In this document: piece after piece, positions 1 through 64,000 of the stretch
Layout: each line of letters starts with the position of its first letter
Position numbering within the stretch: the first letter of the stretch is position 1
Source of the DNA: Candidatus Atabeyarchaeum deiterrae
Lineage (GTDB): Archaea; Asgardarchaeota; Atabeyarchaeia; Atabeyarchaeales; Atabeyarchaeaceae
Assembly (NCBI GenBank): GCA_037310415.1
Contig: CP147780.1
Location: 2,560,001 to 2,624,000, forward strand
Reading direction: 5' to 3'
Length of the DNA stretch: 64,000 nucleotides
Notes under the pieces: model-generated
Databases searched by the model: none
Told to the model about the DNA's origin: nothing
What the model saw: the letters and a program-made list of their open reading frames with translations, nothing else
Made by a program: the position numbers and the translations under genes

Positions 1-418
1 TTAGCCCAATGGAATTGATAATAAGCATATTATGTTCGAGTGAGCCTTCAACAGGATATTTCTCATTCCGCATATCCTCTTTGAAATCCGAAATTGCCTT
101 AGTTATGGTTTCACCACAACCATTTTCGCCTTCCCTGAGCGGGCGGCTTGTATTCTGTGACTCACGTTTCAGGATTAGACCGTAAGGGTGATTCGGATTC
201 GTGCCATACCTCTTTCGGAGGAGTCCGTCAGGGGGCTCCAACGGTATTCTGATTACTGTGGGATTAGCAATATCTGCGACACCTGTGGACATAGCTGTCG
301 CTCCGTACGCTTTTGAAAAGACAGCTACTTGTTTGCCGCGTCGAGCAACTTGCTTGGCCGCTGTCAGTCCAGCAATCCCGCAACCAATTACTGCAACATC
401 GGTCTTGAGGCTATTCAA
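1..418 (-). CDS. glpB: Anaerobic glycerol-3-phosphate dehydrogenase subunit B (partial, runs off window start; not in ORF track)
   Basis: Hand translation from TTG at 418 (GGAGAGG RBS upstream) gives MNSLKTDVAVIGCGIAGLTAAKQVARRGKQVAVFSKAYGATAMSTGVADI...NPNHPY..., open to base 1. FAD-binding GxGxxG plus GlpB-type HPY motif; directly downstream of glpA. Confidence 0.8.
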   Translation of the reverse strand, partial: MNSLKTDVAVIGCGIAGLTAAKQVARRGKQVAVFSKAYGATAMSTGVADIANPTVIRIPLEPPDGLLRKRYGTNPNHPYGLILKRESQNTSRPLREGENGCGETITKAISDFKEDMRNEKYPVEGSLEHNMLIINSIGL

Positions 419-442
419 ATATGAACCTCTCCCTATCCGTCA

Positions 443-2113
443 CTAATCCTCACATTTAGTCTCCTTCTCACCAGAGTCTGAACCCTTCTGATTTCTCCGG
501 TTCCAGGCTTCGCCCAAATGGCTATAGCTTGACTGAAGAACTTCCTCCTGCACTAGTTGCCTTCCCAGAAGCAAGGGGCGTTTACCCTTCCATCTTTCCT
601 GCAGCAAGTCCTTCATCTCGTTCATCAGGACTTCGGGTGACTGTTTCAACTCATCAGCAGCAATAGCAGCAACTTTCGGTATGCATGTGCAGCCTTGACA
701 TGGACCCATTGCTATCCTTGTTCGCCTTCTAACATCGTTCAACGTCTTTGCCCACTCGTTCCTTATTGAGTATCTGATTGCAGCCTCTGGAATTGATTCG
801 CAATTGCAGACTTCCATCTTGTACTGCGGGTTCTCTTGAGTGAGCATTAGAACATCACTCGCCTTTGTTCCATAGAGATATGCTAGCTTTGCCGCCATGT
901 GAGGATAAATCCCAAATGCTCCTGCAAGGCGTTCGACGTTTACTTCCTGTTCAGCGCCAATTAGCGGATCGGCTTGGGTTCTGCACTCGGTGCTTCTATC
1001 CAGCTTCTTGCAGATGAGGTCAGTCATCTTCTCCGCCATGATGCGGTAGAGGACGAGCTTTCCCCCTCCAAAGGACAGGAACCCTGAAACACCCGCCTTG
1101 CTTTCGAAGTCGATGATTTCGAAGTTTCGGGTGACCTTGTCTTCAGGGATACCGTATTGGTTGATCATTGGCCTCACGCCAGTCATGGTTCTTATGATCC
1201 TAGCTTTGCGTATCGATGGAATTGCTTTCTCCATTCCCATCATAAGGTACTCTACGTCGTCGTACGTTGTCTCGACCTCGTCAGGATCACAGAAAATATC
1301 AACCGCCGTCGTCCCAAGGATCGTGGTGTTCTCGTGTGGGAAGAGATAGGCGCGTCTCCCATCTATGCACTTGGCGTATATTCCAATATCTGATATTCTT
1401 CTGTCGAAGATCACATGGCTTCCCTTGTTGAGGCGGAGGGGATGTTCGAGTCCAGCCATTTTGGCTACTTTCGAGCCCCATGGACCGGACGCGTTCACAA
1501 CTATCTTGCCCTTTATCTCCCTGACCTCGCCCGAGAATCTGTCCTTAACTCTTACACCCGTGATGGTGTTACGTTCCCTCAGAATGTCAACTACTTCTGT
1601 GTACGTGAGGATCTGAGCACCATGCTGTTTCGCGTCGAGGGCATTCATGAGAGTGAGGCGGAATGGATCAATGAAATATTCTCTAATGTAGATCGCGCTC
1701 ATAATATTAGGGCTCAGCTTCGGTTCCAATCTAAGAGCCTCGTCAGTCGTCAGTGTTATGATCGGGTCGCCTTTTCGGAGTTCACTGTAACCATCGTACG
1801 CTGCCGTAAACAGTTTCCCTTGGTTTACCTCAGACTTGTCGAGCCCGACAAGCAATATAGGGGTGCTAAAAATGACATTCCTAGCGATTTTTGCGATTAT
1901 TGCTGATTCCGCCACGCAGAGTTTGACCATAGGCGGCTCCATGAAGTACTTTGGTCCAGCGGAGATCATTCCGGCACAGGTGGCAACAGCGCCTGAAGCG
2001 ATGTCATTCCTCTCTACAAGAACTGTCTTCAATCCTCGTTTAGCACAGTCTCTCGCGGTTCCAACTCCAGCACTTCCGCCGCCAATCACTATGACATCAA
2101 AAACATCGCTCAT
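443..2113 (-). CDS. glpA: Anaerobic glycerol-3-phosphate dehydrogenase subunit A (FAD-dependent, C-terminal BFD-like 2Fe-2S domain)
   Basis: VIVIGGGSAGVGTARDCAKRG FAD motif, NASGPW, GVRP, GGKL, and C-terminal VCNCE...RRRTRIAMGPCQGCTC typical of GlpA. Likely start ATG 2113 (ORF track 2146). Confidence 0.9.
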   Translation of the reverse strand: MSDVFDVIVIGGGSAGVGTARDCAKRGLKTVLVERNDIASGAVATCAGMISAGPKYFMEPPMVKLCVAESAIIAKIARNVIFSTPILLVGLDKSEVNQGKLFTAAYDGYSELRKGDPIITLTTDEALRLEPKLSPNIMSAIYIREYFIDPFRLTLMNALDAKQHGAQILTYTEVVDILRERNTITGVRVKDRFSGEVREIKGKIVVNASGPWGSKVAKMAGLEHPLRLNKGSHVIFDRRISDIGIYAKCIDGRRAYLFPHENTTILGTTAVDIFCDPDEVETTYDDVEYLMMGMEKAIPSIRKARIIRTMTGVRPMINQYGIPEDKVTRNFEIIDFESKAGVSGFLSFGGGKLVLYRIMAEKMTDLICKKLDRSTECRTQADPLIGAEQEVNVERLAGAFGIYPHMAAKLAYLYGTKASDVLMLTQENPQYKMEVCNCESIPEAAIRYSIRNEWAKTLNDVRRRTRIAMGPCQGCTCIPKVAAIAADELKQSPEVLMNEMKDLLQERWKGKRPLLLGRQLVQEEVLQSSYSHLGEAWNRRNQKGSDSGEKETKCED

Positions 2114-2330
2114 GCTAGTACGACTAATAATCAGCCACCTCTTCAATGGGGAACAACATTTAGGGAGATAGGACGCTTGATATAAGGGATACTGTGTACT
2201 GTTTCATTCTCTCATGATAAGTGTGAGATGCTTCTATAAGAAGTGCGGTGGATCAATCCAGTGTCGGATGATGAGAATTGGGACAATAGGATGCTGCGGA
2301 ATTGAAGCCTTGTCGCTTGTCTCGTTCAGT

Positions 2331-2717
2331 TCACTTCAAAGTTATCTTCACATTCGGTTTGTTTTTCAGCGTGTTGTGAACTGTGCATCCTTCAACCATT
2401 CTCAGAAGTCCAGCCCGCTCCTTCTCACCGAGTCTTGCACTCAAATTGATGACGACATCGATCGATCCTATTCTGTGTGGATCCTCAGCCGACTCCCAAT
2501 CTAACTTGACATTCATGCCAGCAGGCGGTATCTTGCGCCGCTGACAGAAAACCACTGCGAAGTAACCAATACACGACCCAAGTGACGCAACGAACAATTC
2601 AACAGGAGTCATTCCGGCATCTGAGCCACCGTCCTCAACTGGTTGATCTAACGTCAGTTTATGCCCTCTGCATTCGGCCTCGAATTTCACATTTTCAATT
2701 AGGGACACGGTCATCAT
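2331..2717 (-). CDS. OsmC/Ohr-like family protein
   Basis: DQPVEDGGSDAGMTPVELFVASLGSC and GCTVHNTL, the two conserved Cys motifs of the OsmC/YhfA family. Confidence 0.9.
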   Translation of the reverse strand: MMTVSLIENVKFEAECRGHKLTLDQPVEDGGSDAGMTPVELFVASLGSCIGYFAVVFCQRRKIPPAGMNVKLDWESAEDPHRIGSIDVVINLSARLGEKERAGLLRMVEGCTVHNTLKNKPNVKITLK

Positions 2718-3001
2718 CTGGGGCAGACACCTCTCAATCCATAAATACTACGCATAGTGAAAAGGGAACATCTATAATAGCTTATGTCAACATTCACCCA
2801 ATCACCTCCGTTTACCAGTTCACATTACCTTCGATCCAGACACTCGGTTAGCCTTAAGAGAATTCAAGTCGTGCTCCCTCAAGCGAATGTTATTCACAAG
2901 CACCGAAGATTGGAGTTACTGAGGCACATGATGCTACTTGCGACGTTGCCCTTCATATATGGGTAATGGTTCTAACCGATTTAGGAGGATGTTCTTTGGT
3001 C

Positions 3002-3619
3002 ATGGAGAAAACAGATGAGTTGATTAAACGATTACGAAAGATTGAACATGGATTCAAGGAAATAGAAAAGGAGGCTATAGATATTGTCGAAAAGAATTCT
3101 GTTGAGAGTTGTCTGATCATCTCGAAGAAGTTCTTTTCTTCAGAAGTCTATCAAGTAAGATCGCTCGCAACATTTGTTCTCGGAGCAATTGCCTCAAGAT
3201 CAGAAGATGCTCTGGGTTTCTTGAAGAAAAATGTGAGTGTAGATGAGAGCTGGCAGGTTCAAGAGATCCTAGCAAAATCATTTGATAGATACTGTTCAGA
3301 TATTGGCTACGAAGAGGCTATGCCAGTTATAGAAGAATGGTTAAGAAACGGAAACCCGAATGTAAGAAGAGCCGTCACTGAGGGGTTAAGAATCTGGACG
3401 AACAGAGAATACTTCAAGGATAATCCCAGAATTGCTGTGAAGCTGCTCAGCCGATTGAAAGATGATGAGAGCGAGTATGTCCGAAAATCTGTTGGAAACG
3501 CACTGCGAGATATCAGCAAGAAACACAAGGATCTGATTAAATCTGAGCTGAACACATGGAATACGTCTGACAAGAGAACAAGACTGACTTACAGACTTGC
3601 AAGCAAATTCCTTGTTTGA
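3002..3619 (+). CDS. HEAT-repeat DNA alkylation repair protein (AlkD/YhaZ-like)
   Basis: WQVQEILAK, NVRRAVTEGLRIWT, DESEYVRKSVGNALRDISK HEAT repeats. ATG 3002 follows an AGGAGG RBS (ORF track 2966). Confidence 0.8.
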   Translation: MEKTDELIKRLRKIEHGFKEIEKEAIDIVEKNSVESCLIISKKFFSSEVYQVRSLATFVLGAIASRSEDALGFLKKNVSVDESWQVQEILAKSFDRYCSDIGYEEAMPVIEEWLRNGNPNVRRAVTEGLRIWTNREYFKDNPRIAVKLLSRLKDDESEYVRKSVGNALRDISKKHKDLIKSELNTWNTSDKRTRLTYRLASKFLV

Positions 3620-3702
3620 GAACTTCCAGACTGAACTGTCTACTTTGAGCTCTCAGAAAAAGATACGTTGGCGATCAAGGTAGGAAATCGGGAAATGGCT
3701 AC

Positions 3703-5199
3703 TTAGATTATTTCTCCAGTGACTCTTTTGGCCAAATATGTCGTCATGACAAGGTTTTGGAATGTCGCATACATCTTGTTATACGCTTTGATGCACTCTG
3801 CATCTGGTTCTTTCTTATCGACGAAGTGAACCATACTCTTGATCGCTTCATCAGCAGACTTGTGTATTGATATGCCCATCGATGCCAGGATCGCAGCGCC
3901 AAGTGCAGATCCTTCGGTTACTTTTGGAATGACAACAGGTTTCCCAGTGACATCACATATTATTTGATTCCAGAGACCAGATTTTGATCCACCGCCATCT
4001 ACCCGAATCTCACCTGCCTTTGCTTTCATTGTCTCCATTAACGTTAGGTAGAACCTGATTGCGAAGGCGTTGCATTCAAGTATTGCTCTTGCAACGTGTT
4101 TTCTTGTGTGCCCGAATGATAGACCGTGAATCGCTCCTTTTGCGAACGTAAACAAAGGTACTACTAGCAGTCCGCTTGAGCACGGGGCAATAGTCTTGGC
4201 TTCCTCAACTATGTAATCATAGGGGTCAACTTTATTCTCTTTGGCTTTGTTCACTTCGAAAGTGCTGAACTGATCTTTGAACCATTTCAAAAGCAATCCT
4301 GTGCCTGGCATGGCGCCTTCAAGAATCCACTTGCCCTTGAGCACATGCGGGTTTGTGAATAGATTTCCTCCAGGATCGAAGACTGGCTTCCCTTCAAGTA
4401 CCGAAACCACAAAGGTGCCTGTGCCCGTTGTGGCTTTCGCTGGTCCAGGACCCGTTATTCCAAGTCCTAGGGCAGAGCATTGCACGTCGCCACCACCCAT
4501 AACCACGGGTAATCCAGCAGTAAGCCCTGTCTCCTCCGCAGCTTTACCTGTCACTTCCCCCAGTACCGTGCCTGAAGGATATATGTCTGGCCACTTTTCC
4601 ATCGGGACACCTGCTGTATCGGCAAGCTCCTGCGACCATGACATGGTGTTCATATCCACGATTCCATAGATTGCATTCGAGTAGTCTGTCACGATTTTTC
4701 CAGTAAGTCGATGGTAGAGATAACCGTCGACTTGGATGAATTTGTATGTCTTATTGAATATCCCAGGGTGGTTGTCTTTTATCCACAGTATCTTTGATAG
4801 AGAAGAATTGGTCCACCACCCTGTTGGCCTAGTAATCTTCTTCTTCAACGGCTCTATTGAGGGCGATGTTCTCGAGTCCATCCAAGTTATCCCTGGTATG
4901 AGGTGATTTCCGTCTTTGTCGACTGCGACTGTCGTCGCCCTTTGCGTGCTTACACACAATGCTGCGATTTCCTTTGGAACAGTGTTTGTCTTCTTCAAGA
5001 CTTCCTTCATCGTGGAAGTCGCGTTGCTCCACCACATTGGTGGGTCTTGCTCGGAAACACCCGGAGGTTGACGTTTCTCTGGGTACTCCTTGTATGACAT
5101 CCCTTTTAGATTGCCCTGTGGATCAAATATCGCCGAGCGAGCTCCTGTTGATCCTACATCAATTACAGCTAAATAGTGTCCTTTCTCTGGCATAGCCAA
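3703..5199 (-). CDS. FGGY-family carbohydrate kinase (xylulokinase/glycerol kinase-like)
   Basis: IDVGSTGAR, EQDP, STQRAT, TWMDSR, GGGDVQC, TTGTG, DGGGSKSGLWNQ motifs. Confidence 0.92.
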   Translation of the reverse strand: MAMPEKGHYLAVIDVGSTGARSAIFDPQGNLKGMSYKEYPEKRQPPGVSEQDPPMWWSNATSTMKEVLKKTNTVPKEIAALCVSTQRATTVAVDKDGNHLIPGITWMDSRTSPSIEPLKKKITRPTGWWTNSSLSKILWIKDNHPGIFNKTYKFIQVDGYLYHRLTGKIVTDYSNAIYGIVDMNTMSWSQELADTAGVPMEKWPDIYPSGTVLGEVTGKAAEETGLTAGLPVVMGGGDVQCSALGLGITGPGPAKATTGTGTFVVSVLEGKPVFDPGGNLFTNPHVLKGKWILEGAMPGTGLLLKWFKDQFSTFEVNKAKENKVDPYDYIVEEAKTIAPCSSGLLVVPLFTFAKGAIHGLSFGHTRKHVARAILECNAFAIRFYLTLMETMKAKAGEIRVDGGGSKSGLWNQIICDVTGKPVVIPKVTEGSALGAAILASMGISIHKSADEAIKSMVHFVDKKEPDAECIKAYNKMYATFQNLVMTTYLAKRVTGEII

Positions 5200-5308
5200 C
5201 CCATCCTCGCCTTATAGGTACCGACAGCTAAGGTTAGAAACTTCCCTGATTCGGCTACTGAGTATACGTCGATGCCCTTTATATATCAGACAGTGGTTTA
5301 AGTGAGTC

Positions 5309-6289
5309 TTGCCTTTTTGGGTAATTGCGCATTTCCCGGAGGAGTTGATCCACACGAAAATTGGGGCAACAATCTACAACGTGTCAACCAAAGGCAAATT
5401 TAAAGAATTCATACAAGAGCTCTATGATTATGGATTCAGGATATTCGAATTGTATCTCCCATTCTACAGCGTTGTGAATTCTGATTCAACGATTAACAAG
5501 ACCAAGGTAAATGAAATAAAGGATGTGTTGAGCACATTCAAGACTGAGGAACTCAGTGCCCATGGATATTATGATGACGAGGTCAACGTGATTAGCAATC
5601 CAGCTTCTGTGGATGAAACCACCCGAAAAATGGCTGAGAAGACGCTACTATCAACTCTGGAAATCTGTTCAGAACTTAATGTTCACGTCTTGAACGAGCA
5701 TCCCGGAACTATCTTGCCTGAATTGAAAAAGAGCAACAGTATTAACGTCTCGTTTATGGTTAACAACTATGAGAGACTCGGTAAGCCCAATGCTGTCAAA
5801 GCGGCAGTTCGAACAATCGAGAACTGTGCAAAAGCGGCTGAGGACAATGACGTTTTGATCTGTGTTGAGAACGAGGTCCCACGCGTGGACACGCTTCCTA
5901 TCGCTGATAATCCTCTGGTTATACCGACGATAGTTGATGCAGTTGGCAGCGAATATGTGAGGGCGACTTGCGATGTGGGACATTTGGCTTTATCAGCTTC
6001 TTTCTTCGGGTTCGATTTGCTGACAAGCATAAGGTTACTGAAGCCTTACATTAGACACCTTCACTTACACGACAACAGGCTGATCCCATTTCCAGTCGGA
6101 GGCACTAAGTTGGAGAAAGACCTTGGAGACCTGCATCTTCCACCTGGCAAAGGATTGATAGATTTCAAAGGAGCCATTAAATGCCTAGATGGTGTCGATG
6201 CAGTGTACAACCTTGAAGTCATTCGGTACAAGACATTGGCAGACTTCAAGCTGTCTGCTGACTTCTTGAGAAAACTGCAATCTAGCTGA
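5309..6289 (+). CDS. Sugar-phosphate isomerase/epimerase (AP endonuclease 2 TIM barrel)
   Basis: Metal-binding set VENE, DVGH, HLHDN, DLHLPPGKG, LEV; divergent from the FGGY kinase. Probable start TTG ~5345. Confidence 0.85.
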   Translation: MPFWVIAHFPEELIHTKIGATIYNVSTKGKFKEFIQELYDYGFRIFELYLPFYSVVNSDSTINKTKVNEIKDVLSTFKTEELSAHGYYDDEVNVISNPASVDETTRKMAEKTLLSTLEICSELNVHVLNEHPGTILPELKKSNSINVSFMVNNYERLGKPNAVKAAVRTIENCAKAAEDNDVLICVENEVPRVDTLPIADNPLVIPTIVDAVGSEYVRATCDVGHLALSASFFGFDLLTSIRLLKPYIRHLHLHDNRLIPFPVGGTKLEKDLGDLHLPPGKGLIDFKGAIKCLDGVDAVYNLEVIRYKTLADFKLSADFLRKLQSS

Positions 6290-6337
6290 ACAAGTCGGGC
6301 AGATTCAACTGTCGGTTTGTATAGACATTCTCGGAGC

Positions 6338-6916
6338 TCAGGGAGTAGCTTTGGCTCCCTTCACAAGTCTGTTAACCAGAGCCTCCGTCACTGCCTTGAA
6401 TACCTCGTCGACACGCTCTCCTGTTCTTGCTGAAGTCTCTATGTAAGTTGCGTTTATCGACTTTGCGAAGCGCTCCCCTTCTTCAGCACTTACCTTTCTC
6501 TGAAGGTCAATCTTATTGCCTATCGCGATGAAAAACATGCTACTTGAGGCAAATCTCTTTATATCATCAACCCATTTTCGAGCACCGTTTACAGTTTCGG
6601 GTCTAGTTACGTCAAAGACTACAAACGCAGCCTTAGCCCCACCATAGTATTTCTCTCTGACCCTGCTAAAGATTTCCTGCCCAGCAATATCCCAGATCAG
6701 AAGGGTTACCGCGTAGGTGTCGACAACATAGTCGTTTGAAGTGATGTTGGCACCCAAGGTTGGAATATAATTCTCCTTGAAAGATGACATTACGTGTTTC
6801 GCCACGATGCTTGTCTTACCGACCGCTGGCTCTCCAAGAAACACAACTTTGAAGACGTGTTTTGCCCTGACGATATCTACCACCCTCCAAGCTCGACATT
6901 TAACATAGGTTCTCAT
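6338..6916 (-). CDS. Rab-like Ras-superfamily small GTPase
   Basis: G1 GEPAVGKT, G2 PTLG, G3 WDIAGQE, G4 NKID, G5 ETSART; RabF-like LLIW, YYGGA, VVFDVT. Confidence 0.93.
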   Translation of the reverse strand: MRTYVKCRAWRVVDIVRAKHVFKVVFLGEPAVGKTSIVAKHVMSSFKENYIPTLGANITSNDYVVDTYAVTLLIWDIAGQEIFSRVREKYYGGAKAAFVVFDVTRPETVNGARKWVDDIKRFASSSMFFIAIGNKIDLQRKVSAEEGERFAKSINATYIETSARTGERVDEVFKAVTEALVNRLVKGAKATP

Positions 6917-7362
6917 TTGCTCCTAATATAGATTATTGCCTAAGCCTAGCTGGAAATTCATTGTGGGAAAGAAACTACTGAGCTTTCTGCCTCCCGCCAT
7001 TTGCCAAGTGACAATGGATCAGTTTGACTAATATGCTTTGAGCTTCAATTCATTCTTTGCGCTCAGTGAATTGGCATATACGCAACTGTGCACACCTGTC
7101 ACGTGTCAATTCGATTTTCCATGATTCAGAATAGACATCAATGCGATGAGTTTCGACTGAATACGTGAGAAATTTCCATATCCAGTTGGCGTTTCTGGCA
7201 ATGAGTATCACTTGAGAACTCCCAATAATGCCTCTAAATCTTTATATCAAAGCTATGCTCACCGTCACTTGCCTCTGGGGCGGAAGGCAAGAGCCAGCAG
7301 CTATGACTTGTCTTGCTGTTATTGAATCCATACTATTCGATCGAATTCTTGAGGTGTTGGTA

Positions 7363-9009
7363 TTGAGCAACTATAGCGGCGAGGAATTGCGAAACCTTCT
7401 TGACACTATTAGGAAACTCTCGACAAGTGAAAACGCGTTGCATCCTTCAAGTAAGGAGCTAAGGAAGAAAGCTGAACAGTACGGAACACTTACCGAGTTC
7501 GGCAACTATCATTTCTCTTCGACTGTCAGAAACAGAAGTGCTGGTCTTACGGTATACGTTGGTGGAGGCAAGATACCGCAGAAAAACCTGAACAAGCAAC
7601 AACAGGAGATCACCAGGAATATCACAAAGACTCTTAGGCTCGTTGACAGGTACCTTCAGCGTGTCCCTCTGTACTACATAGCTCTGACAATGGGGAAGAA
7701 CGACGTATTCACCCCACACTGTGACTTCATTCTTTCCCGTTACAAGTCCGAGTTCGTGCGTCTAGGGTACATGGTCTACCAGACTCTGTTTCCAAGACAG
7801 AAAACTCCAGGCCCACAACTCTACCTCGTCGACCTACCAGAGTGGCAAGAGCAGGACAAACAGATACTTGTATTCCCAGAGGAAGGGCTAACACTCGTCT
7901 TGGGAAGTGACTACTACGGCGAAGTGAAGAAAGGCTTCCTCAGGATGGCCATGTGGAACTCAAAGAAAAGAGGAGGACTCGGACTGCATGCTGGCGCCAA
8001 ATTCATAAGAGCTCGGGACAAAGCGCAGGCAGATAAGATAAGAAAGATCGGTATGGTGATTTTCGGTCTTACGGCCACGGGTAAGACAACCCATACTGTT
8101 CATAATCATGGATTAACTGAGCCAGATGAAGAAGTTAAGATAATTCAGGATGACGTTGTTCTTCTGAACCCAGACGGTTCCGCACTGGGAACTGAGAGAG
8201 GGTTCTACATCAAAACTGAGGGTCTCAAACCTGAAACTCAGCCGCTTCTTTACAGAGCGGCGACCTCAAAAGACACTATTCTTGAGAACATACTTGTTGA
8301 CTACAAAGGGAAGTTGGATTTTGAGGATGAGACTCTGACGGGAAACGGTCGAGGAATTATACAAAGGGACGACTTAGGGCACTTCATGAGTGAGTCACTG
8401 AACCTTCCACCTGCCTCTGAACTTGATAAACTCATCTTGGCTTTCATTACCCGCAGGAACACTGTTCTTCCAATAGCCGCGAAGCTAAGCCCCGAGCAAG
8501 CTGCTGCTACATTCATGCTTGGCGAATCAATTGAGAGTACTGGCGGGGATCCCAAGCGGGCAGGTGAATCCGTTCGGGTTGTTGGGACTAATCCATTCAT
8601 CATAGGCGACGATGCCGATGAAGGAAACTGGATCTTTGATTTCATAAAACGCCACGCTGGAAAGCTTGAGTGTTATCAGCTAAACACTGGCGGCGTTGGA
8701 GAGATTCTTGAAAAGGCGCCTGACGGGTCAAAGATCACTAAACAGAAGGTAACTAGAGTTCAGATACGAGAGATGGGGACGATAATAAAGGGGATCTGCA
8801 AGGAAACAATCGAGTGGATTGAAGAGCCGTATTTCCATTACCTGGTTCCTGAAAAGGTTGAAGGTGTGGACATGAACAGGTTCAGCTTGACGAACTTTTA
8901 CTCTCAAGAACAAATAGAAGGATACGTTCGAATATTGAAAAACGAGAGACTCGAATATATGAAACAGTTTCAAGGATTGAATCCGGCAATCGTCAAAGCA
9001 TTACAGTGA
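7363..9009 (+). CDS. pckA: Phosphoenolpyruvate carboxykinase (ATP)-family protein
   Basis: GSDYYGEVKKGFLR, LHAG, P-loop FGLTATGKTT, IQDD, GTERGFYIKT, GTNPF, LNTG. GAGGTG RBS at 7351 before TTG 7363 (ORF track 7228). Confidence 0.85.
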   Translation: MSNYSGEELRNLLDTIRKLSTSENALHPSSKELRKKAEQYGTLTEFGNYHFSSTVRNRSAGLTVYVGGGKIPQKNLNKQQQEITRNITKTLRLVDRYLQRVPLYYIALTMGKNDVFTPHCDFILSRYKSEFVRLGYMVYQTLFPRQKTPGPQLYLVDLPEWQEQDKQILVFPEEGLTLVLGSDYYGEVKKGFLRMAMWNSKKRGGLGLHAGAKFIRARDKAQADKIRKIGMVIFGLTATGKTTHTVHNHGLTEPDEEVKIIQDDVVLLNPDGSALGTERGFYIKTEGLKPETQPLLYRAATSKDTILENILVDYKGKLDFEDETLTGNGRGIIQRDDLGHFMSESLNLPPASELDKLILAFITRRNTVLPIAAKLSPEQAAATFMLGESIESTGGDPKRAGESVRVVGTNPFIIGDDADEGNWIFDFIKRHAGKLECYQLNTGGVGEILEKAPDGSKITKQKVTRVQIREMGTIIKGICKETIEWIEEPYFHYLVPEKVEGVDMNRFSLTNFYSQEQIEGYVRILKNERLEYMKQFQGLNPAIVKALQ

Positions 9010-9059
9010 ACAAGGTAAAATATGTGGACATAATATAAAGGTGAAGTGGTGCCTTTGCT

Positions 9060-10097
9060 TTGAAGGGTCTGATGAAGTTCGCCCGCGGAGAGGGAAACCT
9101 TGAACTCAGGGAAGTAGATGACCCGAAGTGTGGCGATTGCGAAGTCCTAGTAGAAGTTGAATCAGCGGGAATTTGTGGAACTGACATTCATATCTCTCAT
9201 GATCAGACATTCTACACGCCTCCTGTCATAATTGGGCACGAATATTGTGGGAAGGTCATCGACGTAGGGGAAGGTGTCGAGGGAATCGTTCCTGGTGAAC
9301 GCGTCACAAGTCCTGCAACTGTTCCGTGTGGAGAATGTTATCTCTGCCGAACAAACCACCAGAACAGGTGCATTGGATCAAATAGGAGAATACTCGGCGT
9401 CTCAGGTGCAAACGGAGCTTTTGCAGAACATATGGTTGTCCCAGCGAAGATAATTCACAGGGTTCCGGAGAATGTTACATCTGAGTCTGCATCATTAGCT
9501 GAGCCAATAGCGTGCGTGGTTCATGCAGTAATTGAGCGGGTTGGCATTAATCCTGGCGAAACAGTCGTCATTCAAGGCCCCGGTCCAATGGGCCTGATCT
9601 CGACGGAGATTGCTGGCATTCAGGGCGCAGGACTCATAATTGTAACTGGTACAAGCGCCGATGAAGAACGGCTCAAGATTGCTAACAGGCTTGGGGCCAA
9701 TATCACAGTCAACGTTGAAAAGGAAAACGCTGTCGAACTGGTCAGTGAAATGACTTCCGGCTTGGGCGCAGACGTTGTGCTTGAAGCGTCGGGGGCTCCT
9801 CCGGCGCGTCGACAAGCATTCGAGCTAGTGAGAAGGTGCGGAAAAATAGGCTACATTGGACTGACAGGAAGACCAAGGGAAGAAGCAAACCTCGATAATG
9901 TAATCGAAAAAGAGATCAATCTGATAGGCTCCTGGGGAACTATATGGACAAGCTGGAGGACAACATTAGCTCTCATGGCTTCGGGAAAGATCAATACAGA
10001 ACAGCTTATTTCTCACAAGCTCTCTCTTGTTGAATGGAAGAAGGGGTTCGACTTGATGGACAAGAAAGAAGGCTTGAAGATCCTGCTCAGACCTTAA
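9060..10097 (+). CDS. Zinc-dependent MDR alcohol/polyol dehydrogenase (sorbitol/threonine dehydrogenase-like)
   Basis: GICGTD, GHEYCG, structural Zn CGECYLC...C, EP, GPGPMG NAD motif. Confidence 0.92.
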   Translation: MKGLMKFARGEGNLELREVDDPKCGDCEVLVEVESAGICGTDIHISHDQTFYTPPVIIGHEYCGKVIDVGEGVEGIVPGERVTSPATVPCGECYLCRTNHQNRCIGSNRRILGVSGANGAFAEHMVVPAKIIHRVPENVTSESASLAEPIACVVHAVIERVGINPGETVVIQGPGPMGLISTEIAGIQGAGLIIVTGTSADEERLKIANRLGANITVNVEKENAVELVSEMTSGLGADVVLEASGAPPARRQAFELVRRCGKIGYIGLTGRPREEANLDNVIEKEINLIGSWGTIWTSWRTTLALMASGKINTEQLISHKLSLVEWKKGFDLMDKKEGLKILLRP

Positions 10098-10114
10098 TAC
10101 GAAGGTGTTCCCCT

Positions 10115-11629
10115 TTGTCGGAGTGCATGTTTCTTGGTGCCGATATTGGAACAGAAGGCACAAGAGCTTCAATCTATGATTCTGAGGGGAAGTTGTGTGC
10201 AAAGGCGGGCATGCCTCTAGCGACCTATAGACCCAGACACAACTGGATAGAGCATGACGCGAGAGAATGGTGGCAGTCAGTATCCCACGCTATCAAGGAG
10301 TGCGTTGGAAAGGTTCAATCCTCAGGGTTAATTAAAGCAGTCTCTGTGTGTGGAACTTCTGGCACGATTGTGCCCATAGGTGACCACGGAGAGCCTCTTA
10401 GAGCAGCTATACTGTACTCGGATACAAGAGCTACTCAACAAGCGGAAGAACTGTCGCGCGACGAAGAGATAATGAGATTGGGAAGGACCCAGAGTTCAAA
10501 GATGGATGCTTCTGGCGGACTTGCCAAGATCTTGTGGATCTCGAGAAATGAGCCTGAGGTTTTCCGCCGCACTAATAAGTTTGTGGCGACAACCGACTAC
10601 GTTGCGCTTAGACTGAGCGGTCAAGTTTATTGTGACTATTTCAACGCTGCTAAAACCAGTCTCAACCTTCTCACCAAGCAATGGCCGAAGGAAACGCTTG
10701 ACAGATTTGGAATACCTCTTCGAATGCTCCCTGATCTGAAGGAACCTGGGTCAGTGATAGGCGAAGTTACTGAAATGGCAGCAAGGGAAACAGGGTTGAA
10801 GCAAGGAACGACGGTTGTTGCAGGGGCGACTGATGGAATTGCAGGGTTCATAGCATCGGGATCCGTGGATCCAGGGCAAGCGTGTGAGGTCACAGGCACT
10901 ACACAAGTCTTTCACGTCACGACGGATAGACTGACACCTGATCCCATGGGCAGAATTTACTACCATGTTCACCCCAAGCAAGGCTACTGGATAGCAGGCG
11001 GGGCATCATCTGGAGGCGGGATCATTCTCAGATGGTTCCACGATGCCCTGTCACCTCAGACAGCGTTCGAGAAACTTGATGAGGAAGCTGAGAATGTAGA
11101 GCCCCTGTCTGGTGGATTGCTCTGTGAGGCAGCCATGACAGGTGAGCGGACGCCAAGGTGGGACCCTTTCGTCTCAGGCATGTTGATTGGACTTACACCA
11201 AGAACGACCGCGGCACACATCTATAGAGGTATGATGGAGGGAGTGGCTTTCCTGCTAAAGGCAATCATCGATGTGTGCAAGGAATTGGGGATCCCAGTCG
11301 AGGAGATACGATCGGCGGGCGGCGGTGCAAAAAGTAGAGTCTGGAGACAAATAAAGGCGGACGTCCTAGGAAAGGAGATAGTTGTCCCGGAAGACACTTC
11401 CTCAACGCTCGGAGTTGCCATGTTAGCCTCGATCGGCACTAGTACTCACCGGGACATCTCTGAAGCAGCAAGAAATATGGTTCACATAGTCGAGGTCACC
11501 AGACCAGATCTATCGAAAACAAGAGTATACGAAGAAGGATTCAACATATCGCAGTCCTGCTACAATGCCCTGAGAGGAGCTGGGATATACGAAAAACTCG
11601 CGAAGCTAAGAGAGAAAGCACAACAATGA
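10115..11629 (+). CDS. FGGY-family carbohydrate kinase (xylulokinase-like)
   Basis: GADIGTEGTRA, YSDTRA, KILW, GATDG, GTT, GERTPRWD, GGGAKS. Follows the dehydrogenase; true start ~10115-10127 (ORF track 10034). Confidence 0.9.
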   Translation: MSECMFLGADIGTEGTRASIYDSEGKLCAKAGMPLATYRPRHNWIEHDAREWWQSVSHAIKECVGKVQSSGLIKAVSVCGTSGTIVPIGDHGEPLRAAILYSDTRATQQAEELSRDEEIMRLGRTQSSKMDASGGLAKILWISRNEPEVFRRTNKFVATTDYVALRLSGQVYCDYFNAAKTSLNLLTKQWPKETLDRFGIPLRMLPDLKEPGSVIGEVTEMAARETGLKQGTTVVAGATDGIAGFIASGSVDPGQACEVTGTTQVFHVTTDRLTPDPMGRIYYHVHPKQGYWIAGGASSGGGIILRWFHDALSPQTAFEKLDEEAENVEPLSGGLLCEAAMTGERTPRWDPFVSGMLIGLTPRTTAAHIYRGMMEGVAFLLKAIIDVCKELGIPVEEIRSAGGGAKSRVWRQIKADVLGKEIVVPEDTSSTLGVAMLASIGTSTHRDISEAARNMVHIVEVTRPDLSKTRVYEEGFNISQSCYNALRGAGIYEKLAKLREKAQQ

Positions 11630-11655
11630 AAAGTGGGGTATTGGCGTGTTTAGGG

Positions 11656-11997
11656 TTATTTTCCCCATTTTTCGATTGCTTTCATAACGATGGGAGCAGC
11701 GGCGGTTGCTGGTCCTCCGCCCATGACTATTGCGGCTGCGCATGCTTCCATGATTTCGGCTTTTGTCGCGCCAGCTTCGAGTGCTTGCCTTGTGTGATGG
11801 ATCATGCATGATTCACAGTGAGCATAAATGGAGATCGCGACGCATATGATTTCTTTCATCTTGGCTGGCAGCGCGCCATCCTTATGGACAGTTCCCAGAA
11901 GGTTATTGAAAGCGTCACGAGTTTCAGGAATTTCTTTCCTCATTTTAGCGTAGTAAGTTTCAAAATCTCTAAGGATTTCCTCAACATGTTCTGGCAT
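11656..11997 (-). CDS. Carboxymuconolactone decarboxylase / AhpD-like protein with CxxC
   Basis: GALPAKMKEIICVAISIYAHCESCMIHH, GATKAEIMEA, MGGGP. Confidence 0.9.
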   Translation of the reverse strand: MPEHVEEILRDFETYYAKMRKEIPETRDAFNNLLGTVHKDGALPAKMKEIICVAISIYAHCESCMIHHTRQALEAGATKAEIMEACAAAIVMGGGPATAAAPIVMKAIEKWGK

Positions 11998-12115
11998 ACT
12001 TCTGATACACCTCTTCTTTCATAATGTTGAAACTGGTTAGAGTGCTGACGATGTCATCCCTAAAATTCGAACTAGTATAATAAACTGTTTCCTTTCGCTT
12101 TCTCGGTAGCAAGCT

Positions 12116-12949
12116 CTAGCAAATGATTATCTCACTGCGTTTCTCGCGAGCGATCCTATTTGCCAGTCGCTGTTCGCTTTGGAGGAGTGCGCCTTTCTTA
12201 AGACTTATTCCTAATGATTTGATGAAGCCTTTCTTAAGCGCTTCTTTCACCTCGACTAGAGGAACTTTTCGCCCTAGTTCTAGTTCGATACTTGTTACTT
12301 CCCTTCTGATACTTTTCACAAACTGCTTGAGCTTGCTGTCGGTAGGGTAAGGGGGGACGTCGAGAGCTTCTCTCATCTTCACTAGATCCGAGCTGACGAT
12401 AACAGTTCCGTGCACGAAAGCTACTTTTTTCCTTACAACTGCCGCGGTTCCGGATATCTTCTTTCCATTGACTTGGCAGTAAGCCCCTGCTGACACGAAA
12501 CTCACGTCCAAGCCTAGAGTTCTCAGTCCTTCGACCACGCCTCCACACAAGGTCGGAATAATCTCAGATATCGCACTCGGAACGATAGGGCCGCCGCGTC
12601 TCGCCGATAGGGCGTAGTTCAAGTTGCCACGGTCATGGTAGACGGCTCCTCCGCCCGTGAATCTTCTTACGACACTAATTCCTTGCTTTTCGCAGATTTC
12701 TCGATTTACTTCGAGTTCGGGCATCTGGAACTTTCCTATTACGATTGTCGGTTTCGTGTTTTTCCAGAACCTTATTGTGTCGGAGGCCTCCCCTGTGCTG
12801 ACATTCTCCAAGACTGCCTCTTCTACTGCCAAGTTGTGCAAAGGATCGTCCATGTCTAGTTCGAGTAGTCGCCAAGTCTGACTGTCCCGCGGATTATCTT
12901 GGTCCCACTTGCAATGTGTGTGAATACTTTTTGGACTGTCTGTTAACAT
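12116..12949 (-). CDS. lplA: Lipoate-protein ligase / octanoyltransferase (LplA/LipM family, catalytic domain only)
   Basis: NLAVEE, RRFTGGGAVYHDRGNLNY, GKKISGTA, HGT motifs; downstream of E2. Confidence 0.9.
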   Translation of the reverse strand: MLTDSPKSIHTHCKWDQDNPRDSQTWRLLELDMDDPLHNLAVEEAVLENVSTGEASDTIRFWKNTKPTIVIGKFQMPELEVNREICEKQGISVVRRFTGGGAVYHDRGNLNYALSARRGGPIVPSAISEIIPTLCGGVVEGLRTLGLDVSFVSAGAYCQVNGKKISGTAAVVRKKVAFVHGTVIVSSDLVKMREALDVPPYPTDSKLKQFVKSIRREVTSIELELGRKVPLVEVKEALKKGFIKSLGISLKKGALLQSEQRLANRIAREKRSEIIIC

Positions 12950-13113
12950 CGTGGTCGCCCTAGTTTTTCTATGTGTCCCTCAGATTGAGTGAGTCAAATG
13001 GATAACCGTCTCTCAAAAAGCTGGTCTCGAAGCACGAGTCTGACTTTCCCCTACGACGGAAGATAGATGAGCGCTCAAGCGCTGTGAGAAGCTTTCGAGG
13101 GCAATAGTAGAAC

Positions 13114-14400
13114 TCAGTATCTTAGTGCAAATGGATCTTCCAATATTCCTTTAATTCTCTGGAGGATCTCTGCTGCAGGCGCTCCATCAATGACTCTGTG
13201 GTCGACCGCCAAGGCCAGAGATGCCATTGGCTTCACCACGATCTGCCCTTTGTCGTCTACTGCGGGTTTCTTTGTAATCTTGCCAACAGCAAGTATTCCA
13301 GTTTCAGGTGGGTTTATGATGGGTATGAAAACGTCCACTCCGAACATTCCCAAGCTGGTTACAGTGAACGTTCCTCCCTGCATCTCTTCTGGGGTGAGTT
13401 TTCCTTTGAGAGCTTTGTCTATTAATTGACTAAGAACAGTACTAATCCCAGCTATGGACAACTTGTTTGCGTTGCGAACAACTGGAACGATGAGTCCTTC
13501 TTTTGTCGCTATTGCGACGCCCACGTTGATTTCATCGAGAATTCTTATTGTGTTTTCGTCATCTAGCTTGGAGTTCAAAATGGGGAACTCTTCGAGGACC
13601 TTCGCCACAGCTTTAACAATTATGTCCGTATATGAAACCTTGTTTCCAGCTCTTTTCTCAATCTCAGGCATTAGCCTTTCTCTAAGCTTCACGATTTCGG
13701 TCATATCTGTCTCCATTATGATCGTGATGTGAGGAGCGGTTCTGGCACTTTGGGACATCCGTCTGGCGATTACTCTTCGCGTCGGAGACATGGAGATTAT
13801 TTGCTTCACTTTCCTCGTGTCCATGACTCCAGCAGGTGCCTCGAGTTCGGGTCTTGCAGCAACTGCAGGGATCCTTGGTTGTGAAGGCATCAACACGTCC
13901 CTTGAGATTATTCTTCCCGCTGGACCAGTTCCAGCTAGCAGCCTTATGTCTATGTTCTTCTCTCTTGCGATTCTCCTTGCTGCGGGTGAAGCCTTCACGC
14001 GTCCATATTGATGGATTGCCCCTTGCATCAATGCTCCTGTGGTCGACTGAGTGGTTATCGTGACTGCCGCGGCAATCTGTTGCCCAATGGGTGCCGATAG
14101 CGATGCAGCTGCGGGGGGTGCAGCCTTCGCAACCTGTGCCAAGTAGCCTGAGACGTCTTCATTGGCTTCTCCAATCAATGCTATGACAGTGGATACTGGA
14201 ACTTCAGCCTTTTCGCCGAAGAGGATTCTGAGCATGATTCCTGAAGCGGGGGAATCTAGGTCTACTTCCATTTTTTCTCCGAAGACCTTGACGACTACTT
14301 CCCCTTTTTCAACACTATCCTTCTCTTTCTTGAACCACTTGAGAATTGTCCCTTCCTTCATTCCAAGGCTGAAAGCAGGCAGGATTAACGGCGTAACCAT
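13114..14400 (-). CDS. Dihydrolipoamide acyltransferase E2 (pyruvate/acetoin/2-oxoacid dehydrogenase)
   Basis: Lipoyl domain (FGEKMEVDLDSPASG), PSBD ASPAARRIA...GTGPAGRI, catalytic PIINPP and DHRVIDGA. Confidence 0.95.
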   Translation of the reverse strand: MVTPLILPAFSLGMKEGTILKWFKKEKDSVEKGEVVVKVFGEKMEVDLDSPASGIMLRILFGEKAEVPVSTVIALIGEANEDVSGYLAQVAKAAPPAAASLSAPIGQQIAAAVTITTQSTTGALMQGAIHQYGRVKASPAARRIAREKNIDIRLLAGTGPAGRIISRDVLMPSQPRIPAVAARPELEAPAGVMDTRKVKQIISMSPTRRVIARRMSQSARTAPHITIIMETDMTEIVKLRERLMPEIEKRAGNKVSYTDIIVKAVAKVLEEFPILNSKLDDENTIRILDEINVGVAIATKEGLIVPVVRNANKLSIAGISTVLSQLIDKALKGKLTPEEMQGGTFTVTSLGMFGVDVFIPIINPPETGILAVGKITKKPAVDDKGQIVVKPMASLALAVDHRVIDGAPAAEILQRIKGILEDPFALRY

Positions 14401-14626
14401 AGTCTTCAGATCTCCGTGGAGCTTCTTTCAGCTAAGCAGATAATTGTTAATCTATTAAAAGACTAACTGTACTGTTCTCTTGCACGGAATAATAGTGAGG
14501 TAATGAAGCTCATAGATTTCTCTCTCGGTTATTCTGAAGTCGCGGGACTCTAACCGCGTGTTTAGCCCTAGTGTAATGGCTTAAATTAGCATTTCGCTCA
14601 AATATAAGAGTGGTATTCTCTCACAG

Positions 14627-15583
14627 ATGAGTAATCGCTTTCGAAGGTGTCTTTACCGCATGGGGAACGTAGTTGTTGCGCTGGGTGACATCAACATAGA
14701 TATCTGTATGATTGGCAGCGGCAGACCCGAAGTGGGACGCGAGACTCTCGCCAAGGACATGGTGGTTTCGCCGGCTGGCTCAACAGGATACTTCGCTTTT
14801 GCTATTGCTAGACTGGGAGAAGAGTGCCGATTTGTTGGTCGCCTCGGAGGAGACTACTTCGGCAAAATGATTCTTGACAAGATGAAGTCATTTGGGATTC
14901 AGACTGGCTACATCAAAGTCGACCCAGATGCTGCAACAGGGGTCACGGTCTCGGTAGTCATGGACAATGGTGAGAGAGTTCTGGTATCTTATCTTGGTCC
15001 AACAGAATTGCTGAGTATTGGCGACGTTGATGAAAGGGCGTTGAAGGGAGCTAGACATCTTCACATGGGTGCTTTCCCGCTTCTGAAGTCTCTTCAAAGG
15101 TCAGTTCCAGAGATCTTCATGAAAGTCAAGAAGATGGGCATGTCGACATCGTTGGACACAGGATGGGATCCAACAGGCCGCTGGGATGTGGACGAGACTC
15201 TTCAATGGGTCGACGTTTTCTTGCCCAACGAAGAGGAAACCATTGCCATGACAGGTGGGAAGAGGATTACTGAAGGCGTCGAGGTACTATTGGCCAAGGG
15301 TCCTAGCGTGGTCGTCGTCAAACGTGGTGCCCATGGATGTACAGTCGCCACACGAGAGCGAAGTGTTGACATCCCTGCTTTCAAGGTCAAACCTGTGGAC
15401 ACCACGGGGGCGGGGGATGTGTTTAATGCTGGTTTCGTATATGCCTACCTAAGAGGAAAACCTCTGCCGGAATGCGCAAAGTATGGGAATGCGGCAGGCG
15501 CTCTGAAAACCCTGAGATCAGGTTGTGATGCAATTCCAGATCTCAAGTCAGTGGAATCACTAATTCTCACAGGAAGAGTCTGA
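14627..15583 (+). CDS. PfkB/ribokinase-family carbohydrate kinase
   Basis: GDINID, PNEEE, KRGAHG, VDTTGAGDVFNAG. Probable start ATG 14660. Confidence 0.93.
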   Translation: MSNRFRRCLYRMGNVVVALGDINIDICMIGSGRPEVGRETLAKDMVVSPAGSTGYFAFAIARLGEECRFVGRLGGDYFGKMILDKMKSFGIQTGYIKVDPDAATGVTVSVVMDNGERVLVSYLGPTELLSIGDVDERALKGARHLHMGAFPLLKSLQRSVPEIFMKVKKMGMSTSLDTGWDPTGRWDVDETLQWVDVFLPNEEETIAMTGGKRITEGVEVLLAKGPSVVVVKRGAHGCTVATRERSVDIPAFKVKPVDTTGAGDVFNAGFVYAYLRGKPLPECAKYGNAAGALKTLRSGCDAIPDLKSVESLILTGRV

Positions 15584-15782
15584 ACGAACAGAAAAGTCAG
15601 GATATCTGCATTTGTAACGCTTCGAAAAACTCTCCCGAAAATCGTAATAGAGGGGAGAGATAATCATTCAAGTAGTGACGACAAAGTATTTCAGTGACTA
15701 GCATAGATCAAGTGTGCAGCATCTGGATGAAAACCAATGATTCAGGACTGTCACTTTTGCCCGGACAACCTCTATTCAGTAA

Positions 15783-16688
15783 TTGGATGCGCCCAAGGGA
15801 TCTACGATGAGCAATAGAAACCTCAGCGATACTGTTAGGAAACGACGGCGAGTTCTTGCCAAGAAGGAAGGGGTTGAAGAGGGAATTCTCAGCCAAGCAA
15901 GAACCGATGGTCACATAGATGAACTCGTAGCAGCTTTGAAAGACGGAAATGTGGACAACGCAAAATTGGCTTTGCAGGCCATTGCGAATGCTGTGCCCGA
16001 AGGCTATGTTGCGGCAGTCTTGGTTCGTGACAGGAAGAATGATAGGGTTCAGCATGGAACTAGTCAATGTGTATGCTCCCTGAAGCCTGCTACGACAGAA
16101 TTGCCTATGCCTGAAAACGGCTCGTATGTGCTTACTGCCGAGGCTTCTCCAATAGCCAATATTGAGTCTTCTTTTCACATCGTTTGGCTTGGCGCGGAGT
16201 CTTCCGGCAAGTCAAGTTTGATTGAGAGAATTAGACAGGAAGAATTCGCATCGGTTCCCACGACTATAGGGCTAAATGTTACATCTTTCTTCTTGGAAGG
16301 AACCAAAATAGTCAACTGTGATGTCTCGGGGCACAAGTCTTTCAGGAGTATATGGGATTCATTGATTGTGGGTAACCCTGATATCATAGTGGATGTCATT
16401 GACGCATCCGACAGTTCCGCGCTTGATGCAGCGAAGGATGTGCTAACGAATTATGTACTTAAAAGCGAAAACCTCAGAAAAACTCCCATTGTGATTGCGG
16501 CAAATAAACAAGATGTTGAAGGAGCTTTGACGGTCGAGCAACTAGCCAATAAGCTGGGGCTGCCTACACTAATACAGGACAGAGACTGGAGAGTTATTGC
16601 GACCAGTGCCAAGACTGGCGCAGGCATCAGAGATATGCTAGGATGGATACTCCAAGAAATCAAGATGATTAAGGGTGTAGAATCCTAA
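15783..16688 (+). CDS. Arf-family small GTPase with ~120-aa N-terminal extension
   Basis: G1 GAESSGKS, G2 PTTIGLNV (Arf PTIGFNV-like), G3 DVSGHKSFRSIW, G4 ANKQD, G5 ATSAKTG, and LIQDRDW resembling the Arf LRDRxW segment. Confidence 0.9.
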   Translation: MDAPKGSTMSNRNLSDTVRKRRRVLAKKEGVEEGILSQARTDGHIDELVAALKDGNVDNAKLALQAIANAVPEGYVAAVLVRDRKNDRVQHGTSQCVCSLKPATTELPMPENGSYVLTAEASPIANIESSFHIVWLGAESSGKSSLIERIRQEEFASVPTTIGLNVTSFFLEGTKIVNCDVSGHKSFRSIWDSLIVGNPDIIVDVIDASDSSALDAAKDVLTNYVLKSENLRKTPIVIAANKQDVEGALTVEQLANKLGLPTLIQDRDWRVIATSAKTGAGIRDMLGWILQEIKMIKGVES

Positions 16689-17122
16689 TGGGAGTAGGAA
16701 CATTCGTAGCCACGCCAGTAGGTTCGACTGGAAAGAACTTCAGGATAATCATGAACACACTTGACGAATCGGCAACCGCAATCAAAGAAATGGCTGCCAG
16801 GGTCCTTGCCCTGACAGGTTCAACGCCGACCGCGTTAATTGCAAATGCTCAAGGAGCAGCGAGTTTTGAGCTACACATTGGGCTTCCTAGGGGTTACCAG
16901 GGATTCGCGGCATCGTGCATTGATGTATCAGGAGAGAACATCATATTGGCGTTGGCAGCAAAACCAACTGGGATGCCCTTACTCTCCTACGCAGTCGAAG
17001 CATGCAGGAACAAGATCAATGTGATAATTGAAGGGATTAAGAGAGATGGCAAAGTTCCACGTGATTTGCTGAGAGATCTCCATCTCAGTCTTGAAAGGGA
17101 ACTTGGGTTGTTCAGACTGTAG
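16688..17122 (+). CDS. Hypothetical protein translationally coupled to the Arf-like GTPase (possible longin/roadblock-like alpha/beta fold)
   Basis: 144-aa ORF whose ATG overlaps the GTPase stop (TAATG). The fold guess is from hydrophobic periodicity only. Confidence 0.65.
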   Translation: MGVGTFVATPVGSTGKNFRIIMNTLDESATAIKEMAARVLALTGSTPTALIANAQGAASFELHIGLPRGYQGFAASCIDVSGENIILALAAKPTGMPLLSYAVEACRNKINVIIEGIKRDGKVPRDLLRDLHLSLERELGLFRL

Positions 17123-17150
17123 CAATCTCAATGCTAGTAACTGAGGATTT

Positions 17151-18491
17151 CTACCAGATGTCGCCTGGGAAAGTGTGTGTAGGCTTCCTTGGGAAGGCAT
17201 TCTCCAATAGTCCAACAATCTCGTTTCGCTTCGCACCGGTTGTCGGCATCTTGAGCTTCCCCTCATTAATCAGCTCGGCAGAACTCTTGGCTCCGAATAG
17301 TAGCTTTGCAAATGAGTCATCATCTAGGAACATGACGCTGCCTTCCTTCTTTTCTTGGTCTTCCAAAACCGTTACGTTACCCGGTTCTAGTTTCAACGTC
17401 ACACTTCCTCCGCCTAGTATCTTGACTGCGATTGTCTTTAGGTGAGGCAGTGTGCTCTCGCGCTGCTCTCCTCTCTTGGAATAAAAATGTTGAAGGGAAG
17501 ACTGCATTGTCACTTTGAGATCTAGTGTCTTTAGCATGAATACACTTATGCCAGTGAGTGGGCTCGAACCTTTCCTAAACAAATCATCAATTAGGATGTT
17601 CTCGGAAGAGTATGCAATGATTGAGAGAGGACTCTCGTTTCTCAAATGCGACAATATGCTTTCCGCGATAGGTCTGCCCGCTTGCTTCTCATACCCGGGC
17701 GTGGTCAGAACCTCGCATATGTGTCCAAGTTTGTCTCTCTTTGCTAGCCCTGAGATTCCATATCCGACGATGTTCCCATCTTCTCCCTCAGCGACGATCA
17801 TATTGCCTTGCCTGAGATCTTCTTCATAGAAGGGACTTTCATAGACGAACCTGTCCCTGTACTTCGTCTTCCACATTTCCTTGTCTCTTACAGCTAAGCC
17901 ATTGTAAGAGTCATAATTCTTCTCATAAACTCTGAGTAGCGATGTGTCGTCCTTCTCAACGGATTCTCTGGTCTCTATCCTTTTTCCAAGTGACCCTTGC
18001 CTAGTTTGATCATTAGTCCATCCTAGTGGCGTTTTCACGCCTCTCAGCAACATCACTTGGAAACAGACACCAGAGAATCCGAGCCTTAGGTATATTCTGT
18101 GAGCTGGAATCTGCGCGCCAGTGAAAAGGGCCGAAACTAGAAAACCTTTCTCCCTCACAACTCCAAGCGCATGGTTCAATAACCTCGTCGATATGCCACT
18201 CCGTCTGAAGTCTCGTGTGGTTGAGACGTTGGCGATTCCTGCAACACTCAGTGTAGCTCCTGCCGCCACCTTCATCTTTCTCTCAACGATTTGGACATGA
18301 GAGACTATTCTGCCATCTTTTTCCGCGACAAAAGATAAATCTTTGCGGTACCCAGGATCAATCTCGAAGAATCTCCGCCATTTCTCTCCTGTCAGCCCAA
18401 ATGATTTGAAACTGCCAAAGCATTCGCTTAGGAGTTTGGCAATCTCGTCTTCGTCTCCTTCCCTGTAGGTTCTGATGCTCATATCCCTCAT
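17151..18491 (-). CDS. Eis-like GNAT acetyltransferase (tandem GNAT plus SCP2-like domain)
   Basis: GIANVSTTRDFRRSGISTRLL acetyl-CoA motif, IYLRLGF, a second GNAT repeat, and C-terminal FAKLLFG...LINEGKL. Confidence 0.85.
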   Translation of the reverse strand: MRDMSIRTYREGDEDEIAKLLSECFGSFKSFGLTGEKWRRFFEIDPGYRKDLSFVAEKDGRIVSHVQIVERKMKVAAGATLSVAGIANVSTTRDFRRSGISTRLLNHALGVVREKGFLVSALFTGAQIPAHRIYLRLGFSGVCFQVMLLRGVKTPLGWTNDQTRQGSLGKRIETRESVEKDDTSLLRVYEKNYDSYNGLAVRDKEMWKTKYRDRFVYESPFYEEDLRQGNMIVAEGEDGNIVGYGISGLAKRDKLGHICEVLTTPGYEKQAGRPIAESILSHLRNESPLSIIAYSSENILIDDLFRKGSSPLTGISVFMLKTLDLKVTMQSSLQHFYSKRGEQRESTLPHLKTIAVKILGGGSVTLKLEPGNVTVLEDQEKKEGSVMFLDDDSFAKLLFGAKSSAELINEGKLKMPTTGAKRNEIVGLLENAFPRKPTHTFPGDIW

Positions 18492-18575
18492 CTATCCTGT
18501 GTGATCAATCGTGATGCCCAGCCATCTAGTCTGTGAGAGACAAGACTAATTATCTGCTTCAACCAATAAACACCT

Positions 18576-19781
18576 TTGGTGTTTTGCGTGTTCAAAGAGT
18601 ACGGTGAGTTACGGCACATAACCAACTTCAGACGAGTGATTTACCCTATTTCAATAGCGTTTTTCATCTACACCGCCGGCTGGGGAATTGCGTCTCCCAT
18701 CTTCTCCATATATGTGCAAAATGTGACAGGAGACCTGTTCATGACTGGCATCGTTCTTTCGCTGACTACAATGATGGGCATATTCCTCAACATACCAGTC
18801 GGTCTCGCAGAAAATAGAATCAATATGAAACGAGTCCTCCAAGTAGTGCTGCTCATTTACTCCGCCCTTGCCATACTGTACACTTTGGCCAATTCCCTCC
18901 TTCCATTACTGCTAGTCAGCGTTACTAGGGGAATTGCGTCGTCTTTCCTATGGTTGACTTCTTGGGCTTACGTTTTCAGCTATGCTGAGAAAGAAGTCAA
19001 AGGAAAGGAGACAGGATTCTTCTCTGACATGAATGACCTGGCCTCAGCCATTTTCCCTATTGTTGGGGGTTTTGCCACCCTGATTCTGATTTTTCTGCCG
19101 TTCTATCTTCTCAGCTTGACAAGCATAATTGCGTTCATCGTAGTTTCGGTCTTCTTGAAGGAGATACCTAGGCGCCAAAGAGCGTCGTTGAGAAGCCAGA
19201 CGGGAGGACTTTGGAGATCAATGCGCAATAAGCGATTCGTAAAGACGATTTTCCTTATAGTCGTTTTCTACGCTTTGATCAATATCTATTACTCCTTTCT
19301 ATCAGTTTTCCTTCATAGCGAAGGAATCTCTGTCCCAGTGATAGGTGTGATACTTACAGTCTCCCTCCTGCCTGCTGTTGCCCTCGAATTGCCAATGGGA
19401 AATATGGTAGATAGATATGGAGTACGCAAGACGTTGGTACCTGCTGTCATATTGACAACTCTTACGGCAATCCTGATAGCATTACCAAGTAGCATAATAC
19501 CATTCGCAACAAACATTTATTATACGATGGCAGTAGTAACGGCTTTCACAATTAGCTACACAATGATCTTCATAGTGCTTTACACGAGAATGTCTGATAC
19601 GCTGCGACAAAACAAAGTAGCCATGACTGGAGCAATTGCTGCATTCAAAGATCTGGGATATACTATTGGTCCGCTAATGGCTGGGGTGTTGATGGAATTC
19701 ATGAGCATTAGGAGCGTGTTCATATTAGCAGGCGCCGCATTCGCCTTCTTAATACCAGTTGCTCTTACGCTGCATGATTAG
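18576..19781 (+). CDS. MFS transporter
   Basis: ~12 hydrophobic segments; GNMVDRYGVRK loop motif; DLGYTIGP. Confidence 0.9.
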   Translation: MVFCVFKEYGELRHITNFRRVIYPISIAFFIYTAGWGIASPIFSIYVQNVTGDLFMTGIVLSLTTMMGIFLNIPVGLAENRINMKRVLQVVLLIYSALAILYTLANSLLPLLLVSVTRGIASSFLWLTSWAYVFSYAEKEVKGKETGFFSDMNDLASAIFPIVGGFATLILIFLPFYLLSLTSIIAFIVVSVFLKEIPRRQRASLRSQTGGLWRSMRNKRFVKTIFLIVVFYALINIYYSFLSVFLHSEGISVPVIGVILTVSLLPAVALELPMGNMVDRYGVRKTLVPAVILTTLTAILIALPSSIIPFATNIYYTMAVVTAFTISYTMIFIVLYTRMSDTLRQNKVAMTGAIAAFKDLGYTIGPLMAGVLMEFMSIRSVFILAGAAFAFLIPVALTLHD

Positions 19782-19809
19782 AAGTTCAAGCTGTATCGCT
19801 GTGATGCAG

Positions 19810-20802
19810 TCAACCCACTATCTCTTTGACGGCTTTGACGATCTTCTTCTCGTCCGGAATGAAGCAGCTTTCGAGCACAGGACTGAATGGAACTGGCGTA
19901 TCAGGTGCTGTGACTCTCATTATGGGGGCATCTAGGTAGTCGAATGCCTCCTCCATAATAATAGATGCAATCTCTCCGCTGACACCCGCAGTCCTGCAAT
20001 CCTCGCTCACTACCACGGCATGTCCTGTCTTCTTGACTGATTCACCAATAGTTTTCCTATCAAATGGCACAAGTGTCCTCGGGTCAATCACTTCTGCCTT
20101 TATTCCTTGGCTTTCAAGTTCCTTCGCCGCGCCAAGAGCTTTCTGAACCATGTAGAGTACTCCAATGATTGTTACGTCGCTACCCTCTTTCTTAATGTCT
20201 GCTTTGCCGAAGGGTATAGTGTAGTCTTCGTCAGGAACATTGCCTTTCACTCCATACAAGATCTTATGCTCAGCGAACAGCACAGGACTGTTTCCTCTGA
20301 TAGCTGTCTTGAGCAGACCCTTCGCATCATAGGGTGTCGATGCAACTACAAGCTTCAAGCCAGCAGCATGCATGAACCATGATAAGTAAGTTGAAGAATG
20401 ATGAGCGGCAACCTGGGTACCTGCACCATAGGGAGTTCGAATTACGACTGGAACCTTCACCTGTCCCCCGAACATGTAGTGGATCTTCGCCGCCTGATTC
20501 ACGATCTGATCCACAGCCAACGCTATTAGATCTCCGAACATGATCTCGACGACAGGTCTCATGCCTGTCATAGCTGAGCCTATTGCGGCGCCCACGAAAG
20601 TGTTTTCCGAGATTGGAGTATCACGCACCCTTTGATCTCCGAATTCATCAGCCAATCCTTGTGTCACCTTGAATGCGCCTTGCCAGTATTTCCCGATGTC
20701 TTCCCCCATTAGAAACACGGTCTTGTCTCTCTTCATTTCTTCGCGTAGCGCTTCTCGAATGGCATCTCTAACGGTTATCTCTCTCATCTTGATGTTCACC
20801 AC
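19810..20802 (-). CDS. 2-oxoacid/acetoin dehydrogenase E1 beta subunit
   Basis: MGEDIG, RDTPISE, GMRPVVEIMF, DQIVNQAAK, FDYLDAPI. Confidence 0.96.
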   Translation of the reverse strand: MVNIKMREITVRDAIREALREEMKRDKTVFLMGEDIGKYWQGAFKVTQGLADEFGDQRVRDTPISENTFVGAAIGSAMTGMRPVVEIMFGDLIALAVDQIVNQAAKIHYMFGGQVKVPVVIRTPYGAGTQVAAHHSSTYLSWFMHAAGLKLVVASTPYDAKGLLKTAIRGNSPVLFAEHKILYGVKGNVPDEDYTIPFGKADIKKEGSDVTIIGVLYMVQKALGAAKELESQGIKAEVIDPRTLVPFDRKTIGESVKKTGHAVVVSEDCRTAGVSGEIASIIMEEAFDYLDAPIMRVTAPDTPVPFSPVLESCFIPDEKKIVKAVKEIVG

Positions 20803-20810
20803 GCTGTTGT

Positions 20811-21809
20811 CTAGTCTGCATAGACATCGTCACAAACACAGGTTGGCTCAGGTTGCGGACTCTCCTTCGCAAATTTGGATGCTTCCTCAACCTTGAGTTT
20901 TACTTGGTCTTCTATCTTCTTCAGTTCGTCTTCCTTCGCAACCCTCTCGTCAAGCAACCTGTCACGCATTCTCTTCACAGCGTCCCTCTTGATCCACTCT
21001 TCAACTTCTTCCTTCGGCCTGTATGTCGCAGGATCGAATCTGGAGTGTCCTTTCAGTCTGTAGGTCTTGGTTTCAATCAGGGTCGGTCCTTCACCTTTCC
21101 TAGCTCTTCGAACAGCTTCAGACGCGACTCTGTAGACATCGACTACATCGTTTCCGTCAACGATGACTCCGGGCATGCCATAAGCGGATGCTCTGTCAGC
21201 GACATTCTCCAGAACCATCGCTATGCTTTGGCGTGTCCCCATTGCATACAGATTGTTCTCACAAACAAAGAGGACGGGCAGCTTCCAGACCGAAGCCAAA
21301 TTTAACGACTCGTGAAAAGTACCTTGGTTTGAGGCGCCTTCACCAAAAAACACTGCCACGACCTGATCTGTTCCTTTCATCTTGGCTGATAAGCCGGCGC
21401 CGACAGCTAAGGGAAGACCTGAACCCACAACACCAGTTGCACCCAAAATCCCCTTGTCAAAGTCGGTGACATGCATTGATCCGCCCTTACCTTTGCAGTA
21501 TCCAGTTCCTTTACCCATTATCTCAGCCATCATTTTGCCGAGGTCCGCCCCTTTTGCTATGCAGTGACCGTGTCCTCTGTGCGTGCTTTGAATGTAGTCA
21601 TCTTGTCTGAGAGCAGAGCATATGCCTACAGCTGAGGCTTCTTCGCCCAAGTAGAGGTGGATTGTTCCAGGGATGAGGTTCTGACCGAATAACTCGTAGA
21701 CTTTCTCCTCGAAAAGACGAAGCTCGAGGACCTTTCGATACATGTCTAGCAGGAAATTCTTTTCAAGTTTCAAGTCGGTTCCATGAACCTTTACAGTCAC
21801 AGTACTCAA
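20811..21809 (-). CDS. 2-oxoacid/acetoin dehydrogenase E1 alpha subunit (TPP-binding)
   Basis: STHRGHGH, GKGGSMH, GEGA...CENN TPP motif, TYRLKGHS. Confidence 0.96.
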   Translation of the reverse strand: MSTVTVKVHGTDLKLEKNFLLDMYRKVLELRLFEEKVYELFGQNLIPGTIHLYLGEEASAVGICSALRQDDYIQSTHRGHGHCIAKGADLGKMMAEIMGKGTGYCKGKGGSMHVTDFDKGILGATGVVGSGLPLAVGAGLSAKMKGTDQVVAVFFGEGASNQGTFHESLNLASVWKLPVLFVCENNLYAMGTRQSIAMVLENVADRASAYGMPGVIVDGNDVVDVYRVASEAVRRARKGEGPTLIETKTYRLKGHSRFDPATYRPKEEVEEWIKRDAVKRMRDRLLDERVAKEDELKKIEDQVKLKVEEASKFAKESPQPEPTCVCDDVYAD

Positions 21810-22146
21810 AATAATCGCCTCGATCTAGATCAATAGAAATCAAGTCGATACAAATCTTTTCTTGTTTGGAAAGAATGCTTTTCGATGCTTTCATATGCGT
21901 TAAGTTAACAGACTTAAAATATCTTTGCTTCTTTTTCTCTTAGCATTAACTAGAACTCACTCGACTTGCTTCTGACTTCCGTAACTAGGGGTTTCATTAC
22001 TCCGTAATCCTATTGCCAATGCATAAGGACCAAAGTGGAAGATGATGAGTCTGGGAATACCCACTTGTTCGTTAAATCGATTGCCTTATATTCGGTTAAA
22101 GGTAGATCACAGCAGAGAATCTTGAGGCAGATAGGAGGAGTAAAAA

Positions 22147-22275
22147 GTGGAGATCTGCTGTGAGAAATGCGGAGGAAACGAATTCACAATCATGTCTAAA
22201 GTGCTTGGAGGCATAGTCAATTTGAAATGCAAGAAATGCAACAGGGAATATAGGTTATTCCAGGTTTCTCATTGA
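22147..22275 (+). CDS. 42-aa zinc-ribbon microprotein (not in ORF track)
   Basis: AGGAGGAG RBS then GTG: MEICCEKCGGNEFTIMSKVLGGIVNLKCKKCNREYRLFQVSH*, with two CxxC knuckles. Confidence 0.75.
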   Translation: MEICCEKCGGNEFTIMSKVLGGIVNLKCKKCNREYRLFQVSH

Positions 22276-22298
22276 CGGCTGCTAGCCACCATCCCATC

Positions 22299-23444
22299 TT
22301 ACTGAAACAATTCCTTCTGATGTTTCAGCGTGTAGTTCGTGTATAGCCCCATCGCTATTAGAGGATTCTTTGTCTGACTCAGAAACTTCACTTGGGTGTC
22401 CAAGTTTTCCCCTATTTCTTTTTTCCATCTCTTCTCATAGTTGGCTAGGAACTTTGCTGAGGCGTCGTTGGATAGTGCTGCTTCAGCTGCAACTTCTCCG
22501 GCAGCGATCCCCGCTCTAATAGCGAAGTAGATACCTTCTCCTGTCACTGCTCCAACCATTCCGACGCTATCTCCAGCCAAGAGGACTCCGTCGCCGTATG
22601 TCGGGGTGAATGTTCCTGAAAACGGAACATAGGCTCCTTTCACTTCCCCAATGATTCTCGCACCCTTCAGCAGTTGCACCGCGATTTCATTGTTCTTGAC
22701 AAAATCATTGAAGTAGGATGTCGACTTTTTCTTCATCTCGGTTGTAGCGCATCCTGTGCCAACTGTGAGGACTCCTATCTTTGGGAAGATCCAGTGATAT
22801 CCCATGAGGTCACGTTCATAGAAGAGGTATAGGGTGTTTCCCATCCGTTTGTCTATCTCCCGGTTGGGTAGCTTGAAGTGAGCTTCCGTGCAGTAAGCAC
22901 ATCTCTCTCGCCACTTGTTCACATCATTGTTGAACCACTTCGCCCAGAATCCTGCGGTTCTTGCAATATTGCTTGAGACGCCGTCACACCCAACAACGAC
23001 CTTGCTGCGCAAGATGCCTCTGTTTGCAGTCTTGACTCCACATATTCTCTTCTGATCATCGAACATTACGGAAAGAATCGGCGTAGATTCGTATAGAGTC
23101 GCTCCTGAGTTGACAGCCATCTTGGTTAGGTGATAGTCGAATTTCTTCCTTGAAACGGTGCGCCAGGCAAGATGATCTGGCCACGGGACACTGGGAAACT
23201 TCCTTGTTCCAGCGACTACCTGCGCCTGTTCCATCACCCGCTCAATCACGCTACTTGAGATATTCAGTTTCTTAATGACCCAAGCGTTGACTCCACCTCC
23301 ACACAATTTGTCTCTTGGAAGTTTCGCCATTTCCACCAGAGCCGTCTTGGCTCCCCCCTTGGCTGCGTGCATTGCAGCCATACTGCCCGCTGGTCCCGCT
23401 CCGACCACAACCACATCAAATATCTCCTGAGTCATATTGATCAC
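22299..23444 (-). CDS. Geranylgeranyl reductase-family FAD oxidoreductase
   Basis: VVGAGPAGS, PRDKLCGG, GCDGVSS, GYHWIFPK, LAGDS, TGEGIYFA. Confidence 0.9.
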   Translation of the reverse strand: MINMTQEIFDVVVVGAGPAGSMAAMHAAKGGAKTALVEMAKLPRDKLCGGGVNAWVIKKLNISSSVIERVMEQAQVVAGTRKFPSVPWPDHLAWRTVSRKKFDYHLTKMAVNSGATLYESTPILSVMFDDQKRICGVKTANRGILRSKVVVGCDGVSSNIARTAGFWAKWFNNDVNKWRERCAYCTEAHFKLPNREIDKRMGNTLYLFYERDLMGYHWIFPKIGVLTVGTGCATTEMKKKSTSYFNDFVKNNEIAVQLLKGARIIGEVKGAYVPFSGTFTPTYGDGVLLAGDSVGMVGAVTGEGIYFAIRAGIAAGEVAAEAALSNDASAKFLANYEKRWKKEIGENLDTQVKFLSQTKNPLIAMGLYTNYTLKHQKELFQ

Positions 23445-24121
23445 TTACCCCGCATTGGTTCTCGCTCAAGTTTCAGTAGAGATGAGAGAGCAGCGTTGAA
23501 AGCGCCTCTTTGAGCTCGTGAAGGAGTGTTACCCATTGCAACGATCAACGTGTCTCCTTCCTCGAATCTGAATTCTAGCACTAATTCTCTAACGGTTTTC
23601 CTGTCAACGACTCTCATAGAGACTGATGGCACCTTGAGTTCCCCTTTTTCAAACACGAGTGTTGTGGCACCGATAGCACCAACAAGCAGAGCTTGATCTC
23701 GTTGTTCTATTCCGCTCTCCACGAAGGAGGCTGATCCTCTGAGTTGAATAGCATAAGCAAACTCGGCAAAGGACACTCCAGGTGCATGAACTTCCTTGAA
23801 ATCTACAATCCTTGCTCTGACTTCTCGGTTCCAAGTCTTCCCTCCATCCGTCAACACATGACCTCGGTTTCCAACGAGTTGTACTAGCTTATTCTGTTCG
23901 AGGCGTCTAAGCAGAGTCTTGACTGGACCCTCCTTGAGGTCCAACTGTTTCATCAAAGTGGACCGACTGATGGGCTGAGTCTCGGTTCCTATGAAAACGA
24001 TTGCTGCTAGTATATCACATCTCTCGAATGAGGGCGGGACGGTTGGCGAAGCCATGATGTTCTCTAATAGACGAGATAGCGATGACATAGAACCAAGTGA
24101 ACCTTCGCCCAACACTAGCAC
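23441..24121 (-). CDS. Winged-HTH protein with DUF4443-like C-terminal domain (putative regulator)
   Basis: ISRSTLMKQLDLKEGPVKTLLRRL HTH; C-terminal SGIEQRDQALLVGAIGATTL typical of this archaeal family; 4-nt overlap with the GGR gene. Confidence 0.75.
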   Translation of the reverse strand: MLVLGEGSLGSMSSLSRLLENIMASPTVPPSFERCDILAAIVFIGTETQPISRSTLMKQLDLKEGPVKTLLRRLEQNKLVQLVGNRGHVLTDGGKTWNREVRARIVDFKEVHAPGVSFAEFAYAIQLRGSASFVESGIEQRDQALLVGAIGATTLVFEKGELKVPSVSMRVVDRKTVRELVLEFRFEEGDTLIVAMGNTPSRAQRGAFNAALSSLLKLEREPMRGK

Positions 24122-24220
24122 CAGTATTAGGAGTAGTCCTAGTTCCCTTATTTATTACATTACATTCTAGAGGATCCTTTCTTCCGTTGGTCATGAGATC
24201 GACCGTGCGTTAATGGAAAG

Positions 24221-24253
24221 GTTTTTATATGTCTGTTGGATAACTTATCCAAC
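24221..24253 (+). promoter_or_regulatory. TATA box followed by perfect palindrome GTTGGATAA-C-TTATCCAAC (candidate operator)
   Basis: TTTTTATAT at 24222-24230 and a 9-bp perfect inverted repeat at 24235-24253, upstream of the ECF S gene. Confidence 0.6.
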
Positions 24254-24312
24254 GACGCAATACGAGATAAAGAGAACTCCATTGCTGAAAACGCGTTTGG
24301 GCGGAAGACGAC

Positions 24313-24930
24313 TTGAACGAGAATGAACATGCGAACCGGTCTGCCAACAATAATCAAAGGACAGGCGTACGCAAGAGCGTTGAAGTATCAATAGTGGCCA
24401 TGCTTTCAGCAACAGCGATATCAATTGGCATTCTTCGGTTTTGGGCGCCTAACATCGAACTGACGAGCTTGATTGCTTTTCTGTCAGGATTTGTGTTTGG
24501 ATCGCGTATTGGGGGTCTTGTAGGGCTAGTCACGATGTCGGTGTCGAGTATTCTGAACCCGCTTGGGTCGGGAGCCGTATGGCCAGCTATCCTGTTGACT
24601 CAAGTGAGTTGCATGACGCTAATTGGAGCAGTTGGAGGATTAGTTTCAAGATTTTCTGGTAGAGGTGATACAGCTCTCAGTTTGTCACTCAAGATGGGTG
24701 CTGCGGGGTTCTATCTGACCTTGATATACGATCTTGTGACCAACTTTGGATATGCTCTGTCTTTTCCGTTGGCTCCTGATCTTGTCACGCGTTATGAGAT
24801 TGCGTTGATTGCGGGCTTATACTTCATGGTCATTCATGTGATGAGCAATATCCTACTCTTTGGCGTAGTAGGCCCAGTAGCATCGCGATCGATAACAAGA
24901 GTAATCCAAAGAGAAGAGGCGTATAAGTAG
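24313..24930 (+). CDS. ECF transporter S component (CbrT-like, putative cobalamin)
   Basis: AMLSA (AxxxA), PNIELTS, YDLVTN, HVMSN motifs; ~6 TM segments; adjacent to DUF4430. Confidence 0.8.
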   Translation: MNENEHANRSANNNQRTGVRKSVEVSIVAMLSATAISIGILRFWAPNIELTSLIAFLSGFVFGSRIGGLVGLVTMSVSSILNPLGSGAVWPAILLTQVSCMTLIGAVGGLVSRFSGRGDTALSLSLKMGAAGFYLTLIYDLVTNFGYALSFPLAPDLVTRYEIALIAGLYFMVIHVMSNILLFGVVGPVASRSITRVIQREEAYK

Positions 24931-25392
24931 ATGAATCGTACGAAATCTGCTATTCTATTGCTCGCTATATTGATTCCCTCAGCTTCCCTGATCGGAGCAT
25001 ATACTTATTTCTGGGGTTCAGGCATCGGAGGATCCCTCGGCGGCCCAGGCATTTTCGGAACCCCTGCTCCATGCTATAACGTGACTATTATCATCAATTA
25101 TGGAAAAGACTATGGGCATGGCGTCACCCAGACTTTCAGCCAGTTGAATTTCACACAAGGTGCCAGTGTTTTTGAAGGATTGGTTGGAGCCATTGGTGAT
25201 GCAAATGTAACGTACCAGTACTATGGTTCACTCGTATTTGTAAGGGGGATTAATGGCGTCATTAATGGCGGATCTGCCAACCTGTACTGGCAGTACTACA
25301 TTAACGGGCAATATGGCCCTTCTGCTTCGAACCTCTACTATCTGGGTAACAACAGTGTGGTAGAGTGGCGGTATGAGTCATCTAGATTCTGA
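24931..25392 (+). CDS. DUF4430 (transcobalamin-like) membrane-anchored protein
   Basis: N-terminal TM; FVRGINGV, YWQYYINGQY, VEWRY motifs. Confidence 0.85.
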   Translation: MNRTKSAILLLAILIPSASLIGAYTYFWGSGIGGSLGGPGIFGTPAPCYNVTIIINYGKDYGHGVTQTFSQLNFTQGASVFEGLVGAIGDANVTYQYYGSLVFVRGINGVINGGSANLYWQYYINGQYGPSASNLYYLGNNSVVEWRYESSRF

Positions 25393-25429
25393 TGAATGGA
25401 AAAGTTCTGCAAAGGATGGCGATATTTGG

Positions 25430-26143
25430 ATGCAAACGAAAGTGAAAAAGGAACTAGTTACGATTCTGTTGCTGGTTTCAGTATTGGTAACGGCACAAAG
25501 TACTTCAATGGTTAATGCAGCTGACTCATCTATCTTTGGAGTCACGCCGGGTCAAAGATCTCAGTGGCTCGTCATGGATTCTAGCAACGTGACCCTTGAG
25601 TGGATTCAAGAGGACTTCACGCACGTCGCCTACTATCAGGTTCCTGTGGGATCTATCATTAACTTGACCATAACGAACACAGTTGACAATAGGTGCAACG
25701 GAACTATATCGATCGGGAACCTCACCCGGACCAATGTGCCGATGTCAGAAGTCTCTTTCAACTTGATCCTCGGATGGTGGCCTTTCCAACCAGGACTAGT
25801 ATGCCCTATCAACTGGGATGTGCAGAAGCTAAATGCCACACAACACGGATTCACGGTGACAGAAACAACCATCGGAGGCATTCAAGCAATTACCTTCAAG
25901 TATCTAACAGGTAGTCAAGGAACTATCTTGGTTTATGACAAAACTAGTGGGCTGCTGATCAACGGGTATGGAAAGTTCACATCAGTAATTGAGGTAGCCT
26001 TAGTTTCTACAGACATAGACGTTGGTTCGATTCAGTCTAGCTATCAGAACGTAGGAACAATCTATCTTGTACTTGAGATCATAACAGTGGTCGCGTCAGC
26101 GGCGATCATACTTGTTGTGGGGCGATCAGTTCGCAGAAAATAG
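25430..26143 (+). CDS. Hypothetical surface protein (signal peptide, beta-rich Thr/Asn-rich body, C-terminal TM anchor)
   Basis: MQTKVKKELVTILLLVSVLVTA signal; several NxT/S sequons; C-terminal hydrophobic helix then RSVRRK. Confidence 0.7.
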   Translation: MQTKVKKELVTILLLVSVLVTAQSTSMVNAADSSIFGVTPGQRSQWLVMDSSNVTLEWIQEDFTHVAYYQVPVGSIINLTITNTVDNRCNGTISIGNLTRTNVPMSEVSFNLILGWWPFQPGLVCPINWDVQKLNATQHGFTVTETTIGGIQAITFKYLTGSQGTILVYDKTSGLLINGYGKFTSVIEVALVSTDIDVGSIQSSYQNVGTIYLVLEIITVVASAAIILVVGRSVRRK

Positions 26144-26175
26144 AACCTTGAGCAAGGACGAGGTCAATTTCCTCA

Positions 26176-26206
26176 CTTTTCTGTTTTTCTTTCATCTCCT
26201 CTTTCC
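26176..26206 (+). terminator. Pyrimidine/T-rich tract, archaeal-type terminator candidate
   Basis: CTTTTCTGTTTTTCTTTCATCTCCTCTTTCC just after the ECF/DUF4430/surface-protein run. Confidence 0.4.
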
Positions 26207-26307
26207 AAAATATATAAGATAACCGAAGCTACATGACTTCGTCAACAAGAACTAGATGATAGTTATCCTACAATGTATCGAGTTGAGCGGAGTGTGAGTA
26301 TCTAATC

Positions 26308-26712
26308 ATGGAAGATGAGGAACTGAAGTCACGAATGGCTTCGCTTTATGGTGAAGATGTAGTCGAAGCTGTTGCGGAGAACATGCTGAAGAGGATTGAA
26401 GATGAGTATGGAGAGATACCCTTCATCATCAGCTACTTGAGTCAGAAACCTGAGCTTCTTGTTTCACGAGCCATGAAGAATATGCAAGCCAAGAAGTATA
26501 TGAAGAGTCTGTCTCAGAAGGTTGTTGAGTTGATGTCCGTTTCGGCGGCTGTCGCCCTAGGCTGTGAATACTGCACCGACCTACACGTAAGGGCTGCCAT
26601 ACGTGCTGGGGCCACGGAGAATGAGGTTTTGAGTGCGATACTGGTGGCAAGTCAGATTGCTGAATCGTCAAGACTCTCCATTGGCTTGAGGAAGTTGGAC
26701 AGAAACAGGTAG
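26308..26712 (+). CDS. Carboxymuconolactone decarboxylase / AhpD-like protein
   Basis: ELMSVSAAVALGCEYCTDLHVRAAIRAGATENEV. Confidence 0.88.
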   Translation: MEDEELKSRMASLYGEDVVEAVAENMLKRIEDEYGEIPFIISYLSQKPELLVSRAMKNMQAKKYMKSLSQKVVELMSVSAAVALGCEYCTDLHVRAAIRAGATENEVLSAILVASQIAESSRLSIGLRKLDRNR

Positions 26713-26780
26713 CAAACGTAGGAAATGAAGAGAGATTCAACCTCGACATTGTTCGTCGTTCCTATTAGAGAGCTCTCTAG

Positions 26781-28079
26781 TTAGTACTTTGTTTTTGGCT
26801 CCTTCACTCCAATGGCTACTAGTGCTACTGCAATGACTGTTACAAGGGCGTTCATCATGAACAGGCTCTGCATACCGCCTAATAGACCTCTCCCGAGAGA
26901 GAAGTTCACGAAGTCCACCAATAGTCCGCCAGCTATGGGACCGACAAACATCCCGAGGTCATTGAACATTCCTAGTATGCCAAACAAGGATCCGCGTCTT
27001 TCAGGTGGCGTTAGGTCCGCTATTAGGGCTGAAGTTGCTGGTCCGGCCATTGTGGCTATGAAAGCGAAGCCACCAATTACAGCTGCGAGCAACATTAGCG
27101 TGTTGGTCCATAGCATGCCAAGCCAGAAGAATGAACCTGACACTGCAGAGATCAAGAGAATCTTTCTCTTTCCATATTTGTCAGCTAGGGTTCCTCCAGT
27201 GACTGCAGCGAGTGCCCCAGTTAAACCGAATAACATGTAGACGAGACCTATATCGAGATATGTGCCACCGTAGATTTTGACTATGAGAATCGCGAGTAAT
27301 GTGTCTATCATCGAGAATGTAATCATTATAATGAAGGTTGAGGCGACTAAGAACGCAATGATTCTGCGTCTAGATCCGGGTTCAGGTTGAGTCTTCTTCT
27401 GAACGGGAGCTTCAGTATTTCCCTTCGCCTTTGGTGAAGGATTGATTCCTTTCTTGTCGCTCAAGAGGACAGGATCTTTTGCCTGCTGTTTTCCAGCTCC
27501 TCTGATTGGTTCTCTTAGGAACAGCAGACTTGATATGGCTCCAGCAATTGCGAGCAAAGCGCAGAAGTAGAATACTTCTTGTAAGCCCCAAATGTATGCG
27601 ATTATGCCTCCTAATGCGGGTGCTATTAATGTACCAACTTGGTAGGTCATAGAGACAGCACCGAGGGCTCTTGCCCTCACTTGCGTTGGTACGGTGTCTG
27701 CGATCAATGCGTCTGATGCTGGCCAAAGTGTTGAAGATGATACTCCTTGGACAGCTCGGTAGCTTATGAACTCAATTGGACTCGTCGCTGTTGAATAGAG
27801 GAGTGCGACGAATGAATAGGAAAACAGAGCTGGGACAATGGTCTTCTTTCTGCCGATTCTATCCGATAGCCGTCCTGTAAAAGGCTGAAGGAGTGCACGT
27901 GGGAGTGCAAACATAGATATGTACAAACCTATTATGAACAAGCTTCCTCCAGCTTGAGGAAGCATGTAGACTGACATCATTGGGGCGAACATTGAGAAGC
28001 CGAACATTACTACCAAGTTGCTGAACGTTAGGATAATGACATTGCGGTAATGCGCCAAGGTTCTAATTGAGCTTGCCAT
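26781..28079 (-). CDS. MFS transporter (DHA1-like)
   Basis: GRLSDRIGRKK, GTLADKYGKRK, ALIADLTPPERRG; 12 TM segments. Confidence 0.93.
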   Translation of the reverse strand: MASSIRTLAHYRNVIILTFSNLVVMFGFSMFAPMMSVYMLPQAGGSLFIIGLYISMFALPRALLQPFTGRLSDRIGRKKTIVPALFSYSFVALLYSTATSPIEFISYRAVQGVSSSTLWPASDALIADTVPTQVRARALGAVSMTYQVGTLIAPALGGIIAYIWGLQEVFYFCALLAIAGAISSLLFLREPIRGAGKQQAKDPVLLSDKKGINPSPKAKGNTEAPVQKKTQPEPGSRRRIIAFLVASTFIIMITFSMIDTLLAILIVKIYGGTYLDIGLVYMLFGLTGALAAVTGGTLADKYGKRKILLISAVSGSFFWLGMLWTNTLMLLAAVIGGFAFIATMAGPATSALIADLTPPERRGSLFGILGMFNDLGMFVGPIAGGLLVDFVNFSLGRGLLGGMQSLFMMNALVTVIAVALVAIGVKEPKTKY

Positions 28080-28165
28080 GTGGTACCGACCTGCCCTCTT
28101 TTTTCTGGTTTGCTAGTTGTCTCTTGAAGGCTTGTTTGAACCTATTTGCAATTGTAGCATGGAGT

Positions 28166-30208
28166 TCACGGATCTCTTCTCTCTTCTTTGAATGTCTCGT
28201 CCACCTTTGAGAAGAATTCCGCAAGTTCCTCTAACTCGCGTTTCTCGAGCGCAGCCCTAGTCAAGTCATCGACCATTTCATCGAGTTGATCAATCAGCCG
28301 GATTGCTAGACCACTGTTCCTTTCTCTTATGACTTCGCCTGTTCTACGTCGCAGGCGCACTCTTCCATCCACGTCAGCCTTGAATTTGAGGGATCCGCTT
28401 CTAAGTACTGCCTTGACTCTGGGCTTCACGAGCAGCAGGAGTCTTGGAGTTCGTATTTCCTTCTTCCTTCGCGTGATTCTTACAGTCGTGCCGTTGTCTC
28501 TGAGGCTCATCAAGTTTCCTTTGACATGAAGGTTCGTAGTTCCTTTGTGAAAGAGAATTTCCTCCTTTAGAGTCGCTATGTCAACATCTTTTCCACTTCG
28601 GTCCGAAATGGCGACTATAACTTTGCTGGGTTTGGTTATTGCATCCGGAATTGTTTCATCAACAGCTAAGAACGGACCGAATTTAACCACTGATTTGCCA
28701 GCGCTATCCCACACCTTGATGGGTCCAACTCTAACAAAGTCGCCCTCGGCATCACTGATGACGTCTATGAACGGAAGGTGTACTCTTTCATATCCTGGCC
28801 CTTCATCGACGCTGATACCTGGAACGTGAACGTGACCAAACTTCCCCGTTCTTTTTGCACCTGAGAACTGTGCTCGTTCCGCGAAGGACTTGAACTCGCC
28901 AAGTTCCTTCTCTGCTAGTTTCATGAGATCCTCAGATTCCTGGAAGCCTGCTTGCTTGATGTCTTCAGGGTATGCTTGCAGCCACTTCTGTTTGGCTTTC
29001 ATGCTCTGCCAGACTTTCGGATTAGTGAAAACGGTTGCGTTGCCATCAAATCGGTCAGCGAACTCCTTCACGTTTGCATTGACAGAGTACGCTCCTGAGC
29101 CAACGTAGATAGCACCGACCTCATTGTCCTCCAGCATCAATGGTATTGCAAGGGTTTCAGGCTTGCCGACCACTGAGACTCTCTCAGTATTAACTACCTG
29201 TCCGCCAAGTGGGAGGATGTATACTTTGTCGGATAGCTTCAGCCCTTTCAGCTCTTCCGTGAGGATTCTCGCCGATTCGCGGATAGGTTTCGAGAATCTC
29301 TCCCACCACCAAGTTCTCCTGATTTCATTCTCCTTTGCCTTCAAATCAGCCGATTTGCTTGTCGTAAGTGCTATCCCAGCAACTAGCCAACCTATGAAGA
29401 AAAAGAAGAGTGTTCGCTCTAGATCAGAGAGACTTGAGTACAAAAGGAACCCAATCCAACGGAAAATGAATGTGAGTATTATGGCGCCAAGGCATCCCCA
29501 CGCGATCGAATAAGAAGCTCTTTCGGCAGCAACCCAGCTAATTGGAAAAGAGGCACTTTGAACCACACTGCCAAGGATATAGACTCCAATGCCGAACGGA
29601 AGAAGATAGTCGCTGAAGACGTTCGGAGCCAGGCCTATTGGAGAAAGGAGCCCTTCTGTGCCTGATAACCAAAGCACCACGACTATGAAAGCGATGCCAT
29701 GAAGGAAACCGCCTATCCTATCCGAGAGCCGCGAGTATTTATCGGAAATGCTTCCCCCAAAGAAGATTGCAGCGGTTAGTGTCAGAATGAACGTGATGGA
29801 GAATATGCTCAGGTAAGTGAACCAAGGAGTTGCCACCAACAACCGGGAGGGAAGGAAGATCCACATCGCCAAGATGAGTTCAATTGAAACATTGGCAATC
29901 TTGCCAAAGATTAGTCTGGCTGCCCTAGTATCCAGCACACCATTTACGTACCCAACAATCACGGAAGCCATGAAGATGGGCTGCACGTAATCACCAAGGA
30001 AGTCGAAGGGCCATCTCCAAACGCTGAGAACCCAGAATGACAAGAAGATTACAAACATTACCCCTGACGCTTTCCTAACTCGGAACTTCAAACTATCTTG
30101 CTCACTCTCATGCCACTCGTAACCACCTCGAGCATGTGATCCGAGAGATTGAGCTTCTGAACGAACTCCATATCCATTCTCATCTTCTGCCATTTTCTGT
30201 CTCACCAC
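28166..30208 (-). CDS. Hypothetical multi-pass membrane protein with large beta-rich soluble C-terminal region
   Basis: ~8 TM helices (aa 45-280), then short beta-repeats (HVHVPGISVDE/RVHLPFIDV/VRVGPIKV/VKFGPF); overlaps the ArsR gene stop. Confidence 0.75.
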   Translation of the reverse strand: MVRQKMAEDENGYGVRSEAQSLGSHARGGYEWHESEQDSLKFRVRKASGVMFVIFLSFWVLSVWRWPFDFLGDYVQPIFMASVIVGYVNGVLDTRAARLIFGKIANVSIELILAMWIFLPSRLLVATPWFTYLSIFSITFILTLTAAIFFGGSISDKYSRLSDRIGGFLHGIAFIVVVLWLSGTEGLLSPIGLAPNVFSDYLLPFGIGVYILGSVVQSASFPISWVAAERASYSIAWGCLGAIILTFIFRWIGFLLYSSLSDLERTLFFFFIGWLVAGIALTTSKSADLKAKENEIRRTWWWERFSKPIRESARILTEELKGLKLSDKVYILPLGGQVVNTERVSVVGKPETLAIPLMLEDNEVGAIYVGSGAYSVNANVKEFADRFDGNATVFTNPKVWQSMKAKQKWLQAYPEDIKQAGFQESEDLMKLAEKELGEFKSFAERAQFSGAKRTGKFGHVHVPGISVDEGPGYERVHLPFIDVISDAEGDFVRVGPIKVWDSAGKSVVKFGPFLAVDETIPDAITKPSKVIVAISDRSGKDVDIATLKEEILFHKGTTNLHVKGNLMSLRDNGTTVRITRRKKEIRTPRLLLLVKPRVKAVLRSGSLKFKADVDGRVRLRRRTGEVIRERNSGLAIRLIDQLDEMVDDLTRAALEKRELEELAEFFSKVDETFKEERRDP

Positions 30209-30732
30209 TCTCTGCCCGCAACTTTTCTGAGTAGATAACCTACAAGACTGAGGGTAACACGACCCTTGAGCGTAGAAATGTATCTACCTCTCAACTGCTC
30301 TTGATCGACAAGTCCAGCTTCCTTCAGCTGCGTTAAATGGAAATTCAAAGGACTAGGACCTAGACCTGCGAGTTCCTGAAGCTGTGAGAAGTATTTTCCC
30401 TCAAGAAACAGAAACTTAAGTATTCTTATTCGATCAGCACTAGCTAACACCTTGAGGAGCACCTCTGCCTCCTCAGGCTCTATTACTTCAGCAAGCCTCG
30501 ACATCTCAAATGTCTTAGCACCGATTTCGATGATGCCCTCTTTCACGATGCCCTTGACCTCATCCATTAACACCTTTTCAATGCCGGGGGGACCAGTAGC
30601 ACGTCCTCTCGGTTCGGCTACATTTTGCTCCGGCGGTGTGACCTGCTCACCTTGACTTTGCCCTAACTTGCGTTTGAGTTCCGAGACTTCTTTCCTGAGC
30701 GCTTCGAATTGTTTTGAGAGTTCCTCCAACAC
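30202..30732 (-). CDS. ArsR-family winged-helix transcriptional regulator with N-terminal coiled coil
   Basis: LKVLASADRIRILKFL...FSQLQELAGLGPSPLNFHLTQLKEAGLV...GRY; GGGAGG RBS. Confidence 0.88.
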   Translation of the reverse strand: MLEELSKQFEALRKEVSELKRKLGQSQGEQVTPPEQNVAEPRGRATGPPGIEKVLMDEVKGIVKEGIIEIGAKTFEMSRLAEVIEPEEAEVLLKVLASADRIRILKFLFLEGKYFSQLQELAGLGPSPLNFHLTQLKEAGLVDQEQLRGRYISTLKGRVTLSLVGYLLRKVAGREW

Positions 30733-30783
30733 TTTGGCCTCCCTTTTGGTCTTTCCCCATCATGATGGATTACCTTCTGATTA

Positions 30784-30827
30784 GGGACTTCAACTTCCCA
30801 AGTTACCTTGGGAGTTGCGAAAGTCCC
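30784..30827. repeat. Long imperfect inverted repeat/hairpin upstream of the ArsR gene
   Basis: GGGACTT-CAACTTCCCAAG-TTAC-CTTGGGAGTTG-CGA-AAGTCCC. Confidence 0.7.
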
Positions 30828-31177
30828 GTCCAGCACAGCCAGGTATCTCTTTCATGGATTTTTGATCGGCTGTCGCCCGATTCATCCATTATTTCTTGTT
30901 TGGATACTTTTCCAGACATTTCTTGCATCCTCCATTGTGTTGGTTTTATACTTCACTAAACTGTAGTAGTATGGTTTGTGCTTATAAAGATTTCCATTTT
31001 ATTGGATTTGAAACCTACTTCAATGAATATAACTTCACAATAATGCACTTGTATCCATGGTGGAATAGCAAAAACAGTCGTCGGAAAACTGCTGAATCGA
31101 TACGTCCAGAGGAAAGCACTTGAAATCTGGGTCAGAATCGAGCATGATGCTGAAGGTTCGGATGGAGATTTGTTGGT

Positions 31178-32071
31178 TCAGGCGGATTTCAATGCCGCAG
31201 GGTATTTCTCGCGGATGACCTTGAGTGACTGCAGTGCTTGTGGCAAGGTTAGTTCGAATACTATTGGATGAGAGTATTCGTGATGCTTCAGGAAGTCGAG
31301 GAAATCAGTTATAGGTAGCTTTCCTTCGCCAAGTGGTAGGTGGTCTCTCTGAATTCTGACGCCCCTTTCTTTGTCTATCCGGTATCCATCGTGGAAGTGG
31401 ATGTCGATAATCCTGTCGAAGAATTCCTCAAGGAATCCCATGACTGTATAGTTGCCCGGGTAGCCTGCGAGTATGTGTCCAGTATCACAGCAGACTGATA
31501 CATCGTATTTGTCAATGAGCCTTTTCATATAGTTGAAAGGGAATTCAACAGTTTCTACGGCCAACTTCTTTGGTTTGAGGTTTGTTGATGAGATCAATTC
31601 CTTGATGCTCTGCTCCGTTAGCCCAGTCATTTGGCTTGCGATGAAGTCCTTGTAGATTTCACCGATCTCCAGTCGGGAGAATTCTGCTGCCAAGGCCCCT
31701 GTGGCGTGGACGACGTATGCTTCTGGCTGAAGTGGCTCACAAAGTTTCACCGCGTCGGATAGAACCTCGACTGATGCCTTGCGTATGAATTCATTGGGCG
31801 AAGCTGGCTCGACCGACCACAATGGTAAGTGGACTGTGTAGGAGATACCTTCACTCTTCTTGATCTTAACCAGCTCTTCAACTGCTTTCGCATTGATTGA
31901 ACCTGGTATCACGTATCCCAAGTCAAGACCCAACTCGATCACGCGGAATCCTTCCTTGATGCATCGCTTAACTATGGAAGGTGCGCTCAGACGGCTTAGA
32001 TCGAATGTTCCGTTTTCCGAGACCAAGCTGCTGATTGTAGTGAGTTCGAAAGGCTGGATCCCAAACCTCAA
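31178..32071 (-). CDS. AP endonuclease 2 TIM-barrel metalloenzyme (sugar epimerase or CbiR-like phosphodiesterase)
   Basis: TVHLP, VVHAT, VETVEFP, DTGH, HFHDG, DHLPLGEG, VFEL. Confidence 0.8.
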   Translation of the reverse strand: MRFGIQPFELTTISSLVSENGTFDLSRLSAPSIVKRCIKEGFRVIELGLDLGYVIPGSINAKAVEELVKIKKSEGISYTVHLPLWSVEPASPNEFIRKASVEVLSDAVKLCEPLQPEAYVVHATGALAAEFSRLEIGEIYKDFIASQMTGLTEQSIKELISSTNLKPKKLAVETVEFPFNYMKRLIDKYDVSVCCDTGHILAGYPGNYTVMGFLEEFFDRIIDIHFHDGYRIDKERGVRIQRDHLPLGEGKLPITDFLDFLKHHEYSHPIVFELTLPQALQSLKVIREKYPAALKSA

Positions 32072-32077
32072 CTTTTT

Positions 32078-33799
32078 CTACCTTCTATTTTCACGAAGTT
32101 TTTGAGTTAGATTCCAATCTATGCTCTTTCTCTTAATATCTATTGCGACACAATATTCTCTCTCAGCCGCCTCCGCAGAAACGAAACCATTTAACACATC
32201 TCTGAGAACGTTTTCTGGATCTCTCTCCTGCGGGCTTCCGTATCCTCCGCCGCCTGGTGTTCTGACTATAAGAGTGTCGCCTCCGTTCATTTTGAAGCTG
32301 CTCTTAGAGCCAATTTTTCTCTGGGTGCCGTCGGAGCGTAGGAGGAAATACGCTCCTCTTGCTGCTTCTCTTCCACCATTCAACCCCCATGGTGCTATCT
32401 TGTTTCTCTCAGCCAAGATCGATACGGTTGCACTGTCTGCCAATAGCGTCCAGCTCCGTTCTATGCCTACTCCTCCTCTCCATCTCCCAGGCCCTCCCGA
32501 GTCTGCTCTCAACTCATACTTGACGACTCTGATCGGGTAAGATGACTCAATTACCTCGATTGGTGTATTCATTGTGTTTGTCATATGAACGTGCACGCCA
32601 TCGGCGCCGTCGACTCCTAAGGAAGCGCCCATTCCACCTCCTATGGTTTCGTAGAACGACCAGCGACCCTGATTCGATTCCTCTCCTCCCACGGTCACGT
32701 TGTTCATGGTTCCTTGGGCGGCTGCGCACACCTTCTGAGGTATCATTTGTGCGAATGCTTTGAGAAGTGTGTCAACGTTTCTCTGCGAGGTTTCCACGTT
32801 GCCACCCGCGACTGGGGCCGGAAATACGGGGTTCAGTATGGAACCTTCAGGGACGTGGGTTTCTATTGGTCTGCTGAAACCGTCGTTAGTAGGGATGGTT
32901 GGATCGGTTACGCATTTGACTGTGTAGTACACGCCAGCCAAGGTTACGCCAAGTGGCGCGTTTAGTGGTGCTCTGACTTGTTTGTCAGTACCTGAGTAAT
33001 CTAAGGTGATTCTTTCTCCACTCTTCTTAATTTTCACTTTTATCTTGACGGGTCTTTCACTTAAGCCAGTATCTTCGAGGTAGTCTTCCGCCTCACACTC
33101 TCCATCTGGCATTCTCGCGAATTCTTTCCGGAGTCTGGTTTCGGAGATGGTCATCACTCTGTCTACAGCTTCCTCAACGAGATTCGAGCCGTACCTTTCA
33201 AACACTTCAATCACTCTGCGTTCACCGATTGTGGTGGCGGCCATCTGTGCCTTCAAGTCTCCCATGGTTGTCTTTGGAGTTCTTACGTTGCTTGTTATCC
33301 AGTTCATAACCTTCTGGACTATTCTTCCTGCTTCGACAATTTTAGTAGGTGGGATTATGAGCCCTTCTTGGCTTAGTTCGGTTGAGTCGCTTGGCATGCT
33401 ACCTGGAGTTTTGCCGCCGATGTCTGAGTGATGCGCCTTGTTAGCCACGTAGCCTAACAGTCTTTTCTTCCAGAAAACTGGTTTGATTAGCATTAGGTCC
33501 GGAAGGTGCGTTCCAGCTACTGACGGATCGTTTACAAGGATTATGTCGCCTGCTTCTAGGGAATCCGTATAGGCTGTGAGAGTGTTTTTCACTCCGAAAG
33601 GAAGTGAACCTAGGTGAACCGGAATATGTTCTGCTTGCGCTACTAGCCTTCTCTTAGAGTCGAAAATTGAGCATGAGTGATCCATTCTCTCTTTTATATT
33701 GGGGGAGTAGGCACTATTCCTCAGAGCGACACCCATTTCTTCACTAGCATAGACTAGTGCCCCCCCAATCAATTCGGTTGTAATTGGGTCAATCTGCAT
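32078..33799 (-). CDS. hyuB: Hydantoinase B / 5-oxoprolinase family subunit
   Basis: AYSPNIKERMDHSC, HIPVHLGS, GTHLPD, HHSDIGG, YETIGGG, HMTNTMNTP, TPGGGGYG. Confidence 0.93.
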   Translation of the reverse strand: MQIDPITTELIGGALVYASEEMGVALRNSAYSPNIKERMDHSCSIFDSKRRLVAQAEHIPVHLGSLPFGVKNTLTAYTDSLEAGDIILVNDPSVAGTHLPDLMLIKPVFWKKRLLGYVANKAHHSDIGGKTPGSMPSDSTELSQEGLIIPPTKIVEAGRIVQKVMNWITSNVRTPKTTMGDLKAQMAATTIGERRVIEVFERYGSNLVEEAVDRVMTISETRLRKEFARMPDGECEAEDYLEDTGLSERPVKIKVKIKKSGERITLDYSGTDKQVRAPLNAPLGVTLAGVYYTVKCVTDPTIPTNDGFSRPIETHVPEGSILNPVFPAPVAGGNVETSQRNVDTLLKAFAQMIPQKVCAAAQGTMNNVTVGGEESNQGRWSFYETIGGGMGASLGVDGADGVHVHMTNTMNTPIEVIESSYPIRVVKYELRADSGGPGRWRGGVGIERSWTLLADSATVSILAERNKIAPWGLNGGREAARGAYFLLRSDGTQRKIGSKSSFKMNGGDTLIVRTPGGGGYGSPQERDPENVLRDVLNGFVSAEAAEREYCVAIDIKRKSIDWNLTQKLRENRR

Positions 33800-33827
33800 G
33801 GCGTGGCATCTACCTCACTCGGTTCGC

Positions 33828-35924
33828 TTACTTCTGACATTTCAGTCTCAAGTTATGATATTCGTCGACGTTGCATGTCCAATCCGGAAAGACCAGAGTT
33901 GTTGAGTCATATTGCTCAACTACTGCAGGACCATCCAAGGTGTCCCCCGAGCATAGCTTGTCCCGGTTGTATATTGGGCACTTGTTTGAATTCCCTTCGT
34001 TGAAGTGGACAGATCTCATTGAGGTTTTAGCTTCTTGTGGATTCTTTCTGCGGCCTTGCCGATTCTTCTGGAAGATGGGTTTAACCGTGATTCCTCTTGC
34101 TGTCACCTTTGCATTGACAGCTTCCACTTCGTCTTCGGAGTAATATCCGTATGTTCCTTGATGTTTCTCGTGGAATCTCTTCACAACTTCTTTCAGTGAG
34201 CCCTTGTTGAAAGGTCTCATTGCCCGTACCGAGAGTTCATACGCTTGTCCGCGGTATCTCATGTCTAGCTGTCTCTCAAATGCGATTTGTCCATCATTCA
34301 CCTGTTCTCTGAGTAGTAGATCTCTTGTCTCCGTCTCCATCTCAGCAAAGAGCATTTCGATTTCATCTGCATTGATCTCGCTCGCAACCTTGAATATTGG
34401 TCTGGAGTCATGGTGCACATAATCAGCAGTTATTAATCCAAGAGCCGAGAACAGACCAGGATTCAACGGCACTATGATTTGACTAATACAAAGTTCATGA
34501 GCTAGTAGACATGCATGCATGGGTCCTGCTCCGCCGAAGGCTATAAGAGTGAAGTTGCGAGGATCGACCCCCCTTTCGACAGAAACTATCCTCACAATCT
34601 TGTTGATCTCTGAGACTGCTATCTTAATGGTCCCCGCCGCAGCCTCAATCAGATCTAGTCCGGTTTTCTCACAGATCTCTTCTCTGACTGATTTCTCAGC
34701 TAGGTTAGCATAGATTCTTAGCCTGCCTCCGAGGAGGTACTTTGGGTTTAATCGTCCTAGGACCACATTCGCATCGGTTATAGTTGGTTTTTCTCCCCCT
34801 TTTCCATAGCAGGCAGGTCCCGGGTCGGCCCCTGCGCTCATTGGACCAAGTCGTACTCCTCCACCATCATCAACCCAAGCTATGGTTCCTCCTCCAGCGC
34901 CACATTCTACAACGTCGATAAATGGGAACCTAATAGGGTAACCTGAACCTCTGATGATTCTCCCACTGTGAACCTTTCCTCCGACTTCATACTCTGATGT
35001 CACCTCTGGCAAACCATCTTTTACGATTCCAGCTTTTGCCGTTGTCCCTCCCATGTCGAAGCTGATCATATTTCTCAGGTTAAGCAACTTGCTGTAAAAG
35101 GATGTTGACATCACGCCTGCGGCTGGACCTGACTCGATTATTGTTACCGGTTTTTCCGTGATGACCTCGTTTGATGCGATGCCACCATTGCTTTGCATTA
35201 TCGTAAAGGTTGACTCGATCTTGAGCTCCTCTTTCAATCGCTTGCTTAGTTCCCCAACATAGTCTGAGATGATTGGCATTAGGCAAGCGTTCACTGCCGC
35301 TGTGCTTATTCGCTCATATTCTCTATATTCTCGTGCAACCCGGTGTGAGAGAGTAATGTGAAGATCTGGACAAGCCTCTCTCAATTGCCTCTCGATTTTC
35401 AACTCGTGGCTCGGCTGTATGTAGGAGTTAATAAATCCGATCGCAACAGATTTTACGTCTTCGGCTTTCAGAGTTTCGCCGATCCTTGTAGCCTCTTCTT
35501 CGTCTAAGGGCTCTATTTCTTTTCCACTCGCAGTTATTCTCTCTCTTACTTCATATCTGTGCATTCTAGCTATCAGAGTCCGAGGTTTGTGAAAGGAAAG
35601 ATTGTAGAGTTCGGGTCTCTTTTGTCTTCCAATTTCGATTACATCTCTGAAACCCTTTGTTGTGATTAGAGCTGTCTTTGGGAGTTCTAGTCCGAGTTGA
35701 CCTAAGAGTGAGTTGACGGCAATTGTTGTTGCATGGGTCACTGATGCTATTTCTTCGGTTCTTGCGCCTTGAAGGAATTCTCGTAAGGCTGTAATCACAG
35801 CTTCTGATGGTTGCCTTGGTGTTGAGGGGATCTTGATGTTGGTCAGTGTTCCTGTCTCCTCGTCTAGGGCCAATAGGTCGGTAAATGTTCCACCGATGTC
35901 TATACTGACCCTGTACCTGGGCAA
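33828..35924 (-). CDS. hyuA: Hydantoinase A / 5-oxoprolinase family subunit (ATP-binding)
   Basis: IDIGGTFTD, SGPAAG, FDMGGTT, GAGGG, SAGADPGPACYG, FGGAGPMH. Confidence 0.95.
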   Translation of the reverse strand: MPRYRVSIDIGGTFTDLLALDEETGTLTNIKIPSTPRQPSEAVITALREFLQGARTEEIASVTHATTIAVNSLLGQLGLELPKTALITTKGFRDVIEIGRQKRPELYNLSFHKPRTLIARMHRYEVRERITASGKEIEPLDEEEATRIGETLKAEDVKSVAIGFINSYIQPSHELKIERQLREACPDLHITLSHRVAREYREYERISTAAVNACLMPIISDYVGELSKRLKEELKIESTFTIMQSNGGIASNEVITEKPVTIIESGPAAGVMSTSFYSKLLNLRNMISFDMGGTTAKAGIVKDGLPEVTSEYEVGGKVHSGRIIRGSGYPIRFPFIDVVECGAGGGTIAWVDDGGGVRLGPMSAGADPGPACYGKGGEKPTITDANVVLGRLNPKYLLGGRLRIYANLAEKSVREEICEKTGLDLIEAAAGTIKIAVSEINKIVRIVSVERGVDPRNFTLIAFGGAGPMHACLLAHELCISQIIVPLNPGLFSALGLITADYVHHDSRPIFKVASEINADEIEMLFAEMETETRDLLLREQVNDGQIAFERQLDMRYRGQAYELSVRAMRPFNKGSLKEVVKRFHEKHQGTYGYYSEDEVEAVNAKVTARGITVKPIFQKNRQGRRKNPQEAKTSMRSVHFNEGNSNKCPIYNRDKLCSGDTLDGPAVVEQYDSTTLVFPDWTCNVDEYHNLRLKCQK

Positions 35925-36147
35925 TCCCGTTCACCTTTGAGATTTTTCCGTCGCACTATTCTTGGATAATGAAATGGAAGTAATCTTTACCCTAATAAAC
36001 AAGTTGAGATTGCTTACATCTGCATTTTTGCAAGACCAAGAGCGAATACTTGTTTTGACTAGGATCGTCTTCCAGGTTTCACAAATCTTTATAACGTATG
36101 AGAGACTAACAATGACAAAAATCTGACCTCGACTGGAGGAGCACATT

Positions 36148-36987
36148 TTGTGTAAATTCTGTGTCAAACACGGTGCAGGAAAGAAATGGTATGAGAACGT
36201 GCGAAATTACTCCAGAGATTTGTACGACGAGATCAACGCCCATCAGTGGACTGTGGATCATTGGCGAGTGAATGATAAGACGTATTCTGACGGCGTCACT
36301 GGGTTATATGATTTGGTGAAAGATCCGGTGAAAGGTGCGCCGATCAGGAAGACATGGAATGACATACTTCACAAGGATACTCCTCCGCAGAAATGGCCCG
36401 AGGGACACATGTGCCAAGTAGTGACCTTGGATGAAGCCAAGCAGATGGTGAAGATAGCCGGACCCGTGGTAAAGTTCCAGTGCATCTGCAGGAAATTCAT
36501 AAGAAATGTAACAGAGAAGGTTTGCATAGCCTTCTTGAAGCATGCCGAGGTTGCAGAGATGTTCCCTGATCACGTTTACAAGGGCGTCGATAGACTATCC
36601 TCCGAAGAAGCTGGCTCGTTCCTGGAAGAAGTAGATGAACGCGGTTTCGTGCACACGGCATCGGCAGTACCCATGCCATACGTCGGTGCTGTCTGCAACT
36701 GCCATTACCCGGAATGTGGCATACTTAGACCCAGGATGGATCTTGGTATTGATTCTTGTCTCAAGGGACATTTTGTCGCATCTGTGGACGTTGACAAGTG
36801 CTCGGGCTGCAAGACCTGTCTTGCTAGATGCCAGTTCGGCGCTATGCAATTCTCACATATCTTGGGACGCGCCCAAGTGTTCCAGTTTCGATGTTTTGGG
36901 TGTGGGCTCTGCGCTACAACGTGCCCAGAACATGCTATCGATATGATACCTAAGGAGAAGATTCCAACTCTCAAAGAGGTGTGGTAA
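36148..36987 (+). CDS. Multi-cysteine 4Fe-4S dicluster protein
   Basis: CKFC, CICRK, CNCHYPEC plus two ferredoxin motifs, CSGCKTCLARC and CFGCGLCATTCP. Confidence 0.85.
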   Translation: MCKFCVKHGAGKKWYENVRNYSRDLYDEINAHQWTVDHWRVNDKTYSDGVTGLYDLVKDPVKGAPIRKTWNDILHKDTPPQKWPEGHMCQVVTLDEAKQMVKIAGPVVKFQCICRKFIRNVTEKVCIAFLKHAEVAEMFPDHVYKGVDRLSSEEAGSFLEEVDERGFVHTASAVPMPYVGAVCNCHYPECGILRPRMDLGIDSCLKGHFVASVDVDKCSGCKTCLARCQFGAMQFSHILGRAQVFQFRCFGCGLCATTCPEHAIDMIPKEKIPTLKEVW

Positions 36988-36991
36988 ACAG

Positions 36992-37225
36992 ATGCCTGGA
37001 GTTAAGATAAAGTGGCTTCGAGAAAAATGTGGCAGACCGCAGGATTGTGGTAAGTGCATGCAGATTTGTCCGCATGCTGTATTTACGATGATTGCAGTGG
37101 ACCGGCAGCCAGGAAAACTGACTGAGAAATATGACTTGCTTCCATCCCTTGAGAGTTTTTGTACGATGTGCAATCTCTGCGTTCAGGACTGCCCGAAGAA
37201 AGCCTTGGAGATCAAGGCGAGATAG
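36992..37225 (+). CDS. Small 4Fe-4S ferredoxin
   Basis: CGRPQDCGKCMQICP and CTMCNLCVQDCP. Confidence 0.88.
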   Translation: MPGVKIKWLREKCGRPQDCGKCMQICPHAVFTMIAVDRQPGKLTEKYDLLPSLESFCTMCNLCVQDCPKKALEIKAR

Positions 37226-37292
37226 TCCCCTCTGGTGCATGCCTATCTTCGTGTCCCCTTTTGCAGATGGGGGTTACAAGATAGAGTCGCTT

Positions 37293-38489
37293 CTACTCGT
37301 CTACCTCTTTTACTGGGAGCCCCATCGACTTTGCTACCAGAGTCACCAAGTCATAAACCGGCAACGTGTTTCCTTCTAGTCGCCCTGCAGCGTATCTTAG
37401 GTTCGTCTCACAGAGTGGACATGCGGAGACTATTGAAGTTGCACCAGTCTGCTTCGCTTCATCGATTCTTCTAAGTGCTATTCCTATCGCTTCTTCCGGT
37501 TTCACGGTGAAAAATCCGCCGCCGCCTCCACAGCAGTTCGAGTTTCTTCTGTTGTACTGCATCTCACTCAATGAGACTCCAGGTATTTTTGACAGAACAC
37601 GTCTTGGTTGTTCAAAGACTTCGCCATGTCTACCCAGATGACACGGGTCATGGTAGGTAACTTTCATGGATAGATTCTTTGCCAGATTGAGTTTTCCGTC
37701 GCTGAGTAACTTGTCCAGAACTTCGGTTATGTGCAAGACTTCTACATTGAATCCGCTGATCGTTTGTGGGTAGCTGTTCTTCAGCATAGTATAGCAGCCG
37801 GCGCACCCTGTGATTACTCTCTTCACGCCTGCGTCCTTAAGGATCTGAGAATTATGTTTGGCGAATTCCTCGTAAGCTATTTGGTTTCCGTCCCAGTAAG
37901 GGTGGTTGCCACAACACCATTCATCTTTCAGGACGGTGAAGTCGTAGCCAGTCTTGCCAAGGATTCTGACAATTGCTTCAGCAATATGGGGGTGTCGATA
38001 TGACGACACACATCCAGCAAAGTAGACGTTCTCACTTTTGCCTCTAAGTTGCACATCCTTAGGTAGCCACTTGAATCTCTCGGAGTGAGGTTCGCCATAT
38101 GGGTTCTTGGATTGCTGCAATGTGAGGTCCATCTTTTTGTGCTCAGGCAGTGGCGCTTTTCCTGCTTTGACGAGTTCAGTTCGTGCCGTCCGTATTATTT
38201 CTGAAGGGTCAATGAATCCCGTTGGGCATATTTCAGAACAGAGTTTGCAGGAAGTGCAAGCGTAAAGTCTCTTGACGGCGCCATCCGTCATCGGGTGCCA
38301 ATCTTTGAGTTGACCCTTTATCAGAAGCAGTTTGCCTCTAGGTGATACTGACTCCCAGCCTTCTTCCTTGAAGACTGGGCATCTTTCGACGCAGTCAGCG
38401 CACCAATTACACAACATTATTGTCGGTCTATATTCCGCAACGGACTTGCGTATGACCTTCGAAGGTTTGATGACAGCATTGCTTGCCAT
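37293..38489 (-). CDS. (Fe-S)-binding CCG-domain oxidoreductase (GlcF/HdrD-like)
   Basis: Two ferredoxin motifs, SPRGK, FAGC, WCCG, YHDPCHLGR, CCGGGGG, SACPLC. Confidence 0.92.
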   Translation of the reverse strand: MASNAVIKPSKVIRKSVAEYRPTIMLCNWCADCVERCPVFKEEGWESVSPRGKLLLIKGQLKDWHPMTDGAVKRLYACTSCKLCSEICPTGFIDPSEIIRTARTELVKAGKAPLPEHKKMDLTLQQSKNPYGEPHSERFKWLPKDVQLRGKSENVYFAGCVSSYRHPHIAEAIVRILGKTGYDFTVLKDEWCCGNHPYWDGNQIAYEEFAKHNSQILKDAGVKRVITGCAGCYTMLKNSYPQTISGFNVEVLHITEVLDKLLSDGKLNLAKNLSMKVTYHDPCHLGRHGEVFEQPRRVLSKIPGVSLSEMQYNRRNSNCCGGGGGFFTVKPEEAIGIALRRIDEAKQTGATSIVSACPLCETNLRYAAGRLEGNTLPVYDLVTLVAKSMGLPVKEVDE

Positions 38490-38492
38490 AAT

Positions 38493-39947
38493 TCAACGAC
38501 CTCCCGCTTTCTTTGGCAGGTTAGTAAACATTGATTTGGGAACCTCGTCAAGCGCCATCATGCCAGGGTTCATTATGCCTTTGGGGTCAAAAACTCTCTT
38601 TATTTTCCTCATGTACTCGAGTGCGATCCCATGCTCCAAGGGCATGAAAATGGCCTTTGATAGGCCGGCACCGTGCTCGGCAGTTATTGTTCCTCTATAC
38701 TTGTTGAGTACCGTCTCTGCAATTGCCCGTCCTATCTTGTCGCCTTTCTCTATCTCTTTTGTCGGGTCGATTGAGAGCCCGATGTGGACATTGCCATCAC
38801 CGATATGGCCAAACATGACTATTAGTGGCGCTCCGGCTTTCTTGGCGACGTCTTTCAGCTCTCTGAGAGCTTCCGGAACTCTTGATATCGGAACGCCTGT
38901 ATCTGATACTCCATGGACAACTATGCTTTCGCCTCGTAGCTGTGTGAGCCGAGTGTACACGCTGTCTCGCGCTTTCCACATCTGCCTTCTATCTTCAGGG
39001 TCCTGAGAGACCCTTACCTCAACAGCGCCATTCTCCAAGCAGATCTTCTTTACCTTCTCCATCTCTCCCTTTACGTTCTCTTCCATAGTTCCATCTGTCT
39101 CAATCATGAGGTTTGCCTCACCAAGTGGAAGTGGGTTTCTCAAAGCAGGGTTCATCGCAGCTGCACAGAACTGGTCTACTAGTTCCATTGCGGAAGGGGT
39201 AATCCCAGAGTTTATTATCTGGGAAGCTACCTTGCCTGCGTCTACAACGGATTTGAAGACAGCTATCAGGACTTGCGCATATTTCGGCATTGGTAGAATC
39301 TTCAGAGCAATCTCAGTGAAGACGCCTAGCGTTCCCTCTGAACCCACGAATAGTCTGGTGAGGTCATATCCTGAGGAGGTTTTGATTGACCTTGAACCAG
39401 TTTTGATTACTTCACCATTCGGGAGGACAACTTCAAGCCCTAAAACGAAATCTCTTGTAACGCCATACTTGACGGCGCGAATGCCACTAGCGTTGTTTCC
39501 CACCATTCCTCCGAGGGTGCAGGACATTGCGCTTCCTGGCTCTGGTGGAAAACAGTACCCGTACTTTGACAATTCTTCATTCAGCTTTGAGTATATCACC
39601 CCAGGCTCTACGACAACTGTTCTGTCTCCAACGATGATCTCCTTGATCTTGTTCATCTTCCGCATGTCTAGTATGATTCCACCTCTCAAGGTCAAGGCTT
39701 GTCCCGCTAAACTAGTTCCTGCTCCACGAGGGTTAACTGGTATCCCATGTTCATTGCAGAATTTCAGGATCTGGACTAGTTCATCCTTGTCCTTTGGGCG
39801 AACAATGGCCCATGGCTCACCTTGATGATTGGAAGCATCAAGACTGTAGGCAAACAGTTCAGTCTCGTCGATCGAAACATCGTCCTCGCCAACAATTTTG
39901 GAAAAATCCTTGAAAAGAGACTTCTGATCTGGGATTAATGATGCCAT
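38493..39947 (-). CDS. FAD-linked oxidase (GlcD / D-lactate dehydrogenase-like)
   Basis: PRGAGTSLAG, GGMVGNNASG, KYGVTRD, GYDLT, GSEGTLG, GHIGDGNVH, AEHGAG, DPKGIMNPG. Start probably 39947 (ORF track 39989). Confidence 0.93.
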   Translation of the reverse strand: MASLIPDQKSLFKDFSKIVGEDDVSIDETELFAYSLDASNHQGEPWAIVRPKDKDELVQILKFCNEHGIPVNPRGAGTSLAGQALTLRGGIILDMRKMNKIKEIIVGDRTVVVEPGVIYSKLNEELSKYGYCFPPEPGSAMSCTLGGMVGNNASGIRAVKYGVTRDFVLGLEVVLPNGEVIKTGSRSIKTSSGYDLTRLFVGSEGTLGVFTEIALKILPMPKYAQVLIAVFKSVVDAGKVASQIINSGITPSAMELVDQFCAAAMNPALRNPLPLGEANLMIETDGTMEENVKGEMEKVKKICLENGAVEVRVSQDPEDRRQMWKARDSVYTRLTQLRGESIVVHGVSDTGVPISRVPEALRELKDVAKKAGAPLIVMFGHIGDGNVHIGLSIDPTKEIEKGDKIGRAIAETVLNKYRGTITAEHGAGLSKAIFMPLEHGIALEYMRKIKRVFDPKGIMNPGMMALDEVPKSMFTNLPKKAGGR

Positions 39948-40060
39948 AGATGATCTTCTCCTCCTGCTAGGAGACCGAGAAAGGAACATGCAAATAAAGT
40001 TTTATCTGCGCGCAGGGAAAAGCGAGAGCACAAGAAAGAGCTACTTTGGACCCGTTTCCA

Positions 40061-40837
40061 CTAGAAGAAGGCTTGGGGGTTCAGGGTTAACCCTTCACTG
40101 GTTATAACGTACGGTATGAGCTTAGTCGTGTGATAAGTCTCTCTTAAATGCTCAATCCGTAGATATGTTCTTGATTCATCCTTCTCGATTCTTCGTATCA
40201 TTTCAATACTGTTACCAGTCAACTGCTTGAGTGCTGTCTCGGCATGTGAGCCATGCATTCCCAGATGAGATATGAAGAGAGCAACCGCATTTCCCACAAG
40301 GTTGATTCGAACCACGAGACGGCGGAGAAGTCTGTAGACCTTTGGTAGGTCTTGTGTTGTGCTTAAGATTGGTGAGATTGAGTCTAGAACAATTCGAATA
40401 GCTGAGTTCTTGGGCGACATGGGACTCAGTTTCGTAAGCAGATTGTCAAAAACAGCGAACAGTTCATCAAGGTTGCCCGGGTTTTTCACATATGCTTCTT
40501 CCGAGAACGTTTGATCAGCGGTATCTGTGGCACCAGTGAACGCGTCGACTATGTGGAGTCTTCTCTTGGATGTATCCTTCGAAATGTAAGGGGAGATGTC
40601 CCAATTGAAGCGAATCATTCTCCGGCGTAGCTCTGAAGGCGGAAAATCAAAGACAACATAGAGAACATGGTCGTTGCGTTTGAGTCCCTCCCAAACAAAG
40701 TGTTCGCAGAAAATGCTTTTTCCGATTCCGGGGGGACCAATCAGGAGTACTGTTGAAGGCTTCAAAAAGCCTCCCTGCATCAGAGCATCTAGTCCTTCTA
40801 TGCCAACAGGGATTCTTTCGCCAATTCCAATGCTCAT
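40061..40837 (-). CDS. KaiC/RAD55-like RecA-superfamily ATPase (single domain)
   Basis: GIEGLDALMQGG, Walker A GPPGIGKS, Walker B RIVLDS, YVITSEGL. Confidence 0.9.
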   Translation of the reverse strand: MSIGIGERIPVGIEGLDALMQGGFLKPSTVLLIGPPGIGKSIFCEHFVWEGLKRNDHVLYVVFDFPPSELRRRMIRFNWDISPYISKDTSKRRLHIVDAFTGATDTADQTFSEEAYVKNPGNLDELFAVFDNLLTKLSPMSPKNSAIRIVLDSISPILSTTQDLPKVYRLLRRLVVRINLVGNAVALFISHLGMHGSHAETALKQLTGNSIEMIRRIEKDESRTYLRIEHLRETYHTTKLIPYVITSEGLTLNPQAFF

Positions 40838-41412
40838 TTTTCTGATGACCTCTCAAGCGCAATTTTTGCAATGTTCTCTGGTGACCCAACCACGAATTCG
40901 CAATGATCATCACCTTTGGCTTCGCAGAGAACCTCGACGCATTCCCTCCTTTGTCCTGTGAAGAACTCGGCAAACCCTGCGATGAGTCCCCTTATTTGGT
41001 GGCAGACAGCCCGGTAGGTTTTTCCATAGCTCTGTGCAATTGGCGAATGTCTTACAATGAAAACTGCTCTGAGTTCGTCGAAATTTCCCAGTTCCCATCG
41101 ACCCCATCCCGTCACTCTCATGAAATCTAGACCGGCTAATACCACCTTGCTACCCTTCTTCTCAATCTTGATGCTCTTTCGGATGATTTCGCCACTTGAT
41201 CGTCCAGCTTCTCTATTGGCTTCGTATAGGAGCATTCCTGCAGCGTCGAACCCAACGAGACTTTCGATCCGCTTTTGGACTGAAACATATGAATCCGATG
41301 AAAAGACCAAGAAACGGGAATCTTCAGCCTTCATGATTCCTCTGTCATTGTCATAGGAGACATTCTTTAACAGCTTCTCTATAGCTTCCGCGAACTCGCT
41401 CACACCACTCAT
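40834..41412 (-). CDS. V4R (4-vinyl reductase) domain protein
   Basis: TGWGRW, HSPIA, CHQIRGLIAGF, ECVEVLCEAKGDDHCEF; ATGA overlap with the ATPase gene. Confidence 0.9.
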   Translation of the reverse strand: MSGVSEFAEAIEKLLKNVSYDNDRGIMKAEDSRFLVFSSDSYVSVQKRIESLVGFDAAGMLLYEANREAGRSSGEIIRKSIKIEKKGSKVVLAGLDFMRVTGWGRWELGNFDELRAVFIVRHSPIAQSYGKTYRAVCHQIRGLIAGFAEFFTGQRRECVEVLCEAKGDDHCEFVVGSPENIAKIALERSSEK

Positions 41413-41557
41413 CTAGATTTTCCCCCATCATTTTCCGCTGTTTGATAATTCGACCACTAGCCACTCGACTAGCCGTACCTTAATTGAGGATTATAGTAAT
41501 TAAGTCTAACCCAAATAGGATAAATTCTAGCAGAAAAGACGAGGCGGAACTACGAAT

Positions 41558-43039
41558 CTAGCTCTTTTCCACCCAAGAGAATTTGTGCTGAAGTGCCGTC
41601 GGGTAGTAGAGTTTCCAGTCGTAGTCCACCTTAGTAAACCATTTGTAGAAAACACGTGGGTCAATGTAGCTCTTGAGGGACGTTCTTAGATTGTAATTCT
41701 TGGTTGCCTCCATGAGTTCTATCTTGATCTTCAACTCTCTGGCGCGCCTTTTCGACTTCTCATCCGCCTTCGTTTGAAGCGCTTCAAGCGTTCCTTTCTT
41801 CTTGGCGATGCTTTCTGCCCAGTTCTTGGGGAGCTGCTTCTTGTGGTTACACTCAATGGCCGCCTTCAGATTCGCCATGGTCGCAGCATACTTCTTGTCT
41901 ATGTCTGGGTCATCGCTGCGCACATTGGCATCCTCGAGGGATCTTGCGACAACGTTAGAAGCATGATAGGTTCTGAACACCTTGGCAGTGAGTCCCGGTA
42001 TAACTTTGCTCAGGAAGTTTTTCACATGGCTGGATCTGACTCCTTCGAAAATCGACGAACGTGCGTCACCAATAAACTCTCTCAGGTTGTCAATAGCTTC
42101 CGGTCGCAACTGCACCTCCTTTTCCCATTGTACTGAGTCTTTCCCCAAGAAATCGAATCTCACATAACCATTCTCTTGTATTTTCACATGATCAGGTCTC
42201 AGAGTAGTTGCGCCGACCGTGTCGGCCTCCTCCTTACTCTTCTCGTCGCCGACTCTCAACTTCAGCTCGTCTATCAAGTAACAGACAGTGGCTACTTTTC
42301 TTGTCATTAGATCTTCCGAAGTCAGGTTCTTGTAAATATGGTTTCTTAATTCATTGATCTTTTGCTCAAGTCTGGTCGCTTTGTTGAATTTCTTGATTTC
42401 TTGTTCTTGTTTTACGCCTACAGTGTCGGCAAGCCAAATGTATTTCACTTTGCGGCTGAGTCTGTCATCCCATTTTGCTATCCACATAGAATCCCGTTGC
42501 CAATCCCTCTTCCATGAACCTTCAGGGAGTTGTGCATCCGGAGATAGGTTTAGTATTATGTCTTCCTGACTGGGTCCTTGCTTCCATTTGCCTCGGAGGG
42601 GATGTTTTCCTCGGCCCATGAATATGCACGACGGTTCTCCGACATAGTTTCCAAGTTCTACCTTGGCTCCGTCAAGAGCTGCGAAACCATAGTTCTCTCT
42701 GTTCTGCTCCCGTAAAGTCTTTCGGTCAGCGGCTTGCTTCTTTTTCTCTTCCTTGCTCATACTCGCCTTAACAAGTTTCTCTCTCTCAACGGTCCTCTGG
42801 ATCTCAGAAAAATCAATGTCATTTGGGGTTATGGTTTCTCCAACTCCAAGTGCCTCTGAAAAATCTTGGAAGAAGTTCTTGACGAATATCTCATCCTGCA
42901 CGTATACGGTTCCGAGCTTTTTCACCCAGGCTACTGCCATCTCCTCTTGACGCGGGGTGAGTTTGACCTTCTTACCTCTGACAATTATGGAGTAACCTTT
43001 GGGCTCATACCTAGGGAGTATTATGCCATTATGGATCAA
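41558..43039 (-). CDS. DNA topoisomerase IB (eukaryote-like)
   Basis: HNG, FMGRGKHPLRGKWK, catalytic pentad LRVGDEK / FLGKDS / KVFRTY / CNH / SYIDPR. Start may lie a few codons upstream. Confidence 0.95.
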   Translation of the reverse strand: MIHNGIILPRYEPKGYSIIVRGKKVKLTPRQEEMAVAWVKKLGTVYVQDEIFVKNFFQDFSEALGVGETITPNDIDFSEIQRTVEREKLVKASMSKEEKKKQAADRKTLREQNRENYGFAALDGAKVELGNYVGEPSCIFMGRGKHPLRGKWKQGPSQEDIILNLSPDAQLPEGSWKRDWQRDSMWIAKWDDRLSRKVKYIWLADTVGVKQEQEIKKFNKATRLEQKINELRNHIYKNLTSEDLMTRKVATVCYLIDELKLRVGDEKSKEEADTVGATTLRPDHVKIQENGYVRFDFLGKDSVQWEKEVQLRPEAIDNLREFIGDARSSIFEGVRSSHVKNFLSKVIPGLTAKVFRTYHASNVVARSLEDANVRSDDPDIDKKYAATMANLKAAIECNHKKQLPKNWAESIAKKKGTLEALQTKADEKSKRRARELKIKIELMEATKNYNLRTSLKSYIDPRVFYKWFTKVDYDWKLYYPTALQHKFSWVEKS

Positions 43040-43313
43040 TTGCTTTAAGGGCAGCGCCCCCCGCGTGGCTTAACAGTGCAATGTTTCATTATTGTTCGTC
43101 AATCCATAGGTGACAAGTTTTCGCTCACACTTGTTTCCAAACATTCTTCTCTCAGCAGCCAGCTTTTCATGGTCTCTTTCAGCATGCTTTGGAGTGAAGT
43201 TGCTGGTTTTCCTCCATCTAACTTCTAACACGACAGTTTAAAACTTTTATGTAGAAGGTAATTTAACATGCAGAAGGTGACTATGAGAATTGACTACCCG
43301 CCATTCAGAATGA

Positions 43314-43763
43314 GTGAAATCCATGAGGAGGACAAACAAAACGATGACTGTTATGACTAAAATCATTCACGTTGAAAGCAAAGGTGAGTCCGATATCACA
43401 GACATAACCAGAGAAGTGGAGAGAGTTGTTGGGGAATCAGGGGTTCAGAATGGAATAGTCGCGCTGTTTGTTCAAGGCTCAACGGGTGCCTTAACAACGG
43501 CAGAGTATGAGGATGGTTTGATCAAGGATTTATCGAAGGCATTGGAGCGACTAGCCCCAAAGAACGTTGTCTACGAACATGAGAAAAGATGGCATGATGG
43601 TAACGGTCATTCACATGTCAAGGCATCAATAGTAGGATCAAGCCTTGTTGTCCCATTTACAGAGAGGAGATTGACTCTCGGGGCATGGCAACAGATTGTA
43701 TTCATCGAGCTTGACACGAAGAGTAGATCAAGAGATCTCGTGGTTCAAATCGTGGGCGAGTAG
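43314..43763 (+). CDS. yjbQ: YjbQ / UPF0047 family protein
   Basis: DIT, GSTGALT, HDGNGHSHVKAS, LGAWQQIVFIELD. Confidence 0.92.
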   Translation: MKSMRRTNKTMTVMTKIIHVESKGESDITDITREVERVVGESGVQNGIVALFVQGSTGALTTAEYEDGLIKDLSKALERLAPKNVVYEHEKRWHDGNGHSHVKASIVGSSLVVPFTERRLTLGAWQQIVFIELDTKSRSRDLVVQIVGE

Positions 43764-43904
43764 AAGGTGGATCAAGGCAAATGCAATTTGACCTCACTGT
43801 TGCAGCCGACAGAGTCAGTGTTACACCATAACTCTTAATTCTCAGCGGACTCTAGATGGTTTTCTCGTCTTTCGAGCACCTCGCTACTCGCTTCCTCACA
43901 AAGG

Positions 43905-45242
43905 TTGGGAAGCAAATCCTTGAAACAGCCATCGCCTGAAGCACGCGCGCCACCGGAGACGAAGCGTTTGGAATCGGAGCAACTCGTGGACCACAAAGGA
44001 ATACGAATTCTGAATCTGTCAACTGGCATATCTTCAATTATTTTCGGCGCACGTAACTTGACCTTTGCACTATACTTAGGATACATTGGCTTTGACTCTA
44101 CACTTATTGGAATAATGTTTACACTAAGCGCCCTTGTTGGAGCGACCTTCGCCATCCCTATAGGGGCACTTGCTGACAGATGGGGCAGGAAGAAGTTCAT
44201 AGTTGTTGGTAGGATTCTCCAGTCAACTGGAATTCTGCTTCTGGTATTCTTCACTCAGTTCTCGTATTTGTTGGCAGGCATGATGTTTCAAGACATCGGC
44301 ATGGCTGCATCTCAATCACCATTGAATGCACTGCTCGCCGATAAGAGCCCAAGTGAGAAAAGGAATGCGACCTTCAGCCGCAACTACATGTTCTTGGCGG
44401 TGGGGTCAGCTGTTGGGTCGGTCGTGAGCATTGTCCCGCATTATCTCAGAGTCAACTCGGGATTCGGCTCGACGGAATCCTACATTCCCTTATTCGCGAT
44501 CTTGTTCCTTGCCGGCTTGTTTTCGTTGTTCGTAGTGGCCTTCGTTCGTGAAAGCAAGCAGTCGAAGGTACCTCAAGAAGATAGGCAGCAAGCAAAAAGA
44601 CGGGTTAGACTCACGTCTGCCGACAAGATACTCAAGTATTCCTTGACTTTGTCCATAATTCAGCTTGGTGCTGGAATGATCATCACGCTGTTCTCGTACT
44701 GGCTCAATCGCGCATTTGGCGTACAGGAGATGGAACTTGCACCTCTCTACGTCATAGTCAATCTCTCGATGGGTCTGGGGTATTATTTGGCTAATTGGCT
44801 CGCGTCTCAAGTTGGTTCAGTCCCGAGCATCGTTGTGTCCCAGACGCTTGCAATCGTGTTGTTGGTTGCGATACCTAATATACAAACATTTGAACTTGTA
44901 GGCGCTATATACGTCATCAGAACAATGCTCATGAATATGTCGACTCCAATCCTGACATCATTCATAACGGGGGTCGTACCATTTAATGAGAGAGCATCAG
45001 CGCTAGGTATATCTAACAGCACTGGGACAGTGGCGAGGTCCATAGGCCCAGCTGTTGGCGGTTACCTCATGGGACAGGTGTCAATGGCAATGCCATTCTA
45101 TGTGTGCGGGGTGCTCTACGCGGTTTCCACAGCCTTGTTCTACGGATTCTTTAGAAAAACTAGAGTTGATGAAAAGCTTCTGTCGTCCAACTCGACCTCT
45201 GAATCGCGACATTCTCAGTCTAACAAGCGCGCAGGGACATAG
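43905..45242 (+). CDS. MFS transporter
   Basis: GALADRWGRKK, LMNMSTP, ERASA, SIGPAVGG; 12 TM segments. Confidence 0.92.
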   Translation: MGSKSLKQPSPEARAPPETKRLESEQLVDHKGIRILNLSTGISSIIFGARNLTFALYLGYIGFDSTLIGIMFTLSALVGATFAIPIGALADRWGRKKFIVVGRILQSTGILLLVFFTQFSYLLAGMMFQDIGMAASQSPLNALLADKSPSEKRNATFSRNYMFLAVGSAVGSVVSIVPHYLRVNSGFGSTESYIPLFAILFLAGLFSLFVVAFVRESKQSKVPQEDRQQAKRRVRLTSADKILKYSLTLSIIQLGAGMIITLFSYWLNRAFGVQEMELAPLYVIVNLSMGLGYYLANWLASQVGSVPSIVVSQTLAIVLLVAIPNIQTFELVGAIYVIRTMLMNMSTPILTSFITGVVPFNERASALGISNSTGTVARSIGPAVGGYLMGQVSMAMPFYVCGVLYAVSTALFYGFFRKTRVDEKLLSSNSTSESRHSQSNKRAGT

Positions 45243-45325
45243 ATACTGAAAAATAGGAAAATGACGGAGTATGCAATACGGATTCGCAAGTGGCCAATGA
45301 ATCCGACTATTGTCTCTAGTTTATT

Positions 45326-45670
45326 TTACTCCGTCTTCTTCGCTTTCTTAGCTGGTTTCTTCTTTTTCACTTTGGATTCTTCTTCCTTCTCAAGCTCCTC
45401 GAATGGAACCGGTGGCGGAGTTCTGAACATTGTCCAGCCTATCCATATTACGATAAAGAGCACCAGAGTCAATGCCAGCCACATTGGAAACGCAAGGAAC
45501 CAATACCACGAAGGTACGATTTCGCTCTCCAGTATGTGTGGGAACCAATACAGGATGGAAGGCCAGAAACGATGGAAGATCGGGATGATGAAGACATTGA
45601 TAGTGTAGTAGAGCCAAATGAGTATTCCGAAGAGGAAGAATATGAATCCGAGAATTCTATCCTTTGCCAT
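45326..45670 (-). CDS. Small two-TM membrane protein resembling DPM2/PIG-P
   Basis: DRILG...YYTINVFIIP first helix; PSWYWFLAFP...WIGWTMFRTPPP second helix; Lys-rich tail. Confidence 0.6.
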   Translation of the reverse strand: MAKDRILGFIFFLFGILIWLYYTINVFIIPIFHRFWPSILYWFPHILESEIVPSWYWFLAFPMWLALTLVLFIVIWIGWTMFRTPPPVPFEELEKEEESKVKKKKPAKKAKKTE

Positions 45671-45801
45671 TGGTCGTGACCCTTCTTGTTTCGAGTTGTT
45701 CCTTCGATTATGACCCTTGTCGTCTGTGCTTTTGTTATGTTCTGTTGGTATATAAGTTTATAGCCCTGTCGATAAGCATATTAGTGAATTAGACCACAAT
45801 T

Positions 45802-46140
45802 GTGGTCATGGTGATACCTATGGTGGATGGTGTAATCGTTAAGTCGCGATTCCCTATGCCTCTCTTGAAAGTTGTCGACCTAGTGAAAGATAGGTTCGGG
45901 ATTAGCAGGGCACAGGCAATAAAGTTCCTGACGATTCTTGGGGTCAGATTGTATAACATTGGCTTGACCGAGCGAGCCTTGAGGCTATATGAGGAGGGAA
46001 AGGCTTCCGTTGGCAAGGCTGCAGAGATAGCGGGAATGCCTATAGATTCATTCGTTTATGTCGCTTCAGCCAAAGGCATAAGATCTAATATAAAAGAAAG
46101 CATAAAGGGTCTGATTGACGCACTGAAAACCGAGCGCTAG
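45802..46140 (+). CDS. UPF0175-family protein with N-terminal RHH-like segment (antitoxin-like)
   Basis: ALRLYEEGKASVGKAAEIAGM is the UPF0175 pattern; N-terminal VIVKSRFP...ISRAQAIK. Confidence 0.75.
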   Translation: MVMVIPMVDGVIVKSRFPMPLLKVVDLVKDRFGISRAQAIKFLTILGVRLYNIGLTERALRLYEEGKASVGKAAEIAGMPIDSFVYVASAKGIRSNIKESIKGLIDALKTER

Positions 46141-46151
46141 CAGTTCCATCT

Positions 46152-46586
46152 TCACTTCTTCGTAGGCTTCTTGGCTGGAACTCTCTCCTTTTCCTCCTCC
46201 TTCCCTCTCTCCTTCTCTACTTCAAGTATGGCCTCAGCAGCTCTACCGAGTTCACTTATCAGAATCCCTATTTTTGCCTCCCGCCTCGCCAATAACGTTA
46301 TTGCACTGTGGTCTCCTACTCTTCCTATGACGATGTATCCATCTGTGCATTTGACGAAAACTTGTTCGACTCCCCCTAGCTGCAGTACGTCGGCACTGAG
46401 TTTTCCTAAGTTGAGTAGGGTAGCTGTTATCGCAGCAACTACATCCTGAGATGAGTCTCCGTGGAGAGCGTTTGCTATCATCATTCCGTCGTAGCTTACA
46501 AGCGCTGCACCTTCTATCTCAGCCGTGCGACCTGTGATTTCTTTCAGAGCAAACCTGATCTTCTCCACGTCAACTGGCACGTCCAT
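46152..46586 (-). CDS. Roadblock/LC7 (MglB-like) domain protein
   Basis: IEGAALVSYDGMMIA, VAAITATLLNLG, LGGVEQVFVKCTDGYIVI, AKIGIL. Confidence 0.92.
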   Translation of the reverse strand: MDVPVDVEKIRFALKEITGRTAEIEGAALVSYDGMMIANALHGDSSQDVVAAITATLLNLGKLSADVLQLGGVEQVFVKCTDGYIVIGRVGDHSAITLLARREAKIGILISELGRAAEAILEVEKERGKEEEKERVPAKKPTKK

Positions 46587-46871
46587 GTGTCTTCTAACTC
46601 CACCAGCTTATCTGAGACTCGAGATACGACAACTAGAACTAGCAGGAGCAGTTTCCTGAGATCACCATATTAACCTATTTTGCTGCAGCTAAATAATGTT
46701 TCGCCCTTTTTTGATGAAATCTGGCAACTGATTGAGAATTCTGAACCATTTGTCCACCTATCGATGATCTCGCCAACTTATTAAATAGAATACGTGTTCT
46801 CACTCTGTTACGCAATTATGACCAATCCGTTCGGAAATGATATCTTCCACACAAGGGAGTCATACATCTCA

Positions 46872-47898
46872 ATGCTTGCTGACACCAGGATTGCTGTCGC
46901 TGAATCAGGTGGAGTCGAGATATTCGCTCATGAAGGAATAAGAGCGATCTCCCTCACTAATAGCCCCTATTATGCTCACGCGCACCCGGCTGCTTTAGAC
47001 ATGTACCCAAGGGGAAACGTTAGCGTTGTACTCAGTCCTGTTGAGGGACGTGTTGTAGGAATTCGCGTTGTGAGGACCCCTCGACCTAAATACTTCAAAC
47101 CTGATGAAAATGAGAAGCTTCTTCTGATGGCCAATGATTCTAAGCTAGTCACAAAGATACTGCACATTGGACCTACCGTACAGGTGGGGGAATTCGTTGA
47201 GACACTGTCGCCAATAGGAAAGTATGTGCGGAGTGGATTCTTCAATTTCTGGACTGGGAACCATCTGCATGTCGAAGTGAGATTGGCAAGTGACCCAATA
47301 AGAGCGCGTGGTTCTCTGCCAGTGGCCCCAGCTTTGCTGGGAGGTGACGAAGATACTGCTGAATGTGAGGCGAACCCGCATAACATCCCTTGTGAGGTTG
47401 TGGAGGCATCCACCGAGTCCCTCCTGCTAAAGCCCACGATCCCTTTCGCAACGCGTCTTAGTGGCTATGTGGGGCTCAGAGTCACGGTAGGCAATGCTGT
47501 GCCAGGACTTTTGGATGGAGGATTCCCCCACTACGGTTTCGGCGGAGTCTTGATTCCGAGAGATGCAAAAGTGAGTACTGGTGAGCTTGTTCGGATCGGA
47601 GACTTGATCATAGGAGAGACTGTGAGGAGATTGATGTCCGACGGAGGTCTCCCCCACCACTTTATTCCCGTGAAGTTCCAAAAAGGGGCTGCAGATTTCA
47701 CTTTCAGAATCCAAAGTAATAAGAGGTCTCTCCCTGTCGCTAGGCCTTGCTTCCCCCCAGTCTTTGCTTCTGAAAGCAGTTCCCCATCAACCATTCTCGC
47801 TTGGTGAGTTGAGAATAATACAGAATAATATAGTTATATCAATCCATAGTATCGACACTCACAACGAAAGACATATGAGGAAGACAGCCTCAATCTAG
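46872..47898 (+). pseudogene. Archaeal peptidase-M23-like/hybrid-motif protein, probably frameshifted near 47680
   Basis: SPYYAH, ALDMYP, SPVEGRV, KILHIGP, SGFFNFWTGNHLHVEVR. The track frame stops at 47807, while the +1 frame stays open 47683-47898 (KGLQISLSESKVIRGLSLSLG...LKAVP). Confidence 0.5.
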
Positions 47899-47957
47899 GT
47901 AACGCCACCAAGATATGGAGAGGCCCACTTTAATCCCCCTCCCCCCTCCTCAACTGC

Positions 47958-47989
47958 AAGAAAGAAGAGTGTAAACATCTTCTTTTTTT
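47958..47989. terminator. Hairpin with T-tract between convergent genes
   Basis: AAAGAAGA-GTGTAAACA-TCTTCTTTTTTT. Confidence 0.45.
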
Positions 47990-48045
47990 GAGTGGGTCCC
48001 ATTTTTTCTTGGTGGTGACTTCTTAGATTAGCGCGTCGCTTCATG

Positions 48046-48840
48046 CTAGGCTGACTTTCTATGCGACACTACTACTTCTCCAAGTGCTCCAGCAACTCCA
48101 CCCGCGGCTATATGATAGACGAAGAGAGTCGGCAAGAACACGCGGAACAAGTAACCCCATGGCAACGTCGATTGATCAAGTGTAAAGCCTTGACTCGTTA
48201 GCCATTGTCCATAGACAAGCGCAGACACGACAAAGATGATCAGCGTCAAGATCGCAGCGAGTACTCCACCTGCCAGAAAGCCTTCATCAAGCCGCACGTA
48301 GAAGTATCTTCTCTGCGCAACAACTTCATGATGACCACTTCTTCTGCCGCAGACGAGCTGAGTCACGATTCCAGCCATGAACCCACCCAAAACTGGAAAG
48401 ACTATTGTCAAGATGTCTGGGAAAGTGCAGATTGAAACCACCAAGTAATAGAGGAACACGAAGAGAGGCATGTTCGACTGAATGGATTGGATGTCAGTAT
48501 AGCTGATGAGGTTTAGCGATGCGTTATATGGACCCAAACCTGTTGTCGATATGCTATTAGCTCTCAGCGAGAACTCCAAAGGACCGAGAAGAACCAAAGT
48601 CGTGAAGAAAACTAGCCAACCGATGATTCCACCGAGTATAGTGGCCTTGAAGTTTATCTTTCTCTTCTTGGCAGCTCGAGCCTTCGGAGATAGCTCCTCA
48701 ATTTCATAGAATAAAGCCAATAGTTCCGGGATATAGTCCTCACTGCTGATCTGCCCAGAACTTAATCTTTCTTCCAATTGCTTTATCTTTGCGTCAATGT
48801 CTTTAATCCTCTTGTCCATTTTAGGCGCGCTTTCTCCCAT
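48046..48840 (-). CDS. Hypothetical membrane protein (N-terminal coiled coil, ~4-5 TM)
   Basis: Charged heptad N-terminus, then hydrophobic segments with GxxxG motifs. Confidence 0.7.
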   Translation of the reverse strand: MGESAPKMDKRIKDIDAKIKQLEERLSSGQISSEDYIPELLALFYEIEELSPKARAAKKRKINFKATILGGIIGWLVFFTTLVLLGPLEFSLRANSISTTGLGPYNASLNLISYTDIQSIQSNMPLFVFLYYLVVSICTFPDILTIVFPVLGGFMAGIVTQLVCGRRSGHHEVVAQRRYFYVRLDEGFLAGGVLAAILTLIIFVVSALVYGQWLTSQGFTLDQSTLPWGYLFRVFLPTLFVYHIAAGGVAGALGEVVVSHRKSA

Positions 48841-48973
48841 TAGCAGTGACTCTCCTCATCCAAGTTTCTCGTTTCTCCCACTCACTCCCAACCGCCAGTA
48901 ATTATGATGATTCTGTTTCGCAGCTATCCATTTTTGTCAACTTATGTAAGAGACTTCTCTGGCTGAGCTCGGG

Positions 48974-50044
48974 CTATTGACCACGATCGGTCTTGCCTTC
49001 CTTCAACAATTGCAGTATCCTCTTGTGAGTCTCCAGTGGGGGTCTCACGGTATTAACCAAGTACGTGTCTACTTTACTCAGATATTGTCTGAAGAAGTCT
49101 TTTCTCAATCTGAGCTTACGCTCATCTTTCACAAGTTGGTGAGGATTGCAGAAGTCATGGTCAACAAGGTACTCCAACGCTTCGTCTGGAGTCATTTCAG
49201 CGACTATTCTGGGATCTTTGGGATCCCTTTCAAGCAAAATTACCTTCTTCATTGTCGTCTCAGTTCTTATCCGTCCCTTCCCAACTACCCACCTCAGGTT
49301 CACCACAGCGCGCTCCTTGTTGTCGAAATGAGCTTTCTCAACGAGTTGCTTGTATTCAGTCCAGATGTCTCCAACGTCAATACGTATATAGAAATTCTTC
49401 TCGCTTCCGAATACAACCGCGTCTTCACCCATCAAACGAACGAAATACCAGTCATCGCTTATCAGACGTGTCTCAGGCTGCCGGAGTAGGCCGTAAGAAT
49501 GGGTACTCTTTCCAGTGTTTGATGGCGCTATTATTGACACTCCAGTACCGTTGAAATCCACGGCAGCCCCATGCACATGGTAAATCTGATGTTCATCTTC
49601 CAGCACATCGCCCGCTATGGCAAGCGCAAGTGATTTTGTCCAGCCATAGTAGTCGCAGTTGAGCAAGAATAGTGTCTTGGTGAACGCGTCATACTGAACC
49701 TTCATTCTCTCTATGCTTGGATCAGTAAGAGCGTATAGCCTTCCGTGCGATCTTATGTTCTGGCTTATGAAGTAGAAGTTCTCCTGCCATCTGTTCTTCG
49801 TGTCCTCGTTGTCCGTAAGGAGTTTTATGCAACAACCGTAAATGTCCGACTTGTTTTCGTAGAGAACTTTGTCTCCGTACTTCTCTATTAACTCATCTCT
49901 TTCATCTACATTGACTGGCTCCACAGTATACGACAAGATCATTCTCACACTCATCCAGTTGTCACAGATAGACGACAATGGCACAAGCTGCGATATATGT
50001 ATTTGTCGAATCAAGCTGGAACCTGATTCTATTCCAACGAGCAT
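48974..50044 (-). CDS. HPr kinase/PEPCK-like P-loop protein
   Basis: HVHGAAV, IIAPSNTGKSTH, ISDDW, GSEKNFYIR. True start probably ~49941-49953. Confidence 0.75.
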   Translation of the reverse strand: MLVGIESGSSLIRQIHISQLVPLSSICDNWMSVRMILSYTVEPVNVDERDELIEKYGDKVLYENKSDIYGCCIKLLTDNEDTKNRWQENFYFISQNIRSHGRLYALTDPSIERMKVQYDAFTKTLFLLNCDYYGWTKSLALAIAGDVLEDEHQIYHVHGAAVDFNGTGVSIIAPSNTGKSTHSYGLLRQPETRLISDDWYFVRLMGEDAVVFGSEKNFYIRIDVGDIWTEYKQLVEKAHFDNKERAVVNLRWVVGKGRIRTETTMKKVILLERDPKDPRIVAEMTPDEALEYLVDHDFCNPHQLVKDERKLRLRKDFFRQYLSKVDTYLVNTVRPPLETHKRILQLLKEGKTDRGQ

Positions 50045-50146
50045 AAGTTGCCCGCATGAAACACTACAAATAAAACCTAGGAATCCAACTATATATTATG
50101 CATGCGGAGTGGCTCTCCAGTGAAGAGCTGGGAAGTGAACAGAAAC

Positions 50147-51463
50147 ATGTCCTCATGGTCTTCTCCCTTTCAGGATCATTCTTCGAAGGTAATCAAAGGT
50201 GCAACAAGTAGTGTTCTTAGTGGAAAAAAGATCGTCCTATGCATAACCGGAAGCGTTGCAGCGGTTGAGTGCCCCATAATTGCGAGAGAGTTGATGAGAC
50301 ATGGGGCAGAGGTGTACGCTGTCATGTCCCCTGCAGCCTGTAGCATAATACATCCTAATCTAATGGAGTGGGCCACGGGCAATAGAGTCATAACCCACTT
50401 GACTGGCCAGGTCGAACATGTTTCTCTTGGCGGCGACTCACCAGGACATGCAGACCTAATTCTAGTCGCTCCCACCACCGCTAACACTATTGGCAAAGTC
50501 GCCAGCGGAATCGATGATACACCTGTGACAACAGTTGTAAGCACTGCCTTCGGCTCTGGGATGCCTATTCTAATGGTTCCAGCAATGCATGAGACTCTAT
50601 ATAGGCACCCGATCGTTCTTGAAAATATTGAGAAACTGAAATCTCATGGAGTAGTCTTCCTCGGACCAAGAATGGAGGAAGGAAAAGCAAAGATTGCCCG
50701 CACAGATAGCATCGTAAACAAGGTGATCGATGTTCTCACAAAACCCAAGGACATGGCAGGGTTACATGTTCTCATAACTGCCGGTCCTACAAGAGAATAC
50801 ATCGACAGGGTTCGCTTCATCAGCAACCCGAGCTCCGGGAAGATGGGAGTCGCCATTGCACAGGAGGCGGCTGCCCGTGGCGCAAAAGTTACGCTTGTGT
50901 ATGGCATCGGAATGACTTCTGAACCGCCGATTGATCTAAAATGCATTCCTGTTGTGACAACAGAAGACATGATGAACGCCGTCTTGAATGAAATGAAATT
51001 GTGCCACTGTCATATCTTTGTGGGAACCGCCGCTGTTTCCGATTATGCGCCAACCCAGAAAGTTGATGGCAAGATCCCGTCGGGACAGAAGGACTTATCA
51101 ATCCACTTAAAGCCGCTTCCCAGAATAGTGAAGGCAGTAAAAGAGGAGAGCGACGAAACTTATGTAGTTGGGTTCAAGGCGGAGTACAATGTCTCTGAGT
51201 CAGAGTTGATCGAAAGAGCGTACAGCAGAGTCCAAGAGATAGGATTGGATCTCATAGTAGCAAACGATGTTTCGAAAGAAGGAGTTGGATTCTCGACAGA
51301 CACCAATGAGGTGTACATAGTTGACCCGCAGAAACGTGTCACACATGTCAGCCTTTCGTCCAAGAGAGATGTAGCTTCCAGGATATTTGACATCACAATG
51401 GATCACTACAACGGGAAGCGAGGAATTATCAAGGAGAAAGCCAAGACAAAGGAGAAGGCTTGA
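50147..51463 (+). CDS. coaBC: Bifunctional phosphopantothenoylcysteine decarboxylase / phosphopantothenate-cysteine ligase
   Basis: ITGSVAA, VEHV, APTTANTIGK, PAMH, TAGPTREYIDRVRFISNPSSGKMG, VGFKAE, VANDV. Confidence 0.96.
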   Translation: MSSWSSPFQDHSSKVIKGATSSVLSGKKIVLCITGSVAAVECPIIARELMRHGAEVYAVMSPAACSIIHPNLMEWATGNRVITHLTGQVEHVSLGGDSPGHADLILVAPTTANTIGKVASGIDDTPVTTVVSTAFGSGMPILMVPAMHETLYRHPIVLENIEKLKSHGVVFLGPRMEEGKAKIARTDSIVNKVIDVLTKPKDMAGLHVLITAGPTREYIDRVRFISNPSSGKMGVAIAQEAAARGAKVTLVYGIGMTSEPPIDLKCIPVVTTEDMMNAVLNEMKLCHCHIFVGTAAVSDYAPTQKVDGKIPSGQKDLSIHLKPLPRIVKAVKEESDETYVVGFKAEYNVSESELIERAYSRVQEIGLDLIVANDVSKEGVGFSTDTNEVYIVDPQKRVTHVSLSSKRDVASRIFDITMDHYNGKRGIIKEKAKTKEKA

Positions 51464-51502
51464 CCAAAGAACCAATAGGGCAGTTGGAAGACTTGGATAC
51501 AC

Positions 51503-52486
51503 CTACATAACGCAGCATGTCTGATGTCTGTCAAAGTGGTACTCTTTCTCAAGTCTTCGCAGGCTTGCTGGAGTCGGGACCACTATTCTATTGGCTCCAG
51601 CCAAGATAGCTAGATAGTCCATTTCGTTTCTGATTACCCCCGAGGGTCGCATGCATCCAAGTGATATTGATATCTTGGGCATCATAAGCCTGGATACCGC
51701 TATTACTTTCGCGACAGTTAGTGCGGATGGTGGCTTGACATCTTGCATTTGAGTTCCTTTAGTGGGATTGAGGGCTATGAACGTCAGATTCGTAAGCTCG
51801 TTGTCTCTTACGATCTTCAGAGCTCTGCCCTCGCCCTTCAGTTCGCCGTAGTGAAGACCTATGCAGATGTGAGGTGCTATATTCTTCATGTTTTCGGATT
51901 TCAACAGTCTCAGGGTCTGAGCATAGTCCTCGACAGTCTTGTCTAGCCCGTACACGTTTCGGATGGTGTCATTGCTTCCGACTACATCAATGGATATTGC
52001 GTCGATGCCCATCGCGACCAACTTTTTGATCACTTCTTCCGATATGAACCCCGTATGAATATTGATGGCAAGTTTTGTTCTTCTTTTGATCTCCTGCAGA
52101 GCAGGAAGGAATTCCCTAACCGGCAGAGCCGCCTCAGGTGTGAATCCACCACTGATCAAACAGCCTAGGGCTCCTTCATTGCCAAGTTTTATGCACAGAT
52201 CGACAAGTTTTTGTGGCACTTCGGCTGGGATCATGCTCTCGACATAGTGCCGATTACAGTGCTTGCATTTCAAATAGCATTCTCTTCCAGTTATGGAGAT
52301 TGATGGAAAAAGCCTTCCAGGGTAATAGCAGTGAACTTCTTTGCCTAGATTACGCTGCGTTGCTGACTTGGAGATCTCAATGAGTTCCATCACCTTGCTG
52401 TCTTCTAGGTTCAGTAGTTCATCGATCTCGTCATCAGATGGGCTTCTATTCAAGAATTCATGGAGAGATCTGATCATCAAAATCAC
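51503..52486 (-). CDS. lipS1: Radical SAM protein, archaeal lipoyl synthase subunit LipS1-type
   Basis: CYLKCKHC (CxxxCxxC), SLGCMRP and C-terminal CC motifs; adjacent to the LipS2-type gene. Confidence 0.8.
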   Translation of the reverse strand: MILMIRSLHEFLNRSPSDDEIDELLNLEDSKVMELIEISKSATQRNLGKEVHCYYPGRLFPSISITGRECYLKCKHCNRHYVESMIPAEVPQKLVDLCIKLGNEGALGCLISGGFTPEAALPVREFLPALQEIKRRTKLAINIHTGFISEEVIKKLVAMGIDAISIDVVGSNDTIRNVYGLDKTVEDYAQTLRLLKSENMKNIAPHICIGLHYGELKGEGRALKIVRDNELTNLTFIALNPTKGTQMQDVKPPSALTVAKVIAVSRLMMPKISISLGCMRPSGVIRNEMDYLAILAGANRIVVPTPASLRRLEKEYHFDRHQTCCVM

Positions 52487-52495
52487 GCACCTGGG

Positions 52496-53506
52496 TTACT
52501 TCGTCAGTTCGTCAAGGGCTTTTCTTATCTCGCTGTTACTTAGGCGCCTCGGATAGTTATAGATGGGACCCATTGGGCTTTCAGTGTAGAATGGTCTGTT
52601 ACAGTTCGGACAACCGGCCGTCATGAATGGGTCGCCGAGCGATGTGAATCTATCAATGTTCTCCTGGCTTACGCCGAAATCTACGATTTTTCCTTCACTA
52701 TTGAACCTCATGGATTGCGCCGAGGAGGCTCCCTGTAGTATGACGTACCTGGCAAGCTGTACTCTTCTATACTGGTCAATCCCTGGGCGCTTGTGGTCGC
52801 CAAGTTTGGTTCCTTTGATAGGTGTGAAGGCGAATAGACTAGGATTCACACCTATGTCGTATAGCTTCTGGATGATATTTACGGCGTCCTGCTCAGTTTC
52901 ACCTAGACCTATTATGATGTGAGTGCTAACCTTGTTGGCGCCGAAGACATCTAAGGCTTCCTTCAGTGATTCAATATGAGTCTGCCAGTGATACGGGCCC
53001 TTCACCGCGCTTCCCTTGATGCTGTCGAATATTTGTTGAGTTGCCCCATCAATTGGCAATCCAATTCTCTCAACACCGAGTTGCTTCAGTGTCTCCATCT
53101 TTTCCCTTGGTACCGGTGGGCATGAAATCGAAATAGGAACGCTTACCTTCGAGAGAATGGAGGAAGCTATCTCCGAAATATCCTTTGCGAAGCCGGGAAA
53201 GTTGAGTGACTGCATGCAGACCCTGCGTAGCTTTTTTTCCCGGACTTTGGTCGCAATTCTCTCAACGACCAAGGCTAAGGGGAAGGCTGGCCAGACAACC
53301 CTCGACAAAAGCTCTTTGCTTGAAGAGCTCTGTCTTGCCTGAGGACAGAAGGCGCAATTTGCTCTACAGTTTCTTTGGGTGTATGTCATCAGATAAGCCG
53401 TAGTAGGCTCCGCATCTGAATGTAGTTTCAGGAGACCTAGAACGCCTGCTGTGCCAATAGATACTCTTATCTTCTTCACTCGTGGCGAAGTCTCCCTGTT
53501 GTTCAT
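52496..53506 (-). CDS. lipS2: Radical SAM protein, archaeal lipoyl synthase subunit LipS2-type
   Basis: PTTAYLM, CRANCAFCPQAR, LSRVVWP, TAGCPNCNRP. Confidence 0.82.
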   Translation of the reverse strand: MNNRETSPRVKKIRVSIGTAGVLGLLKLHSDAEPTTAYLMTYTQRNCRANCAFCPQARQSSSSKELLSRVVWPAFPLALVVERIATKVREKKLRRVCMQSLNFPGFAKDISEIASSILSKVSVPISISCPPVPREKMETLKQLGVERIGLPIDGATQQIFDSIKGSAVKGPYHWQTHIESLKEALDVFGANKVSTHIIIGLGETEQDAVNIIQKLYDIGVNPSLFAFTPIKGTKLGDHKRPGIDQYRRVQLARYVILQGASSAQSMRFNSEGKIVDFGVSQENIDRFTSLGDPFMTAGCPNCNRPFYTESPMGPIYNYPRRLSNSEIRKALDELTK

Positions 53507-53595
53507 ATTTCGTCCTCATCTCTCTCTTGATTATCTAGCCACGAGAAGGATCTAGATTGGAAGGATAAAGGTCTTCAGTCCATCTCTTTGCTACA

Positions 53596-54921
53596 CTACA
53601 TTGGAGGAGATTTGTCTAATTCCTCCTCATCTTCCCCGCCATCTACTTCGCCTTCACAGTCTTGAGTGCTGGTGCCAACAGGATCGTCGATGGCGGTTGC
53701 CGCTGGATTATTAGAAGAACCAAGATCGCCGGTATCCGTTACAACCTTTTCGACTGGCATCTCCTGTACAGTGCCAGTTACCATCTTTATGGGTTCTTTC
53801 TTGAGTGACGTGCTCTTCAGAACCGTTAGAACCTTGTTCACTAAGTCATCTACGCCTTTGCGCTTCTTCGCAGATATACTCGCCCAATCATGCTGGCCAA
53901 GAATAGGCTCAAGCTTTGAGATGATTTTGTCAAATGCTGCATCATCGACGAGGTCACTTTTGTTTAGGACTATTAGTATCCTGCTGATTTCTACTCCGAT
54001 CTCCTTGAGAAGATGTAACCCAAACTTGAGCTTGTGAAACAAGAAATCCGGATCGTCATCTATTCCTAACATGAAGAGAAGCAAGTCGGCTTCATTCATG
54101 TCTATCAGGTTTAGCTCAAACGACTTGATGAGAGCCGGGTTAAGCCCAATGACAAATCCAATTGTATCGATTAGTAAAGGGTTGTCATCGCTGTTCGATT
54201 GAAGCCTCTGGTACTTGCTAGAGAGTGTTTTGAAAGGTCTGTCGCCGACGAGCTTATTCTCGCCCGTTAGCTGGTTAAAAAGTGTAGTCTTCCCCGCGTT
54301 GTAGTACCCGGCGATACAGACAATCTTGGCACCGAGTTTGCGGCGCTCCTGTACCTGTCGCATCTTCTCCTCGGCAAGTGATGAAATCTCACGTTTTAAC
54401 TTGCCTATCCTTTTCTGAATTCCTTTAACCTTGCTGTGAAAAGCAAACTCTCCGGTTCCAGCCCAAGAAGGCTGTCTCTCAAGTCCTGAATACTTTGCCG
54501 AAGCCTGCAACTGAAAGAATGGGTAAAGTTTGCGGGTCCGTGCAAGCTCGATCTGTAGTTTAGAAATTCTGTCCGAAGCCATCTCTTCGAATATTCTCAA
54601 CGTGAGTTCGTATCGATCTATGACTTCACAGTTGAATGCAACTGAGAGATTCAATTTCTGCTTGGAGGTCAACTCATTGTACATGACTACTAGTTCCACA
54701 TCTTTGCTGCTCACAATCTCACTGATCTCGTCAACCTTACCTGAACCGATCAAGTAATGACCTTTTCTTCTGGATTCAGTCTGAGTGAACCGCTCTACAA
54801 CTTCATAGCCTAGTGCTTTTGTCAGCGCTTCAAGCTCCTTAAGCTCCAGTCTGAATAGAACATGGTCGTGAGGGTCTTCCTTAAGCATTCCCAATATTGC
54901 GCGTTTGCTCAAGTTCAGCAA
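53596..54921 (-). CDS. hflX: GTPase HflX
   Basis: IGSGKVDEI, VIDRYELTLRIF, KLQIELA, GYYNAGKTT, DTIGF, NKSD, ISAK; acidic C-terminal tail. Confidence 0.92.
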   Translation of the reverse strand: MLNLSKRAILGMLKEDPHDHVLFRLELKELEALTKALGYEVVERFTQTESRRKGHYLIGSGKVDEISEIVSSKDVELVVMYNELTSKQKLNLSVAFNCEVIDRYELTLRIFEEMASDRISKLQIELARTRKLYPFFQLQASAKYSGLERQPSWAGTGEFAFHSKVKGIQKRIGKLKREISSLAEEKMRQVQERRKLGAKIVCIAGYYNAGKTTLFNQLTGENKLVGDRPFKTLSSKYQRLQSNSDDNPLLIDTIGFVIGLNPALIKSFELNLIDMNEADLLLFMLGIDDDPDFLFHKLKFGLHLLKEIGVEISRILIVLNKSDLVDDAAFDKIISKLEPILGQHDWASISAKKRKGVDDLVNKVLTVLKSTSLKKEPIKMVTGTVQEMPVEKVVTDTGDLGSSNNPAATAIDDPVGTSTQDCEGEVDGGEDEEELDKSPPM

Positions 54922-55219
54922 TACATCTCCTTGATTAAGCAGGCATTATCACCATAATAGTAAAGATCACAAAGCCCAACAAGAAGCAGTCAGGACTATT
55001 GGACTTCGATTTATCTGAACAACAGAATGCACCGTTATAGTTAGTCACACTCTCAGAAGGCAAAGTATGCTTAAATACGTTGGTATCGACATATGTTTCA
55101 ATTCATCAGTTTGGCAGGAGGACCCACAGGTCAGGGCATCTGACTCATCAAAGCATCAGTCGACATATTATGAACTGGATTAACGCGTCATTACTGCTTG
55201 CGAAGGTGAACTGTGAACA

Positions 55220-56062
55220 TTGTCAGTGATTGTCACTTCGAAACTAGACTCGGCCAGCATGAACATCCATAAGCAGTTAACTAAATATCTTGGGTTCAGA
55301 AAGAGACCAGACGGGCTGCAGTTTGACGGTAGCTCAGTCTACATGAGCGGTGACATTCTTCTCGTAACCTCTGAAAGAGAGCTTGTGAACTCAGAACATA
55401 TTGACCAGTCTTTCAAGACAGATCTCCTGATATTCGCAAGTCGCCACAGGTCAGAAGCAGGCAAGCCAGCACTTCTTGTTCATTGCACTGGGAACTGGAC
55501 GGGGCAAGCTGACCTTGGAGGAGAACCTTGCGAGCTAGCCATAGCTCCAGCGTCAGCTATGAGGGAAGCGCTCCGCGAGCTTGCCAAGCAGAAGGATGAA
55601 CTTGCGCTTGACAATTATGAGGTCACAATGGAGTGTACCCACCACGGACCCACCTCGATGTCGACTCCCCTTCTATTTGTTGAGTTAGGGAGCGATGAGA
55701 AACATTGGGCTGATGAGTTGGCAGCTCGAGCAGTGGCTAATACCGTGTACAAGGTAGCTAAGGGTGTAGAGAGAGCTAAGACAGCATTGGGAATTGGTGG
55801 ACCCCATTACGCACCGAATTTCACGAAGATAATTCTCTCATCAAACAATATTGCAGCGGGGCACATTATACCTAACTACGTGCTCCATGACATGAGGAAA
55901 GACATGGTGCAAAAGGCAATAGCACGAACTCTGGAGAAAGTGGAACTAATTCTGCTGGACTGGAAGGGGCTGCGGGGCGAACACCGGGAGTTGGCCAGAG
56001 ACATCGCAGACGAGCTCGGCGTAGAAACTATGAAGACACATGATATCATGAAGAACAGTTAA
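55220..56062 (+). CDS. dtdA: D-aminoacyl-tRNA deacylase (archaeal DTD2)
   Basis: FASRHRS, LVHCTGN, ECTHHGP, FVELGS, GIGGPHYAP. Confidence 0.93.
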   Translation: MSVIVTSKLDSASMNIHKQLTKYLGFRKRPDGLQFDGSSVYMSGDILLVTSERELVNSEHIDQSFKTDLLIFASRHRSEAGKPALLVHCTGNWTGQADLGGEPCELAIAPASAMREALRELAKQKDELALDNYEVTMECTHHGPTSMSTPLLFVELGSDEKHWADELAARAVANTVYKVAKGVERAKTALGIGGPHYAPNFTKIILSSNNIAAGHIIPNYVLHDMRKDMVQKAIARTLEKVELILLDWKGLRGEHRELARDIADELGVETMKTHDIMKNS

Positions 56063-56146
56063 GAGAGCCAAGACACTACGTAGCTTTAACTACCCCAGTG
56101 TAAAAGTGCATCATCCTCACATCACCCGAAATGACCCCACAAGGAG

Positions 56147-56983
56147 ATGGTAGACGTGGCGAAAGTCAAAGTTTCCATAACAAGATCCGAGGATCCCGAA
56201 CGATCAATTCTGAGGGGCATCAAGCTAATCGGGGGAATAGATGACTTAGATCGTCCTGGCTACCAAGTTATCATCAAACCAGGCATTTTTGATCCAAGTC
56301 GCCCTCCCTACACTGAGGTCAAGATAGCTGAAGCAACCGCAACCTTGTTTCATAAGACCAAGGACATCTCTTTCGCAGAAAGTGATAATCATCTCAGAAC
56401 AGGTATTGAAGCCTTGAAGACTGTAGGTTATGATCGAATAATCAGAACTGGGTTAGTCAATCTGAGCAGCAACCTGACACAGCACAAGAGAACTCGGTTA
56501 ACCCTACTAAAGCAACAGACGTTCTCGAAGATCCTGCTTAACACGGACGTGCTGGTGAACCTGGCGACGATGAAAACTGAAAAAAAGGTTGGAAGAATAA
56601 GCATAGGTGTAAATAACCTATTCGGGCTAATACCAGACAGGATGAAGTCTCGTTTTCATCCTGATCTTGATGATGTACTCTTAGAGTTGCTCAAGATCAT
56701 TAAACCAAGCCTCACAATCGTTGATGCAACCAAAGTGTACTTGGGTTCTTATCCAAGTTACAAATCCGTAGACGCGGGTCTAATAATAGCTGGGAGAGAT
56801 GTGATTGCAGTAGACGCGGTTTGCTGTAAGATTCTTGGCATCAATCCAAGTAGTGTGAGGTATCTATCTCTTGCAGCAGGCGCAAGAAAGGGAACAATGG
56901 ATCTCAATGAGATCGATGTTCTCGGCTTAAAACTGACTGAGGCGAGAGAACTATTCCTGTCAGGAGAGAAAAAGCCCAACTGA
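56147..56983 (+). CDS. DUF362 domain protein
   Basis: VIIKP, VNLATMKT, NLFGLIP, PSLTIVDA, GRDVIAVDAV. Confidence 0.8.
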   Translation: MVDVAKVKVSITRSEDPERSILRGIKLIGGIDDLDRPGYQVIIKPGIFDPSRPPYTEVKIAEATATLFHKTKDISFAESDNHLRTGIEALKTVGYDRIIRTGLVNLSSNLTQHKRTRLTLLKQQTFSKILLNTDVLVNLATMKTEKKVGRISIGVNNLFGLIPDRMKSRFHPDLDDVLLELLKIIKPSLTIVDATKVYLGSYPSYKSVDAGLIIAGRDVIAVDAVCCKILGINPSSVRYLSLAAGARKGTMDLNEIDVLGLKLTEARELFLSGEKKPN

Positions 56984-56999
56984 ACAGGACAGCAGTCTT

Positions 57000-57155
57000 C
57001 TACTCTTCAGATGACTTCTCAAAGAATACGAGGCCACATTTCGGACAACTGTATGTGGTGGTCTTCATTCCTCTTGTTCTTCCAAGTGGGAGGACGGTCG
57101 GTCCCAAATCAGCGCTTTCCGCTTTGCAGCGCGGACATATGCCTTTCTTCTCCAA
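57000..57155 (-). CDS. 51-aa CPxCG-type zinc-ribbon microprotein (not in ORF track)
   Basis: GGAGGTGA RBS then TTG: MEKKGICPRCKAESADLGPTVLPLGRTRGMKTTTYSCPKCGLVFFEKSSEE*. Confidence 0.8.
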   Translation of the reverse strand: MEKKGICPRCKAESADLGPTVLPLGRTRGMKTTTYSCPKCGLVFFEKSSEE

Positions 57156-57267
57156 TCCCTCTCACCTCCAACCCATTCATTTAAACCGATTAAATGGGCT
57201 AAGCAGGAATAGTGTTGGGAACCAATTCACGTCAGTAGGTTCCCGAACCGATGACTTGCCAGTTCCT

Positions 57268-58422
57268 TCATGCCTTTTTCGGCTTTGCTCCCAGTTTCCC
57301 TAGAACGGATTTGATTCCGTTGAGAGTCACGTTTACCTCATTCATGGTGCACGTCCCCATCGTTCCGACTCTGAAGATCTTGCCTTTTGTTTCACCCATT
57401 CCGCCAGCTATCACGATTCCTGTATCCTCAAGCAGCTTCTTTATCATGTCCGCAACGGGCAAACCCTGCGGTCCAAATGACGCTGTCACTGTGTTTGAAG
57501 AATATTGTTCCTCTTTTGGAAATAGCTTCAGTCCAAGTTGCTTTAGTCCCTCTCGCATTGCTTTCGCGCAGTCTGCATGTCTCTTTATCCTTTTATCGTA
57601 TCCTTCCTCCTTGAGCATCTTGAGAGCCTCTTGTAGCGCGTAGAATAGAGGAACTGCTGGCGTGAATGGAGTCTGGTTCTTCTTGTGGAATTCTCTGATT
57701 TTTGAGAGATCAAAGTAAATTGTCTCAACCTTTTCTTTCCTTTTTTCAACTTTGCTCCAAGCGTCTGCCCCTAGAGATATAAACGATAGTCCAGGCGGAC
57801 ATGCTAGGCATTTCTGTGATCCTGTTACAACCACGTCAACATTCCAATTGTCCATGTGCAGGTAGTCGCCACCAAGATTCGAGATTGCATCAATCATGAC
57901 TAGGACATCATGTTCTCTGGCTATTCTCGTTAGCTCCTCAGCGGGGTTTCTAATGCCGCAAGCAGTCTCATTGTACACGAACGCAATCATCTTTGCATCG
58001 TCATTTTCGTGTAGCACTTCTTCAACAGCATTTGGCTCGATTTGTGTTCCAAGCTCAAATTTGGGATTTACAACTTGGGCTCCAGCTTTCTCAATCGCTT
58101 CGGCCAATCGCTCACTGAACTCCCCGTTCGTCGGTACGATGACCTTGTCTCCTTTCTCAACGACGTTTAGGGCGGCACACTCCACTGCTCCCGTTCCGGA
58201 CGCGGTCAATGGGTAGACGTCATTTTTCTGAGTCTGGAATAAGTACTTGAGTCCTTCGGCTATCTCGACGTAAAGCTTCTCAAACTCAGCGCCCCTGTGG
58301 TTAATCACCGGTTTAGACATAACTTTGAGTATTCTTTCAGGAACTTGGGTAGGACCAGGCAACATAATCAATTTCTCTGGCATACGATGAAACACAGCTC
58401 CCTTTCCTTTTTCAGTTACCAT
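57268..58422 (-). CDS. Class V PLP aminotransferase (alanine-glyoxylate/serine-pyruvate type)
   Basis: MLPGPT, SGTGAVE, NETACG, DAIS, TGSQKCLACPPGL, PFTP, FRVGTMG. Confidence 0.94.
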   Translation of the reverse strand: MVTEKGKGAVFHRMPEKLIMLPGPTQVPERILKVMSKPVINHRGAEFEKLYVEIAEGLKYLFQTQKNDVYPLTASGTGAVECAALNVVEKGDKVIVPTNGEFSERLAEAIEKAGAQVVNPKFELGTQIEPNAVEEVLHENDDAKMIAFVYNETACGIRNPAEELTRIAREHDVLVMIDAISNLGGDYLHMDNWNVDVVVTGSQKCLACPPGLSFISLGADAWSKVEKRKEKVETIYFDLSKIREFHKKNQTPFTPAVPLFYALQEALKMLKEEGYDKRIKRHADCAKAMREGLKQLGLKLFPKEEQYSSNTVTASFGPQGLPVADMIKKLLEDTGIVIAGGMGETKGKIFRVGTMGTCTMNEVNVTLNGIKSVLGKLGAKPKKA

Positions 58423-58441
58423 CTCAATTCTATATTTTACT

Positions 58442-58465
58442 ATTATCCCCAGTGGTAGGGATAAT
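58442..58465. promoter_or_regulatory. Inverted repeat ATTATCCC-N8-GGGATAAT upstream of the aminotransferase
   Basis: Perfect 8-bp arms in the short pmbA/aminotransferase spacer. Confidence 0.4.
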
Positions 58466-58505
58466 TGGTGAGTTCGATATATTGTTATCTTTGGGGATTG
58501 TGTTA

Positions 58506-59876
58506 TTATTTCCCAGCCACTTGAACGTTATCGAACCTAATATAAGGCGACACACAAGAAAACGCTGATGCCCCAGACTCTATTTCTGCCGATTTGGAAA
58601 TCCCTGAAATGTTCTTGATCAAGTCAAATACTTTGCCCGCAACCAAGCCGCCTTTTACCGCCTGCTTCACTTCACCATTCTCTATGAGGTACGCGTTTCT
58701 TACCTCTGAGCTGAATCCCGACGAATACGGATCAGGGTTGAGCCAGCTGAATTGCTCAATCAACAGACCTTTTTCGACCTCTCCAATCAACTCATCGTAG
58801 CTTTGCTTGCCTGGAGTTATAGAGATGTTCGTTGGTGAGCCGATCACAGCGAGATTGAACTTGCTTAGAGGGTTTACCATGCCGCCTATAGGCTTGACGC
58901 CATTTCCTGTCGGTTTCTCTTTGAGCATCAACGCGTATTTCTGATCGTAAAGGAAGCTCTTGAAAACTCCTTTCTCGATTATTCGTGTCCTTTGCTGCGG
59001 GTTTCCTTCATCGTCGAAGCAAGCAGAAGATAGCCCGTAGTCTAAGAGTCCGTCATCCGATATTGAAAGATCTTCGGATGCTACTGACTGATCTTTTTTG
59101 AATAACGATTGATTCTTGAATTTTTGTTCCGCTCGTGCATGTGTCCCGACTGTGGGGACAATCGCGTCACATAGGGACTCAGGATTCAATATTACGGTCA
59201 TCTTTCCCGTAGGAGCCATCTGGGCTTGCAGCGTGTCCCTCGCGAGCTTGGTCCAGTGTGGCAGGATATCCTCAACTTTTAAGCCGTCAATTCTACGCCT
59301 ATACTTTCTGGGCCAAAACTCGGCAAGCTTTGCGCCGTCGGAGACCTTTAATGCCAGCTCAAGATAAAAGTATGTTTCAGTCTTCCTCTTGCTCATCCCA
59401 GCGCTATTCTCTATGCTTGTTTCAAAGAAATATGTTCTGATTTTTCCGAATGTGGGCTTTACAGGTATGCTTGACTGAGCCTCGGTCTTCAGGTTGTTAA
59501 GAAGAGACTCCGTGTAGCTCCCAATTGCTTCAGAAGCGCTGTCTCTGATTGTGTTATCAACAGTCGCGACCTGCGTATCAGGTTTTTGTGTGGGGAATTC
59601 ATACTTCATTTCCTGCCTGTTTAGTGTTGAGAAGAACTTTGCGTTGTGGATGCAAGTCTGTAATTTCGTTTCATCTGAGCATGATGCTAATCCAATGCCA
59701 ATTCGCTCGCCCTCTCTCGAAAGCACTCTGACGGCGTAACCTACAGCTTTGACGGGTTCACGGACTATTTCTACGTCAAATCCGCGCAACTGAATCTCAT
59801 TCACAGTTCCTTTGAGACAGTAGATATCGTACTCAGTGATTTTCTCTTTCTTGAACAGACGGTCATATTGGATCAT
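58506..59876 (-). CDS. pmbA: PmbA/TldE-family protein
   Basis: FDDEGNP, IIEKGVFKSFLYD, PTGNG, SGFS, IENGEV; no HExxxH. Confidence 0.88.
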   Translation of the reverse strand: MIQYDRLFKKEKITEYDIYCLKGTVNEIQLRGFDVEIVREPVKAVGYAVRVLSREGERIGIGLASCSDETKLQTCIHNAKFFSTLNRQEMKYEFPTQKPDTQVATVDNTIRDSASEAIGSYTESLLNNLKTEAQSSIPVKPTFGKIRTYFFETSIENSAGMSKRKTETYFYLELALKVSDGAKLAEFWPRKYRRRIDGLKVEDILPHWTKLARDTLQAQMAPTGKMTVILNPESLCDAIVPTVGTHARAEQKFKNQSLFKKDQSVASEDLSISDDGLLDYGLSSACFDDEGNPQQRTRIIEKGVFKSFLYDQKYALMLKEKPTGNGVKPIGGMVNPLSKFNLAVIGSPTNISITPGKQSYDELIGEVEKGLLIEQFSWLNPDPYSSGFSSEVRNAYLIENGEVKQAVKGGLVAGKVFDLIKNISGISKSAEIESGASAFSCVSPYIRFDNVQVAGK

Positions 59877-59882
59877 TGACGT

Positions 59883-61292
59883 TCACCCTCCTGACACGAT
59901 GGCTTTCTTGATCCTTAGATAACCTCCTCCGTCGCCAGCTGGCACGAAATCTTCGCTGCCCTTTCCGCATGTTCCAGGACCTAGCTTGAAGTCATTGCCT
60001 ACTCCGTCAATGTTTTTCAATAGATCTAGTACGCTTCCTGCGAGTGCCACTTCAGTTAGGGGCGTGGTGAGTTTCCCTTTCTCTATCATGTATCCTTTGT
60101 TTGATGTGCATTGTATTCCTCCCCCCAGAGGATCTTCCATTCCAAAGGACGAATTAACAAGCATGACACCACGCTTAACTGGTTCTAAGAGTTCCTCGAG
60201 TGACAAGTCTCCGGGAGCGAAGTACGTATTCGTCATCCTCACGAAGTGTTTGGCTAGGAAACTTTCGACTCTGCAGTTACTCGTTGGTTCTGCTTCCAGC
60301 GTTGATGCTGTTAGCCTGTCATGCAGGAAACCTTTCAGGACACCCTTTTCAAGCAAGACATTCTCTCTGGCCGGGATACCTTCGTCGTCAAAAACATATG
60401 ACCCCCAACCCTGAGGAACTATGGATGAATCGATGATGGTCGACTCGTCAGATGCCACTTTTTTGCCTACAAGTGATTTCAGGTATGAGCGGTCTCTCAT
60501 GACCTGGTCGGCTTCCAAACCATGCCCGAAGGATTCATGAGCTATTAGACCAGCCATGTGCTGGTCCAACACGACGGCTAACGCACCACTCGGAGGGGTC
60601 TCAGCTCCCAGCAACTCAAGTGACGACATCACAGTTTCCTGAGCCAGATCATTAAAATCAGTTTCTTCAACTAGCTCATATCCTCCAGTCCGACCTATCG
60701 ACCGGTAGTCAGCCCTGATCTTGTCTCCTTCTCTTGCAATTGGAACTATAAGTATACCTGTTCTGGTGACGACCTGTCTCATCAATGAACCTTCAGAATT
60801 AACAAACACTCGTTCAATCTGGGAATCGGTATGTCTTGTGCGAACGTTGATAATCCTTTCATCTATCTGCGCCGCAGCCTTGTTCAGCTTTCGGACATTA
60901 TCAAGTTTCTCTTCGAGTGGAACTTTGGTTGGATCCTTCTTAACTGGGAGTTCCTTGTTGATCTTCTGAGCCTTCTGCTTCTTGAGTTTGGTTGGAGATT
61001 TGGGTTTGCGTGTCGGTTTGATGAGTTTATTCGCCATTTCAGAGATGGCTTTCTTACTGACATCATATGAACTCGATGAGAACCATACACCGTCTTTGAA
61101 TGCGCGTATAAGAACACCTGTAAGCTCTGGTGTAGATATTTGTTCATCCACCTTGTCTTTCACGATGACGCATGATGACTGAGCATCGTACAAAGCATCC
61201 CAGTACTCGACTTTGCCATCAAGAATATTGCCAATACCCCCGAGAAGATCGTACATTCCTACAGTTCTTGAGCTCTTACTCATTGGAAACAC
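59883..61292 (-). CDS. tldD: TldD metalloprotease
   Basis: HESFGHGLEAD, FDDEG, RMTNTY, GTCGK. Confidence 0.93.
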   Translation of the reverse strand: MFPMSKSSRTVGMYDLLGGIGNILDGKVEYWDALYDAQSSCVIVKDKVDEQISTPELTGVLIRAFKDGVWFSSSSYDVSKKAISEMANKLIKPTRKPKSPTKLKKQKAQKINKELPVKKDPTKVPLEEKLDNVRKLNKAAAQIDERIINVRTRHTDSQIERVFVNSEGSLMRQVVTRTGILIVPIAREGDKIRADYRSIGRTGGYELVEETDFNDLAQETVMSSLELLGAETPPSGALAVVLDQHMAGLIAHESFGHGLEADQVMRDRSYLKSLVGKKVASDESTIIDSSIVPQGWGSYVFDDEGIPARENVLLEKGVLKGFLHDRLTASTLEAEPTSNCRVESFLAKHFVRMTNTYFAPGDLSLEELLEPVKRGVMLVNSSFGMEDPLGGGIQCTSNKGYMIEKGKLTTPLTEVALAGSVLDLLKNIDGVGNDFKLGPGTCGKGSEDFVPAGDGGGYLRIKKAIVSGG

Positions 61293-61389
61293 ACACTCTC
61301 TGAAGATGTATCAATATGAAATTGATGATTGTCATCCAGTGGGCGGTAGGTTGTAGCTCATTTCAATACTTAACCGTTTTCTGTTCTCG

Positions 61390-62391
61390 TCAAGGAGACT
61401 CTGTGTATTTAGCTTTTCGAAGTGTTTCAAAGGTACCGTACCCGCCCGTTATCCCGTCCAGTTCGAAATTCCCAAATGATTGAATCAGAATTGACTGGTT
61501 ACCTTTTTCGTCTTTGAATGGGACAGGGACGATTGGTCCAACATGAGCTATCAGTTTATGCTTCTTTCTTGAATAATCAACGATTTCCAGTTCGGAGCTG
61601 ACAGGGTAGACTCCATCTTTTCGGAATTTCTGATCAACTATTTTGATGGTCTTTAGTGGGATATTCTTTCCATCCTTGAAGAGAAATCCACCTGTGCTCA
61701 TTCGTCCGTCGTCTGCAACAATTGCTGCAGGGTTGATCGCGAGCTTGTCGTTGAACCATACTACATAATATAGCCAGTCACCTACGCCCGTCCAGTCTCT
61801 GACTCCATAAGTGTGGTCTCTCTGACCAATCATATTCCTCATTTCGTAGGTTTCTTCACCGATGCTTAATTTTCCATTTACTTTTGCAATCTGTTCCCAG
61901 TGTTTGTCTCCAGCCTTTTTGCCGAGTTCCAGCGATTCAGGCGTCATAAATTCCGCGTACTCATATGGCGCATTGATCGGGCTGAAGACAAATCTCATCT
62001 CAACCTTCGGAGTACCTGCAATCAGTTGGGGTTTCTCCCGAGCTTTCGGAAGAGTCTCAGGATCTTTAACCAAGATCATGTTTCCCTGAAATTCATAGTT
62101 CCATGAATCGTCGGACTGAGGTAGATGTGCCATCCCGCCTACCCTGAGATCTCGGGAATAATCCTTCGATTTTGTTGCTAGGTGATATCCGGCTACTGAT
62201 CCGTCTGGCAGGAAGAGAAAGAAGAATGTCATGCCTTCTGGTTTGTTTGGCTTGAACCCGATTCGAGAGACCCCTCCAAGCCTGTGTTCCTTTGAATAGA
62301 AGGCGAAGTAATATGACTCGTTCCACTCAGGGTGCTTTGAATTTGTTTTGTTTATTATCGGCTCCATGGTTCTGTCGCCAGTGATTCTCAC
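61390..62391 (-). CDS. Hypothetical protein with AttH/lipocalin-like (tocopherol cyclase-like) double beta-barrel
   Basis: WNESYYF, HWEQ, GQRDHTYGVRDW motifs; GTGA overlap with the upstream gene. Confidence 0.65.
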   Translation of the reverse strand: MRITGDRTMEPIINKTNSKHPEWNESYYFAFYSKEHRLGGVSRIGFKPNKPEGMTFFFLFLPDGSVAGYHLATKSKDYSRDLRVGGMAHLPQSDDSWNYEFQGNMILVKDPETLPKAREKPQLIAGTPKVEMRFVFSPINAPYEYAEFMTPESLELGKKAGDKHWEQIAKVNGKLSIGEETYEMRNMIGQRDHTYGVRDWTGVGDWLYYVVWFNDKLAINPAAIVADDGRMSTGGFLFKDGKNIPLKTIKIVDQKFRKDGVYPVSSELEIVDYSRKKHKLIAHVGPIVPVPFKDEKGNQSILIQSFGNFELDGITGGYGTFETLRKAKYTESP

Positions 62392-64000
62392 TTCAGCGTA
62401 ATGGTGCCGTTGTCGCCGTTAATAGTTATGATTTGGCCTGTCCGAAACATCCTGCACGCATTGGTTACATTGGTCACAGCAGGGATGCCGTATTCACGAG
62501 CGATCACAGCTCCATGGGATAGAATGCCGCCTGTCTCTGTAATCAGACCGCCTATCTTTGAGAAAACGGGACTCCATCCAGGATCAGTCCTCGGAACTAC
62601 AAGGATTTCTCCCTGCCTCACGCTCGACATGAAATCAATCTTGTCTATCACTCTGACAAGGCCAGTAATGGTCCCTTGGCTTGCAGGTATCCCTTGGAAT
62701 TCTGTACTGTCCTTCGTGAAACGTGTCGTATCGTTGTACTCGCTTGATCCGTGAAGGAACTTGGGAGGAATCGTGTTTTCATGTTCCAGGAAGTCGTCGC
62801 GTCGAGCTCTCAGAAGCACCAGAAGCCCTTTCGCATCATTCTTGTCGTACTCGGAAGAGACTAAGCCTTTGATTTCCTTCTTGTGCAGGAAGAATATATC
62901 TCCTTCAGAATCTAGTATGCCTTTCTTGACCAATACTCTTCCGATTTCGAGGTATGCACTTCTGATCCTCGTTATCCAGCGATCAAGGTTAAACCGTTGA
63001 TTCTCCCGAAAGACAATGTAGGTTCGAGCAGCACCCAAGATTTTGGAAAAAATGAACCATTTGAGAAAGCCAAAGTGCTGAGACCTCATTTTGGCTTCGA
63101 CGAGCCTATCGATCCTCTGTCGCTCTCCTGAGGCCATCTCCTTGTCCTTAACAGTATCCAGTCTGTCGCCCCTGACTAGAGTCTTGAGCACGTCAAATAC
63201 GTACTTGGGCGCTTCTCGCCACCGTGGGTAATACGTTTCTCGAGTGAATCCACGATCTCCGTAATCCTTAATGAACTTGTCAAATTCGGTTTTGAAGTTT
63301 CTCGCCGTGGGGGTTTTGCTGCTCGAGACGTAATTATGGAGGTCTTCTGATTTCTTATCTAGGATGATTGTCTTCAGCTCTGGGGAATCTTGAATAATGG
63401 ATGCCAGTTGATAGATCCTGTCGTTCGTCTCAGTCAGTTTATGTTTTAGTCCAGAGATTAGAATTGGATAGAGTTTCTTTGCTTCCTCCTTTCCCAAGAA
63501 CCTGCCTAGCAAGTATTGTGCTATCAGGTTCATGCCAATGTTGTGGACAGGTATCCCATATCTGACGAGTCTGTAATGAGCCACCATCTGTTCATCTATT
63601 TCATTAGCTAGATCGAGAAGTCCTTTTGTGTTGTTAGTCCCAACAAGCTTGCTTAGCTTCTTATCAAACCTATCGCAGTAAGGAGAAAATACCTCCTTAT
63701 CCCATTTTTCGTATGCTTTTGCAGTTTTCCCCATCCCGCCATTCGGATCGTTGAACATAACTCGCAGGTTTGCGATGAGATACCTGAATAGTCGGAAGGG
63801 TAATTTCTTGACAGTTTGTTTACCGTAAGGTCCGTAGCCTTCGGGGAAATAGTTCAAGACATCGTCGTTTCTGACAAAAGTGGGTATTTCATTTTCCACC
63901 TTGCGCTTCAAGACTCTCAGATTGAAATATGCGTGGGCTTTGTACAACTTCAGTAGCTGGTCATCCATACGCTTGTAACCCATTATGCTATTGAGCTCCA
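62388..64000 (-). CDS. PEP-utilising enzyme, rifampin-phosphotransferase/PPDK-like (partial, begins beyond the window)
   Basis: C-terminal His-swivel domain GIPASQG...TDPGWSP...TETGGILSHGAVIAREYGIPAV after a large helical domain; frame open to 64000. Confidence 0.85.
   Translation of the reverse strand, partial: ELNSIMGYKRMDDQLLKLYKAHAYFNLRVLKRKVENEIPTFVRNDDVLNYFPEGYGPYGKQTVKKLPFRLFRYLIANLRVMFNDPNGGMGKTAKAYEKWDKEVFSPYCDRFDKKLSKLVGTNNTKGLLDLANEIDEQMVAHYRLVRYGIPVHNIGMNLIAQYLLGRFLGKEEAKKLYPILISGLKHKLTETNDRIYQLASIIQDSPELKTIILDKKSEDLHNYVSSSKTPTARNFKTEFDKFIKDYGDRGFTRETYYPRWREAPKYVFDVLKTLVRGDRLDTVKDKEMASGERQRIDRLVEAKMRSQHFGFLKWFIFSKILGAARTYIVFRENQRFNLDRWITRIRSAYLEIGRVLVKKGILDSEGDIFFLHKKEIKGLVSSEYDKNDAKGLLVLLRARRDDFLEHENTIPPKFLHGSSEYNDTTRFTKDSTEFQGIPASQGTITGLVRVIDKIDFMSSVRQGEILVVPRTDPGWSPVFSKIGGLITETGGILSHGAVIAREYGIPAVTNVTNACRMFRTGQIITINGDNGTITLK

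Follow-up and report, generated by a model that had tools for sequence, protein, structure and literature searches.

A conserved gene pair of Atabeyarchaeia: an Arf-like GTPase and a predicted longin protein as its candidate regulator

Which regulator serves which small GTPase in the Asgard archaea? Small GTPases number in the dozens in Asgard genomes, as do longin and roadblock proteins, and the matching of regulators to clients is largely unsettled. The matching is hard because the GTPases of MK-D1 are generally not in operons with longin or roadblock proteins (PMC10933270), and one study has asked if the FLCN/SMCR8-like Asgard longins have ArfR or Rag GTPases as their clients (PMC12290439). 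The Atabeyarchaeia locus that we consider here, from a closed genome, presents a clean one-to-one candidate pair of GTPase and regulator, and both proteins are small and soluble-looking. The host is a soil Asgard archaeon. The window that we analyze is a stretch of 64,000 nucleotides of its DNA, and the features of the locus are collected in Table 1.

Table 1. Features of the locus, with positions counted from the first letter of the window
Feature	Position	Strand	Remarks
PfkB/ribokinase-family sugar kinase	14627..15583	+	Best match ribokinase, 154 bits, under every equivalog cut-off
TATA-like block, family consensus AAGGTATTTTAGCAAC	15682..15698	+	Conserved in an alignment of 8 intergenic regions; lies in the PfkB-GTPase spacer (~225 nt)
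Arf-family (putatively ArfR-derived) small GTPase	15807..16688	+	293 aa from ATG 15807; Pfam Arf 3.7e-31, residues 127-293
GTPase N-terminal domain, ~118 aa	15807..16160	+	Present in all homologues; Arf amphipathic helix absent
GTPase G domain	16161..16685	+	Alignment to Arl3; invariant stretch in 26 sequences
P-loop GAESSGKS	16191-16214	+	In GTPase G domain
Switch I Thr161, NKQD, SAK	within GTPase G domain	+	Intact nucleotide-binding motifs
G3 D-V-S-G-H	16320-16334	+	In GTPase G domain
SD-like AAGGGTG	16671-16677	+	Inside GTPase K-G-V codons, upstream of partner start
TAATG stop/start overlap	16686..16690	+	Partner ATG and GTPase TAA share one base
Partner, 144-aa single-domain protein	16688..17122	+	Predicted longin fold, FLCN/FNIP/C9orf72 structural type; orphan by sequence

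The locus holds two overlapping genes on the forward strand (ORFs 15783..16688 and 16688..17122), as an initial annotation of this DNA had described, and every motif that it quoted (VPTTIGLNV, RSIW, NKQD, TSAKTG, CDVSGH, VRKRRRV) is found in the translation. Judged by conservation, both are real genes rather than chance ORFs, since members of the GTPase family share 50-60% identity along their entire length and the 144 alignment columns of the partner family contain no gaps. The longest GTPase ORF opens at TTG 15783, from which the annotation had counted a ~120-aa extension with a polybasic patch. Because the homologues (290-294 aa) begin at a Met equivalent to ATG 15807 and an SD-like GGGA stands 7-10 nt ahead of it, the true start is almost certainly that ATG; the extension itself stands, at ~118 aa. 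The coupled start proposed for the partner is present as well, and the overlap at the junction is kept in relatives. A PfkB gene lies upstream in all eight loci whose upstream genes were examined, and the TATA-like block is a probable promoter of the two-gene unit's own. A wetland metatranscriptome gave one 174-nt contig identical to 16728-16901 and three other runs gave none, too little for a claim of expression or co-transcription.

We turn to the GTPase. By its G-domain score it belongs to the Arf family (Pfam PF00025), with 108.4 bits against a cut-off of 22.3, followed by Ras (34.1), Roc (29.2) and SRPRB (23.9, below its cut-off of 25), and it is also its own genome's best match to the Arf model (109.6 bits, the next being 67.2). 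All the nucleotide-binding motifs are intact. The catalytic Gln had been reported as replaced by His and the Trp before G3 as missing, and both observations hold: in the alignment to Arl3 (5di3), H184 takes the place of the catalytic Gln and C179 that of the Arf Trp, and neither these two residues nor the stretch VNCDxSGHKSFRxIWDSLIVG varies among 26 homologues. G3 reads C-D-x-S-G-H in 26/26 sequences, with the Gln-bearing WDxGGQ absent. Switch II is invariant although the proteins, of which there are 27 full-length homologues, are only 50-60% identical overall.

Sar1 and SRβ have a His where Arfs have the catalytic Gln, and the initial annotation had drawn a likeness to them from this residue. 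The kinship does not follow. The top matches of the GTPase in a phmmer search of the PDB are Arl3 and Arl1, then HodArfR and GerdArfR; the structural Z is 16.3 with Arf1, 15.0 with HodArfR1, 14.5 with Sar1 and about 12 with SRβ. Asgard ArfRs from several families match the G domain at 35-38% identity and ~100-105 bits (one of these relatives scores 272 bits to 8OUL), and within its own genome the GTPase is the sole match at the ArfR level. A tree places the family as sister to the HodArfR1-type ArfRs (SH-aLRT 84), apart from 26 paralogues of the same genome, with a long-branch warning and without eukaryotic, ArfL or Rag references; the eukaryotic references are missing because word-indexed searches with the G domain matched its own family only. 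The shared His is most simply read as convergent. The AF2 model of the GTPase has low confidence over residues 125-197.

The N-terminal side of the GTPase differs from that of an Arf, for which a short N-terminal amphipathic helix is the defining feature of the family (10.1101/2024.02.28.582541). Here ~118 residues of a folded domain stand before β1 (AF2 pLDDT 75-94 across residues 30-125), made up of a basic helix (RKRRR, 15837-15851), three further helices and a four-stranded β region. The only candidate helix is ~100 residues ahead of the start of the G domain, and a short helix directly before the G domain is absent. This N-terminal helix is polybasic, with a net charge of +4 to +7, a muH of 0.38-0.51 and a negative mean hydrophobicity. 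The domain occurs in all homologues, with R22, G30, E32, P72, Y75, P102 and P123 invariant, and every G domain with the C-D-x-S-G-H-type signature has it. The structure and profile searches that had been suggested for it found no relative: Pfam has none, the best E in the PDB profile search is 0.98, the Atlas structure search gives only unrelated families (TM <=0.53), a VIA search with the whole GTPase is filled by G-domain matches, and hhalign finds the domain unrelated to the partner (probability 0.1%). The fold is without assignment, and missing matches do not make it new.

Next we consider the partner, for which the sequence searches are nearly silent. There is no match beyond its own lineage in Pfam, NCBIfam, PDB phmmer, PDB profile or word-indexed searches, no Pfam match at E up to 1 in any of the 11 family members, and the locus is not picked up by genome scans with PF03259 (Robl_LC7) and PF13774 (Longin). 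Among 1.84 billion representatives only three true relatives are present, none of them longer. Weak matches (PaaK, DUF155 and others) were rejected as noise. The family aligns at 40-47% identity.

The predicted structure is more informative. The AF2 model, a single model from an 11-sequence alignment, has a pLDDT of 77, a pTM of 0.74 and the topology β-β-α-β-β-β-α-α. Two aligners (VIA and Foldseek) place longin and roadblock GTPase platforms first, nearly all of the top 50 structural matches are longin or roadblock domains, and the best Foldseek match is 8yqg. A longin fold is therefore predicted for the partner, in agreement with the longin/roadblock-type fold that had been suggested, and an unrelated fold was not found. 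The highest VIA group (Z 10.1-11.8) includes Lst4 (11.8), FLCN (11.5), a Loki longin (11.5) and C9orf72 from its ARF1 complex (10.4); with FLCN in the active GAP complex (8dhb), 122 residues align at an rmsd of 2.7 Å. A step below, all other longins have Z <=8.9. An ESM Atlas model from the single sequence is uninformative (pLDDT 0.45, best feature match 0.75, structural TM <=0.46). Upstream of the HodArfR1 loci, an ORF of 211 aa was weighed as another possible longin and rejected, since it encodes the C-terminal portion of a class II aminoacyl-tRNA synthetase, truncated by the locus edge.

Several features of the partner family can be placed on this model. Helix α1 carries an invariant E-M-A-x-K after an invariant T-L-D-E-P cap. 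At positions 12-13, the putative site of a GP motif, 10 of 11 homologues have D-P or G-P, whereas the copy of the window has G-S. Basic residues occupy positions 16 and 68, with K and R alternating among homologues. R137 in the C-terminal helix is the only invariant Arg and R125 is nearly invariant, while the β4-β5 loop is variable. The 144 residues contain no DENN or other further domain, and the examined loci contain no second longin gene.

How consistently do the two genes travel together? In 12/12 independent loci with upstream sequence the partner lies directly 3' of the GTPase gene, with overlaps of 1-4 nt or an 8-nt gap, and neither gene was found without the other in the loci examined. 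Eight junctions were read directly: the window has TAATG, and the seven others have ATGA, GTGA, TAGTG or an 8-nt spacer. The synteny and the start/stop coupling expected of a two-gene unit are thus conserved, through three subclades with differing outer flanks. Of 400 genomes of the phylum, 3 have the pair, as do two further genomes among ~185,000 species representatives (GTDB-wide contigs); it is restricted to Atabeyarchaeia-type Asgards, all loci coming from one family-level lineage, whose two closed genomes have an AAI of about 70% (PMC11291895). Since the partner is translationally coupled to the GTPase, it is probably made in matching amounts. The literature searched contains no description of the pair, in keeping with its earlier listing as uncharacterised.

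Combining the G domain, the predicted fold and the synteny, our tentative preference is for a dedicated pair of GTPase and longin regulator, lineage-specific in Atabeyarchaeia, with a GAP-type function favored; binding, stoichiometry, direction of regulation and role are inferred. The first gene would encode an ArfR-derived small GTPase in which a ~118-aa domain that opens with a polybasic helix has taken the place of the amphipathic helix, an invariant His that of the catalytic Gln and a Cys that of the interswitch Trp. The second would encode a single, minimal longin domain, structurally of the FLCN-FNIP/Lst7-Lst4 and C9orf72-SMCR8 type. This protein, probably dimeric as in known longin platforms, would use its conserved α1 face and nearby loops to dock on the GTPase, at the invariant switch II/interswitch surface, and would control the GTP cycle there as a GAP or co-GAP; the water would be positioned by His184, as by the His of Sar1, and localization would come from the basic N-terminal domain. 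The pairing is favored by the junction, whose overlap or 8-nt gap is retained in different sequence forms across the eight cases, and by an SD-like motif within conserved C-terminal codons of the GTPase. The mode of docking has a model in the solved CSW-ARF1 complex, where the switch regions rest on the α1 helices of the longin dimer (10.1101/2021.04.13.439632), and the Roadblock/Rab-like/DENN operon is present in most Asgards (10.1101/2020.10.19.343400). A complex prediction (GTPase residues 9-301, partner, GTP and Mg, with both family alignments) gave a score of 0.01 against a mark of 0.32, without controls, and is evidence neither way.

The same linkage would serve equally well if the two proteins were cognate and the longin protein were an effector, an adaptor or a GEF, an alternative that we consider unlikely though deserving of serious weight. 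As an effector it could be drawn to the GTP-bound GTPase, the way SRβ recruits SRX; as a GEF it could stabilize the GTPase in its nucleotide-free state, like the longins of TRAPP, Mon1-Ccz1 and DENN. The majority of longin platforms are GEFs or scaffolds, and catalytic GAP longins of the FLCN/SMCR8/NPRL2 type are marked by a GP motif at the end of the β1-β2 loop and by an invariant arginine finger in a loop beside that motif (PMC12290439); in the partner this motif is partial and no loop Arg is invariant, so that the GAP hallmarks are not clearly present. Known longin GAPs are heterodimers with DENN domains, which the partner lacks, and Lst4, its best single structural match, is the non-catalytic subunit of its complex. 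GEF and scaffold longins (TRAPP, Fuzzy-Inturned, Mon1-Ccz1, DENND1) also match the model, with Z 7.3-8.9, but the longins of GAP complexes match a step higher. A Gln-to-His GTPase such as Sar1, moreover, is expected to require external catalytic help, which argues for a GAP.

Could the genes be co-transcribed neighbors whose products do not interact, the partner acting with something else? We regard this as improbable. Every locus comes from a single family-level group of Asgards, and the synteny may therefore partly be plain inheritance in a narrow lineage, as the AAI between the closed genomes would allow (PMC11291895); the MK-D1 GTPases, too, generally lie outside the operons of their regulators (PMC10933270). 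Against this, the outer flanks are reshuffled between subclades while the pair is intact, the overlap is kept through different codon solutions, and a longin fold, a standard small-GTPase platform, would be an improbable coincidence beside a GTPase.

An extension of the dedicated pair, to which we give little credence, would make it a minimal pre-eukaryotic Arf and longin-GAP system of the CSW/folliculin-like kind, in which a bare longin homodimer switches off a His-dependent ArfR-derived GTPase and which, with the always-adjacent PfkB, would act as a nutrient or carbon-state sensing switch targeted by the basic N-terminal domain. Highly improbable is an archaeal counterpart or forerunner of the SRβ/SRX module, or of Sar1 with its coat GAP, to which the shared His and a weak SRPRB similarity (2.9e-05) would point: the Pfam, structural and tree results above favor Arf and the HodArfR1-type ArfRs, neither Sar1 nor SRβ is among the best 60 PDB sequence matches, the GTPase has a polar and basic N-terminus without a transmembrane anchor, the partner is a free-standing 144-aa protein with no SRα-type fusion to an SRP-GTPase domain, and the family is limited to one Asgard lineage. 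SRX, for its part, does have a longin-like fold (PMC3747258).

Beyond the matching problem, the locus is informative on how Arf-type switches can be rebuilt: Gln has naturally given way to His, and another domain stands where the Arf membrane helix would be. Its reach is limited, since the module belongs to a single uncultured lineage, which is not the group proposed as sister to eukaryotes, and no sequence similarity ties the partner to eukaryotic longins.

We close by comparing the pair with known systems. Nearest to the G domain are the Asgard ArfRs (HodArfR1 and GerdArfR1, PDB 8OUK-8OUN; Vargova et al., 10.1101/2024.02.28.582541), which measure ~185-190 aa, open with an amphipathic helix (MSFLSKLRAKF...) and carry WDIGGQ or IDVAGQ, whereas the GTPase here has the ~118-aa N-terminal domain, Cys for Trp and His for Gln; the ArfR loci, unlike the Atabeyarchaeia pair, have no coupled longin gene downstream. 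Sar1 and SRβ share the His at the catalytic position and are not the closest by sequence, Pfam score, structure or tree.

On the side of the partner, the eukaryotic longin GAP complexes (FLCN-FNIP/Lst7-Lst4, C9orf72-SMCR8-WDR41 and GATOR1; PMC12290439, 10.1101/2021.04.13.439632) supply the best structural matches in the longins of FLCN, Lst4 and C9orf72. CSW is a GAP for Arf GTPases, with the GTPase resting on the α1 helices of the paired longins (10.1101/2021.04.13.439632). The partner differs in having no sequence similarity to these proteins, no DENN domain, no second longin gene alongside, a GP motif only partly kept, no invariant loop Arg and a client with His rather than Gln.

MglA/MglB is a precedent for an operon of a GTPase and a roadblock-superfamily protein. 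Here too, as in MglA/MglB and in the Asgard Roadblock/Rab-like GTPase/DENN operon (10.1101/2020.10.19.343400), a small GTPase gene stands beside that of a regulator, or candidate regulator, of this superfamily, and the same genome has two classical GTPase and roadblock clusters, at ~723 kb and ~1,589 kb. In contrast to those operons, the partner has a longin rather than a roadblock topology in its model and is not seen by the Robl_LC7 and Longin Pfam models, and the GTPase is of the Arf type, while theirs are MglA- or Rab-like. Operons of a GTPase with a roadblock or longin protein are already known as a kind, and the Atabeyarchaeia pair is a variant of them.

The Arf-family GTPase and the 144-aa protein downstream of it (the partner, also P0002) are encoded as a pair in a closed genome of 2,756,679 bp, of which the window covers positions 2,560,001-2,624,000, and at their TAATG junction the ATG of the partner and the TAA stop of the GTPase have one base in common. 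Every GTPase motif quoted in the initial annotation is present in the sequence. The true start is likely the ATG at 15807, which gives a protein of 293 aa, because 27 of 27 homologues start from the corresponding Met and are 290-294 aa long. In 8 aligned loci, this ATG or its equivalent is preceded at 7-10 nt by an SD-like GGGA/GAGG.

Features of the window discussed in the text
Feature	Position	Strand	Remark
Small GTPase	6386-6865	-	Arf model 54 bits
2-oxoacid dehydrogenase genes	12116-14400	-	
PfkB/ribokinase-family sugar kinase	14627-15583	+	under every NCBIfam equivalog cut-off
Second conserved spacer block	15610-15640		
TATA-like block	15682-15698		
GTPase, longest ORF	15783-16688	+	301 codons
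Partner ORF	16688-17122	+	144 codons
Eis-like acetyltransferase	17151-18491	-	part of stretch splitting the 2-oxoacid dehydrogenase genes
MFS transporter	18576-19781	+	part of the same stretch
2-oxoacid dehydrogenase genes	19810-21809	-	
Roadblock/LC7 gene	46287-46532	-	Pfam 48.5 bits

The homologous loci fetched via the GTPase (7/7) all have the order PfkB kinase, GTPase and 144-aa gene, with outer flanks that vary upstream (E2/LplA, PEPCK or SCP2) and downstream (acetyltransferase, MFS transporter or geranylgeranyl-reductase-like genes). Because the PfkB gene is constant (lying ~230 nt before the GTPase gene in each of the 8 loci examined, the window and the L001-L009 set) and the outer flanks are variable, PfkB, GTPase and longin partner form a conserved three-gene block. 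With further loci added by partner scans of GTDB-wide genome contigs and metagenome contigs, the GTPase is directly upstream of the partner in 12/12 distinct loci with upstream sequence, so the synteny proposed as a check in the initial annotation is borne out. The junction takes the form TAATG, TAGTG, ATGA, GTGA or an 8-nt spacer, and an SD-like AAGGGTG lies within conserved K-G-V codons of the GTPase. A conserved TATA-like block in the PfkB-GTPase spacer suggests that the pair has its own promoter. A second conserved block ~35 nt upstream of the TATA-like block (family consensus TCCGAAAAGCGTAA) is a possible regulator binding site. The partner occurs in 3/400 genomes of the phylum (3/3 in one family) and, among ~185,000 species representatives, in 2 genomes beyond the window's own, both Asgard MAGs.

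The three-gene block and two further genes also divide a set of 2-oxoacid dehydrogenase genes, with E1 alpha and beta on one side and E2 and lipoate-protein ligase on the other. This interruption recurs in L002, L007 and L009 and is absent from the subclade of L005, L006 and L008. Upstream of PfkB this subclade has a PEPCK gene and an extra 177-181-aa Arf/Ras-like GTPase gene (~80-630, minus strand); downstream in L005 is an IS605 OrfB/TnpB-like gene (7815-8492).

We turn to the ancestry of the G domain, in which the initial annotation had pointed to a Sar1/SRbeta-type His. The Pfam Arf model covers residues 127-293 at 3.7e-31 and scores 108 bits, against 34 bits for Ras and 23.9 bits for SRPRB, under its cut-off of 25. 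The best PDB sequence matches are Arl3 and Arl1 (95-99 bits), followed by the Asgard Arf-related GTPases, or ArfRs (8OUK-8OUN, 83-87), and Arf1/6 (~72), with no Sar1 or SRbeta chain among the best 60. The predicted structure gives Z scores of 16.3 for Arf1, 15.0 for HodArfR1, 14.5 for Sar1 and ~12 for SRbeta. In 400 genomes of the phylum, the G domain alone has three matches at 63-100% identity, 3/3 within the window's own family, and after a gap come GTPases of ~185-190 aa (33-38% identity, ~100-105 bits). These are ubiquitous in certain Asgard families. Their N-terminus is amphipathic like that of Arfs (MSFLSKLRAKF...), and they have WDIGGQ or IDVAGQ; one of them matches HodArfR1 (8OUL) at 272 bits, and they are therefore bona fide ArfRs. 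A maximum-likelihood tree was built from 76 sequences, none of them a eukaryotic reference, and carries a long-branch warning. It shows the GTPase family as a single clade (SH-aLRT 99) beside the HodArfR1 type (SH-aLRT 84), away from 26 own-genome small-GTPase paralogues. A specific kinship with Sar1 or SRbeta is not supported. We read the GTPase as a lineage-specific ArfR derivative, and convergence is the simplest explanation for the His (H184) that it has in common with Sar1 and SRbeta.

In the Arl3 alignment, D180-V-S-G183-H184 faces D-I-G-G-Q and C179 faces the Arf Trp. Both H184 and C179, and the entire VNCDxSGHKSFRxIWDSLIVG, are invariant in 26 aligned homologues whose overall identity is only 50-60%. 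With P-loop, switch I Thr, NKxD and SAK all intact in the family, the GTPase should work as a nucleotide-binding switch. Its ~118-aa N-terminal extension (residues 9-126 kept in every homologue; R22, G30, E32, P72, Y75, P102 and P123 invariant) is confidently modeled as four helices then four strands, with pLDDT 75-94 for residues 30-125. A net charge of +4 to +7 makes the first helix polybasic; its amphipathicity is only moderate and its mean hydrophobicity negative, so it does not qualify as a classical Arf helix. Nothing related to the extension came out of Pfam, a PDB profile search, the Atlas or hhalign against the partner, and no G domain with the family signature was found without it.

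Neither as a single sequence nor as a profile does the partner match anything by sequence in Pfam, NCBIfam or the PDB, and only three true relatives emerged when 1.84 billion representatives were searched exhaustively with phmmer. Judged from its alignment, it is a real, constrained protein: 8 copies align gap-free across 144 columns at 42-47% identity, with conserved blocks T-L-D-E-P, E-M-A-x-K, D-L-P-[KR]-x-Y-x-G, K92 and a C-terminal D-L-H-L-x-L-E-R-E..F.L. The window's copy is the most divergent member, with S28 for P, G65 for D, P97 for A and L99 for F at otherwise invariant positions, and G-S at 12-13 where the family has (D/G)-P. An AlphaFold2 model from an 11-sequence alignment (pLDDT 77, pTM 0.74) has the order beta-beta-alpha-beta-beta-beta-alpha-alpha, a longin topology. 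Among PDB entries, Foldseek ranks a Lokiarchaeal Roadblock-Longin protein first, through its longin domain (8yqg, E 6.8e-4), then Lst4, GATOR1, TRAPP, Fuzzy and FNIP2. A Foldseek-independent aligner against 48,161 representative chains ranks Lst4 (Z 11.4), C9orf72-SMCR8 (10.8), 8yqg (10.2) and FLCN (10.1) over TRAPP and sedlin (8.4-9.2) and roadblocks (6-7.7). The longin fold assignment, anticipated as longin/roadblock, looks sound on this model. A second-look ranking is headed by Lst4 (11.8). The FLCN chain of 8dhb, an active GAP complex, follows at 11.5 with an rmsd of 2.7 A over 122 residues, level with 8yqg; further FLCN chains are at 10.4 and 10.1, and C9orf72 in the ARF1 complex is at 10.4. 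The GAP-complex longins and 8yqg are at least 10.1 and all remaining longins at most 8.9, a step suggestive of a GAP-complex sub-type.

A dedicated complex is suggested by three findings: switch II of the GTPase is invariant, the partner conserves its alpha1 face and the loops next to it, and translational coupling is maintained. In the C9orf72-SMCR8-WDR41 complex, the alpha1 helices of the longin pair cup the Arf1 switch regions and SMCR8 provides an Arg finger (10.1101/2021.04.13.439632). We favour a partner that would regulate the GTP cycle of the GTPase, most likely by GAP-type action, because its structural neighbours are GAP-complex longins and a Sar1-like His should need outside help. 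Against GAP action, the GP motif is kept only in part, as (D/G)-P in 10/11 homologues but as G-S in the window's copy, the sole invariant Arg of the partner is R137 in the last helix rather than in a loop, and there is neither a DENN domain nor a second longin subunit; the partner may instead be a GEF, effector or scaffold. The two may also be no more than co-transcribed genes whose products do not bind each other.

The Roadblock/LC7 gene and the additional small GTPase in the window adjoin neither each other nor the pair. Elsewhere in the genome (722901-724793 and 1588569-1589865), two classical clusters with an MglA/MglB-like arrangement each have a GTPase flanked by two or three same-strand Roadblock/LC7 genes. 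In Hodarchaeales-type loci (L021, L023, L025 and L026; ~885-2010), a second small GTPase of 182 aa (MPTKLFGREIENQ...) lies ~13 nt before the HodArfR1-type gene on the same strand, making a tandem pair of GTPases, and itself follows an aminoacyl-tRNA synthetase gene.

In the literature searched, we found no description of the GTPase family, its His/Cys signature, the N-terminal domain or the partner. A small GTPase beside a roadblock-superfamily regulator is a known kind of module, with MglA/MglB and the two clusters elsewhere in this genome as examples. A further example is the Roadblock/Rab-like/DENN operon that most Asgards have (10.1101/2020.10.19.343400). Canonical ArfR genes have no coupled neighbour of the partner's kind, and in this they differ from the GTPase described here.

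Follow-up and report, generated by a model that had tools for sequence, protein, structure and literature searches.

The window analysed here, a 64,000-nucleotide stretch of the genome of Candidatus Atabeyarchaeum deiterrae, contains a small gene whose 114-residue product is, judged by sequence comparison, an archaeal representative of the superfamily that split in eukaryotes into DPM2 and PIG-P. DPM2 is the regulatory subunit of eukaryotic Dol-P-mannose (Dol-P-Man) synthase and at the same time a component of GPI-GnT, the complex of which PIG-P (Gpi19) is a subunit. The genome that encodes the archaeal protein consists of a single 2.76-Mb contig, is 97% complete and falls into a family-level group shared with Atabeyarchaeia-1.

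The gene is an ATG-start open reading frame of 114 codons on the reverse strand (ORF list and translation). Its features are listed below, each with the evidence for it in brackets.

45326..45670, reverse strand: coding sequence of the 114-residue DPM2/PIG-P-like protein with two transmembrane (TM) helices, stop codon counted in the coordinates (ORF list, translation, family conservation, Pfam PIG-P and DPM2 matches)
45647..45664, reverse strand: N-terminal cytosolic motif K-D-R-I-L-G, residues 3-8 (family consensus KDKxxG; G8 invariant in the 57-sequence alignment)
45578..45655, reverse strand: TM helix 1, about residues 6-31, with the conserved YYT at residues 21-23 (nucleotides 45602..45610) (AlphaFold2 helix 2-31, pLDDT 88-96; consensus xYT)
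45512..45577, reverse strand: extracytoplasmic loop, residues 32-53, variable in length and sequence (alignment columns 34-95 mostly gaps or variable; pLDDT 67-79)
45422..45511, reverse strand: TM helix 2, residues 54-83, with P62 and W-I-G-W-T-M at residues 76-81 (AlphaFold2 helix 54-83, pLDDT 90-97; P62, W76 and G78 invariant or nearly so; BLASTP alignment to plant PIG-P over residues 53-105)
45329..45421, reverse strand: membrane-exit TPPP (residues 84-87), EELE and a charged cytosolic tail predicted to be helical (residues 90-111), ending in KKTE (P85 nearly invariant; consensus TTPPPxPxEELE; AlphaFold2 helix 90-111)

The AlphaFold2 model, calculated from the family alignment, has a mean pLDDT of 85 and consists of the two TM helices, the less confident loop between them and the charged C-terminal helix. 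The protein would thus form a hairpin whose two ends are probably both cytoplasmic, as in DPM2 and PIG-P, given the lysine-rich tail and the basic N-terminus. The motifs to which an earlier, sequence-only reading of this DNA had drawn attention, namely DRILG (residues 4-8), YYTINVFIIP (21-30), PSWYWFLAFP (53-62), GWTMFRTPPP (78-87) and the terminal KKTE, are all present in the translation, and its spacer counts need correcting: DRILG and YYT are separated by 12 residues and not by 11, FP and GW by 15. An overlapping open reading frame on the forward strand (45261..45608, 115 amino acids) was rejected as a gene, being a low-complexity antisense shadow with runs of F and S.

Relationship to PIG-P and DPM2

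Both Pfam models recognise the protein, each below its gathering threshold. The PIG-P model (PF08510) aligns residues 6-107 to profile positions 4-94 of 121 with an E-value of 1.3e-7 (31.9 bits, threshold 39.3), and the DPM2 model (PF07297) aligns residues 4-83 to positions 2-71 of 75 with an E-value of 0.01 (16.5 bits, threshold 27.3), the two-helix hairpin spanning nearly the full DPM2 profile when the Pfam alignment is read together with the AlphaFold2 helices. The PIG-P match stops at profile position 94 and leaves out the conserved segment at the cytosolic C-terminus of that model (positions about 95-121), in place of which the protein has a low-complexity charged helix as its tail. Among the 57 full-length family members that make up our alignment A1, PIG-P is matched by 35 and DPM2 by 28. 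When whole genomes were scanned, 30 of the 201 Asgard genomes carried a family locus above the curated DPM2 cut-off, the best scoring 54.3 bits, twice the gathering score. For PIG-P, 67 of the 201 gave a match at E<=1e-3 and one a locus above the model's own cut-off; the 14 control genomes, scanned at the same threshold, yielded no match to either model. Full-length orthologs of the Odin group reach 45-54 bits on DPM2 and 33-35 bits on PIG-P, one of them scoring 54.2 and 33.4.

A direct connection to eukaryotic sequences comes from phmmer, which, with the 114-residue protein as query against 1.84 billion proteins, retrieved a PIG-P of Dioscorea at a library-wide E-value of 4e-4; this match is a true PIG-P, scoring 103 bits on PF08510. 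By BLASTP the similarity to plant PIG-P (E 5e-12, 37% identity over 57 residues) lies in TM helix 2 and the TPPP exit. Profile-profile comparison by hhalign of A1 with 25 named plant PIG-P sequences (alignment A3) gave a probability of 97.5%, an E-value of 5e-12 and a score of 71.7 over 74 columns covering both helices. The compositional bias of TM segments was treated as a possible confound, and the comparison was repeated with reversed alignments (score 17), with 40 global column shuffles (at most 16.5), with 60 shuffles inside local blocks of 12 columns, which leave the hydrophobic segments where they are (at most 38.1, none reaching a probability of 90%), and with an unrelated archaeal TM hairpin, the C-terminus of an AglJ-like enzyme family (13-18). 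Neither the protein nor the family profile matched DPM2, PIG-P or PfDPMS when used to search PDB sequences, only archaeal proteins came back from a profile search aimed at named eukaryotic homologs, and no structure of the DPM complex or of GPI-GnT was found in the literature searched.

Because the Pfam and genome scans, the phmmer search and the hhalign score of 71.7 against at most 38 in the controls agree, homology to the DPM2/PIG-P superfamily is well supported at the sequence level, and the protein is a genuine relative, its similarity not a product of TM composition. The link to the DPM2 side is supported by a single line of evidence, the Pfam model, and that to the PIG-P side by the profile-profile comparison as well. 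An unrelated hairpin, for example a holin-like one, that merely resembles the two proteins by chance in its hydrophobic helices could be argued from the Phage_holin_3_6 model (PF07332), which 22 of the 57 members match below threshold, from one NCBI record named 'phage holin family protein' and from a fold search without specific result; yet these holin matches of the family (best E 1.2e-5) are weaker than its matches to PIG-P and DPM2, the 114-residue protein itself has no holin match even at E<=10, and the gene is single-copy and near-universal in Asgard genomes and lies outside a prophage context. Against a chance likeness stand also the hhalign controls, the empty control genomes and the direct phmmer path to plant PIG-P, so that we regard such an explanation as highly improbable and both chance resemblance and a holin function of the archaeal family as essentially excluded. 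The sequence-only reading had proposed that the protein could be a homolog of DPM2 and PIG-P unless profile matches were lacking and generic TM composition accounted for the similarity; significant matches exist and composition does not account for them. A structural comparison, which it had also proposed, was uninformative: generic helical hairpins were all that came back when the PDB was searched by Foldseek and the ESM Atlas by shape.

In its small size, its two TM helices and the G-x12-YYT arrangement of TM helix 1 the protein resembles DPM2, whose curated cut-off is passed by Asgard orthologs. It differs from DPM2 by a longer inter-helix loop, by the WIGWTMxTTPPP exit motif and by a charged tail of roughly 30 residues; moreover, human DPM2 acts through DPM3, whereas the search of Asgard genomes yielded no DPM3 partner. 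With PIG-P it shares the hairpin and a strikingly similar second helix and exit (YW-x-LA-x-P ... G ... M-x-TPPP), but it lacks the conserved C-terminal cytosolic segment and its genome lacks detectable PIG-A-specific, PIG-C and PIG-H/Q-type machinery. Mutation of Phe21/Tyr23 in TM helix 1 of DPM2 abolishes the association with DPM1, Tyr23 of the human protein being essential (PMC10154465). Y21-Y22-T23 is present in the first helix of the archaeal protein, and xYT is the family consensus. By offset arithmetic, a tyrosine of the archaeal YYT may correspond to human Tyr23. The terminal KKxx, suspected from the outset of being coincidental, proved to be so: the tails of the family vary between acidic and basic without conservation, which rules out an ER-retrieval-like signal. 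Unlike eukaryotic DPM2, the archaeal protein resides in a cell without an ER, where the motif would be meaningless.

The archaeal family and its gene neighbourhood

Searched exhaustively with phmmer, a library of 1.84 billion representatives yielded 134 family clusters at E<=1e-3. The nearest relatives of the 114-residue protein, with 57-66% identity, belong to Atabeyarchaeia and Njordarchaeia, and at least 477 loci were confirmed by pattern search and tblastn in species-representative genomes of Atabey-, Thor-, Hermod-, Baldr-, Odin- and Loki-type Asgard archaea, Bathyarchaeia, Methanocella and Nitrososphaerota. The WIGWTMxxTPPP signature, which the sequence-only reading attributed to other small archaeal membrane proteins as well, indeed occurs there far above chance, in these clusters and loci. 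The idea that the protein is a signature specific to Asgard archaea has to be given up with the same data, the family being widespread in archaea beyond them. Within the Asgard archaea the family profile matches 182 of 201 genomes and 83 of the 86 of high quality, mostly as a single copy.

The 114-residue protein matches the family profile with an E-value of 2.5e-37 and can be aligned end to end with the 56 other members of A1. Members share the N-terminal KDKxxG with its invariant G8, the xYT of TM helix 1, a loop of variable length, P62 of TM helix 2, the exit sequence WIGWTMxTTPPPxPxEELE and a charged tail, which is acidic in most of them and basic in the clade of the 114-residue protein. 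The latter has all hallmarks of the family: the KDKxxG-type N-terminus, both helices, the exit sequence and the charged tail. The names given to members in public records either say little or are incorrect ('hypothetical', 'transcriptional regulator', 'phage holin', 'PTS IIC'), and one ESM-Atlas cluster with archaeal members bears an automatic DPM2 name.

Some lineages depart from the simple pattern. In one Asgard lineage (f13, loci L106-L115), whose nearest named relative is a MAG of the Kariarchaeaceae, Heimdallarchaeia (P0060), two paralogs of the family are consistently found, one above the Pfam DPM2 cut-off with 31-33 bits and the other divergent, with a tail of the form WIGYTM..T-EP..TYEEAYE. 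That the two are counterparts of DPM2 and PIG-P is unsupported, as both match plant PIG-P in profile comparison with similar scores (70.8 and 58.5) and have a higher score with each other (124.8); by sequence the pair looks like a lineage-specific duplication and not like the eukaryotic DPM2/PIG-P split. Heimdall-type and some other members carry a C-terminal fusion to a helix-hairpin-helix (HHH_5) or DUF4332 domain (P0060, P0079, P0102, P0092 and the reverse-strand ORF 1333-1785 of L108), which pairs a membrane hairpin with a module of the nucleic-acid-binding type. In a further Asgard lineage (f9/g31, e.g. G064:C90:2662-2961 and G120:C76:31389-31709), ORFs of about 260 amino acids located apart from the family locus show weak PIG-P matches (20-27 bits, profile positions 10-113) and may represent a second, longer PIG-P-like protein.

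Genes for sugar activation recur beside the family gene. Its convergent neighbour at 26 loci of the Thor type is a gene for a bona fide archaeal GlmM (549 bits, cut-off 439), at Hermod- and Loki-type loci it is divergent from a gene resembling Man-1-P guanylyltransferases, 50-160 nucleotides away in most, and at six Bathyarchaeia loci a short sugar-1-P nucleotidyltransferase adjoins it on the same strand, 2-61 nucleotides away where measurable. In most Bathyarchaeia an AdoHcy hydrolase gene lies upstream and is the commonest neighbour there (28 loci). The neighbours in the window itself, an MFS transporter, UPF0175 and Roadblock/LC7, are uninformative and include no glycosylation genes.

Three other genes of the window, all on the reverse strand, deserve mention. 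The Roadblock/LC7 (MglB-like) protein is encoded two genes away (46152..46586) and a KaiC-type ATPase further upstream (40061..40837), neither with an apparent link to the family gene. At 41558..43039 lies a gene for a DNA topoisomerase IB of the eukaryotic type, which scores 215 bits on Topoisom_I and 161 bits on Topoisom_I_N and has the C-terminal domain too.

Glycosyltransferases in the genome

Seven GT2 and seven GT4 genes are present in the genome, most of them in an island about 110 kb from the family gene. This island, outside the window at about 2,465,000-2,495,000 of the contig, comprises at least four GT2 and six GT4 genes, among them a GT2 of 308 amino acids (the L082 ORF) that resembles AglJ, PpgS and Dol-P-hexose synthases, has two C-terminal TM helices and finds its best PDB match in the Pyrococcus DPMS 5MLZ. 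A second GT2 (the L085 ORF, 303 amino acids) is ArnC/DPMS/GtrB-like and has no predicted TM helix. Neither PIGA (PF08288) nor GPI2/PIG-C (PF06432) was detected at E<=1 in this genome, a single contig with a completeness of 97%, and no convincing DPM3 was found in it or in the 201 Asgard genomes, which is weak evidence of absence given that the DPM3 search matched nowhere at all. Since no PIG-A-specific, PIG-C or DPM3 signature was detected, membership of the 114-residue protein in a GPI-GnT of this organism is excluded. The search for partner enzymes that had been proposed from the sequence thus ended with an AglJ/DPM1-like GT2 in hand and with no PIG-A-specific domain; likewise, of the suggested connection to the ER pathways, the part concerning dolichol-type glycosylation is retained and the part concerning GPI synthesis is dropped.

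The best homologs of the L082 enzyme elsewhere in the Asgard archaea are shorter proteins of 233-250 amino acids without TM helices (246 in Odin, 233 in G037, 250 in the Heimdall-like G053) and match human-type DPM1 in architecture, while the homolog of Atabeyarchaeia-1 has one C-terminal TM helix, as has yeast-type Dpm1. AglJ/DPMS-like GT2 genes were located at L117 (ORF 1351-2091, reverse strand, in the Odin-type G001), L118 (1492-2193, forward), L120 (1474-2226, forward) and L116 (1357-2148, reverse), and architectures with no, one and two TM helices all occur within this one phylum.

The type-III Dol-P-Man synthase of Pyrococcus furiosus (PfDPMS, PDB 5MLZ) is similar in concept, with pairs of TM helices beside a GT2 catalytic domain, and a related GT2 exists in the present genome; it differs in that the archaeal hairpin studied here is a separate gene, and no sequence similarity was detected between the family profile and PDB chains including 5MLZ. 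In topology, the fused PfDPMS has two pairs of TM helices as the counterparts of DPM2 and DPM3 (PMC5526996). Homology of the family hairpin to the C-terminal TM hairpin of the AglJ-like enzyme itself was considered and rejected (hhalign probability 1%).

Proposed function and significance

We favour, with a probability of roughly 0.6 and by analogy with the eukaryotic relatives, the explanation that the DPM2/PIG-P-family hairpin serves as an accessory subunit of a lipid-directed glycosyltransferase, and that its most likely partner would be the AglJ/DPM1-like Dol-P-hexose synthase. The non-catalytic, V-shaped hairpin would pack against the membrane-associated enzyme, as its eukaryotic relatives are thought to do, and would position or stabilise it at the membrane surface; perhaps it also helps to present the polyprenyl-phosphate acceptor. 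Because no DPM3 is detectable, we propose that the contact which DPM3 makes on the cytosolic side in humans might here come from the C-terminal charged helix. In favour of a role in glycosylation speak the sugar-activation genes beside the family gene in three separate arrangements and the AglJ/PpgS/DPMS-like GT2 of the genome. Several observations count against this explanation: the protein itself stays below both Pfam gathering thresholds, its gene lacks glycosylation neighbours in the window and lies far from the glycosyltransferase island, DPM3 was not found in the 201 Asgard genomes, the sugar-activation neighbours fit activated sugars generally and not Dol-P-Man specifically, and the family gene is present whether the DPMS-like enzyme has no, one or two TM helices, so that no simple pattern of compensation emerges. 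A more far-reaching version, which we offer as a tentative and rather unlikely conjecture, is that Asgard archaea possess a split Dol-P-sugar synthase of the human type, in which a TM-less DPM1-like catalytic subunit is joined by a separate DPM2/PIG-P-like hairpin that does the job of DPM3 too; eukaryotic DPM1/2/3 and the hairpin subunits of GPI-GnT would then go back to a single accessory protein of archaea, one that was already the partner of a peripheral glycosyltransferase before eukaryotes arose.

The homology could be as real as we think and the partner a different one, namely a UDP-GlcNAc-using peripheral GT4 enzyme of the PIG-A/MshA class or the first GlcNAc-transferring step of a lipid-linked glycan, in a PIG-P-like role. 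The 114-residue protein scores higher on PIG-P than on DPM2, the GlmM of the Thor lineage belongs to the UDP-GlcNAc pathway, the genome has seven GT4 genes, and in an AF3 model of human GPI-GnT the V-shaped hairpins PIGP, PIGY and DPM2 seat PIGA, the peripheral catalytic GT4 subunit (PMC12182360). However, neither a PIGA-specific domain nor a PIG-C/GPI2 signature was detected in the nearly complete genome, the C-terminal part of the PIG-P profile (positions 95-121) is unmatched, the DPM2 cut-off is passed in far more Asgard genomes than that of PIG-P (30 against 1 of 201), and the neighbours in Hermod/Loki-type archaea and Bathyarchaeia are more like Man-1-P guanylyltransferases; we consider this alternative a serious rival, though an unlikely one. 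A function outside glycosylation altogether, for instance as a small subunit of general use in the membrane or as a stabiliser of some other complex, with the eukaryotic roles acquired later, would agree with the lack of glycosylation context in the window, with the AdoHcy hydrolase as commonest neighbour in Bathyarchaeia (28 loci) and with the Heimdall-type HHH/DUF4332 fusions, which do not point to glycosylation. Against it stand the sugar-activation genes that recur beside the family gene in three arrangements and two phyla and the fact that both eukaryotic descendants serve lipid-directed glycosyltransferases, and we hold it to be improbable.

The family was called little-noticed in the sequence-only reading, which is not quite the case. 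A dated-duplication study published in Nature in 2025 states that DPM2 and PIGP come from a family that originated in archaea and was duplicated before LECA, and its supplementary table gives a single tree for PF07297 with 'Asgard' descent and one duplication (2.06-2.88 Ga) leading to the LECA nodes of DPM2 and PIGP (PMC12872463). A pre-duplication status of the archaeal protein agrees with this published tree. The evolutionary link is thus already in print at survey level and the novelty of our result is modest; a paper characterising the archaeal protein was not found in the literature searched. What we add is a well-controlled confirmation of the homology and a concrete, testable partner hypothesis, and not a new discovery.

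DPM2 and PIG-P, tiny subunits about which little is understood, belong to two glycosylation enzymes of the ER that are essential, and human disease results when they are defective (DPM2-CDG, PIGP deficiency). The archaeal counterpart, near-universal and single-copy, offers a simpler system in which to ask what such hairpins do. Taken together with the TM-less DPM1-like enzymes of several Asgard lineages, it suggests that eukaryotic Dol-P-Man synthase may owe its split architecture to inheritance from archaea and not to a eukaryotic invention.
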